Positions 1-32,000 of a DNA stretch of 32,000 bases are shown piece by piece. A program made the position numbers and the translations under genes. The notes beneath the pieces are model-generated. The model worked only from the letters and a program-made list of their open reading frames with translations. It made no database searches and was not told where the DNA came from. How positions within the stretch are numbered: position 1 is the stretch's first letter; each line of letters opens with the position of its first letter. The stretch is from Methanobacterium sp. UBA44 (GTDB lineage: Archaea > Methanobacteriota > Methanobacteria > Methanobacteriales > Methanobacteriaceae): positions 77,433 through 109,432 of the forward strand of contig DACV01000003.1 in assembly GCA_002494885.1 (NCBI GenBank), read 5' to 3'.

Positions 1-116
1 ATGAAAACTTGCTTTTTATTTCCTGCTTTTACAATGCCCAGTTCCCCAGAATTTCCAATTAAAAACAAAATTTCATCTGGAGTTATTCTAATGCTTCTAC
101 GTTCTCTGACTGACAT
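1..116 (-). CDS. 5' end of an unidentified gene running off the window (partial)
   Basis: Hand translation of the minus strand. An ATG (complement of 114-116) opens MSVRERRSIRITPDEILFLIGNSGELGIVKAGNKKQVF with no stop down to position 1. It is absent from the ORF track because it is truncated. It overlaps the 3' end of the zinc-ribbon ORF by 34 nt, and TTG at 68 is an alternative start. No family recognised. Confidence 0.3.
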   Translation of the reverse strand, partial: MSVRERRSIRITPDEILFLIGNSGELGIVKAGNKKQVF

Positions 117-217
117 GCAGGACAAACTACTTTTCTTCCCAGTCCTTTAAATTCATTTTCACAATCAAGGCATCTGTATCTTTTTGTTTTGAGTTTTTTC
201 ATTTTAATGTCAGCCAT
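83..217 (-). CDS. Small (44 aa) CxxC...CxxC zinc-ribbon protein
   Basis: Hand translation, below the ORF-track size cutoff: MADIKMKKLKTKRYRCLDCENEFKGLGRKVVCPACQSENVEALE. It has two CxxC knuckles. GGAGGA (complement of 221-226) lies just upstream of the ATG. Stop TAA is the complement of 83-85. Confidence 0.5.
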   Translation of the reverse strand: MADIKMKKLKTKRYRCLDCENEFKGLGRKVVCPACQSENVEALE

Positions 218-433
218 CGGTCCTCCAACTGTACACATATCATATCACCATTTGAGCTTATGTAATTGATATTATTTATTCTTTTTTCATTTTTCAATTA
301 TTTATAAAATATTATCGAATCATGGATAAAATAAATAATACTGACAATATATTTATGGATGAAATTTCATTATATCAATTAACGAAAAAATCTTAATTTA
401 TAGATTTAAAAAATAATTTTAGAGCAATAAACG

Positions 434-2572
434 GTGAGACTATTGAAAAACCTTATTTTTCCTTTTTCAGCAATTGTTGGGCAGGAAAACATAAAAAAAG
501 CATTAATCTTAAATGCGATAAATCCGAGTATTGGTGGAGTACTAATTAAAGGAGACAAAGGAACAGGTAAAACTACTGCAGTACGGGCTCTTGCTGACCT
601 TTTACCCTCTATAAAAGTTGTTAAGGGATGCCCATTTAACTGTGATCCTGATGATGAAGGATCATTATGTGATGCGTGTATTTCTGAAGATATGGAAGTT
701 GAAGAAAAAAAAATGAAGGTGGTAGAGCTTCCACTGGGATCAACTGAAGATCGTGTTGTTGGATCAATAAACATTGAAAAGGCCCTCAAAGAAGGTACAA
801 AGGCTCTGGAACCGGGGATACTTGCAGAAGCCAACAGAAATATACTTTATATCGACGAAATAAATCTCCTTGATGATAATCTTGTGGATGTTTTGCTGGA
901 CGCTGCTGCTTATGGTGTAAACATAGTAGAAAGGGAAGGAATCTCTTTATCCCATCCATCACGATTTATGCTTGTTGGAACTATGAATCCTGCAGAAGGA
1001 GAGCTCAGGCCTCAACTTTCCGATCGTATTGGCCTTCATATTATAGTGCACAGCATTATGGATATTGAAGACCGTATGGAAATAATGGCCAGAAGGGAAG
1101 AATTCGAAAGGGATCCAGCCGGATTTGTAGATAAATTTGAATCCGCCCAGAAGAAAATACTTGAAAATATCTTAAACGCCAGGAAATTACTGAAAAATGT
1201 AAAGGTATCTTCTGATATTATGAAAGCTATAGCACTTGTCTGTGTCGATATTGGAGTAGATGGTCATAGAGCAGATATTGCCATTTTAAAAACTGCTAAA
1301 ACAATTGCATCCTACAATAACAGAGATGAAGTGAATTATGATGATTTAGAAGAAGCAATGTTGCTCGTTCTTGGGGAAAGACTTCCTAAATCATATGGTC
1401 AGAACAAAATCAAAGAAATGCTGCAAAAGGCAATTAAAGAAATTGAAGAAGACAAAGAAGATGAGCAAGAATCAGAAAATCAGGATGTAGATCAATCAAA
1501 TGAAGAAAATGACCAGAATGAGAATTCTAATGGAGATTCAGATTCTTCAGATGAAGATGGTGAAAATGAAGATCAACCAGGAGAATATCAGGAACAAGAA
1601 AACGATTCCCCGGGTAATTTAACTCCTGAAGAAAATCAGAATGATGAAAGTGAAGGAAAAAAAGTAAACATGAATGTTCCTTTAGAACCCATTGAACAAC
1701 CTGAAAATGAAGAAAAAGGAATGAAAATTAAAACTCTTGAAGATGAAAATCCATTAAAAGCCGATCCAGAGGAGATTGATATAAAAAAGCTCCTCAAAAT
1801 GAAAGGGAAGACCAAAAACAGATTATATGGAAAGAGGGTTGATTCCAAGACCCAAAAAGGCAAATACATTAAAAGTAAGTTTCCTAAAAAAGTTCCCCGC
1901 GATATAGCAATAGATGCAACATTGAGAGCTGCTGCATTTAAATCAGAAGGCAGTATCAAAGTTGAAAATGAGCATCTACGCGAAAAAGTAAGAAAACACG
2001 GAGCAAGGGCATCGATAGCCCTTGTAGTGGACATAAGCGGATCTATGTTTTCTGATCGAAAAGCAAATAAAGTGAAAAGCATTTTAAATCAGTTAATTGA
2101 GGATACAACCAGACACAACGATAAATTAAGTGTTGTTGGGTTTAAAGGCCACGACGCAGAAGTTATAATTCCAACAACCAGGCGAGCAACATCATTTAAG
2201 GAACATGTTGAAAATATAAGAGTTGGTGGAACTACACCCCTAGCTTCTGGGCTTAAAAAAGGATTTGAATTATTGAAAAAAGAAAAATTCAAAAATGAAT
2301 ACGTACCAATGATGGTGATTCTTACAGACGGCATGCCCAATGTGGGAATTAAAGAAGGACCTATCCAGGATGCCATAAAAATAGCTGAAAACCTTAAAGA
2401 AAATGATATAATCACCATAGTCGTTAATTTCGAAAAAACAGTGAAATACGGAAGAGATACAAATATGGAACTTGCGTTAGCGTCTGGCGGGAAATATTAT
2501 GATTTAGAGGATATTAAAAACCCTCAAATCGCAGTTTCAAAAATAATAGATGTGGAGAGATCTACTCTATAA
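434..2572 (+). CDS. ChlI/ChlD-type chelatase subunit: AAA+ ATPase, acidic linker and vWA domain in one polypeptide
   Basis: Walker [10 protein letters not shown], Walker [10 protein letters not shown] and the [15 protein letters not shown] box are typical of BchI/ChlI. A long D/E/N/Q-rich linker spans about 1440-1700. The C-terminal vWA domain has the MIDAS motif VVDISGSM, then GGTTPL and LTDGMPN. The start is GTG at 434. Confidence 0.85.
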
Positions 2573-2727
2573 AAAAACCCGATTTAATAGATATTTAGAT
2601 AATTATTTCTTTTAAAATAGATTTCATATCTTTATGATAGATTTTAAATATATGATTGAACTAAAAAAATATTGTTCTTTTTAAATAATTTGGAAATGAT
2701 CCTAAAATTTTTTGATGTGTTTTAGAA

Positions 2728-3234
2728 ATGAGAATCGTTGTATACCATGCAGAAGAATGTGATCGAAAGAAATGCACAACAGTAAAACTTGGAAAAAAGG
2801 GAAAAGTTAATGTAGTGACAAAATTAAACCAAGTACCTACCGGTGCGATCGTCCTTGATCCATACTCTCAAAAAGCATTATCTGTAGAGGATAGAGAGAC
2901 AATTATAGAAAAAGGACTTGTAGGGCTTGATTGTTCATGGAGAAGGTTAGATAAAGTCCCTTTCAGACTGAAAACAGGGAAAAATAGTAGATCCTTGCCT
3001 TTCCTCATAGCTGCAAATCCTACCAATTATGGAAAGCCGTGCATACTATCAACAGCAGAAGCAATTGCAGCAAGTTTTTATATAATTGGGTTTAAAGATA
3101 TTGCTATTGACATTATGTCCCAGTTCAAATGGGGCCCTCATTTTCTAAAGCTCAATGAAGAGCTTTTAGAAGCATACTCTAAAGCTAAAAGCAGTTTAGA
3201 AGTTGTAAGAATTCAAAATGAATTTATGGATTAG
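2728..3234 (+). CDS. tsr3: Tsr3-type 16S rRNA aminocarboxypropyltransferase
   Basis: 168 aa with YHAEECDRKKCTTVKL, LDPYS and DCSW motifs characteristic of archaeal Tsr3 (DUF367). Confidence 0.8.
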   Translation: MRIVVYHAEECDRKKCTTVKLGKKGKVNVVTKLNQVPTGAIVLDPYSQKALSVEDRETIIEKGLVGLDCSWRRLDKVPFRLKTGKNSRSLPFLIAANPTNYGKPCILSTAEAIAASFYIIGFKDIAIDIMSQFKWGPHFLKLNEELLEAYSKAKSSLEVVRIQNEFMD

Positions 3235-3290
3235 TGTAAATTCTAAATTGGCTGAAATTAAGTTAAATAAGTTTATAAGGAGGCTAATAT

Positions 3291-3437
3291 ATGGCTAGAT
3301 TTGAAGAAGCAGAAAATAGAATATTCAATATCAAAATATGCTTAAAATGTAACGCAAGAAACCCCCCAACTGCAAAAACATGCAGGAAATGCGGGTATAA
3401 AGGTTTAAGGCCTAAAGCTAAAGAACCAAGAGGATAG
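3291..3437 (+). CDS. rpl40e: 50S ribosomal protein L40e
   Basis: Hand translation, 48 aa and not in the ORF track: [48 protein letters not shown]. It has the C4 zinc ribbon typical of L40e. AGGAGG lies 8 nt upstream of the ATG. TAG is at 3435-3437. Confidence 0.85.
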
Positions 3438-3446
3438 ATAAATCCC

Positions 3447-3649
3447 CTAAAATTTATTCTGGAGGTTTTAGAAAACATAGCATGCAAAAATCAAAGATTT
3501 TTGCTGCGTCAAAACTCAGGGAATTTTGACAGTTTTCTGAACCATTCGAAAGCAAAGCTTTCGATGGCCCGTAATTCATAGAATTACGACGGTAACCAAA
3601 ATAGAAAATTTTGGATGTTTAACCTCCAAAAATTCATAGAATTTTTTGG
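3447..3649. repeat. Tandem array of 7 short hairpins (locus a)
   Basis: Base pairing checked by hand. 3447-3471: CTAAAA/TTTTAG, weak. 3484-3504: GCAAAAATC-AAA-GATTTTTGC, 9 bp perfect. 3508-3530: GTCAAAA.TC-AGG-GA.TTTTGAC. 3542-3567: CCAT(T)CGAAAGC-AAA-GCTTTCGATGG. 3570-3588: CGTAATTC-ATA-GAATTACG, 8 bp perfect. 3596-3614: CCAAAAT-AGAAA-ATTTTGG. 3626-3649: CCAAAAATTC-ATA-GAATTT(T)TTGG. Confidence 0.8.
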
Positions 3650-3672
3650 GGATTTTTCTTCAACCTCCCTCT

Positions 3673-3685
3673 TTATATTTATAAT
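3673..3685 (+). promoter_or_regulatory. Candidate TATA box for the GGGP synthase gene
   Basis: TTTATATTTATAA begins 36 nt upstream of the ATG at 3709 and lies downstream of the hairpin array. This would give a very short leader. Position and sequence only. Confidence 0.35.
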
Positions 3686-3708
3686 AATGATTTTTTTATT
3701 GTGATAAT

Positions 3709-4446
3709 ATGAAAGTTGAAAACTATATTAAAAATACTTTAAAAGATCACAAATTACACTTAACACTTTTAGATCCTGAAGAACAGAGCCCAGAAGAAGC
3801 AGTTAAAATAGCTAAAGAAGCTGTTTCTGGCGGTACTGATGGAATAATGCTCGGAGGATCAACCACACAGTCTAATGAGCTCGATGCAACTGCAAAAGCA
3901 TTGCAAGAAAATATTGATGTTCCTGTTATTCTTTTTCCAGGTAACACCACAGGTGTGAGTAAGTACGCCGATGCAATCTTCTTTATGAGTCTTTTAAATT
4001 CAAATAATCCCTACTGGATAATTGGAGCACAAGCTCTGGGAGCCCCAAATATTAAAAAAATCGGAATAGAAGTCATTCCAATGGGTTATATCATTATTGA
4101 ACCGGGAGGAACTGCCGGATGGGTGGGAGATGCAAAATTAATCCCCCAAAACAAACCAGATATAGCTGTAGCCTATTCAATGGCCGCAGAATGTTTAGGA
4201 ATGAGACTAATGTATCTTGAAGCAGGATCTGGAGCAGCAAAACACGTTCCAGAAGTCATGGTTAGTGCAGTTAAAAAAATGACCGACATGATAGTTGTAG
4301 TTGGTGGAGGAATACGCAACGGCGAAACAGCTGCCAGCATTGCAAAAGCCGGTGCTGACATTATTGTGACCGGTACCGTTGTTGAAGACAGTTCTGACGT
4401 AAAAAACAAGATTGAAGAGCTTGTTGAAGGTATTAAGTCTATTTAA
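3709..4446 (+). CDS. Geranylgeranylglyceryl phosphate synthase (PcrB/GGGPS family)
   Basis: 245 aa TIM-barrel pattern: GTDGIMLGGSTT, ILFPGN, MYLEAGSGA, VVGGGIR. Confidence 0.85.
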   Translation: MKVENYIKNTLKDHKLHLTLLDPEEQSPEEAVKIAKEAVSGGTDGIMLGGSTTQSNELDATAKALQENIDVPVILFPGNTTGVSKYADAIFFMSLLNSNNPYWIIGAQALGAPNIKKIGIEVIPMGYIIIEPGGTAGWVGDAKLIPQNKPDIAVAYSMAAECLGMRLMYLEAGSGAAKHVPEVMVSAVKKMTDMIVVVGGGIRNGETAASIAKAGADIIVTGTVVEDSSDVKNKIEELVEGIKSI

Positions 4447-4577
4447 AATATTTAATTTTTTTATTTTAACATTTGATTTTAGAATTTTCGTTTTTAAGAC
4501 TATTATGCCTTTTTCCAGTTAAATTTTCATTTAGTTTTTGAATATAATTAAATAATTTAAAAAATATAATAGAACTG

Positions 4578-5276
4578 GTGAAAAGCATGGCAGAAGGCAC
4601 CTGCGAAGTAGAAGGATACGATATGATTTCAAGGGAACTTAAAGAGAGATTAGGTTTAGATAAGTCTCCAGTTGCAATAAAATTTGTTTTAAGAGAAGAA
4701 GATATTCCAGAAGGAATCAAGAAGATAGATGAAAATATAAGACATTGCGAAATGGTTCAAAAAGCCGCACAGGGAGAAACATTCTATGCTACAGCCGAAG
4801 AACAGATGTGTAAAGGTGGATCATCCGCAATTGGCCTTATAGAAACTCCAGAGAAGATAAAAACAGGTGAATTTTATCAGAATCTGGGAAGATTCTCCAG
4901 TCTTGGTTCTGCAAAGCGTACAATGGAATCAATACCTAAAATTGACCCTATGATGAAAGCAATAATCTATGCACCTTTAGAAGAGGTCAAGTTTGATCCT
5001 GATGTGATTGTAGTTATTGGCAATCCTGCTCAGGCGCTAAAACTTGCCCAGGCAATGATTTATACCCGTGGTGGCAGAGTAGAAGCAAGTTTTTCAGGAA
5101 TTCAGTCAATATGTGCTGATGCTGTGGCCGGCCCCTTCATCAACAACACCGCAAATATTACCCTCGGATGCAGCGGTTCAAGGCAGTATGCAGGTATAAA
5201 AGAAGATGAAGTTATTGTAGGAATGAACGGCGAAAATATAGGATGTGTCGTAACTGCTTTAATATCTATGAAATAA
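4578..5276 (+). CDS. DUF169 family protein
   Basis: 232 aa. The LGLDKSPVAIKF N-terminus, the HCEMVQKA...CKGG segment and the C-terminal GCSGSRQY resemble COG2043/DUF169. ATG at 4587 is an alternative to GTG at 4578. Confidence 0.65.
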   Translation: MKSMAEGTCEVEGYDMISRELKERLGLDKSPVAIKFVLREEDIPEGIKKIDENIRHCEMVQKAAQGETFYATAEEQMCKGGSSAIGLIETPEKIKTGEFYQNLGRFSSLGSAKRTMESIPKIDPMMKAIIYAPLEEVKFDPDVIVVIGNPAQALKLAQAMIYTRGGRVEASFSGIQSICADAVAGPFINNTANITLGCSGSRQYAGIKEDEVIVGMNGENIGCVVTALISMK

Positions 5277-5309
5277 TGTATTAAGCTAAAAAGCCAGGGA
5301 GTGATTAAT

Positions 5310-5537
5310 ATGGTGCAATCAAAAATTTATAAAGTTTTGGATGATGCTAATGACCTTGAAAGGAAAATGGCAGATTATGTAGAAAGGGGAGAATTTAATG
5401 ACCAATTAGTGGCAAAATGGGTATTAGATACTGTTAAAATCATCGAAAGACTTGGAAAAGCAATTGAAGAAGTTGAAGACCGTTTAGATCTCCTTGAAGA
5501 ACAGGAAGAAAAAAAGGATTTCAGAATAGAAAAATAA
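5310..5537 (+). CDS. Small acidic helical protein, unknown function
   Basis: The ORF-track frame is 5301-5537. ATG at 5310 follows GGGAG (5296-5300). The sequence is charged with a heptad-like pattern (LERKMADYVERGE...IEEVEDRLDLLEEQEEKK). No family recognised. Confidence 0.5.
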   Translation: MVQSKIYKVLDDANDLERKMADYVERGEFNDQLVAKWVLDTVKIIERLGKAIEEVEDRLDLLEEQEEKKDFRIEK

Positions 5538-5558
5538 ATTCACTTATTTTCTTTTTTT
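5529..5558. terminator. Hairpin plus T7 tract between convergent genes
   Basis: GAAAA(A)TAA-ATTCAC-TTATTTTC is followed by TTTTTTT (5552-5558). On the opposite strand the same stem is followed by a T5 run. It sits between the stop at 5537 (+) and the stop at 5570 (-). Confidence 0.5.
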
Positions 5559-5569
5559 GAGTTCTTATT

Positions 5570-6400
5570 TTAATTTCTCAATCCCAATTCAATTACCATC
5601 TGTTCCGTCTTATTTTTATCAGGAATAAGATAATATATTCCATTAATGCGCTGCCCTTTACCTGTAACTAAAGCAGTTTGAGCATTATCTAGATCAAAAC
5701 CTGTAAGAACTTGTTCTATTATTGCAAATTCGTAGGGAGGAATGCTAGTGTGAGTATTTTCTCTCAACTGGTTCATAACAGAAGGTAATTTAACAATATT
5801 ACCTGGTTTTAAAGCCTCTTTGTAAATTGCTGCAAGAATTTTTTGATGTCTTTCAACCCTTCCAATGTCTCCTGCACCATCTTGTCTAAAACGTGCGTAA
5901 AGCAAAGTTTGTTCTCCATTAAGTTTATTATAACCTGCTTTTCCATTCAATTCAGGTCTAGCCGCTGCAACGTGCGGTTCAACATCAATATATACTCCAC
6001 CTAATGTATCCACTATACTCTTGAATTCATCAAAGTTTACTACAACATAATAATCTATAGATACATTCAAAAAATTCTCTACAGTCTGAACTGTCAAATT
6101 AATTCCACCTAACCCATATGCAGCGTTAATCTTATCCATACCATGTCCTTGTATATTTATTTTAGAATCCCTTGGAATAGAAAGAAGAGAAACCTTTCTT
6201 GTATTTTTATCAATAGAAAGAATAGTTATAGAGTCTGTATTTCCTGAATAAATTGAATTTTGAGCATCTCTACCTAATAGCAATATATTTATCCTTGAAC
6301 CAGTTTCATCATTAGTAACGTTAATCAGCAAGCCACCTAAAGCCAGAATTAAAATAGATATAAAAGTTACACTTATGATGACTTTTTGCCATTTTTTCAT
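5570..6400 (-). CDS. LytR-CpsA-Psr (LCP) family protein, N-terminally membrane-anchored
   Basis: N-terminal TM helix (VIISVTFISILILALGGLLI), then NILLLGRD...SDSITILSID...SLLSIPRDS...INAAYGLGG...RFRQDGAGDIGRVERHQ. These are conserved Arg/Asp motifs of the LCP domain. It lies 1 nt downstream of the preceding gene. Confidence 0.8.
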   Translation of the reverse strand: MKKWQKVIISVTFISILILALGGLLINVTNDETGSRINILLLGRDAQNSIYSGNTDSITILSIDKNTRKVSLLSIPRDSKINIQGHGMDKINAAYGLGGINLTVQTVENFLNVSIDYYVVVNFDEFKSIVDTLGGVYIDVEPHVAAARPELNGKAGYNKLNGEQTLLYARFRQDGAGDIGRVERHQKILAAIYKEALKPGNIVKLPSVMNQLRENTHTSIPPYEFAIIEQVLTGFDLDNAQTALVTGKGQRINGIYYLIPDKNKTEQMVIELGLRN

Positions 6401-6401
6401 T

Positions 6402-7067
6402 TTATTTCCCTAAATCATTTTTTAAAACTTTCAAATAATCATCATATCTATTAATGTTTATAAGTTCCAGATCACTGCGAGCTGGAACTCCATAAAAAAT
6501 AACGCCATCATTCACCATTTTTCTTAAAATAGGATTCAAATTATCATTATGTGAAGCCAAATATTTCTTTAAAAGAGTTTTATGACATACAAAAGGCATT
6601 CCAAGACCTTCTGCAGAGCCCAGATATCCTATTTTTCCCCGTGCAAGGATTGAAATTGTATTTTGAGGTTTTTCGCCTTTAAATACTCCTTTAATAAGAT
6701 TCTTTAAGGTTTCAGCTGATACTGTAGGTTGATCTGCTGCAACACAGAGACAATAATCAAATTTAATTCTTTTCACTCCATTTAGTAGAGATTCAGATAA
6801 TTCAACATTATTTTCAGGATTTTTAGTTACTTTAACTCTTTCATCATCAAATTCATCGATCACTGCAGTAATCTCATCGCTGAAATGTCCTAAAACAATA
6901 ATACAGTCTTCCACGCCGGCATTTAGGGTGTTTTTAATGGTTTGAAGTATAACCGGCATTCCATGTAAATCAAGAAGTAATTTATGCTTTATTTCCATTC
7001 CACGGCCCTTAAAATCTTCTCTCATTCGTCTATTTTTGCCCGCGGCCGTTATTATTGCAGAAACCAT
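6402..7067 (-). CDS. MobA-like nucleotidyltransferase (NTP_transf_3 type)
   Basis: N-terminal IITAAGKNRRM matches the G-x-G-x-R-M NTP-binding loop. LLLDLHGMPVI and the later VAADQPTVSAETLKNL match MobA/MocA-like GT-A fold nucleotidyltransferases. No TM segment. Confidence 0.7.
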   Translation of the reverse strand: MVSAIITAAGKNRRMREDFKGRGMEIKHKLLLDLHGMPVILQTIKNTLNAGVEDCIIVLGHFSDEITAVIDEFDDERVKVTKNPENNVELSESLLNGVKRIKFDYCLCVAADQPTVSAETLKNLIKGVFKGEKPQNTISILARGKIGYLGSAEGLGMPFVCHKTLLKKYLASHNDNLNPILRKMVNDGVIFYGVPARSDLELININRYDDYLKVLKNDLGK

Positions 7068-7105
7068 CTGATCACTCTAATTTTAAAATAAAGAAAAAGA
7101 TTTTC

Positions 7106-8311
7106 TTATTGAGGTATGTACTCTATGACTTTAGCATGTATACTCATGCTCGGTCCGGATCCCTCAGTCCACATAATTATTTTTACGGGATAATCATTGT
7201 TATTTGTAACTTTAACGTCCACTGCAGGATTAAATCCAAACATTACTGCATATTCACCCCAATTAAATCCTGTTGGCAGTCCAAATCCTGCCTGAGATAT
7301 CGCTCCCCTCATTGCTCTTGCTGCAGGGCAAACACCATGAGAAGCCCACCCCCCAGGAGCATGTGGGTCTATAGATCTTCCAAATCCTACAGTTTCCTTA
7401 CCTGATGAAGTTGAATGTGGTGGAATTACAGTTCCATTCCATGCTTCAACAAATGCTCGTGAATTTTGCTCTCTAACTGCATCGTTATATTCAGGGAAAG
7501 ATCCAAGTGAATCTCCATTACTTCCACTGACTTTTTCAGTAACGGGGCCCATATACACAAGTATCGGAGATCCTGAAGGATAATTTTTCATATAATCTAT
7601 TATGCTACTTCCAAATAAAGTTTCTATATCTTCTGGTGCAACTATATTCCTTCCATCATTGAAATTAGCAATAGCATAACCCAGAGTTATACGTTTACCC
7701 ACTTCAGCATTGTCGTACCATTTTTTAACATTCATTACGCTTATATAATCATGAGGAATTGTATCATTACTTATCTGACCATATGGCACTATATTTAAGG
7801 TTTTATTCCCTTCTACAATTTCCAAGCCCTCTTTTGTTTTAATTCCAAACTTATAAGGTATTTTTTCCCCATAAACAAAAGTTTCTGGCGGAGTTACAGC
7901 CAATCTATCACTTTTAACTTCTAAAATTCCCGGTCCCTTAAAACCCTGCGCAACTCCACTTTTTGAAATACTGCCGGACGTAATTCTCCCAATTGGAGTT
8001 TTAACCGTTCCAGTAACTATTGCATCGAAGAAGTCAATAAATCTCATATCTTCAATATAATCCCTAAGATATCCCGGATCGTAAAGTATGGGTACCTTTC
8101 TAATTTCTTTTTCATCTACAACCTTAGTTCCTGCCAGCACTGTATCTCCTATACTCATCGAAGTTATTTCAGTTGGTCCCTGAGGTGGAACATAATTGTC
8201 CATTGCCGTTCCCAAGGGATACATGACCAGCGCCAGTAAAATAAGTATTAATATACTAATCTTTGAATTTTTTAATAATTTCTGCAGAATATTTAACTCC
8301 CCCTTCCCCAA
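7106..8311 (-). CDS. Membrane-anchored extracytoplasmic protein with a VanW-like C-terminal domain
   Basis: It has an N-terminal signal-anchor (ISILILILLALVMYPLG). The C-terminal WASHGVCPAARAMRGAISQAGF...AVDVKVTNNNDYPVKIIMW resembles the VanW core (GGGVCQ...YNAALLAG...D.kf.N....P..I). Coding status is confident, but the family call rests on motifs only. The start is TTG at 8311 and is uncertain. Confidence 0.5.
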   Translation of the reverse strand: MGKGELNILQKLLKNSKISILILILLALVMYPLGTAMDNYVPPQGPTEITSMSIGDTVLAGTKVVDEKEIRKVPILYDPGYLRDYIEDMRFIDFFDAIVTGTVKTPIGRITSGSISKSGVAQGFKGPGILEVKSDRLAVTPPETFVYGEKIPYKFGIKTKEGLEIVEGNKTLNIVPYGQISNDTIPHDYISVMNVKKWYDNAEVGKRITLGYAIANFNDGRNIVAPEDIETLFGSSIIDYMKNYPSGSPILVYMGPVTEKVSGSNGDSLGSFPEYNDAVREQNSRAFVEAWNGTVIPPHSTSSGKETVGFGRSIDPHAPGGWASHGVCPAARAMRGAISQAGFGLPTGFNWGEYAVMFGFNPAVDVKVTNNNDYPVKIIMWTEGSGPSMSIHAKVIEYIPQ

Positions 8312-9788
8312 TAACTAATATTATGTCATTTTCATCAGCTGCTGAAATGGCTTTTTCTAAACTTTCTTCCACCTGATCCCTGCTTGCCCCAAGTGTTCCT
8401 ATTTTAGAGCTTTTTTTACTTGACTCTGTCAAAGTTACCTCAGAATCAATTTCAATCTCCATCAATGCATTTCTGCTTGCATTGGATGCTACTACTATAG
8501 TATCAACATCATTTAATATTTTTGCTATTTCGATATCCCCTTCAATTCCGCTTTCAGAGGATATAGTATTAACCACTATCAGTTTTGAGCTTGCAGGCTT
8601 TTCAAGAAGTAACGCCTGAATTATAGCTTTAACACCAGCAGGATTATGGGCAAAATCAACTATTATTCTTTTTCCGATGCTAAACTCTTCAAATCTACCT
8701 TTAACACCTTCAAAGCTTTCAATACCCTTTGTAATATCATCAAAATCTATATTTAATGCCATAGCGCCGCATGCAGCTGCAAGGGCATTGTAAATGTTAT
8801 GAATTCCCTTATTTTTTAATTTAATTCTGGCCTTATTTGACCCCATGATTAACGTGAATTGATCATCTTCAATATCAGAAGCTTTTACATGTACATCTGG
8901 ACGTCTAAATCCACATTTGCACCCATATACGCCAAGATGACCCAGATAATGTTTTAGATATTTAAGATTTTTCTTGCATAATGGACAATTCCTTTTTTCT
9001 GGATAGGCGTTAACAACGATATTTAAATCATCTATTCCAAAAAATAGACTATTATCCGGATTTTTTCCAATTTCAAGGCATGCAATTACAGGATCATCAG
9101 CATTTAAAATCAATAAATCAGCAACATCAATCATTTCACCTTTACACTGGATATAATCTAAAAAATTCCCCGAATTATCTAAATGATCCTTAGATATATT
9201 GGTTATGATTCCTATATTGACTCCTGAATTTACTGCAGATTTTTTAATCTCATTTGGGTTTCCAAATGTCCCTATTTCTAAAACAGCCACATCACCATCA
9301 AGTCTTGCTTGAAGAGATGGTATCAATTCCGTGTTCCCCTGTATATTAAGTCCATGTTCTGGAACTTTATATCCTGCGCCTTTTAAAATATGCTTGAGCA
9401 TCCAGGTTGTTGTTGTCTTTCCATTTGTTCCAGTTATTCCAATAACCGGTTTATCAATTTCGCATATCTCCAGAACTTCATCTACACTTATTATATCTGC
9501 CTCTGTAGATTTTTCTATTTTATCAATTAATTTAGAATTATTAAGTAAACTTGGAGCAAGAACAATGATATCTGCATCTTTTAAAATGTCTTCATCATGT
9601 TCTCCGAGATTAAGATAAATTCCCTCTTTCTTTAGGATTTCTATTTGAGGGCTATCGGTTGAAAGATCTGAAACCACTACATCTGCACCGTAATCCTTTA
9701 AAACCCTTGCCATTAAGCTGCCTACAGTTCCACAGCCTCCTATGACAACAATTTTAGGATTTTTCTTCTTAATAAAATTAGATTTCAT
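8256..9788 (-). CDS. Mur-ligase family protein, MurD-like with a Cys4 insertion (pseudomurein peptide ligase candidate)
   Basis: Rossmann-like N-domain KIVVIGGCGTVGSLMARVLKDYGADVVVSD, P-loop GITGTNGKTTT, central motif ITNISKDHLD, C-domain GVKGRFEEF...VDFAHNPAGV. The insertion is CPLC-x18-CKC (Cys268, 271, 290, 292). Confidence 0.85.
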   Translation of the reverse strand: MKSNFIKKKNPKIVVIGGCGTVGSLMARVLKDYGADVVVSDLSTDSPQIEILKKEGIYLNLGEHDEDILKDADIIVLAPSLLNNSKLIDKIEKSTEADIISVDEVLEICEIDKPVIGITGTNGKTTTTWMLKHILKGAGYKVPEHGLNIQGNTELIPSLQARLDGDVAVLEIGTFGNPNEIKKSAVNSGVNIGIITNISKDHLDNSGNFLDYIQCKGEMIDVADLLILNADDPVIACLEIGKNPDNSLFFGIDDLNIVVNAYPEKRNCPLCKKNLKYLKHYLGHLGVYGCKCGFRRPDVHVKASDIEDDQFTLIMGSNKARIKLKNKGIHNIYNALAAACGAMALNIDFDDITKGIESFEGVKGRFEEFSIGKRIIVDFAHNPAGVKAIIQALLLEKPASSKLIVVNTISSESGIEGDIEIAKILNDVDTIVVASNASRNALMEIEIDSEVTLTESSKKSSKIGTLGASRDQVEESLEKAISAADENDIILVIGEGGVKYSAEIIKKFKD

Positions 9789-9807
9789 TTTAATCTGACT
9801 GTGAATT

Positions 9808-12600
9808 TTAAGCTGTTTTATCCTTAAAAGTGGTTATACCTTCTTTAATATCTGATTTTACTTTATTATAGGCATTAACGACACCGGGACCAATATGAAT
9901 TATTGTATCGCCTTTATTTGCAATTTCCAATGCTTTAACTATTGAATCCATTACACTGGTTGTTTTATGTGTTTCTGCCTTTTCAGCTCCTTTTACCACT
10001 TCTTCTGCAGCTTCTTCGCTTATTTCTTCTATTGTTTCATTTTTTGCGCTTGCAATTACTATATCTGCATGTTTTCCAAGTATCTCGCCTATTTTATATT
10101 TATCACGTATTGTAAGGGTATCAGGATTATCTATGGATATTATTAACTTTCCTTCAAGCTCCATGCCTTCAAAAAGCCGCTCCATTGCCTCAGGATTGTG
10201 TGCTGCATCCATAAATATATTAATTTCATTGACTGTATCTATCTTTTCAAATCGTCCCTTTACTCCGGGGAAATTCTCTATTTTATCCTTTATATATTCC
10301 AGATCGAAATCTAAAGCCATGTCTGTAGCAACAACTGCTAAAGCGTTTTCAATATTGCACATTCCAGGTACTTTAAGCTTTATATTTAATATACATGGCT
10401 CCCTATATTTTCTTTCAAAATTATCGCAGTTACAGCACATCTGCCCACAATTTCTACATACTATTGTGGGGATTTTCTGAGTTTTAATGGTAAATTCAGA
10501 GCCATAAAGCCCTTTAAGTTCTATATCTTCTGCCAACATATGGTAGTCTATATTATGTCTATGAGAATAAGTTCTGCCTTCATTAACAATTATTCTGGGT
10601 TCATTAATCCCATAATATATCATTTCTTCGTTGAATTTAGGCGATAATCTACTTATAATTGGATCATCCCCATTAGCAACCAAAACTCCGTTTTTATGAA
10701 GTAAATCCTTTAATGATACGTTTCTTTCCACATATTCTTCATATGAATTAAATTCATCCATATGATCCGGTGTGAGATTGGTTAAAATACCAATACATAT
10801 TTCCAGACCATCTACCATTCTTATTGTGCCGTGCGGAAGTTCAAATACCGCAAAATCTTTACTTTTCATCTTATTTTCCACTACAAAATCAACTAAACCT
10901 TCAATAACCAGGGAATCTTGCAGGGAAGAGAAAAGTAAAGTATCGTACATATCAGATAAAGTATAATTGGCCATGTTAGCAGTAGTGGTTTTACCATCTG
11001 TCCCTGAAATACCTATCATTGGTATTTTTATCAGGGAATTAATCATTTTCCCAATGTCTCTTGTATTTATTTCGTCTATTTCATAATTTTCTTCACATTC
11101 ACCGATGAATTTCCTTATTTCAGAATTTCTAGGCACACTTGGAGAGATGAAAACCACGTCTGCCCACATTGCATGTTCATTCATGTGAGAGCCCAGTTCC
11201 ACAGTAACTCCTTTCTGCATCAAGTCCTCAATCTTTCTTTTTGCTTTTTTTGGGAGTTCTTCGAATTCTTTAATATCAGAAATAATGACTTCATTACCTA
11301 AATGGTTCAAGAGATGTGCTGCAGGCCTACCTGCATTTCCAGCCCCAACAATAAGTACTTTTTTATTCCTGATGACATTATCATCCTTTGATATTCTTTG
11401 TAGCGCTTTTTGTAGTTCTATAAGTTTATTCTGACCATTTCCACCTATGAAAATATTTTTATATATATCACTGCATTCCAATGCAAAATTAAGTACAGAA
11501 TCAGTGTCTTTAATTATCTTTATTTCCCCAGTATAGCCTTCCTCTTTTAATTTTTTAAATGCAATACCTGTTGTATCCTCAAGACCAGGAAAAAGTACTA
11601 TAATATCTGGATCTGTCCTAGCAACTTCTCCTAAAATGTCAAATCGGCATGTTTCACTTTCTCTGGGAGTACCAATTATTGCTACGTCAAATTCTAACTC
11701 ATTAAAAACCGCTGCAGCCGCATCCAGATTATCGGTTTTACCAACTACAAAATTGCAGCCAGAAATGTTTATGGTTGCTGTTCTGCCCTTAACTCCCTTA
11801 AAGTTCTCAAGTGCATTATTAATTTCATTTTCGGGAATTTCTAAGATATTTGCAACGGTTGCAGCTGCTGCTGCATTTTGTAAATTAAATTGGCCAAATA
11901 ATTTAAGATTTCTATGTCCATTTTCAAAAAAGAAGGTTTGAACAGGATAATTTCCCATCTTTGACAAAATTTTATCCTTTTCATTTAATACTGCTATTTT
12001 TCCTTCTATAAATTTGCCCAGAGATGCTTTATAATTATCGATGGAACTATGGAAGTCCATGTGATCCATTCCCATATTGGTTACAACCACCAGATCAAAA
12101 TCAAATGCATATGAACAAAAATCAAGGGTCATATCACATACTTCCACCACAATAACGTCGTATTTTTGTTTTGAAGATTCTAATATGAGTTTTGTATATC
12201 CCTGAAAGCCTCCACCTGCATTTCCACCAACAAGAACGTTAAGGCCAGCTTTTTCAAGTATCTCCCGTATCATAAAGCATGTTGTTGTTTTACCGTTGGT
12301 ACCTGTAACGCCTATTGTAAAAACAGTTTTATGATCGGCCAAAATATCAGATAAAATTTTTTTACTGGATCTTAATTTTTCCCCGATTTTACTACTCCAT
12401 AAGCTCGGACTTAAAACAACTGCATCTGCAGAATTTATCTTTTCAAAATCATGATAGCCAAAATCAACATCTATCGCCGTATTACAATTCAATTCCATAT
12501 TTTTTTGCATATCAGAAGCATAAACTTTATATCCATAATTAATCAGAGATTTAACGGCATTTCTGCCCTCAGTTCCTAATCCAACCACTGCAATTTTCAT
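9808..12600 (-). CDS. Tandem fusion of two complete Mur-ligase modules (930 aa)
   Basis: Module 1, about aa 1-410: KIAVVGLGTEGRNAV...YASD, GVTGTNGKTTT, VTNMGMDHMD, GVKGRTA. Module 2, about aa 411-930: KVLIVGAGNAGRPAAHLL...ISD, GISGTDGKTTT, LTNLTPDHMD, CRNCGQMCCNC, GVKGRFEKI...MDAAHNPEA. It is a single uninterrupted ORF. Confidence 0.85.
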   Translation of the reverse strand: MKIAVVGLGTEGRNAVKSLINYGYKVYASDMQKNMELNCNTAIDVDFGYHDFEKINSADAVVLSPSLWSSKIGEKLRSSKKILSDILADHKTVFTIGVTGTNGKTTTCFMIREILEKAGLNVLVGGNAGGGFQGYTKLILESSKQKYDVIVVEVCDMTLDFCSYAFDFDLVVVTNMGMDHMDFHSSIDNYKASLGKFIEGKIAVLNEKDKILSKMGNYPVQTFFFENGHRNLKLFGQFNLQNAAAAATVANILEIPENEINNALENFKGVKGRTATINISGCNFVVGKTDNLDAAAAVFNELEFDVAIIGTPRESETCRFDILGEVARTDPDIIVLFPGLEDTTGIAFKKLKEEGYTGEIKIIKDTDSVLNFALECSDIYKNIFIGGNGQNKLIELQKALQRISKDDNVIRNKKVLIVGAGNAGRPAAHLLNHLGNEVIISDIKEFEELPKKAKRKIEDLMQKGVTVELGSHMNEHAMWADVVFISPSVPRNSEIRKFIGECEENYEIDEINTRDIGKMINSLIKIPMIGISGTDGKTTTANMANYTLSDMYDTLLFSSLQDSLVIEGLVDFVVENKMKSKDFAVFELPHGTIRMVDGLEICIGILTNLTPDHMDEFNSYEEYVERNVSLKDLLHKNGVLVANGDDPIISRLSPKFNEEMIYYGINEPRIIVNEGRTYSHRHNIDYHMLAEDIELKGLYGSEFTIKTQKIPTIVCRNCGQMCCNCDNFERKYREPCILNIKLKVPGMCNIENALAVVATDMALDFDLEYIKDKIENFPGVKGRFEKIDTVNEINIFMDAAHNPEAMERLFEGMELEGKLIISIDNPDTLTIRDKYKIGEILGKHADIVIASAKNETIEEISEEAAEEVVKGAEKAETHKTTSVMDSIVKALEIANKGDTIIHIGPGVVNAYNKVKSDIKEGITTFKDKTA

Positions 12601-13320
12601 ATTACCTACCGATATTAATATAATCTTAAAGGTTATTATGACTTAATTTAATAATGACTTTTAAAATAGATTTATAATAAAGATATTTAACTGTAACGCT
12701 TATTTTTTCCAAGTAGACTATTATGATGTCATTTTATTTATAAATTCATAAAATTACACCTGATTTTATTATTAATAAATCTATTTTTACCCATTAAATT
12801 AATTTAATAATCCATTTGTTCTCAATAACTTCACTTCTCTGTTATTAATTTAGTCAATAATAATAATAAATCTTTTGATAGTATTACTATGTAGATGTAA
12901 TCATACAGACCAAACAAATATTAGTGATAATTATTATTCACACCATATAAATGTTTTAATTCATTATAATGGGAATTATTTTGCAAAAAAATAAAAATTT
13001 TTTATATTCTTATGTGATTGTGAATTAACCACTCTCTTTTATATGTCCATACTAAATAAAAGAATATCTTCTGAAAACATTAATCCAGTTAAAGAGTAGA
13101 TATACTTTTAACTCAAGTAAATATTGCTTAAAAAAAGCAGATAGTCTTTTTAAAATAATTAAAGCATCTATTAAAATCTAATAAAAATATAAACAGCAAT
13201 TATATAAAATGCAATAAACAATATCTAATTAAATAATAATTTTTCAATTAATATATCATTCTAAATTTTAAGGATTTAATGAACAGCAAGCGTAAGATCA
13301 AATCATAATAAGGTGACATA

Positions 13321-14370
13321 ATGAAAAATCTATCCAAAGAAATAATAGAGCGCATTGAAAACATTGTAAGACCAGTAAAAATAATGCATGTATGTGGATC
13401 TCATGAGCATACAATAATGCAGCATGGTATAAGATCACTAATTCCAAAAGAAGTAGAAGTGGTAGCCGGTCCTGGCTGTCCAGTTTGTTGTGTACCCTCC
13501 ATAGAAGTAGACGAATGTTTATACCTTGCAAGGAATGGCGTTACCATTGCCACATTTGGAGATATGCTAAGAGTCCCTGGAACAACTGGAACACTGGCTG
13601 ATGCCAAGGCAGAAGGTGCTGATGTAAGGATAGTTTATGGAGTAAACAATGCAGTTGAAATAGCTGATAAGATTGATAATGAGGTAGTGTTTATGGCAGC
13701 AGGTTTTGAAACCACCGCACCCACCACGGCTTCAGAAATAGTTGCAGGACCACCAGAAAATTTATCATTTCTATCCTGTCACAGATTAATCCCACCAGCA
13801 TTGAAATTTCTTATTGAATCAGGTGAAGTGAATCTTAATGCCCTCATAGAACCAGGACATGTTTCCACAATAATTGGAACACGACCTTATGAAGAATTTT
13901 CCCAAAAATATGGTATACCACAAGTTGTAGCAGGATTCAACCCATTTGATATATTAATTGCAATTTATATGATATTAAAGCAGCTTGATGAAGGGAAAGC
14001 AATAGTTCAAAACGAATATAAGCGAGCTGTAAGAGAAGAGGGCAATGTTAAAGCCCAGGAACTCATGGATGAAGTATTCTACATTAAAAATAAAGAATGG
14101 AGAGGTTTCCCTGAGATTCCGAATTCAACTTATGAAATAAGAGATGAGTTCTCAAGTGCTAACGCCAGAGAAAGATTTGATATTCAAGTAGAACAGGGAG
14201 AAAAAGTCCCTACAGGATGTATATGCGGCCCAATTTTAAGAGGAGTTGCAAGGCCAGAAGAATGTACCTTATTCAAAACCCAATGCAATCCAATGAACCC
14301 CATTGGAGCATGTATGGTAAGCAAAGAAGGAACATGTAATATTGCTTATCGTTACGGCTCAACTTTTTAA
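13321..14370 (+). CDS. hypD: [NiFe]-hydrogenase maturation factor HypD
   Basis: HVCGSHEHTI, GPGCPVCCVP, FGDMLRVPG, GADVRIVYG, GFETTAPT and C-terminal Cys motifs. AAGGTGA lies upstream of the ATG. Confidence 0.9.
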   Translation: MKNLSKEIIERIENIVRPVKIMHVCGSHEHTIMQHGIRSLIPKEVEVVAGPGCPVCCVPSIEVDECLYLARNGVTIATFGDMLRVPGTTGTLADAKAEGADVRIVYGVNNAVEIADKIDNEVVFMAAGFETTAPTTASEIVAGPPENLSFLSCHRLIPPALKFLIESGEVNLNALIEPGHVSTIIGTRPYEEFSQKYGIPQVVAGFNPFDILIAIYMILKQLDEGKAIVQNEYKRAVREEGNVKAQELMDEVFYIKNKEWRGFPEIPNSTYEIRDEFSSANARERFDIQVEQGEKVPTGCICGPILRGVARPEECTLFKTQCNPMNPIGACMVSKEGTCNIAYRYGSTF

Positions 14371-14476
14371 AAAAAATCCCATGATACATGATTTTAGAAG
14401 AAAAGAGTTATAGAATAGTCTTGCTCTTCTAAAATCAATATCTCTTATTATCTGGAATGAAGGTTTTTTAGGAGTA

Positions 14477-15151
14477 ATGTTGTTAATGAAAGCAATTGCG
14501 GTAGATATAGATGGTACAATTACCGACAAAAACAGGAAGATATGTGTAAATGCAATAAACGCTCTCAGAAAAGCAGAAGATAAAGGATACCCTATCATTT
14601 TAGTAACCGGAAATGTGCTCTGCGCAGCCAAAATGGTTGCAGTGATGGTAGGTACATCTGGTGGAATTGTAAGTGAAAATGGTGGTTTCATTCAGACAAG
14701 AAAAAAGAATCAAATTCTGGGAGACATTGAAAAATGCAAGCCTGCATATGATTTCTTGAAATCAAAGCATCACATAGAAAAAACTGAATTTTCCAATATC
14801 AGACTTTCCGAAATTGCAATAGTAAGGAATATAGATGTTAATATTGTAAAAGAAACCATTAAAGACTTTGATGTTGTAGTCTACGACACTAAATTTGCAA
14901 TACACCTTACAGATCCCGAAGTTAACAAAGGAAAATCTCTGGAAATAGTTGCCAGGGATATGGGAATTACACTGGATGAAATCATGGCAATTGGAGACAG
15001 CGAAAACGATCTGGAATTTCTTGAAGTTGCAGGATTTAAAGTAGCCGTTGCCAATGCAGATGAAGAACTCAAAGAAAATACTGATTATATAACAAAGAAA
15101 CCCTATGGTGATGGGGCTGCAGAAGCAATAGAGAAGTTCATATTAAAATAA
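14477..15151 (+). CDS. HAD-IIB phosphatase, archaeal phosphoglycolate phosphatase type
   Basis: KAIAVDIDGTITD (DxDGT nucleophile motif), LVTGN, KGKSLE, AIGDSENDLEF. ATG at 14486 is an alternative start. Confidence 0.75.
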   Translation: MLLMKAIAVDIDGTITDKNRKICVNAINALRKAEDKGYPIILVTGNVLCAAKMVAVMVGTSGGIVSENGGFIQTRKKNQILGDIEKCKPAYDFLKSKHHIEKTEFSNIRLSEIAIVRNIDVNIVKETIKDFDVVVYDTKFAIHLTDPEVNKGKSLEIVARDMGITLDEIMAIGDSENDLEFLEVAGFKVAVANADEELKENTDYITKKPYGDGAAEAIEKFILK

Positions 15152-15175
15152 ATTTCGAAAGTTGGAGGAATTTAA

Positions 15176-16477
15176 ATGATGGAAATTGCAGATGATACCT
15201 TAAATTTAGCTTTAAAACATTCAGATAACGTTGAAATATTTGTAGAAAAAGAAAAGAGTATTGATCTGGATATCCAAAAAAATGAGATTAACTTTGCAAA
15301 AGAAGCATTTACTTACGGATTAGGAGTTCGAATAATTTTAAATGGAAAAATGGGATTTTCATATACTACCAACACTGATAAAATTGAAGAAACCGTTGAA
15401 AATGCTTTATTTAATGCAAAATCCAATATAGCTGATAAGAATTTTGGATTAGCTCAAAAATCAGAATATATAAAAGTTAAAGGAATTTATGATAAAAAAA
15501 TCAATTCTCTACAGATTGAAGATTCCATAGAATTTGCAAAAACAATGATAAATGCTGTTGAAGATGCAAAATGCGAACCAACATCTGGAGGATTTTCTGC
15601 AGGTTATGGTGAAACTTTAATCTTAAATTCAAATGACGTTGAATGCAGGGACAAATCCTCCATGTTTTCTGGATTTATAGCGGTGAATGCAGAAGAAAAT
15701 GGAGAAATATCAACAGCATATGAAGGAAAATCTTCCAGAAGTTACGACATAGATCCTATTTGGATTGCAGAAAATGCTTCCAGGATTGCAAAGAATTCAC
15801 TTAATGGCCAGTCTGTAGAAACCAAAGACATAAATGTTTTATTAGATTATCGTGCAGCATCAGGCCTTTTTGGAACTTTCGTTAATGCTGTAAATGCAGA
15901 TAACGTGCAAAGGGGAAGATCTATATTTGCAAATGAAATTGGTAATGAAGTTATAACACCTTCTTTAAGTATTTATGATGATGGAACCTATGAAGGCGGG
16001 CTTGGTTCATCAATAGGTGATGGAGAAGGAACTGCAAGCCAAAAAACACCAGTTATTGAAGATGGAGTGCTTAAAAATTTCCTTTATGACATATACACCG
16101 CGAAAAAAGGGAATGCTCAAAGTACAGGTAATGGAATGAGGGCATCATTTGCAGATATGCCTGCTGTAGGTTTAAGCAACTTTATTTTAGAATTTAAAGA
16201 TTTAATTGATATTTCAGAGATTAAGGAAGGAATAATTGTAACAGATGTCCTTGGAGCACATACTGCTAACCCTATTTCTGGCGATTTTTCAGTAGAAGCA
16301 AATAATTCATTTAAGATAGAAAATGGAGAAATAAGCACCCCTGTGAAAAAAGCGATGCTTTCTGGAAATATATTTAACCTGATGAAAGGTGTAGCAGGAA
16401 TTTCTGGAGAAATACGTCAAATGGGGCCTTTTGTTATTCCACGCCTCCTGGCAAGAAGTTTAAGGGTTGTAGGATGA
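15176..16477 (+). CDS. TldD/PmbA family metalloprotease-like protein
   Basis: 433 aa. GVRIILNGKMGFSYT near the N-terminus and C-terminal GAHTANPISGDFS...G...I are typical of PmbA/TldD. Confidence 0.8.
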   Translation: MMEIADDTLNLALKHSDNVEIFVEKEKSIDLDIQKNEINFAKEAFTYGLGVRIILNGKMGFSYTTNTDKIEETVENALFNAKSNIADKNFGLAQKSEYIKVKGIYDKKINSLQIEDSIEFAKTMINAVEDAKCEPTSGGFSAGYGETLILNSNDVECRDKSSMFSGFIAVNAEENGEISTAYEGKSSRSYDIDPIWIAENASRIAKNSLNGQSVETKDINVLLDYRAASGLFGTFVNAVNADNVQRGRSIFANEIGNEVITPSLSIYDDGTYEGGLGSSIGDGEGTASQKTPVIEDGVLKNFLYDIYTAKKGNAQSTGNGMRASFADMPAVGLSNFILEFKDLIDISEIKEGIIVTDVLGAHTANPISGDFSVEANNSFKIENGEISTPVKKAMLSGNIFNLMKGVAGISGEIRQMGPFVIPRLLARSLRVVG

Positions 16478-16610
16478 GAAATCTTTTTTAATATTTTAAG
16501 CAATTTCAAGCTTAAATATCTAATTTATTTTAAAGTAATGATAAAATCAATAGAGTTTTTTGGGTTAGTATCTTAAAAATTGTATATTAGTAAAACCAAA
16601 ATATTAATAC

Positions 16611-17663
16611 ATGTGGAGAATAGATCGTCCAGATTCCCTAAATATTACTGGAAATAATCCAGTAGCAAAAGAACTTTCTACTTATTCAGAAATCATGTTA
16701 AATACAAGACTTTCAAGGTCAAAAGTCGCCAGGATGATAGAAGTAGATAAAAATGAAGATATGTGGGTTGAACATGAGAATATAATGAAAAAATTCAACG
16801 AAAATTATAACAAATTAGTCTTAACTAACCTTAAAAAGCCTGATTTCTCATATCTTGATTTAAAAATCAAAATTACAGAAAAAATCTTTGAAAACTGTTA
16901 TTTTTGCGAAAGAAGATGCTATATTAATAGAAATGTTGACATGGGAGTATGTAATATTTCAAGGCCAAAAATAGCCTCTGAATTCATGCATATGGGGGAA
17001 GAAGCACCACTTGTCCCCAGCCATACTATTTTCTTTGCAGGATGCAACTTTGAATGTATTTACTGCCAGAACTGGGATATCAGTCAGTCTGCAAATCGAG
17101 GGATGGAAATTGAAGAGAGGAAAATGGCAAAAATAATTGATTTAAGACGAAAAGAAGGTTCAAGGAATGTAAACTTCGTTGGGGGCGATCCAACGCCTAA
17201 TTTATTATATATCTTAAAAACAATGAATCTGAGCAAAGAAAACATCCCTGTGGTCTGGAACAGCAATTTTTATATGAGTGAGGATGCAATGAAAGTTCTT
17301 GATGGCTTTATTGATCTCTATTTAAGTGATTTTAAGTATGGGCCATCTGATTGCGCACAAAGGCTTTCAGGAGTGTCTGATTACTGGAATATTGTAACAA
17401 GAAATCACAAAATGGCAAAAGAAGCAGGGGATATGATTATAAGGCATCTTGTACTTCCAAATCATGTAGAATGCTGCTCAAAGCCTATTTTAAAGTGGAT
17501 AAAGGCCAATTTAGGAAAAAATACAGTTGTAAATATTATGGGTCAGTACAGGCCTGTTTATAAGGCAGCCGAATGTAAAGAAATTGCAACACATCCTGAT
17601 CCTGAGGAAATTGAAGAAGCAATAAATTACGCAAAAGGAATAGGCTTGATAAGTTTAATCTGA
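16611..17663 (+). CDS. Radical SAM protein, PflX-like (pyruvate formate-lyase activase homologue)
   Basis: CNFECIYCQNWDIS is a CxxxCxxC radical-SAM cluster. It is preceded by an N-terminal Cys-rich segment (CYFCERRCYINR...CN) and followed by NFVGGDPTP. Confidence 0.8.
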   Translation: MWRIDRPDSLNITGNNPVAKELSTYSEIMLNTRLSRSKVARMIEVDKNEDMWVEHENIMKKFNENYNKLVLTNLKKPDFSYLDLKIKITEKIFENCYFCERRCYINRNVDMGVCNISRPKIASEFMHMGEEAPLVPSHTIFFAGCNFECIYCQNWDISQSANRGMEIEERKMAKIIDLRRKEGSRNVNFVGGDPTPNLLYILKTMNLSKENIPVVWNSNFYMSEDAMKVLDGFIDLYLSDFKYGPSDCAQRLSGVSDYWNIVTRNHKMAKEAGDMIIRHLVLPNHVECCSKPILKWIKANLGKNTVVNIMGQYRPVYKAAECKEIATHPDPEEIEEAINYAKGIGLISLI

Positions 17664-18184
17664 TTCTGGATCTGGGATATTTCCTTTTTTAATTGTTTAC
17701 AAAATTAAAGATTTTTGTACTATTCTATTTACTTAGAAATTAGAATATTAAAAAAATAAAAAGAATAGTTAAAAGATATCAAAAACAATCCATAGATATT
17801 ATTAATTATAATCATTTTAAACATAATAATTGCTGATTAATTAATAAAGCTAATTAAAATTCTTAAAATCCCAAATAACTAATTTTAACCCAAATAAAAA
17901 GTTAACAGGTTTTATTTAATGATTATACTTATGATGGTTACATTATAAAAGTAATGTATATACTCTTTTTTGCTAAATAAGATTTTACATAACCAGATTT
18001 GTTAAAAAGACTAATTGAAAGAGCTCGTCCAAAATATCATATTTAAATAACCCCATAACTTGCCCCAAATCATAAAAAGAGCTCATTTAGCGTCTTTTTT
18101 TTGAATTGAAATCAAAAGATTTATATGGTATAGGGCATTAAGTAGTGCCTACCCATAGAAAACCCCTGATTGGTTTTTTGATGA

Positions 18185-19639
18185 TTGGGAATCGGAGGCG
18201 GTATAATTACGAAGAAATTGCTTTTTGCAGCCCTATTAATATCCAGTCTATTCCTGTCTGGTATAGCTGGTGTAAGCGCAACAGACGCGGAAACTGCAGA
18301 AATACAGTCTGATAATAGCAGTACTGTACAAGAAAAGGCAGATATAGAGATAAATAATACAGATAATGTAGATAAATCGGCTACAACGCAAAATCCAGCC
18401 GATGAAAGTGTAAAAACAGTGAAAAATACAGGTACTCCTAAGGCAAGTACTAAAACTAATCAAACCACAACTGAAACAGAGTCAACCACACAAGACACAG
18501 TAAGTACAGATGTTGATAAAACAACAGAATCTCAAACAGTACCATCAACAGATTCAGCCAGCCAAGATTCAACAGATACAGAAACGAAAGACGTAGATCA
18601 AACTGCAAATGCAGAAAATTCAGTGCCTACATCTCCAGATACAGCAAATAATACCACAAACACTCAAGAAAAATTAGCCGCAGCAGGAGAAACAAAAACT
18701 CCGGCAAGCTTTACTGTAAGTCAAATTAACGATGCAGCAGCTAGAGTCAAAGCATTCATTGAAACCAACAAGAGACTTCCAAAATATGTGACAATTGGTA
18801 CAAGTCAAGTTACAATGCCTGACTTTCTGAAACTACTCAGTGCAGGATTACTACAGATAAATAGTGGGAAAACAGCACCAATAACGCTTAAAAATGTGAA
18901 TACTCCTGTAAAACCAAGTGAAAGTATTAAAAGCGGGAACATATATAAAGCTGGCTATTTGGACCTTGCTAAAAGAGTTAACGCATTTATAGATGCAAAT
19001 GGTAGACTGCCAAATTATACAAGCAGTAATCTTGGTAAACTAACCTATGAATCTTTAATTTATATGTTCTCCCGGGTACTTAACTTCCAGAAAGAAAATA
19101 ACAGATTACCGAATTATGTAGCGGTAAAGCCATGGAGTACCATTGGAACCTCAAGTACAGGAGGAACAACACCAGTTCCAGTACCTGCAGAGTTACAACA
19201 GTATCTTAAAGCTACATCAAATTGCCAAGTTACCAATGCACAAATCAAGTCGCTAACAGCATCGATAACAAATGGTAAAACTTCCACGTACGATAAAGCT
19301 GCGGCAATATTCAACTGGGTAAGGAATAACATAGGTTACTCCTTCTATTACAATACTAAAAAAGGAGCTACAGGTACTTTAAGTGCAAAAACAGCGAATT
19401 GCTGTGATACTGCTCACCTGTTAATAGCTCTTCAAAGAGCAGCAGGAATTCCAGCAAGATATGTCCATGCTAATGCTAAATTCACAAGCGGTAACACTTA
19501 TGGGCACGTTTGGGCAGAAGTGTATGTAAACGGTAAATGGTACACCGCAGATGCAACCAGCTCAAGAAACACATTTGGTGTTGTAAAAAGCTGGACTTCA
19601 GCAACAATAAAAGGGAGATACGCATCATTACCATTCTAA
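18185..19639 (+). CDS. Secreted protein: signal peptide, Thr/Ser/Asp-rich linker, 3 pseudomurein-binding repeats and a transglutaminase/Pei-like cysteine-protease-fold domain
   Basis: Signal-like KKLLFAALLISSLFLSGIAGVSA. Low-complexity T/S/D/N/Q linker at about 18290-18700. Three repeats end in RLPKYV, RLPNYT and RLPNYV (about 18710-19136). The C-terminal core NCCDTAHLLIALQRAAGIPARYV...GHVWAEVYVNGKWYTADAT carries Cys406/407 (19400-19405), His441 (19505-19507) and Asp456 (19550-19552). The start codon is uncertain (TTG 18185, ATT 18206 or TTG 18218). Confidence 0.8.
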   Translation: MGIGGGIITKKLLFAALLISSLFLSGIAGVSATDAETAEIQSDNSSTVQEKADIEINNTDNVDKSATTQNPADESVKTVKNTGTPKASTKTNQTTTETESTTQDTVSTDVDKTTESQTVPSTDSASQDSTDTETKDVDQTANAENSVPTSPDTANNTTNTQEKLAAAGETKTPASFTVSQINDAAARVKAFIETNKRLPKYVTIGTSQVTMPDFLKLLSAGLLQINSGKTAPITLKNVNTPVKPSESIKSGNIYKAGYLDLAKRVNAFIDANGRLPNYTSSNLGKLTYESLIYMFSRVLNFQKENNRLPNYVAVKPWSTIGTSSTGGTTPVPVPAELQQYLKATSNCQVTNAQIKSLTASITNGKTSTYDKAAAIFNWVRNNIGYSFYYNTKKGATGTLSAKTANCCDTAHLLIALQRAAGIPARYVHANAKFTSGNTYGHVWAEVYVNGKWYTADATSSRNTFGVVKSWTSATIKGRYASLPF

Positions 19640-19668
19640 AGGTATTGATCAAATAAAGAGGTAAAAAG

Positions 19669-20046
19669 ATGATTAAAAAATCAATAGTTGCATTAGTAGT
19701 AATTGTAGCAGCAGCAGCCATGGTATTCGGCGCTTCAAACTACACACATTCTGCTATTGACAATTCTAACCCGGAACAGAAAGATTCATCTACTGATAAC
19801 AATACACGCAGCAATGCATCAGACGATAGCACAAATGAGACAAAAATATCTCCAGCAAAAGCCCAGGAAATAGCCCAAAAATACATTGAAGAGCCAGGAA
19901 CAACTGCTGGAACGCCAAAATTGATTAAAACAAATGGTCAATACATATATGTCGTTCCTGTAATAGATAATGGCACAACTGTTGGAGAAATAAACATAGA
20001 TGCAATAAATGGAAAAAATGTTGGGGGTGCAGGAGGAGCACCTTAA
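19669..20046 (+). CDS. Membrane-anchored PepSY-domain protein
   Basis: N-terminal TM helix IVALVVIVAAAAMVF. The C-terminal ISPAKAQEIAQKYI...KTNGQYIYVVPVIDNGTTVGEINIDAINGKNVG matches the PepSY pattern. It lies 29 nt after the upstream gene, with AAGAGG before the ATG. Confidence 0.65.
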   Translation: MIKKSIVALVVIVAAAAMVFGASNYTHSAIDNSNPEQKDSSTDNNTRSNASDDSTNETKISPAKAQEIAQKYIEEPGTTAGTPKLIKTNGQYIYVVPVIDNGTTVGEINIDAINGKNVGGAGGAP

Positions 20047-20079
20047 TGTGTCTTTCCTCCCCTACACAAAAATCTAAGA

Positions 20080-20121
20080 GGAATAAATTGGAAAAACTCC
20101 AATAATATTCCATTTTTTTTT
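20080..20121 (+). terminator. Hairpin plus T9 tract downstream of the PepSY gene
   Basis: GGAATAAATTGGA-AAAAC-TCCAATAATATTCC forms an imperfect 13-bp stem and is followed by a run of nine T (20113-20121). Confidence 0.55.
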
Positions 20122-20386
20122 AAATTTAAATGGTTATTATTATGATACATGTTATAAATTAATATTTTTCAGATATTATGCTTTTTTTAGCTATTTAAGA
20201 CCCTTAAGTAAAAAATAAGATATTTACATATTACTACTGGAAATTTCTTAAGCAATAAAAATAATCTATTCCAAACAAAATATTTAACGAATATAGATAC
20301 AAAAATGATTAAATATTTTTATATTTATCCAGATTTAAATTGTATATTAATTATATTTAATAAAATTCATATTCAAAGGAGTAAAC

Positions 20387-20797
20387 ATGATCTGCGATAA
20401 CTGTGGGGCAATAATCCCTGAAAAAGAAGAATTTTGTCCTAATTGTGGAATGCAACTTGTAGATCTGTATTCAAAACCAAAAAATAAAAAGAAATATAGT
20501 AAAAATTCCAAATCATCAAAAAATTATGATTTCGATTCATTTGATAAGCCCATAAAACAAAAATATATGGGAAATTCAAAACCAGAAAGCTATGATTATT
20601 CCCAGTATCTTGATGACGATGGATACAAAGAACATGAATTCAATGATAACTATGAAGCAAAAAATAAAAGAAAATCAGGTACTGGAATATGGAATATAAT
20701 TATTTTACTGTTAATAGCACTTGTCCTTGGGTTTATTGTGGGTTTATTGATGTTTACATCTCAATTAATCCCCCAAATGCCCGGAATCAATACTTAA
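20387..20797 (+). CDS. Zinc-ribbon membrane protein
   Basis: N-terminal CDNCG...CPNCG zinc ribbon, a Lys/Asn-rich linker and a C-terminal TM helix IWNIIILLLIALVLGFIVGLLMF. AAGGAG lies upstream of the ATG. Confidence 0.6.
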   Translation: MICDNCGAIIPEKEEFCPNCGMQLVDLYSKPKNKKKYSKNSKSSKNYDFDSFDKPIKQKYMGNSKPESYDYSQYLDDDGYKEHEFNDNYEAKNKRKSGTGIWNIIILLLIALVLGFIVGLLMFTSQLIPQMPGINT

Positions 20798-20817
20798 AAG
20801 TTTATTTTGTAAATTAA

Positions 20818-22077
20818 TTAATAACATTTTGAGATTGAAAATTTCCCTTCAAGAATCCTCTTTTTAAGCTCATCGGTTAATTCACGCGCCCTTTTGATAT
20901 CAGATTGTCTACAGACAATGGGGATATCAATTAACCCTTCATCAGTTTCAAATTGTATTTTACCACGTTTCATTTCAAATGTACCGTAAGGACATGAATA
21001 TGCACACATTCCACAACCAAAACATCTTTTTTTATCGAATGTTTCGTTATACGCCCCTGTAGGGCATCTTTCACGTACAATACAGACATTACAATCCATA
21101 CAATTTTCAGGAACATATTGAGGTCTCTCATCCATATTTTTCCAGACAGAGGCATAATCTGTAGCACCTAAAGGCATGTGTCTTCCTTTAATATCTACAA
21201 TCGGTAACGTAATATCCTCATTTAGAATATATGTATTTTTCAGTATTTCATCATTTAAAACAGGGATTGCAGCAGCTACGCTGTTGAAAACCTCCGGCCC
21301 TGCAGCAGTTTTAAATCCTCCAAAGTAATGGGGATTCATATCGAACATATCTGCAGATATCATTAAATTTGGCTTTTCTGGAGTACTTCTTGTACCATTT
21401 CCCATTACAAGCCCCTCAGATCCACAAACAAGGACTTTAGTACCTGTTTTTATGGCATTCATCACCGGATCGTTTTGAAGAGGGTTTAATTCACCGCAAC
21501 CAGAAAATGAAAGTCCTTTATACGGCCCTTCCATTTCTATTGCATTAAATATAGATTTTACCAATTTTTCAGATGGATTTATAAATGCAGTGTAATCCTT
21601 AAACGCTAAACGAGTTCCAATCATTCGTGCTGTACTAAAATCATCTATATTAACTGTTGATTTTATTTTTTCCCCATATATGGATTCAACTTCAATTTCA
21701 ATATCCTTTCCAGAGATTATGTCATTTAATAAGAATCCGCCACCGTAATTTTCGTCATAAATGCTATGTGAAGTTCCATAAACCATCATATCAACTGATC
21801 CAAGCCATTCATTTGGACACGGGCCTGGAAATCCTGGAATTCCATTTAAAAGTACATTTCTAGCTTTTTTAAATGATCCCGGTTCTCCTGCTTTAACATG
21901 GAATATGGCGGCTGTTCCAGACATTATTCCGCATGTCCCTGTGGTTATAACATCCACATCTTCAGCTTTTGGTTCTTCATTATTTCTAACAAGATTACTG
22001 ACTTCTTCTGCTGTAAGAACTGTTGCTTCTCCTCGTTGGATTTTCTGGTTTATTTCTTCAATTGAGCGGATATTCAC
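20818..22077 (-). CDS. DUF39/HcyBio (COG1900)-like domain fused to a 2x[4Fe-4S] ferredoxin domain; methanogenesis-marker-16 type
   Basis: IEEINQKIQRGEATVLTAEEV...DVDVITTGTCGIMSGTAAIF is a COG1900-like N-terminus. The C-terminus has CMDCNVCIVRERCP and CFGCGMCAYSCP. I place the start at GTG (complement of 22075-22077), 6 nt after GGAGG (complement of 22084-22088). The ORF-track extension to 22143 begins at TTG and reads through hairpin repeats. Confidence 0.7.
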   Translation of the reverse strand: MNIRSIEEINQKIQRGEATVLTAEEVSNLVRNNEEPKAEDVDVITTGTCGIMSGTAAIFHVKAGEPGSFKKARNVLLNGIPGFPGPCPNEWLGSVDMMVYGTSHSIYDENYGGGFLLNDIISGKDIEIEVESIYGEKIKSTVNIDDFSTARMIGTRLAFKDYTAFINPSEKLVKSIFNAIEMEGPYKGLSFSGCGELNPLQNDPVMNAIKTGTKVLVCGSEGLVMGNGTRSTPEKPNLMISADMFDMNPHYFGGFKTAAGPEVFNSVAAAIPVLNDEILKNTYILNEDITLPIVDIKGRHMPLGATDYASVWKNMDERPQYVPENCMDCNVCIVRERCPTGAYNETFDKKRCFGCGMCAYSCPYGTFEMKRGKIQFETDEGLIDIPIVCRQSDIKRARELTDELKKRILEGKFSISKCY

Positions 22078-22086
22078 GTTATGCCT

Positions 22087-22269
22087 CCAAAATCTGTGAT
22101 TTTGGTTTAGAAATCTAAGATTTCGAATATTTGTAGGCCACAAAAATCATTAATTTTTGTAGACTATGAATTTCAGGATTCTAAAATCCTGGATTTTCAT
22201 AGTTTCAATATTTTTAAGGTCCGAAAGCTCCTTTAAATTTTATTCAGAATCGAAAAATAATTATTTTTC
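22087..22269. repeat. Tandem array of 6 hairpins (locus b)
   Basis: Checked by hand. 22087-22105: CCAAAATC-TGT-GATTTTGG, 8 bp perfect. 22110-22124: GAAATC-TAA-GATTTC. 22140-22160: ACAAAAAT-CATTA-ATTTTTGT, 8 bp perfect. 22163-22203: outer ACTATGAA/TTCATAGT and inner CAGGATT-CTAA-AATCCTG. 22213-22237: TTTAAGG/CCTT(T)AAA. 22252-22269: perfect palindrome GAAAAATAATTATTTTTC. Confidence 0.8.
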
Positions 22270-22419
22270 CGGTTATAATTTTCTTTAACCTCAGATCATT
22301 ATCTTTTTACATATCATAACCATAACTAAATAAAATTATTTCTCTAATAATTAATTTGTTTAATGATACTAAAATTAATTTTGTATAAAATAATAGCTAA
22401 AAAGAATTAAATTGAAAAA

Positions 22420-25128
22420 TTAGTTTTTAAGTTTAGATACTGCAAAATCAAGCGCTTCATGCATTTTATCTTTATTTGGGCCTGCACCTTGAGCTAAATT
22501 TGGCCTTCCGCCTCCGCCTCCGCCAAGAATTGCTGCAGCTTCTTTTATGATTTCATTAATCTTAATACCTGATTCAATAGCTTCGCGAGATGAAGTTCCC
22601 ACAATTTTACCTTCCAAATTACCTAAAAGGACAACATCAAATTCTCCATCATCGTCAGTGAGATCTAAGGCCATTTTCTGCATCTCACCCATATCTGCAT
22701 CGATCATATCCTCTAAGACTTTCAGATCACCGATATTTTCTGCTTTACCCATTAAAGTTTGCATCTTTAATGTGGCCATCCCATCTTTAAGTCGTTTTAT
22801 TACATTCTTAAATGATTTCCATTCATTGAAAAACCTTTCGCATGTTTTTGGGAGCTGTTCTGTTTCAACACTGAAAATTGAAGCGCTTTCTTTTAATAAA
22901 TTGTCATTTGACTGAATTGCCTCAATTGCAGCTTCACCTGCTGAAAATTCAATTCTTTCAACACCATCCTGAATTCTTTCAGTCTTTGTTATCTTAATAA
23001 GTCCTATATCTCCAGTCATGTTACAATGTGTTCCCGCACATGCCTGTACATCAACATCATCGATTTTAACGGTTCTAATTGACATTCCAGGAACTACTCC
23101 TCCCTGATAAAGGATAAATCCATACTTTTTCTCGGCTTCAGCCCTTGCCATCCAGTTTGTTAGAACAGGACGGTTTTCCATGATGTATTTATTTGCATGA
23201 AGCTCGATTTCCTGTAATTCCCCTGGCCTTATCCTCTTGTAATGAGAAATATCAATTCTTGACTTTTTAACGCCTTTTTGAGCTCCTGCCTGCCATACAT
23301 GGTCTCCCAGGACTTTTCTTGCTGAAGCAACGATTAAGTGAGTTGCAGTGTGATTCCTTGTCAAAGCCTGTCTTCTGGAAAGGTCGATTTGGCCAGTAAT
23401 TATCTGACCTTTATATGGATGAACTTTTTCAATATCTTCTTTATTTACGCTGTGTAAAACAATATTATCAACTTTTTCGGCGTGAAAAACCTTTATTTTC
23501 TCCCCACGTATATCCAAATATCCAATATCAGAAGGTTGACCGCCTCCTTCGGGATAAAATAGTGTTTGGTCCAGTATCACATTGTTTTCATAAGTTCCAA
23601 GTACATGAGCCTCAAATTCTGTTTCATAAGGGTTTTCATAGAATAATAGGCCTGTAACAGGGAATTCAAGCCCAATTTCAGATTCTTCTTCATGAATTTC
23701 TTCTTCATGCTCATTTGCAACTAAAGTATAAAAATTATCTGGAACGTTCACTTTAAAGTCCATTCTTTCTGCAATTTCCTTTGCAGTTTCAGGCGGCATT
23801 CCATGTGATTCATAAAGTTCTTTAAGCGTTTCAAATGGCATTACATCTTTATTTTTCTTTTTAAGCTTTTTAACGCTCCTTTTAACAAGTTCCCTGCCTT
23901 TTGAAACAGTTTTAAGATATCTTTTATCTTCCAGATTGATAACATTGAGTATATGATCTTGATGTTGCCTGATTTCTGGATATGTCTTTGATAAGAAGTC
24001 AAGCTGTATTTTCATTATATCTGCCAGGGATTCTTTTAGTCCAAGGTCTTTAATGAACCTGATTGTTCTCCTTAAAACTAATCTTGCCAGATATCCTTCT
24101 TTAACATTAGATGGAATTACTCCATCAGCAAGCATGAATGCAAGGCATCGTGTGTGGTCTGCAATTACATATATGGATTCCATTGGCTTAGTAGCCCTTT
24201 CAAGTTCATCTAATGGAATATCTAATCTTTCAGCAACCTTTGACCTTAATTCTCTAAGGTCTGCAAAGGTTTCAATATCCATCATCCCTGCAACCTGGGC
24301 ATTTTCAGCGAGGATTTTTTCATCCACTTCAACACCAGATAATTCTTTTAATTCATTTATTACAGGACCAAACGAAGCATCATAAGCTGTAGGGGTCCCT
24401 TGGGATATCCAGGCAAATCTTTCAAGTCCATATCCAGTATCTACAATTGTAAGTGGAATTTCTTCAAGTTTTCCACCAGGTAGAGTTTTATATTTTATAA
24501 AAACAAGTGTTGCAAGTTCTACTCCTCTAACACAAATCTCATAGCATGGACCGGCATTTCCTCCACCTTCCCACCATGATTCAATATAAGTAATTTCTTC
24601 AGGATTAATCCCAATGTACTTTATAAAGTCATGACAGTATTTTACTGTTTCATCTTCCCAGTAAATCTGTTCATTGTCAGAATTAAAAGCGTGATGCCCG
24701 CCCATTGTAAAACAAGTCATGTGTCTGCCGGTTCTTCCCACATTATCTACATCGTTAAGTCTAATTGATGGCTGTGCTACAACTAACGGGTTTGCAGGCG
24801 GATTTACTGCTCCCGATGTGACCCATGGTTGAAAATCGTATATTGACGCTCCAACCAAGAAAACGTCATCTCTCCATCTTTTTGCAAGAACTGGATATCT
24901 ATTTATGGGAGTGTGGCCATTTTGAGCAAAAAATTCAATGAAAGTTTTCTGTATTTCATAAAGATCGTATTTTTTATCTGTAGCTGGATTTCCGATAAAT
25001 GTATATTCGTCGCAAGGAGCATCTCCACACGTATCTCTATCCCCAATAGACCAAAAATCGTTTCCACAAGTAATACAAGTTTTTTTAGTATATCCAAGTT
25101 CTTCAAGCTGGCGAGACATAGTAATCAT
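22420..25128 (-). CDS. alaS: Alanine--tRNA ligase
   Basis: 902 aa archaeal-type AlaRS. N-terminal zinc motif CITCGNDFWS...CGDAPC, editing-domain HTATHL...CAGTHC and a C-terminal DHHA1-like GGGGGGRPNLAQGAG. ATG at 25119 (MSRQLEEL) is an alternative start. Confidence 0.95.
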   Translation of the reverse strand: MITMSRQLEELGYTKKTCITCGNDFWSIGDRDTCGDAPCDEYTFIGNPATDKKYDLYEIQKTFIEFFAQNGHTPINRYPVLAKRWRDDVFLVGASIYDFQPWVTSGAVNPPANPLVVAQPSIRLNDVDNVGRTGRHMTCFTMGGHHAFNSDNEQIYWEDETVKYCHDFIKYIGINPEEITYIESWWEGGGNAGPCYEICVRGVELATLVFIKYKTLPGGKLEEIPLTIVDTGYGLERFAWISQGTPTAYDASFGPVINELKELSGVEVDEKILAENAQVAGMMDIETFADLRELRSKVAERLDIPLDELERATKPMESIYVIADHTRCLAFMLADGVIPSNVKEGYLARLVLRRTIRFIKDLGLKESLADIMKIQLDFLSKTYPEIRQHQDHILNVINLEDKRYLKTVSKGRELVKRSVKKLKKKNKDVMPFETLKELYESHGMPPETAKEIAERMDFKVNVPDNFYTLVANEHEEEIHEEESEIGLEFPVTGLLFYENPYETEFEAHVLGTYENNVILDQTLFYPEGGGQPSDIGYLDIRGEKIKVFHAEKVDNIVLHSVNKEDIEKVHPYKGQIITGQIDLSRRQALTRNHTATHLIVASARKVLGDHVWQAGAQKGVKKSRIDISHYKRIRPGELQEIELHANKYIMENRPVLTNWMARAEAEKKYGFILYQGGVVPGMSIRTVKIDDVDVQACAGTHCNMTGDIGLIKITKTERIQDGVERIEFSAGEAAIEAIQSNDNLLKESASIFSVETEQLPKTCERFFNEWKSFKNVIKRLKDGMATLKMQTLMGKAENIGDLKVLEDMIDADMGEMQKMALDLTDDDGEFDVVLLGNLEGKIVGTSSREAIESGIKINEIIKEAAAILGGGGGGRPNLAQGAGPNKDKMHEALDFAVSKLKN

Positions 25129-25212
25129 TATAAAAATTATTAATATTTAAAATAATGCAATTAAAATAAAAAAAATAGTAAAGAGAGCCAATTTCTTGGC
25201 TTTGAATTGGAA

Positions 25213-25524
<312 letters not shown>

Positions 25525-25551
25525 ATGATCACCTCAATATTTTAAAATCAT

Positions 25552-25630
25552 TCAAAATCGTAGATTTTGGAGCGCAAAACAGAGTTTTGCTGGCTTCGAT
25601 TTTGATGCCCTGCAAAAACTTAGTTTCTGC
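25552..25630. repeat. Tandem array of 3-4 hairpins (locus c) between the L10 and P1 genes
   Basis: 25553-25569: CAAAATC-GTA-GATTTTG, 7 bp perfect. 25574-25590: GCAAAAC-AGA-GTTTTGC, 7 bp perfect. 25592-25609: GGC.TC/GA.GCC, weak. 25612-25630: GCAAAAA-CTTAG-TTTCTGC, one mismatch. Confidence 0.75.
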
Positions 25631-25651
25631 CGGTTTAATTTATAATTAAGA

Positions 25652-26656
25652 TTAGCCAAACAAGGCACCTAACCCTGCTGCTGCATCTTCTTCTTTATCT
25701 TCTTCCTCTTCTTCGTCTTCTTTATCTTCTTCTTTATCTTCCTCTTTAACTTCAACAGCCTTTGGGCGTGATTTCAGTTTTTCCAGAAGTTCATCATCAA
25801 GTGCTTCTTCATTTTTAGCTGATAAATCAGATGCTAATGCTAACATCTGTGAGTAAGCCTTGGATAACAGTAAATCTGTTGTTTTAGATGTAAGTATCTC
25901 AGCATTTAATGCCAGATTCATTGCTTTAGTTTGAGCATTCATTATTATGAGATCCATTGTCTCTTTAGTGTATATAGATGCATTTACTGAAAGATTCAAT
26001 GCTCTCCGGAATGCATTTTGTATATCTGACAATGTTTTCTCTTCATCTATTGTTAGAAGATCAGATGTGTAAATTGCTTCATCTTCATATGCTGCTACTA
26101 AGTCAATTCCAACTTCCATTGGTTGGATGTCAAGTCTTGTAAGAATACTTGCCACATCTCGAGGAACTGCTTCTCCCTCTGCAACAATTACCATATCCTT
26201 GGTTATAACAATTTTTCCTTTTTCAATTTTAGCAGGAATACCTACTTTTTGGAGTTCTCCAAGAATAGGGCCTGGATTAAAAGCAGTGTCACCTTTAGGC
26301 ACTACAATATCTGATGGAGCTATGCTTCCAGCTTTTGCCGGTGCTGCAGTTTTACTAGCTTCAAGAATCTTGAAGAGTTTAAACGGATTCATATCCGTAA
26401 AGATCAATGCTGGTTGACCTTCCATATGTTCACCGAGTGCATCTATATTAGATTTTTCAGATTCACTCAAAGCTAAGCTCATCAATGTTTTTCTTGACAT
26501 CTTAATGACTGTAGTGTCCTTCAAGCTCTGCCGCATTTTCTGAAGCTGAGGAGCCGGTATATCTGCCAGATTAGCCATGCCCACCACATTGTGAGTTTTA
26601 ATAAGCTCTTTGATGTCATTTACCTCTTCTTTTTTCCATTCAGCAACATGAGCCAT
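25652..26656 (-). CDS. rpl10: 50S ribosomal protein L10 (P0)
   Basis: 334 aa. [13 protein letters not shown]-terminus and an acidic C-terminal tail ending [10 protein letters not shown]. Its ATG overlaps the L1 stop (TAATG). Confidence 0.9.
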
Positions 26657-27294
26657 TAGATCACCCTCGCTACTGGACCCATTGTTGTTTTAATATACAT
26701 GGATTTTATCTGGTTTCTTCCTTTCTCCAGTTTTCTGTCTAAAATTCCAAGGACAGCTTCCACGTTATCTGCAATTAGCTCATCATCCATATCCTGGGAA
26801 CCAATAATTGCCTGGATAACTGGTTGATCCTTTATTCTAACTTTTACTGTATTGTTAAGTCTTTCCATTATTGGATCTGGTTTTATAGACGCTGGAACTG
26901 GTTTTGGCATCTTTTTTCGAGGCCCAAGGACTGGTCCTAAAAATCTACCCACTTGAGGCATCATATCTGCCTGCGCAACAAAAAATGTGTATTCATTAGC
27001 CATTTTTTTGGCCTGTTTCCGGTCTTTTCCAAGATCTTCTAAATCCTGTTTGTTGATTACAAGATCTGCACCGGCATTTTTTGCCTGAACTGCCAGTTCA
27101 CCATCTGCTATAAAGGCAATTTTAATGCCTTTACCTCGTCCATTTGGAAGGAAGACTTCTTCATCAAATCTGTTTTCTGGTTTTTTCACGTCTAAATCTT
27201 TGATATTTATAACAACATCTATAGACTGTGTGAAGTTTCTCGGCTTAGATTCACTCTTAGCCTTCTTCACCGCTTCCAATATCTCTTGATTCAT
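26656..27294 (-). CDS. rpl1: 50S ribosomal protein L1
   Basis: [33 protein letters not shown]... is typical of L1. The ATG (complement of 27292-27294) sits 6 nt after GGAGG. The ORF-track TTG at 27297 is one codon upstream. Confidence 0.9.
27230..27270 (-). promoter_or_regulatory. L1-binding autoregulatory mRNA structure inside the 5' end of the L1 gene
   Basis: The minus strand reads GUGAAGAAGGCUAAGAGUGAAUCUAAGCCGAGAAACUUCAC. It forms helix GUGAAG/CUUCAC, helix GGCU/AGCC plus AGA/UCU, and an asymmetric loop GAGAAA. As I recall it, this nearly matches the Methanococcus vannielii L1 mRNA operator (GUGAAGGAGGCU...AAGCCGAGAAACUUCAC). It starts 24 nt after the ATG. Confidence 0.6.
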
Positions 27295-27391
27295 CAAATT
27301 CCTCCATGAACTTCTTTGATAAAAAGTTCACAATAATTGATTAGTTAATCAAATGGATTATTCTGGTCAATTTAATAATAAAATTTATTTT

Positions 27392-28314
<923 letters not shown>

Positions 28315-28359
28315 AATATCACTTACCTGAATTATTTAACTAATTCTTATGGATTAAAG

Positions 28360-28545
28360 TTATAAGAAACCAGTTAGCTGGGCAACTAAGGTTATTATAA
28401 ACCCTATTACTCCTATTATTATGATTCCTATTCCTGTTATTTTTGCTACATTTTGAAATTCTTCTCTATCCGGCCTTTTTGATATAATCAGTACTCTTTT
28501 ACACTGTTTTATAAATTGGGAGATAGTTTCTCTATTGAAATTCAT
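28360..28545 (-). CDS. secE: Protein translocase subunit SecE/Sec61-gamma
   Basis: 61 aa. KRPDREEF followed by one C-terminal TM helix (ITGIGIIIIGVIGFIITLVAQL). Conserved synteny upstream of spt5. Confidence 0.8.
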   Translation of the reverse strand: MNFNRETISQFIKQCKRVLIISKRPDREEFQNVAKITGIGIIIIGVIGFIITLVAQLTGFL

Positions 28546-28741
28546 AAAAATACCTGCTTAAATCCTATAGAATAAGTTATTGAATAAATTAAATGTGATA
28601 GAATAATATATTTCCTAAGTTATCCTATATAAATGGTAGTAGTTTATTTTCTTTATGAATTTATAAACCTTTTCATTTTTATAGATAACTAAAACTAGTC
28701 ATGATAGAGAAAATCTTATGGTGTTTCAAAAATTCTTGAAA

Positions 28742-29893
28742 TTAAAAAACACCATCTATAAATTCTTCTAAAGCTGATTCCTTGACTGGTTCTTTAGTTT
28801 CCTCCTCCATATACTCGCGTTCTGCAGGTACACCGAATATATGAGGTGATTTCACTCCAGCTACTACAAGGGTTGTTCTGATAACATTCTGGAGCTCTTC
28901 CTGTATCTGAGTACCCCATATTATGTTTGCATCTGGATCCAATTCATCAGCAACTATCTGAACAATCTTTTCAGCCTCATGTAATGTTAGATCTGAGCTT
29001 CCGGATATGTTTATCAGGGCGCCTTTAGCATTTGAAATGTCCAGATCAAGTAATGGACTGTTTAATGCTTCATGTACTGACTCTATTGCTCTATCACCAG
29101 ATTCAGATTCACCCATACCTATCATTGCCATTCCAGATTCTTTCATTATGCTTCTAATGTCTGCAAAATCAAGAGCTACGAGACCGGGCTTTGTGATAAG
29201 TTCTGTTATTCCTTTAACAGCTCTTCCCAGAAGTTCGTCTGTAACCATGAAAGCTTTATTTATTGGTAGATTTGGTGCTACTTCCAGTAATTTATCATTA
29301 GGTATTACAATAACGGTATCTGCTGAACTCTGGAGCTTATCTAAACCTTTCTCAGCATTTTCGCGTCTTCGAAGTCCTTCAGCGCTGAAAGGCATTGTTG
29401 CAACAGCAATTGTTAGTGCACCAATCTTTTTGGCCAGGTTTGCAATAACTGGAGCAGATCCTGTTCCAGTACCTCCACCAAGCCCACATGTTACAAAAAC
29501 CATGTCAGCTCCTTCTAGCCTTTCTTTTATCTGTTCTTCGCTCTCTTCTGCGCTTTGCTCACCTATTTCAGGTATACCTCCAGCGCCAAGCCCACCACAT
29601 GTTCCTTTACCTATCAATATCTTCTGATGTGAGTTTGAATAGAAAAGATCCTGAGCATCAGTGTTTACACTAATTGTATCTGCTCCTTCTATTCCTATTT
29701 CCATTAACCTCGAAACTGTATTATTTCCAGCCCCTCCAGTTCCAACAACCAATATCTTAGCCTTGCTTTCTTCTATGATATTTTGTAAGTCACTGTTAAT
29801 ATCCGATATATCGATGCTATTTTGTATATCATTAGGTCTTCTCTCTCTTCTCACTTCTGATTCTTTTAAGGTATTATTTATAAGAGATTTCAA
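28742..29893 (-). CDS. ftsZ: Cell division GTPase FtsZ
   Basis: [10 protein letters not shown], the tubulin signature [18 protein letters not shown], and T7-loop region [10 protein letters not shown]. Confidence 0.95.
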
Positions 29894-30109
29894 TTCCTAC
29901 CCCCACAGCCAATGTTGTTAAATTTATTTGTGGTATTGTAATAACTTGTATTTAAAAGCAACGGTTATATTACTCATAATTTGCCATCTTACAAATAATT
30001 TTTTGGTTTTTTTAGAAAAAATATCTTAAAAAAAGCATTTGTTAATAATATTAAAAATTAATGTAATACTTTCATGTATATTGATCGTCCCAGATTAATA
30101 GATTTTTAA

Positions 30110-30673
30110 TCAAGATCGAGGCATTGCTATTATTTCTTTAATTTGAAGGTCGAAGAAATTGCTCATATTAGCTGCCTTTAAAACTACTGCAGCATCTACA
30201 CCCTGTGCAGTCCCCCCAATTGCAATAATTTCTTCATCTACAGGAATTAAGCCCGCATCTGCAGCCATAATAGTAATTTCCACACAAACTTTTATTCCTT
30301 GGCCAAAGAGTCGTAAAGTGGCAGCTATAATCTCAACAGGAGTTATACCACTGAATTTATTAGAAATACCTCGTCCAACACCGCTTAATGCATGAGAACC
30401 AGCATAAAAAGTAATATTATTTTCATTAAGTTTTTCTATATTTTCCTGAGTTATTTCAAGCTTTCCTTTTTCTTTAAACCCAGCATGATGAGTTATACTG
30501 ACTATATCAACATTTTCAATTGCTTCACGCAATTTTAAAGCGCTTTTTCCTGATACAGACGCAATAACAATTGTTTTTATATCTAATTCTTCTTTCCTTT
30601 GCTTTACAAGTTCTATCACTTTATCTGTATTTTCAACGCCCTTATTTTCAAAATAATTAATGGTTTTTTCCAT
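30110..30673 (-). CDS. Pyruvate kinase C-terminal (alpha/beta) domain-like protein, function unknown
   Basis: 187 aa. [14 protein letters not shown] and [21 protein letters not shown]...IAIGGT resemble the stand-alone PK C-domain family found in archaea. Motif-level recognition only. Confidence 0.55.
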
Positions 30674-30846
30674 CTAATCACCAGTTCTTTTTTTAAGATA
30701 ATTTAAACCCTTTAAATCACTTATTTTTAATATATTTTAATATATATAACAAATTTTATATAAATAATGCGACAAAAAAGACTATATTCAAGTTAAAGAA
30801 TAAGAATAATTTTAGTTTAAGCATGAAATTTTAAAAAGGTGACAGA

Positions 30847-31622
<776 letters not shown>

Positions 31623-31623
<1 letters not shown>

Positions 31624-32000
31624 TGATAGACGAAATAACAATTCTCGGTGGTTATGACAAGCAGGGAAATAAAGAACCTGTAGAAAAAGTTATAATCAAA
31701 AAAGGAGAGATATTTGGAGTAGTAGGTCCCACAGGAAGTGGAAAAAGTTCACTTATCGGCGATATTGAACAGCTCGCCCAGGAAGATACATTTTCAAAGA
31801 GGAAAATCCTTGTAGACAATAAAGAGCCCAGTTATGAAGACAGAACCAATCCAAGGAAAAAAATGGTAGCACAGCTATCTCAGAATATGAATTTTCTGGC
31901 AGACATGAGTGTTGGAGATTTCCTGAACCTGCATGCTAAATGTCGAGGAGCAAGCAATAAATGTGTCAACGCCGTAGTCAAACTTGCAAACACACTCACT
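31623..32000 (+). CDS. ABC-type ATPase, N-terminal part (runs off the window)
   Basis: Hand translation: [53 protein letters not shown]..., with Walker A GPTGSGKS. It is open through position 32000. Its ATG overlaps the comA stop (TAATG). Confidence 0.7.

Follow-up and report, generated by a model that had tools for sequence, protein, structure and literature searches.

The question raised by this locus is whether five closely packed minus-strand genes, located within the 32,000-nucleotide stretch of Methanobacterium sp. UBA44 DNA analysed here (the window), constitute a new candidate module for pseudomurein assembly, as the first-pass annotation had proposed, and whether the genes other than the ligases could supply missing steps. 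The described gene layout, with successive intergenic gaps of 19, -56, 38 and 1 nt, agrees exactly with the ORF coordinates (Table 1), and we infer that the five genes form a single transcript. The AT-rich region upstream was likewise found as described; it contained no Rfam family and no tRNA, and is presumed to be the promoter region for both the operon and the divergent hypD. Of the hairpin and T-tract reported downstream, the T-tracts are present, inside the 3'-terminal part of the convergent gene, and are a possible archaeal termination signal, but the hairpin folds at -7 kcal/mol, no better than shuffled sequence (z = -0.02), and a terminator scan of the region downstream of the LCP gene found nothing. 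A further T5 tract lies within the PmurA-PmurB spacer, such that transcription attenuation could occur there. The same five-gene arrangement, with an identical LCP, recurs on 15 contigs that come from several samples and independent assemblies, indicating that it is not an assembly artefact.

Table 1. Positions of the features discussed, numbered from the first letter of the window
Feature	Position	Strand	Basis or detail
pMurD2::pMurD1 fusion gene, 930 aa	9808..12600	minus	ORF; two complete Mur-ligase modules, one polypeptide
pMurD2 module, aa 1-400	11401..12600	minus	NCBIfam pMurD2, 661 bits (cut-off 550); P-loop GVTGTNGKT
pMurD1-like module, aa 414-924	9829..11361	minus	P-loop GISGTDGKT
pMurC gene, pseudomurein peptide ligase, 510 aa	8256..9788	minus	NCBIfam and Pfam
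PmurA gene (Mfer335 family), 401 aa, TTG start	7106..8311	minus	NCBIfam
PmurA transmembrane anchor, aa 18-37	8201..8260	minus	ISILILILLALVMYPLGTAM
PmurA VanW-like C-terminal domain, aa 277-401	7109..7483	minus	hhalign, weak Pfam
PmurA invariant H325-G326-x-C328 motif	7328..7339	minus	C328 at 7328-7330; H325 at 7337-7339
PmurB gene (Mfer334 family), MobA-like nucleotidyltransferase, 221 aa	6402..7067	minus	NCBIfam and Pfam
LCP (LytR-CpsA-Psr) family glycopolymer transferase gene, 276 aa	5570..6400	minus	Pfam
LCP N-terminal anchor, aa 4-26	6323-6391	minus	hydrophobic, positive charge on N-side
720-bp AT-rich intergenic region, operon versus divergent hypD	12601..13320		GC 0.22-0.27
Downstream T-tracts	5505..5569	minus	T5 at 5530-5534, T7 at 5509-5515

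The locus is the Methanobacterium copy of a pseudomurein wall-peptide gene cluster that has already been described, namely 'Gene Cluster 1' (Subedi 2021; Mfer340/337/336/335/334), which is the same as 'cluster B' (Lupo 2025) (PMC10117817, PMC11915815), with pMurD2, pMurD1, pMurC, Mfer335/PmurA and Mfer334/PmurB in the same order. The NCBIfam equivalog cut-offs were passed for pMurD2, pMurC, PmurA and PmurB, with the pMurD1-like module falling under its own. The assignment to pseudomurein therefore holds, whereas the novelty of the module does not, since every gene except that for LCP belongs to the published cluster and is covered by curated NCBIfam models, and the core was thus already known. 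Relative to that cluster, the lineage-specific features are the fusion of pMurD2 and pMurD1 into one protein and the addition of an LCP gene directly past PmurB, LCP having no mention in either of the two cluster papers. In a synteny survey of 80 Methanobacteriales loci, the PmurA-PmurB pair was present in essentially all and adjacent wherever the locus was long enough, with cluster types D2-A-B (49 loci) and D2-D1-C-A-B (about 24 loci) represented. Synteny is therefore conserved for the four-gene core, especially this pair, but not for all five genes, as LCP follows PmurB in just 3/80 loci. The earlier interpretation is accordingly supported in part, and the reading that we hold with good confidence is of a known pseudomurein cluster with fused pMurD2/pMurD1, an appended LCP gene, PmurA as a proposed extracytoplasmic acyl-transferase and LCP as a probable wall-polymer transferase.

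The expected three Mur modules in two ligase genes were recovered by Pfam, as Mur_ligase_M (twice), Mur_ligase_C and MurD-like_N in the fusion protein and Mur_ligase_M/C in pMurC (NCBIfam pMurC 596 bits; cut-off 560), and by three P-loops, one per module (the two in Table 1 and GITGTNGKT). The second module of the fusion contains a Cys-rich insert (CRNCGQMCCNCD...) and has pMurD1 as its best NCBIfam match, at 423 bits against a cut-off of 610. Fusion of the two pMurD modules was seen in 11 related Methanobacterium loci, with 11 related loci keeping them as separate genes, and fused pMurD modules have been described for Methanobrevibacter and Methanothermobacter. According to the literature, pMurC adds Ala or Thr, and pMurD1 and pMurD2 are assigned the other additions apart from those by pMurE, which is encoded away from this locus. 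The MobA-like nucleotidyltransferase was also confirmed (Pfam NTP_transf_3, E 7e-19), with a match to NCBIfam Mfer334_fam of 330 bits (cut-off 260). Its proposed role in nucleotide activation is not a vacant one, contrary to the first-pass annotation, as this step had previously been assigned to Mfer334/PmurB and the activity reported (PMC12996149); assays of both PmurB and pMurC date from 2026, and the PmurB product is given in the literature as the UDP-activated glutamate starter.

PmurA (NCBIfam Mfer335_fam 534 bits, cut-off 400; AlphaFold2 model pLDDT 90.2) begins with a signal-anchor, continues with a beta-rich N-domain of 230 residues without a detectable relative, and ends in a VanW-like domain. 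A search of 1.84 billion proteins returned 66 hits, of which 65 were family members or fragments and the other a spurious NHL-repeat protein, and the family is restricted to pseudomurein methanogens, universal among them and single-copy. The TTG start is supported by the N-terminus M-G-K-G-E-L-N-I-L, which is kept in ATG-starting homologues, and by the recurrence of the approximately 50-nt PmurA/pMurC overlap in relatives. The anchor is a hydrophobic segment of 18-20 residues, conserved in the family and preceded by K/R, and across 62 full-length family members the mean K+R count is 2.58 on the N-side versus 0.69 on the C-side, indicating an N-in/C-out orientation and, as for LCP with its own anchor, agreeing with the predicted extracytoplasmic location. 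This orientation argues against the published proposal of a cytoplasmic, ATP-dependent PmurA (glutamate kinase or phosphoryl-transferase) that makes phosphorylated glutamate for PmurB (Subedi 2021, Cha 2026). In favour of that proposal are the constant adjacency of PmurB to PmurA, the first pathway steps being without an assigned enzyme, and one published report in which recombinant M. ruminantium PMurA turned ATP into ADP and AMP; however, the predicted product Glu-P went undetected in the published assay, no kinase or NTPase family was hit, with no P-loop, ATP-grasp or kinase family match at E values up to 10, and the '0 TM' predictions for PmurA stem from automated gene calls that begin at M30 and so remove the anchor helix. 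We regard a cytoplasmic kinase as very unlikely.

The VanW-like call for the C-terminal domain did not reach the Pfam threshold (E 0.025, 14.5 bits versus a cut-off of 27), or any other curated one, but did gain support from profile-profile comparison. The weak VanW hit is the only Pfam hit of the PmurA encoded here and the only one to recur within the family (11/31 members), and it strengthens to E 0.002 against the family consensus. Alignment of PmurA with a diverse VanW-domain alignment by hhalign gave a probability of 80% (P 1.4e-5, score 36.5) over 102 columns, collinear across the whole domain, with C328 of PmurA falling on the VanW catalytic Cys. It is conceivable that this likeness reflects chance or convergence of short Cys-helix and beta-strand motifs, PmurA having its own pseudomurein-specific fold, given the sub-threshold Pfam scores, the 19% identity over aligned columns, the non-significant hhalign result with a narrow VanW alignment (P 0.12-0.29) and the failure of HMMER to reach any bacterial VanW from PmurA in the same 1.84 billion proteins. 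We consider this improbable, as the hhalign score exceeds all controls (reversed 12.8; block-shuffled mean 14.1 and maximum 24.8 of 100, with the same maximum in 200 shuffles; eight unrelated families 13.6-18.1) and is stable across PmurA subsets (31.7-37.8), and as a VanW HMM search of 2,665 ORFs placed PmurA orthologues in all of the top 25 positions. Further, independent AlphaFold2 models of PmurA and VanW share the same order of secondary-structure elements (helix, strand, strand, (hairpin), Cys-capped helix, three C-terminal strands). Together these sequence comparisons support the C-terminal ~125 residues of PmurA as a diverged VanW-type domain, a point which is new relative to the published cluster.

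A diverged VanW-type, i.e. cysteine transpeptidase-like, domain makes PmurA a testable candidate for the pseudomurein cross-linking enzyme, and its earlier nomination for this missing step is judged reasonable. Like the VanW-domain L,D-transpeptidases (C. difficile Ldt4/Ldt5; PF04294; Bollinger et al. 2024), PmurA is N-terminally anchored with an extracytoplasmic C-terminal catalytic-type domain, aligns collinearly with them over ~100 residues, and shares with VanW domains a Cys that N-caps the central helix, as well as the motifs N-x-x-N, N-G, P, A-G, P-x-G and (V/F)-x-N. It differs in lacking the PG4 or G5 accessory domains, in having an invariant His at Cys-3 (H-G-x-C-P) where VanW has G-G-G-x-C-Q, and in a substrate that would be an all-L, isopeptide-containing stem rather than mDAP-D-Ala. 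A deletion in PmurA covers the positions of the VanW His (ER..HS) and of the Asp (G.DATV), such that the canonical triad is not conserved; H325 and C328 are proposed instead as the catalytic pair, and these residues along with G326, P329 and R332 are invariant in 131/131 family members, including a Methanopyrus-like one. PmurA would then be an extracytoplasmic cysteine acyl-transferase on pseudomurein peptides, anchored through a single N-terminal helix and with most of the protein external, in which the helix-capping Cys may, by analogy with the VanW L,D-transpeptidases, form a thioacyl intermediate with the stem peptide, the acyl group then going to an amine on an adjacent stem (cross-linking) or, for trimming, to water.

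A less probable, though still plausible, reading is that the VanW-like domain is real and serves in hydrolysis or remodelling (carboxypeptidase, endopeptidase or autolysin) or in non-catalytic wall binding, with PMBR/transglutaminase-like proteins cross-linking the wall. Transglutaminase-like proteins are preferred for that role in the literature, and a protein with three PMBR (pseudomurein-binding) repeats and a transglutaminase core is encoded at 18185-19639, 5.6 kb away; certain bacterial VanW proteins are without LDT activity and Cys mutants keep carboxypeptidase activity, and PmurA lacks the canonical His and Asp. Against this, the invariance of H-G-x-C-P and R332 from Methanobacteriales to the Methanopyrus-like member argues for catalysis over binding alone, and PmurA is single-copy, universal and restricted, within a synthesis cluster, whereas transglutaminase-like genes are numerous and unclustered. 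For PmurA as an acyl-transferase, a counterpart may be proposed in ftsI of the bacterial dcw cluster (ftsI among murE-murF-mraY-murD), where cytoplasmic Mur ligases are similarly co-encoded with a membrane-anchored extracytoplasmic enzyme acting on the exported product, although the outer enzyme there has a PBP fold and, unlike in dcw, MraY and pMurE of these archaea are in a separate cluster.

The LCP call was secure (Pfam LytR_cpsA_psr 147 bits, E 6e-43; PDB TagV, 3nxh/6uf3, E 3e-38). As in the B. subtilis wall-glycopolymer ligases TagT/TagU/TagV, there is a full-length Pfam and TIGR domain match, an N-terminal anchor and conservation of the motifs PRD, KIN, RFR.D and GR..RH, but the protein falls short of the TagU, LytR and Cps2A equivalog cut-offs, and none of the 120 archaeal orthologues has the Arg of the bacterial G-R-S-D-S motif, all having Y, N or F at that position. 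The acceptor, murein MurNAc for bacterial LCP, must here be pseudomurein, and we infer that outside the cell LCP would most likely transfer a polyprenyl-diphosphate-linked glycopolymer to the pseudomurein glycan. Its rarity after PmurB indicates a lineage-specific addition to a variable slot, and the gain of a wall-polymer ligase gene in this lineage only is likewise new. Somewhat favoured is the view that LCP is a passenger in this slot, tied to pseudomurein peptide synthesis only through the same wall: close relatives have either nothing or DUF2254 genes in the slot (M. oryzae has no LCP there), the LCP in one other locus (L001) looks frameshifted, and orthologues elsewhere are either alone or beside a glycopolymer locus, those of M. 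formicicum and M. subterraneum adjoining Bac_transf, two GT2, an ABC-2 exporter and a UDP-sugar dehydrogenase. Set against this are the 1-nt spacing from PmurB, which implies co-transcription here, and the stability of the arrangement across contigs and samples; LCP is thus probably co-transcribed with the cluster in this lineage while not being a conserved member of it.

The five closely packed minus-strand genes proposed in the first-pass annotation correspond exactly to ORFs found in the window, with intergenic gaps, in order, of 19, -56, 38 and 1 nt. Several independent assemblies yielded contigs, 15 in all, that share this arrangement and encode an identical LCP. The nearest homologues of the operon proteins were from Methanobacterium. 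NCBIfam models were matched above their cut-offs by pMurD2 (gene 1, aa 1-400; 661 bits, cut-off 550), pMurC (gene 2; 596 bits, cut-off 560), the "Mfer335 family protein PmurA" (gene 3; 534 bits, cut-off 400) and the Mfer334 family "pseudomurein biosynthesis protein PmurB" (gene 4; 330 bits, cut-off 260), the last being a MobA-like NTP transferase (Pfam NTP_transf_3, PF12804; 69 bits, cut-off 27). For the second module of gene 1 (aa 414-924), pMurD1 was the best-matching family and the positional orthologue, and since its 423 bits fall under the curated cut-off of 610 (NF053646 equivalog) it is referred to as pMurD1-like. Zinc-ribbon-like, Cys-rich inserts occur in the pMurD1-like module (CRNCGQMCCNCDNFERKYREPC) and in pMurC (CPLCKKNL...GCKCGFRRPD), recalling the Cys4 ribbon of MurT, and the insert may be the reason for the sub-cut-off score of the former.

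Features of the window and secondary-structure elements shared by the PmurA and VanW models
Feature	Position	Strand	Basis
Gene 1, pMurD2::pMurD1-like fusion, 930 aa	12600-9808	-	ORF
Gene 2, pMurC, 510 aa	9788-8256	-	ORF
Gene 3, PmurA, 401 aa, TTG start	8311-7106	-	ORF
PmurA-PmurB spacer, 38 nt	7068-7105	-	
Gene 4, PmurB, 221 aa	7067-6402	-	ORF
Gene 5, LCP, 276 aa	6400-5570	-	ORF
AT-rich region upstream of operon, 720 bp	12601-13320		
Acidic coiled-coil-like ORF, 78 aa	5301-5537	+	
Transglutaminase-like protein with PMBR, 484 aa	18185-19639	+	
PepSY-domain protein, after the 484-aa protein gene	19669-20046		
Spt5/NusG-L11-L1-L10-P1 ribosomal protein cluster	25213-28314	-	
FtsZ	28742-29893	-	
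Helix	PmurA 277-291, VanW 65-82		AlphaFold2 models
Strand	PmurA 294-296, VanW 85-87		AlphaFold2 models
Strand	PmurA 300-302, VanW 92-94		AlphaFold2 models
Hairpin, reduced in PmurA	between strand 300-302 and Cys-capped helix		AlphaFold2 models
Cys-capped helix	PmurA 327-340, VanW 127-139		AlphaFold2 models
Three C-terminal strands	PmurA 367-370, 376-383, 390-400; VanW 177-181, 188-194, 198-205		AlphaFold2 models

Adjacent PmurA and PmurB genes accompanied by a C/D-type pseudomurein Mur ligase identify the operon as "Pseudomurein biosynthesis Gene Cluster 1", defined by Subedi et al. 2021 (PMC10117817) from M. fervidus Mfer340, 337, 336, 335 and 334, in exactly the gene order of the window. The earlier reading of these genes as a pseudomurein module therefore stands, but the module is a known one. 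Its annotated fusions were remarked on by Subedi et al. 2021, and it reappears as cluster B, with mention of Mur-alpha/beta fusions, in Lupo et al. 2025 (PMC11915815). Likewise out of date is the view that nucleotide activation lacks an assigned enzyme, as Mfer334 had been proposed as a nucleotidyl-transferase (PMC10117817) and PMurB was assayed, along with PMurC and PMurE, by Cha et al. 2026 (PMC12996149). Apart from the reading of PmurA proposed here, the four non-LCP genes are ordinary and already annotated.

To examine conservation, six modules were mapped across 80 Methanobacteriales loci surrounding PmurA homologues. PmurA and PmurB were adjacent in every locus where the contig permits, with pMurD2 or pMurD2-pMurD1-pMurC upstream, the shorter pMurD2-PmurA-PmurB type accounting for 49 loci and the longer pMurD2-pMurD1-pMurC-PmurA-PmurB type for about 24; pMurD2 and pMurD1 were fused in 11 loci, comprising the clade of the window, and separate in 11. 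The cluster is flanked by TldD-HAD-HypD on one side and by the 78-aa ORF, DUF169 and PcrB on the other, while the slot after PmurB is variable, being empty in M. oryzae and others, occupied by DUF2254 genes in some and by LCP in few. Of the co-conserved five-gene synteny anticipated earlier, the association of PmurA-PmurB with Mur ligases was thus retained throughout, but LCP directly followed PmurB in only three of the 80 loci (L001, L008 and L012). LCP does not belong to the conserved set of synthesis genes, and its 1-nt coupling to PmurB is lineage-specific.

Subedi et al. 2021 described Mfer335 as limited to pseudomurein methanogens and as carrying an N-terminal membrane insertion domain. 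Consistent with the former, an HMMER profile search with PmurA of 1.84 billion representative proteins returned 66 matches at E<=1e-3, of which 65 are members of the family or fragments of members, including a single Methanopyrus-like one, and the remaining match (P0305) is a spurious NHL-repeat protein. All named PmurA homologues were from Methanobacteriales. One MAG labelled "Methanomicrobiales archaeon" (GCA_049975245.1; loci L035 and L100) encodes both PmurA and a Methanobacterium-type LCP, and is for that reason almost certainly a mislabelled Methanobacteriales genome.

The TTG start of PmurA is supported by conservation of the N-terminus it encodes in homologues starting with ATG, and by relatives in which the gene likewise overlaps the preceding ligase gene by approximately 50 nt. 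A hydrophobic segment close to this N-terminus (aa 18-37 of the window protein) is conserved across the family, with a mean of 2.58 K+R on its N-side vs 0.69 on its C-side across 62 full-length members, and the opposite pattern in flanking acidic residues. The segment is accordingly predicted from residue composition to act as a signal anchor of N-in/C-out orientation. In automated annotation the window protein begins at the internal ATG of M30 (8224; 372 aa) and not at the conserved upstream TTG (401 aa), losing the transmembrane helix, as also happens in loci L103-L106. Such gene calls are probably the cause of the "0 TM" entry tabulated in PMC11915815 and of the published "0 TM"/cytoplasmic predictions for the family. 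The predicted topology bears on the published proposal that PmurA is a cytoplasmic glutamate kinase, as ATP-dependent phosphorylation of glutamate in the cytoplasm is out of reach for a domain outside the cell. PMurA has been assayed as such a kinase (PMC12996149), but in this sole direct assay ATP breakdown alone was seen and no Glu-phosphate, and no kinase or NTPase family in Pfam matched the protein at E up to 10.

At that same threshold the only Pfam match of the window PmurA was VanW (PF04294; E 0.025, 14.5 bits, aa 362-385), which was matched by 11 of 31 diverse members, far above any other family, and by the family consensus at E 0.002 (18 bits), all of these scores remaining below the Pfam gathering score of 27 bits. 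The HMMER profile search yielded no link to bacterial VanW proteins among the 1.84 billion sequences. Alignments were then compared by hhalign, using a VanW set gathered with a query whose matches carry PF04294 tags, confirming them as genuine VanW proteins. Against a narrow vanB-type alignment the result was non-significant (P 0.29 and 0.12), with the PmurA Cys already placed on the VanW Cys, and only after 16 diverse plasmid VanW genes from Bacillota, Actinomycetota, Deinococcota and Pseudomonadota had been added was significance reached, PmurA aa 270-401 aligning over 102 collinear columns with a score of 36.5 (Prob 80%, P 1.4e-5). Controls scored lower: 12.8 for the reversed alignment, a maximum of 24.8 for 100 block-shuffles (mean 14.1, sd 3.2), a maximum of 22.6 for 100 column-shuffles, 15.9 for the PmurA N-domain, 14.8 for LCP and 13.6-18.1 for eight unrelated real families. 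Random or distant-only subsets of the PmurA family retained scores of 31.7-37.8, and when the 2,665 ORFs of the loci were ranked with an HMM built from the widened VanW alignment, PmurA orthologues took the first 25 places.

Independent AlphaFold2 models of PmurA (pLDDT 90.2) and one VanW protein (pLDDT 78.7) agree in the succession of their secondary-structure elements when followed along the hhalign alignment (table). Foldseek, run with the PmurA model on PDB and BFVD, returned nothing at E<=1e-3, which is uninformative given that the PDB has no VanW fold, and sequence-profile searching of the PDB produced nothing above noise. For the 230-residue N-terminal ectodomain, neither the accessory N-terminal domains found in bacterial VanW proteins nor any Pfam family proved similar. 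The VanW-like call for gene 3 in the first-pass annotation is hence borne out by the widened comparison against its controls, and the alignments and models together indicate that the C-terminal domain of PmurA is probably VanW-like. The literature searched contained no relevant paper on VanW or LCP together with pseudomurein, and the accessible part of PMC7203096 makes no mention of VanW; a text match to "VanW" in PMC9635834 proved to be the author name Vanwonterghem. To our knowledge, neither the VanW-likeness of PmurA nor a cross-linking role for it has been published in this literature.

VanW L,D-transpeptidases have a Cys-His-Asp triad in which the Cys is needed for transpeptidation (Bollinger 2024, PMC11348318). 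C328 of PmurA aligns on this Cys and is invariant in all 131 members, including the Methanopyrus-like one, as is the surrounding motif H325-G326-x-C328-P329 followed by R332. The VanW His and Asp are absent from the homologous PmurA positions, the ER..HS and G.DATV segments falling in a PmurA deletion, and because of this failure of the canonical triad PmurA is not assigned to the VanW family in the Pfam sense. D315, present in 129 of 131 members, was considered as the triad acid but rejected, as the Methanopyrus-like member has Val there. On these residue patterns, the domain appears best described as diverged VanW-like with a re-built Cys/His centre. C328 would attack a stem-peptide bond to form a thioacyl enzyme, from which the acyl group would pass either to the amine of a neighbouring stem, giving a cross-link, or to water, giving trimming.

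We know of no pseudomurein cross-linking enzyme that has been identified. In the bacterial dcw cluster ftsI lies among mur genes, paralleling the position of PmurA in the pseudomurein cluster. The cross-linking role earlier suggested for gene 3 survives as a candidate, given the VanW-likeness, outward topology signals and invariant Cys/His. Judged from sequence, it is somewhat probable that PmurA acts on pseudomurein peptides as a catalytic Cys enzyme; that it is specifically the cross-linking transpeptidase can be put forward only tentatively by analogy, and the full proposal of an archaeal, extracytoplasmic, Cys-dependent "L,L-transpeptidase" that cross-links pseudomurein through a catalytic domain distantly related to the bacterial VanW L,D-transpeptidase domain, its active site re-built around H-G-x-C-P, is similarly speculative. 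The main competitor is that the cross-links are made by a transglutaminase-like family, which is favoured in the literature and is unclustered. The window encodes one such protein 5.6 kb from the operon, carrying three pseudomurein-binding repeats (PMBR) and a transglutaminase-like core; this 484-aa protein weakly matches Pei pseudomurein endoisopeptidase (Peptidase_C71) and belongs to the family proposed for pseudomurein cross-linking or recycling. The external orientation, invariant Cys/His and VanW-related domain of PmurA constitute a concrete alternative to the published proposals. If PmurA does perform the cross-linking, the glutamate kinase and transglutaminase assignments would both be wrong, and pseudomurein assembly would share ancestry with bacterial murein enzymes in its last step as well as in its Mur ligase steps. 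Being universal in and exclusive to pseudomurein methanogens, PmurA may also represent a selective target against rumen and gut methanogens.

The final gene of the operon is a full-length match to LytR_cpsA_psr (PF03816; 147 bits, cut-off 24.6) and TIGR00350 (132 bits, cut-off 62.3), with an N-terminal anchor (hydrophobic aa 4-26, three K/R on the N-side) preceding the extracytoplasmic domain. Among candidate Arg and Asp residues of the diphosphate-binding site, R77, D78, R170, R172, D174, R181 and R184 do not vary across 120 archaeal orthologues. Tyr, Asn or Phe stands in place of the Arg of the bacterial G-R-S-D-(S/T) motif in 120/120 Methanobacterium-type LCPs (aa 54 in the window, nt 6239-6241), which may be a sign of a different donor or acceptor. 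Orthologues are widespread in Methanobacterium (52-58% identity, 275 aa). In M. formicicum and M. subterraneum (loci L081 and L101; 8001-16300) they adjoin a Bac_transf initiating transferase, two GT2 genes, a CARDB protein, an ABC-2 type exporter and a UDP-sugar dehydrogenase, a layout resembling a wall-teichoic-acid-like pathway, and in M. movens and M. alkalithermotolerans LCP is alone. By analogy with TagT/U/V and from the glycopolymer-locus context of these orthologues, the most likely role of LCP is ligation of a polymer carried on polyprenyl diphosphate to pseudomurein. Their proximity to such loci suggests, again by analogy, that Methanobacterium may decorate its pseudomurein with a covalently attached secondary polymer, of which we know of no prior description. 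In the closest MAG (L001, 12123-12949; 83% identity) LCP appears split into two frames near its 3' end, which would make it a pseudogene unless a long-read sequencing error is the cause.

Upstream of the operon, the AT-rich region (GC 22-27%) is bounded on its other side by divergent hypD, and scans for Rfam families and tRNAs across the window, this region included, gave no match. A sigma-70 promoter scan, of no relevance to an archaeon, gave a count of 57, within about 2.4 sd of the shuffle mean of 42.5. The hairpin previously described downstream was not upheld, as the 68 nt past the stop have a folding energy of -7 kcal/mol, in line with shuffled sequence (z = -0.02), and a terminator scan found nothing there, leaving T-tracts alone. 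Within the operon, the PmurA-PmurB spacer carries a T-rich run, TCTTTTTCTTTATTTT, directly before the PmurB ribosome-binding site, which could be an archaeal oligo-T attenuator. Elsewhere in the window, FtsZ and the ribosomal protein cluster have no obvious tie to the wall operon. The 78-aa ORF convergent with LCP, with 32 nt between the stop codons, has no Pfam match and is conserved beside DUF169 in most related loci (35-92% identity).

Follow-up and report, generated by a model that had tools for sequence, protein, structure and literature searches.

The closest described relatives of the gene analysed here are Mfer334 of Methanothermus fervidus, Mth528 of Methanothermobacter thermautotrophicus and PMurB of Methanobrevibacter ruminantium. 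Mfer334 was assigned to the nucleotidyl-transfer step, and synthesis of N-α-UDP-glutamate was proposed, by Subedi et al. 2021 (PMC10117817). The crystal structure of the M. thermautotrophicus orthologue (6PLJ) was released in 2020, and the PmurB gene was later listed among the genes specific to the pseudomurein clusters (Lupo et al. 2025). M. ruminantium PMurB has since been expressed and its activity reported (Cha et al. 2026; PMC12996149). In that work, PMurB is reported to have released a phospho-glutamate species from a UMP-Glu analogue, which was used because UDP-Glu could not be synthesised, and changes in UDP and UTP were recorded.

The assay was run in the "reverse" direction only, with a 12-h incubation at 20 μM enzyme in phosphate buffer with ATP, and without kinetics or active-site mutants. 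Moreover, the paper words the PMurB reaction in three incompatible ways. The m/z of 227.0194 given for phospho-Glu equals, by our arithmetic, the neutral monoisotopic mass of C5H10NO7P, yet negative-ion mode is stated. The assay evidence for PMurB is thus thin, and no demonstration of the forward reaction (UTP + N-phospho-Glu → UDP-Glu + PPi) was found anywhere in the literature. The same study proposed PMurA as a glutamate kinase; ATP was degraded and no Glu-P was formed.

A chemically related case is Cj1416 of Campylobacter jejuni (COG1213), which PMC12275187, citing Taylor and Raushel 2019, describes as a CTP:phosphoglutamine cytidylyltransferase that transfers CMP onto phosphoglutamine. 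Cj1416 uses CTP, whereas the PmurB proposal invokes UTP, and its phosphate sits on the glutamine amide nitrogen; the pathway is that of the capsule O-methyl phosphoramidate, and the likeness to PmurB is a chemical one.

We analysed a stretch of 32,000 nucleotides from Methanobacterium sp. UBA44 (contig DACV01000003.1, hereafter the window). A first-pass annotation of the window had stated that the enzyme making the nucleotide-glutamate conjugate has not been identified, which is out of date in view of Subedi et al. 2021, the NCBIfam name PmurB and Cha et al. 2026. The gene, its structure, its context and its proposed UDP-Glu role are already known from the literature and the NCBI models, and the window therefore adds only another member of the family.

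PmurB of the window: gene, fold and conserved residues

The product of 6402-7067 belongs to the PmurB (Mfer334) family and is typical of it. It matched NF053639 ("Mfer334_fam, pseudomurein biosynthesis protein PmurB") with 329.9 bits against a cut-off of 260 (E = 6.8e-99), and the match was full-length, covering profile positions 1-209 of 209. In Pfam, the best match was the MobA-like family NTP_transf_3 (E = 7e-19). The N-terminus of the protein reads MVSAIITAAGKNRRM, and the plus-strand frame over the same interval contains many stops. The genome of the window carries a single PmurB copy as judged by the NF053639 model, and the closest named relative of the gene is that of Methanobacterium oryzae (85% identity). 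The 221-aa ORF of the first-pass annotation, its two motifs and its spacings to the neighbours all agree with the coordinates found here, and only the strand had been left out. The spacer from the end of PmurA (7106) to the PmurB ATG is 38 nt long and contains AGAGTGATC, and a single nucleotide separates the PmurB stop from the LCP gene (start 6400).

Table 1. Features of the PmurB locus, with positions in the window.
Feature	Position	Strand	Basis
LCP (LytR_cpsA_psr) gene	5570..6400	-	Pfam 5.8e-43
PmurB (Mfer334 family) nucleotidyltransferase, 221 aa, ATG start	6402..7067	-	ORF and NCBIfam NF053639
AADQP, residues 110-114 of PmurB	6726..6740	-	D112 aligns to the Asp of the GlmU G-D-T-P motif
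Lys29 of PmurB, invariant	6981..6983	-	pairs in the alignment with the conserved Lys of the K-x-K-V-L segment that follows the NTP loop in the GlmU pyrophosphorylase domain
NTP-binding loop AAGKNRRM, residues 8-15 of PmurB	7023..7046	-	aligns to the GlmU loop AAGKGTRM
Putative Shine-Dalgarno-like AGAGTGATC, 2 nt 5' of the PmurB ATG	7070..7078	-	sequence reading; ribosome-binding role inferred
PmurA (Mfer335 family), N-terminal membrane anchor and divergent VanW-like outer domain	7106..8311	-	NF053640 534 bits
pMurC pseudomurein peptide ligase	8256..9788	-	NF053645 596 bits vs cut-off 560
Fused pMurD2 and pMurD1 ligase, 930 aa	9808..12600	-	NF053647 661 bits (residues 1-400); NF053646 423 bits (residues 414-924)

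The protein shares its length, its invariant motifs and its place after PmurA with Mth528, Mfer334 and M. ruminantium PMurB, at about 45-50% sequence identity. The lineage of the window differs from these systems in having an LCP gene downstream and in the fusion of pMurD2 and pMurD1 upstream.

An AlphaFold2 model, computed with 33 family sequences as input, reached a pLDDT of 93.3 and a pTM of 0.91, and its compact globular shape is consistent with the earlier description of the protein as soluble. The best match of the model in the PDB by Foldseek was 6PLJ (Mth528; TM 0.93/0.95, rmsd 1.5 Å, 43% identity), followed in the structure ranking by the pyrophosphorylase domain of GlmU (TM about 0.74), IspD, TarI, KdsB and the MocA-related Rv0371c. 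Moreover, a profile search of PDB sequences returned 6PLJ at E = 5.6e-77 and GlmU at 7.6e-11, and LicC (1jyk), of the COG1213 group, matched the PmurB profile weakly (E = 5.4e-4, residues 1-82).

The fold and the catalytic residues of PmurB are GlmU/IspD-like. The N-terminal domain of GlmU has the same fold, and the AAGK-x-x-RM loop, the lysine that follows it and the aspartate of the D-x-P motif all align between the two proteins. Across 33 PmurB sequences, A8, A9, G10, R14, M15, K29, D112, Q113 and P114 are invariant. We take R14 and K29 to correspond to the catalytic Arg18 and Lys25 of E. coli GlmU, and D112 presumably corresponds to its metal-binding Asp105. Both enzymes would use UTP and a phosphorylated acceptor and release PPi.

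In contrast to this shared core, identity to GlmU is only 18-20%, and the best GlmU model gave 33.9 bits against a cut-off of 718 (TIGR01173, 31.3 against 366.85). PmurB ends at residue 221 and is devoid of the C-terminal left-handed beta-helix acetyltransferase domain, and about 8 extra residues stand between its NTP loop and K29. Furthermore, the acceptor lobe of PmurB has invariant residues of its own, namely R143, G147, G154, G156-M157-P158, N176 and N178-P179 in the same 33 sequences, and E201, N204, N206 and Y211 are further invariants specific to the family.

Distribution and gene neighbourhood

PmurB is restricted to Methanobacteria among the genomes searched and is strictly linked to the ligase cluster. 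The NF053639 cut-off was exceeded in 281 of 295 genomes and in 30 of 30 genera; the 295 genomes make up the GTDB phylum of the window, and all are Methanobacteria. About half of the 14 genomes below the cut-off have a partial or divergent match (E 1e-29 to 1e-63), and the rest, draft assemblies of roughly 80-93% completeness, show weak matches only.

The first-pass annotation had pointed to orthologues in non-pseudomurein archaea as evidence that would count against its proposal. No genome exceeded the PmurB cut-off among the 14 controls, which include M. jannaschii, Haloferax, Sulfolobus and Methanosarcina, or among 38 genomes of another archaeal phylum, in which the best matches (about 40 bits) were confined to the NTP-binding half of proteins the size of GlmU. 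When 1.84 billion representative proteins were searched with the profile, only 22 reached E ≤ 1e-30, and many of these were fragments; beneath them, scores fell to about 85 bits and covered only the N-terminal half of MobA/MocA-like proteins of roughly 200 aa. PmurB has been claimed for Methanopyrus/Methanopyrales (Subedi et al. 2021; PMC10117817), and no clearly Methanopyrus-like full-length PmurB stood out among the top 44 representatives inspected.

One divergent PmurB, among the 14 exceptions, lies in a complete genome of 1.24 Mb (G001; L040 / L121, G001:C1:320010-320588). It scored 207.5 bits, below the curated cut-off of 260, and NCBI's NF053639 model may therefore miss the deepest members of the family.

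In the window, the genes run in the order pMurD2D1-pMurC-PmurA-PmurB, and the neighbours of PmurB are all wall genes. In each of the 85 related loci, as far as the flank reaches, the gene immediately before PmurB is PmurA, itself preceded by a pMur ligase gene (pMurD2 or pMurC). The co-conservation with the ligase genes that the first-pass annotation had suggested checking is thus present.

The gene upstream of PmurB bears the NCBIfam name PmurA / Mfer335, and the earlier label "VanW-like" finds weak support: apart from self matches, its closest shape neighbours in the ESM Atlas all belong to VanW families (TM 0.33-0.41), but the Pfam VanW match (E = 0.025) is sub-threshold. Foldseek against the PDB gave no match for PmurA at E ≤ 0.001, and a wide VIA-align comparison gave a best Z of 5.5, for residues 256-401, to unrelated small alpha/beta proteins. 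A sequence reading of the membrane anchor places its positively charged side in the cytoplasm. H325-G326-x-C328 and D219 are invariant in PmurA, and VanW domains have been described as L,D-transpeptidases with a Cys-His-Asp triad (PMC11348318). PmurA was considered as a kinase partner of PmurB and rejected, as it shows no kinase or NTPase fold and has an outward-facing, VanW-like look. PmurA is the proposed supplier of N-phospho-Glu, and the lack of such a fold in it counts against the reaction proposed for PmurB.

The gene downstream of PmurB is a bacterial-type LCP gene, as first annotated. A PF03816 search found LCP in 7 of 41 relatives, counting the genome of the window itself; the remaining six are among the 22 other genomes of its genus (G093, G101, G103, G107, G111 and G113; loci L042, L050 and L053). 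It was absent from the Methanothermobacter-like, Methanothermus-like and other sampled genera among these 41 relatives, and it follows PmurB in 3 of 85 related loci. In every carrier it is single-copy, on the same strand and right beside PmurB. LCP, found only in part of the window's genus, thus looks like a lineage-specific insertion at the operon's end rather than a component of the conserved PmurB module.

Proposed reaction of PmurB and competing explanations

PmurB is probably the uridylyltransferase of pseudomurein cluster 1 that makes N-α-UDP-glutamate from UTP and N-α-phospho-L-glutamate. We infer the identity of both substrates from the literature; the fold, the family, the residues and the linkage come from the present analysis. 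In the best structural relatives, a phosphate or carboxylate oxygen attacks the α-phosphate of an NTP and pyrophosphate is released, and the reaction UTP + N-α-phospho-L-Glu → N-α-UDP-Glu + PPi is best supported because these relatives share this chemistry. Cj1416 is the only characterised precedent known to us in which an NDP-amino acid conjugate is formed by NMP transfer to an N-phosphorylated amino acid. The suggestion of the first-pass annotation that the enzyme makes a UDP-activated glutamate for the adjacent Mur-type ligases is accordingly supported, and it coincides with the current published reading of the family.

In the proposed mechanism, UTP would be held by the G10/R14/K29 loop, with Mg2+ on D112 and with R14 and K29 binding the phosphates, while the acceptor, which is small and acidic, would be bound by the second lobe with its family-specific residues, such as the invariant R143. 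The phosphate oxygen of N-α-phospho-L-glutamate would then attack the α-phosphate of UTP, and pyrophosphate would leave to give N-α-UDP-glutamate. This product would serve as the primer on which the pMurC, pMurE and pMurD ligases build the stem peptide. Pseudomurein peptide synthesis, which is confined to methanogens, has the formation of UDP-glutamate as its first and committed step, and this step is therefore a possible selective target against rumen and gut methanogens.

Several other explanations were weighed against this one. PmurB might activate a sugar-1-phosphate or polyol-phosphate, either for the pseudomurein glycan precursor or for a secondary wall polymer attached by LCP. The fold, which is that of GlmU, IspD, TarI and KdsB, would suit such a role, as would the position of the PmurB stop 1 nt before the LCP gene in the window. 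However, PmurB is near-universal in the class and LCP is lineage-specific, being found in 7 of 41 relatives, all of the window's genus, and after PmurB in few of the related loci, so that LCP cannot explain PmurB. Peptide ligases and PmurA, not glycan enzymes, make up the conserved neighbourhood, and the GlmU, IspD, KdsB and MurU models gave 21-34 bits against cut-offs of 155-718 (MurU, 26.5 against 250; IspD, 25 against 181). In addition, GlmU-like ORFs of about 420-440 aa occur separately in the genome. We consider this activity unlikely. A function tied to LCP was ruled out as the conserved role of PmurB, LCP being confined to part of one genus, and the suggestion of the first-pass annotation that the enzyme might supply a sugar or polyol to LCP is disfavoured on the same grounds.

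It is equally improbable that PmurB acts in the UDP-Glu pathway by a different chemistry, whether direct uridylylation of the glutamate amine, use of γ-glutamyl phosphate or phosphorolysis of UDP/UMP-Glu. The sole assay, in which the UMP-Glu analogue was broken down to a phospho-Glu species with changes in UDP and UTP, could be read in this way, and phosphorolysis of a UDP/UMP-Glu species is suggested by the wording of the 2026 paper. Moreover, PmurA degraded ATP without forming Glu-P and does not resemble a kinase, and no N-kinase is known. In contrast, the characterised enzymes among the best structural matches all use a phosphate-ester or carboxylate oxygen as nucleophile on the α-phosphate of an NTP, the Cj1416 precedent takes a pre-formed N-phospho amino acid, and PmurB retains the catalytic Arg, Lys and Asp.

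By far the least probable explanation is that PmurB is a conventional MobA/MocA or cobamide CobY nucleotidyltransferase that merely lies beside wall genes. PmurB does share Pfam NTP_transf_3, as its best match, with MobA and MocA, along with similar size and A-A-G-x-x-x-R-M and D-Q-P-like motifs; its D-Q-P motif is MocA-like, and MocA is its second-best NCBIfam match. These matches nevertheless stay below the equivalog cut-offs and within the N-terminal half (MocA TIGR03310, 61.9 bits against 186.45, residues 3-132 only; MobA NF001457, 23 bits against 164), and the invariant features of the C-terminal half (R143, GLGMP, N-x-NP and E-L-x-N-I-N) are absent from the MobA/MocA matches. The genome has its own full-length MobA-like ORF (L005, 129.6 bits to NF001457) and a CobY-like ORF. 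Furthermore, the genomic context differs, with no molybdoenzyme or cofactor genes as neighbours, and both context and distribution follow pseudomurein. A conventional MobA, MocA or CobY was therefore rejected. With the MobA, MocA and GlmU scores all below their cut-offs, the proposal of the first-pass annotation stands against a conventional MobA/MocA or sugar-1-phosphate enzyme.

A more far-reaching version of the uridylyltransferase assignment is doubtful. Here PmurB would act on a phosphoramidate acceptor, as the second such enzyme after Cj1416, with a substrate supply unlike the published scheme, given the VanW-like look of PmurA and its lack of a kinase fold: N-phospho-Glu would come from another enzyme (for example, the cluster 2 ATP-grasp protein), or PmurB would use a different acceptor or act directly on the amine. 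If true, the 2026 paper would leave the opening steps of pseudomurein peptide synthesis unsolved.

DUF2254 proteins and other flanking genes

The region 3' of PmurB is variable across the related loci. In 14 of 85 of them, an unfused gene for a DUF2254-like membrane protein follows PmurB on its strand, either directly or after an intervening LCP gene (L052:10732-11664, L056:10732-11742, L050:11889-12887, L053:6325-7335 and 10 more loci); the window is devoid of it. DUF2254 also occurs in a rare PmurB paralogue of about 580 aa, in which a full-length PmurB-like domain is fused to a DUF2254 membrane domain (P0013, P0015, P0016 and P0023; L130:1464-3209, L131:4253-5986; L135, G092:C36:29050-30762). 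The fusions together with the unfused downstream genes link DUF2254 to PmurB.

The fusions come from low-GC contigs and genomes of the window's family (Methanobacteriaceae, by the names of the related loci), and they were the only unusual relatives met in the search for orthologues outside pseudomurein archaea. A full-length fusion is present in 1 of 91 family genomes, beside the normal PmurB of that genome, and a second copy, interrupted by stops, is found in another genome. Their NTP loop is degenerate, with sequences such as AVESESPI and AEDTNREM in place of AAGKxxRM, and 2 of 4 lack D112. The fusion protein may be a pseudo-enzyme or a sensor.

At the other end of the operon, the pMurD2-pMurD1 fusion is common to the window and most of its closest relatives (L041-L050, L052 and L054-L056), and in most other Methanobacteriaceae loci pMurD2 alone adjoins PmurA. 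Beyond the 3' end of the PmurB operon, the window has a convergent DUF169 (COG2043) gene (4578-5276, plus strand), and its presence downstream of PmurB in most related loci indicates that synteny is kept.

Follow-up and report, generated by a model that had tools for sequence, protein, structure and literature searches.

Which enzyme cross-links the stem peptides of pseudomurein? None has been identified in the literature (PMC2812497, PMC10117817, PMC11915815), as the first-pass annotation of this locus had rightly stated. Methanogens have no PBPs, and the only cross-linkers proposed for them are transglutaminase-like proteins (PMC2812497, PMC11915815), the genes of which are not clustered with the pMur genes (PMC11915815). 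The core pseudomurein cluster contains two unexplained but invariably present genes, one of which is Mfer335, also called PmurA; it is always present in, and confined to, pseudomurein methanogens (PMC10117817). Subedi et al. included Mfer335 in a list of enzymes that might transfer phosphoryl groups (PMC10117817). A 2026 study tested PMurA as a glutamate kinase: the recombinant M. ruminantium protein degraded ATP to ADP and AMP, with no sign of Glu-phosphate, the product expected (PMC12996149). Lupo et al. (2025) predicted that orthologous group OG0001147, apparently the PmurA family, has neither a signal peptide nor a TM segment (PMC11915815).

Here we analyze the PmurA gene in a stretch of 32,000 nucleotides from Methanobacterium sp. 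UBA44 (the window). We propose, with confidence evenly balanced between right and wrong, that PmurA is a membrane-anchored extracytoplasmic thiol acyl-transferase of the VanW type that would cross-link pseudomurein stem peptides. The first-pass annotation had nominated the protein as a candidate pseudomurein transpeptidase, and our checks of the VanW match, of conservation and of distribution all support that nomination, none of them refuting it. Our search of the literature on pseudomurein in combination with VanW, transpeptidase or LDT turned up no publication that connects this family with VanW. To read the family as extracytoplasmic and VanW-like, and not as a hypothetical protein lacking domains or as a glutamate kinase of the cytoplasm, appears to be new.

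The PmurA gene and its start codon

The 401-aa product of the listed open reading frame (Table 1) is, by sequence, a member of NCBIfam family NF053640, 'Mfer335 family protein PmurA': residues 23-400 align with model positions 1-378 at 534.4 bits (E 1.4e-160), and the curated cutoff is 400 bits. It shares with PmurA of Gene Cluster 1 (Subedi et al. 2021) the sequence family, the synteny with PmurB and pMur genes and the taxonomic restriction. The gene does overlap a pseudomurein ligase gene, as first claimed, by 56 nt, and the codon of Cys328 is where it had been placed, the segment 7319-7345(-) translating to ASHGVCPAA.

The public call of the same protein (P0001) is 100% identical but has only 372 aa, beginning at the ATG of Met30. 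This start is probably mis-called. In related genomes tblastn matches extend over query residues 1 or 2 to 401, and the N-terminal helix that the shorter call removes is kept in orthologues with upstream ATG starts.

Table 1. Features of the PmurA locus (positions in the window)
Feature	Position	Strand	Details
PmurB (Mfer334 family, MobA-like NTP transferase)	6402..7067	(-)	NCBIfam NF053639, E 6.8e-99; immediately downstream of PmurA
PmurA (Mfer335-family) gene	7106..8311	(-)	401 aa, TTG start, stop 7106-7108; NCBIfam NF053640.1 equivalog
Divergent VanW-like, putatively catalytic domain, ~residues 257-401	7109..7543	(-)	hhalign against 120 PF04294 proteins
Putative active-site motif S324-H325-G326-V-C328-P329-x2-R332-x2-R335	7307..7342	(-)	Cys codon 7328-7330
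Middle ectodomain, ~residues 40-256	7544..8194	(-)	mixed alpha/beta; AF2 pLDDT mostly >85
Predicted N-terminal signal-anchor/signal peptide, ~residues 18-36, ISILILILLALVMYPLGTA	8204..8260	(-)	preceded by a Lys-rich stretch; sole hydrophobic segment
Met30 ATG	8222..8224	(-)	start in public gene calls (372 aa); removes membrane helix
pMurC pseudomurein peptide ligase gene	8256..9788	(-)	NCBIfam NF053645 pMurC, E 5e-179; overlaps PmurA start by 56 nt
Fused pMurD2 + pMurD1 ligase gene, 930 aa	9808..12600	(-)	NCBIfam: pMurD2 residues 1-400 (661 bits), pMurD1 residues 414-924 (423 bits)
PMBR + transglutaminase-core protein	18185..19639		separate gene, ~10 kb from PmurA

PmurA is predicted to lie outside the cytoplasmic membrane

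The N-terminal signal-anchor noticed at first sight is borne out as a conserved hydrophobic helix with a positive-inside charge distribution. Residues ~18-36 reach a Kyte-Doolittle value of 2.4, compared with at most 0.76 elsewhere in the protein, and the segment is helical in the AF2 model. The helix is kept in 53 of 63 family members, many of them with an ATG 8-12 residues upstream; in the remaining 10 the gene calls begin at the equivalent of Met30 and cut it off. Across the family the mean net charge is +2.2 ahead of the helix and -1.3 behind it. PmurA thus appears, from its sequence, to be a type-II membrane-anchored (or secreted) protein with N-in/C-out topology and its bulk outside the cytoplasmic membrane.

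An extracytoplasmic VanW-like protein conflicts with the published proposal of an NTPase or glutamate kinase that works in the cytoplasm and produces the glutamyl-phosphate precursor for UDP-Glu. That proposal can call on the listing of Mfer335 among possible phosphoryl-transfer enzymes (PMC10117817), on the conversion of ATP to ADP and AMP by the recombinant protein (PMC12996149) and on the prediction for OG0001147 (PMC11915815). We consider it extremely unlikely: a Walker A motif is absent from PmurA, Pfam and NCBIfam give no match to a kinase or an NTPase, the assay of the recombinant protein did not detect the expected Glu-phosphate (PMC12996149), the C-terminal domain resembles VanW, and the conserved N-terminal TM helix would place PmurA on the outside, away from any ATP. 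The prediction of no TM segment may go back to gene calls with an ATG of the Met30 type as start codon, as in this genome; mis-called starts that delete the membrane helix would explain the conflicting topology predictions for PmurA.

The C-terminal domain resembles VanW

The VanW domains of Clostridioides difficile Ldt4 and Ldt5 are Cys-dependent L,D-transpeptidases (PMC11348318), which the first-pass annotation had stated correctly. Its claim of a resemblance between PmurA and the VanW core stands at the level of profile-profile comparison, where the match is significant and the cysteines align, but not at the level of the Pfam HMM, where the score stays below threshold. Pfam VanW (PF04294) matches PmurA with 14.5 bits (E 0.025) over residues 362-385 only, short of the gathering score of 27 bits. 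VanW is nevertheless the commonest and top sub-threshold Pfam match in the family, found in 17 of 52 members with a best E of 0.0019.

We then compared the PmurA family by hhalign with 120 database proteins, each carrying a precomputed PF04294 annotation. The match has a probability of 93.8% and an E of 1.8e-7 over 125 columns, and further runs gave probabilities of 95-96% with P of 4e-8 to 4e-9; overall, the 125-140 aligned columns amount to the whole domain. Cys328 falls on the catalytic Cys of VanW (GGGxCQ), on which transpeptidation depends, and the motifs R..N...NG..I.P, G.C and D/G.K..N..P are common to both and collinear. The controls remained at noise: 0.2% for the reversed profile, 1.9% for the N-terminal/middle domain, and P of at least 0.033 for 30 column shuffles. 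The link was obtained only with this broader set of 120 mainstream VanW proteins; a profile of 27 VanW-B-type sequences, of low diversity (Neff 2.7), does not detect PmurA (hhalign probability 0.4-1.2%), and a HMMER search of 1.84e9 proteins with the family profile, although exhaustive, did not extend to the VanW proteins of bacteria. We infer that the C-terminal 145 residues of PmurA are a VanW-type domain that has diverged far from its bacterial relatives.

Should the resemblance be due to chance or convergence, the domain would have an unrelated fold. The sub-threshold Pfam score and the lack of an exhaustive-HMMER link to VanW proteins point that way, but P values of about 1e-7 to 1e-9 across the full domain with controls at noise, collinear invariant motifs and an identical order of secondary-structure elements make it very unlikely. 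This last correspondence comes from AF2 models of PmurA and of a VanW protein (both confident, with pLDDT 91 and 90.5): strands and helices follow one another in the same order, and the Cys occupies the second position of the central helix in each. Foldseek searches with the PmurA model found no match in the PDB (best E 0.079, TM about 0.1) or in BFVD, and a sequence-profile search of the PDB returned nothing besides weak matches that are antibody framework noise. The absence of Foldseek matches fits with VanW being an unsolved fold, although it does not prove the link.

PmurA shares with the VanW L,D-transpeptidases Ldt4 and Ldt5 a membrane anchor, a large ectodomain and the C-terminal position of the (in PmurA, putative) catalytic domain, and with VanW in general the whole-domain profile homology, the secondary-structure order, the Cys position and the R..N, NG..I.P and D.K..N motifs. 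It differs in scoring below the Pfam threshold, in lacking the GY.EA motif, and in having an unrelated 220-residue middle domain in place of the PG4/G5 domains. No Pfam family matched this middle domain in PmurA or in the 52 family members scanned.

The echo of the YkuD SHGC nucleophile motif that had also been noted turned out to be a motif resemblance only. Pfam YkuD (PF03734) has no match at E<=10 among the 52 members, and Pfam and NCBIfam scans of PmurA find no YkuD, transglutaminase, Pei, kinase or PG-binding domain. Would-be thiol acyl-enzyme chemistry and a local motif, (S/T)xGC.R in YkuD and SHGvCP..R in PmurA, are common to the two; the fold is different, PmurA has one extra residue between Gly and Cys, and it does not satisfy the YkuD pattern HG(S/T)-x10-(S/T)xGCxR. 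The likeness is at best convergent.

An invariant Cys-His motif and a putative, rewired active site

Residues H325, G326, C328, P329, R332 and R335 are invariant in 63 of 63 sequences, which confirms the conservation of Cys328 and its neighbouring His down to about 30-40% identity; the set takes in one 62% G+C Methanopyrus-like sequence. Cys328, in SHGVCP, is the sole cysteine of this PmurA and the only one in 37 of the 63 members, and is therefore not a disulphide partner.

While VanW has GGGxCQ, PmurA has SHGxCP with the new invariant residues His325, Arg332 and Arg335. The other members of the proposed VanW triad are missing at homologous positions: a deletion of 8 residues in PmurA covers the position of the VanW His (ERxxH), and the VanW Asp (GxDAT) aligns with Glu353, which is kept in 34 of 63 members only. 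The VanW invariants R153, H156, D168 and A169 have no counterpart. Catalysis in PmurA would thus depend on a rewired active site. We rejected Asp315 as a universal third residue of the triad, as it is Glu in one member and absent in the Methanopyrus-like member.

The incomplete triad, the large middle domain without an assigned function and the lack of LDT activity in several tested bacterial VanW proteins (PMC11348318) would also be in keeping with a non-catalytic or differently catalytic PmurA, in which the VanW fold serves to bind the lipid-linked precursor or the wall, or as a scaffold for either, for instance in a regulator or an assembly factor. We regard this as distinctly unlikely, as the family-wide invariance of H325-G-x-C328-P, R332 and R335, with Cys328 the sole Cys in most members, reads as an active-site signature.

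PmurA is restricted to pseudomurein-type genomes and clustered with pMur genes

When 1.84 billion representative proteins were searched exhaustively with the profile, only 67 matched: members of the family, fragments, and two proteins of repetitive sequence with low scores. These two (P0184 and P0187) lie outside the family and were rejected as bias. A spread into archaea with S-layer-only envelopes, which would have contradicted the annotation, is not seen: the family occurs in Methanobacteriales/Methanopyrales-type genomes only. The best 80 of 205 genome matches carry Methanobacteriales-type names, with the exception of one bin labelled Methanomicrobiales.

The order pMur ligase, PmurA, PmurB is found in 77-78 of these 80 loci (ligase upstream in 77, PmurB downstream in 78). 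In the Methanopyrus-like genome the PmurA gene lies away from the pMur genes. In the bacterial dcw cluster a membrane-anchored transpeptidase (FtsI) is encoded among mur ligase genes, an analogy that we counted in favor of cross-linking by PmurA.

A possible cross-linking reaction

We infer a reaction in which the substrate would be the exported pseudomurein stem peptides. The Cys328 thiol, positioned at the N-terminus of the central helix and activated by His325 standing in for the deleted VanW His, would attack the carbonyl of the stem-peptide Lys, releasing the terminal residue (Ala) and forming a thioester acyl-enzyme; the free amino group of Glu in a neighbouring stem would then resolve the thioester and complete the cross-link. 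The stem is rich in Glu, and its free carboxylates may be bound by the invariant Arg332 and Arg335, which share one face of the helix. As with VanW, cleavage would follow an L-configured residue at position 3, the terminal residue would be released and the acyl group transferred to an amine of the neighbouring stem. The host is archaeal, in contrast, and PmurA would act on a peptide that is all-L and contains gamma and epsilon isopeptide bonds. As pseudomurein is built of L-amino acids only (PMC12996149, PMC10117817), any bond broken would have to be L,L. The more specific claim, that PmurA is a cross-linking 'L,L-transpeptidase' with a fold inherited from the bacterial VanW L,D-transpeptidases and an active site rewired around Cys328 and His325, we hold tentatively, as somewhat less than evenly probable. 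By the definition given in a review (PMC12729407), PmurA might function in the manner of an LDT and yet not count as one.

If true, the common ancestry of murein and pseudomurein, already apparent in the cytoplasmic Mur ligases and in MraY, would extend to the cross-linking done outside the cell, contrary to the published conclusion that bacterial cross-linking enzymes lack archaeal counterparts. PmurA would also be a surface-exposed, Cys-dependent target specific to methanogens, including those of rumen and gut, with a bearing on methane mitigation. The proposal makes the search for the pseudomurein cross-linker testable and redirects PmurA from glutamate kinase to a candidate divergent Cys enzyme of the VanW type. 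On the other side of the ledger we counted the sub-threshold Pfam VanW score, the failure of the VanW-B-type profile to detect PmurA and the non-conserved VanW triad, as well as the inactive bacterial VanW proteins (PMC11348318, PMC12729407), the reported ATP degradation, the transglutaminase-like candidates and the Methanopyrus-like locus.

With the same fold and location, PmurA may instead be a hydrolase only, either a carboxypeptidase trimming the stem Ala or an endopeptidase opening cross-links for growth and remodelling, with another enzyme, for example a transglutaminase-like protein, doing the cross-linking. The C. difficile VanW LDTs also have carboxypeptidase activity, which persists even in Cys-to-Ala mutants (PMC11348318), carboxy- and endopeptidases occur among LDT families (PMC12729407), the VanW His and Asp are missing in PmurA, and the window encodes a PMBR + transglutaminase-core protein of the kind published as cross-linking candidates (PMC2812497, PMC11915815). 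We consider the hydrolase unlikely, if still deserving of attention: the invariant Cys-His pair and the universal single copy in the core biosynthetic cluster fit better with an essential synthetic step. As for the transglutaminase-like and Pei (Peptidase_C71) proteins, they are, as PmurA would be, extracytoplasmic Cys enzymes acting on pseudomurein peptides, but their domain is unrelated, they are multi-copy and encoded outside the pMur clusters (PMC11915815), and the characterized members, PeiW and PeiP, are lytic.

Finally, thioester chemistry might serve to attach a surface protein or glycopolymer to pseudomurein, in the way that some YkuD LDTs attach Lpp to murein; protein attachment is a known activity of LDTs (PMC12729407), and in this window a gene for an LCP-family glycopolymer transferase follows the cluster. 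We see only a small chance that PmurA is such an anchoring transpeptidase: the LCP gene is adjacent in just 3 of the 80 loci, and the conserved partners of PmurA are genes of stem-peptide synthesis.

A pseudomurein gene cluster around PmurA

The 401-residue protein genuinely belongs to PmurA/Mfer335, a known family, matching NCBIfam NF053640 ('Mfer335 family protein PmurA') over its full length with 534 bits against a cutoff of 400. On the strength of the NCBIfam identities of PmurA and its neighbours (see table), we identify the window as Gene Cluster 1 for pseudomurein, from an archaeon resembling Methanobacterium with 34% G+C. The first-pass annotation placed Cys328 at 7328-7330 and reported an overlap with a pseudomurein ligase gene; translation of 7319-7345(-) to ASHGVCPAA confirms the former, and the latter amounts to 56 nt shared by the 5' end of the PmurA gene and the 3' end of pMurC, as NCBIfam identifies its upstream neighbour. 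Many related loci have just one ligase-sized match ahead of PmurA.

Features of the window
Feature	Position	Strand	Remarks
LCP (LytR-CpsA-Psr) family gene	5570..6400	-	directly downstream of PmurB; Pfam E 5.8e-43
PmurB/Mfer334, MobA-like nucleotidyltransferase	6402..7067	-	downstream of PmurA; NCBIfam E 6.8e-99
116-aa ORF, Cys/Ser/Arg-rich, low-complexity	7055..7405	+	antisense to PmurA 3' end; almost certainly a shadow ORF of the coding strand
PmurA ORF, 401 residues	7106..8311	-	TTG start immediately after in-frame TAG
pMurC	8256..9788	-	upstream of PmurA; NCBIfam E 5e-179
pMurD2+pMurD1 fused, one 930-aa ORF	9808..12600	-	further upstream; NCBIfam: pMurD2 residues 1-400, pMurD1 residues 414-924
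484-aa protein, three pseudomurein-binding repeats (PMBR, E 8e-33) and transglutaminase core/Pei-like Peptidase_C71 domain	18185..19639	+	about 10 kb from PmurA
Small PepSY-domain protein	19669..20046	+	after the PMBR/transglutaminase-core gene
AlaRS	22420..25128		housekeeping
L11-L1-L10-L12 ribosomal protein/NusG(Spt5) operon	25213..28314	-	housekeeping
FtsZ gene	28742..29893	-	housekeeping

Mfer335 homologues have been described as always present in, and limited to, pseudomurein-containing methanogens (Subedi et al. 2021, PMC10117817). Scanning one genome per GTDB species, we found a PmurA relative in 205 genomes and counted gene contexts in the best 80 of these. The first-pass annotation had named spread to S-layer-only archaea as evidence against its proposal; the best 80 of the 205 are Methanobacteriales-type (Methanobacterium, Methanobrevibacter, Methanothermobacter and related MAGs) but for one bin. 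This MAG is labelled 'Methanomicrobiales archaeon', and its PmurA-encoding contig (locus L034, 4001-5170) probably comes from Methanobacteriales and was mis-binned or mislabelled; were the label correct, PmurA would occur outside the pseudomurein orders.

Among the same best 80 of 205, a pMur ligase lies ahead of PmurA in 77 loci and PmurB follows it in 78. The bacterial dcw cluster encodes the membrane-anchored transpeptidase FtsI among mur ligase genes, and the position of PmurA in the pseudomurein cluster recalls this arrangement. LCP enzymes of Gram-positive bacteria join glycopolymers to peptidoglycan, and the presence of an archaeal one next to this cluster suggests that polymers may be attached to pseudomurein; yet the gene adjoins in only 3 of these 80 loci. 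The most divergent orthologue, P0136 (L081/L082, 5001-6179), is from a 62% G+C genome that is probably Methanopyrus, and its gene lies apart from the pMur and PmurB genes, flanked on one side by a TP_methylase gene and on the other by AlaRS and a MoaA-like radical-SAM gene.

Predicted membrane topology

Residues ~18-36, preceded by a Lys-rich N-terminus, are the sole hydrophobic stretch of PmurA (Kyte-Doolittle 2.4 versus <=0.76 elsewhere). The segment is present in 53 of 63 aligned family members, many of which have an ATG start 8-12 residues ahead of it (MRRSLLNPIL..., MSRSWRKISIT...); the remaining 10 are gene calls beginning at the Met30 equivalent, with the helix deleted. The public call for the window protein (P0001; 372 aa, 100% identical) also begins at Met30 and is without a transmembrane helix. 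Conservation of the upstream part at the protein level follows from tblastn matches in related genomes, which span residues 1/2-401. Shortly inside the TTG-started ORF (window 8222..8311 (-)) there is a purine-rich GGGGAAGGGGGAG, which makes the exact start uncertain between codons 1 and about 17; all start options other than Met30 keep the helix. Mean net charge across the 63-member alignment is +2.2 before the segment and -1.3 after it, which points to an N-in/C-out orientation. The sequence indicates that the bulk of PmurA would lie outside the membrane, be the segment a cleaved signal peptide (between …PLGTA and MD) or a stable anchor. The hydrophobic segment underlying the signal-anchor initially proposed is confirmed.

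Subedi et al. pointed to a membrane insertion segment close to the start of Mfer335 and offered, as speculation, that the protein might act in phosphoryl transfer (PMC10117817). Lupo et al. 2025 describe OG0001147, which we take to be the PmurA family, as a domain-less hypothetical protein without signal peptide or TM segment (PMC11915815); Met30-type mis-called starts may lie behind this '0 TM' prediction. A 2026 study hypothesised that PMurA phosphorylates glutamate and saw ATP breakdown, yet its own product assay detected no glutamyl-phosphate (PMC12996149). The glutamate kinase idea is poorly supported: PmurA has no Walker A motif, and its predicted location outside the membrane is difficult to square with a cytoplasmic kinase that depends on ATP.

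A divergent VanW-like domain

Pfam VanW matches the single PmurA sequence at residues 362-385 with 14.5 bits (E 0.025), below the cutoff of 27. Among weak Pfam matches it is by far the commonest, seen in 17 of 52 PmurA members (best E 0.0019) compared with 4 for the runner-up. When 1.84 billion representative proteins were searched exhaustively with an HMMER profile, there were 67 matches, all family members, fragments or two repetitive false positives; this makes PmurA a very narrow family, and in this set HMMER by itself gave no bridge from it to VanW.

For profile-profile comparison, VanW sets were fetched with typed bait sequences (27 VanW-B-type and 120 mainstream proteins, all with precomputed PF04294 annotation). 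The family aligned with the 120 mainstream proteins over 125 columns (Prob 93.8%, E 1.8e-7; PmurA 267-394 on VanW 56-202), and the 63-sequence family alignment or the C-terminal domain alone over 131-140 columns (Prob 95-96%, P 4e-8 to 4e-9). The low-diversity VanW-B profile (27 proteins) on its own did not detect the family. Reversed sequences (0.2%) and the N-terminal 262 residues of PmurA (1.9%) stayed at noise level against the VanW profile, and 30 column-shuffled versions scored at most 19.5 (minimum P 0.033), versus 58-60 for the real alignment. Because the controls are at noise level, a chance resemblance appears unlikely. The VanW likeness first seen by eye is thus upheld by profile-profile comparison, whereas the single sequence falls short of the Pfam cutoff.

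The alignment is collinear across the shared motifs, pairing (PmurA first) R280..N283 with R..N, W291-NGT-x-I-P297 with NG..l.PGE, H325-G-x-C328 with GGGxC at the nucleophile, A..AG with A..AG in the following helix, and D/G-x-K-V-x-N370 with D-x-K-F-x-N in a late strand. AlphaFold2 models of PmurA (pLDDT 91, pTM 0.82) and the VanW protein P0308 (pLDDT 90.5) agree in the succession of their elements: a strand, a long helix, two short strands, a hairpin, the central helix and three C-terminal strands. In both, the Cys comes second in the central helix (Cys328 in helix 327-340 of PmurA, Cys133 in helix 132-145 of P0308).

Putative active site

Thirteen domain positions are invariant in 63 orthologues: R280, N283, W291, P297, H325, G326, C328, P329, R332, R335, P346, G348 and N370. 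The set includes the 62% G+C Methanopyrus-like protein (AAHGCCPPARALR), so that conservation of Cys328 and its neighbouring His, the check suggested at first pass, extends to it. Because 37 of the 63 proteins have no cysteine other than Cys328, a structural disulphide is ruled out. The putative general base is His325, at the helix N-cap; Arg332 and Arg335, which share a helix face with Cys328 and follow it by one and two turns, may bind the carboxylates left free in the Glu-rich stem peptide.

VanW domains were identified in 2024 as Cys-dependent L,D-transpeptidases (LDTs) with a proposed Cys-His-Asp triad (PMC11348318), as the first-pass annotation had stated. VanW has GGG ahead of the Cys, whereas PmurA has an invariant S/T/A-His-Gly. 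PmurA lacks equivalents of the VanW invariants R153, H156, D168 and A169; the ERxxH segment lies where PmurA has an 8-residue deletion, and the Asp aligns with Glu353, present in 34 of 63 members. The putative active site is thus conserved within the family but rewired relative to VanW. With two of the three proposed triad residues missing and the Pfam score below threshold, we speak of a 'divergent VanW-like domain' and not of a VanW LDT. The domain probably works like a VanW LDT; that PmurA is a non-catalytic module seems improbable. The echo of the YkuD SHGC motif is local, confined to likeness with '(S/T)xGC.R': no family member matched Pfam YkuD, even at E<=10.

A candidate function in pseudomurein cross-linking

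The best-supported reading is that PmurA would be a thiol acyl-transferase that works outside the cytoplasm on the stem peptides of pseudomurein. In the König/Kandler scheme, the L-Lys-L-Ala bond is reportedly broken, and the γ-linked Glu of a neighbouring stem supplies the acceptor amino group. The terminal residue must be removed for cross-linking (PMC2812497), and VanW and YkuD LDTs cleave behind an L-configured residue at position 3, freeing the terminal residue via a Cys thioester (PMC11348318, PMC12729407). Given this requirement and this known chemistry, the simplest mechanism would be an LDT-like two-step transpeptidation, 'L,L' in stereochemistry. VanW LDTs also have carboxypeptidase activity, which speaks for a purely hydrolytic carboxy- or endopeptidase, though we consider this unlikely; an anchoring transpeptidase seems very improbable.

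As the first-pass annotation held, penicillin-binding proteins are missing: Leahy et al. state that PBP-like genes are absent. Subedi et al. concluded that pseudomurein archaea have no counterparts of bacterial extracellular cross-linking enzymes (PMC10117817), and a December 2025 review treats VanW domains as essentially Gram-positive, leaving archaea unmentioned (PMC12729407). Our literature searches on pseudomurein with VanW, transpeptidases or LDTs found no paper that draws this link. The family is known; the papers searched describe neither its VanW relationship nor a consistently extracytoplasmic topology, nor the functional hypothesis that results. The thiol acyl-transferase reading contradicts two published assumptions and makes a decades-old pseudomurein question directly testable.

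Lupo et al. favour unclustered transglutaminases as cross-linkers (PMC11915815). The 484-aa PMBR and transglutaminase-core protein of the window is of the class proposed in the literature for pseudomurein cross-linking, or may be an autolysin. FtsZ, the ribosomal/NusG operon and AlaRS are ordinary housekeeping context.
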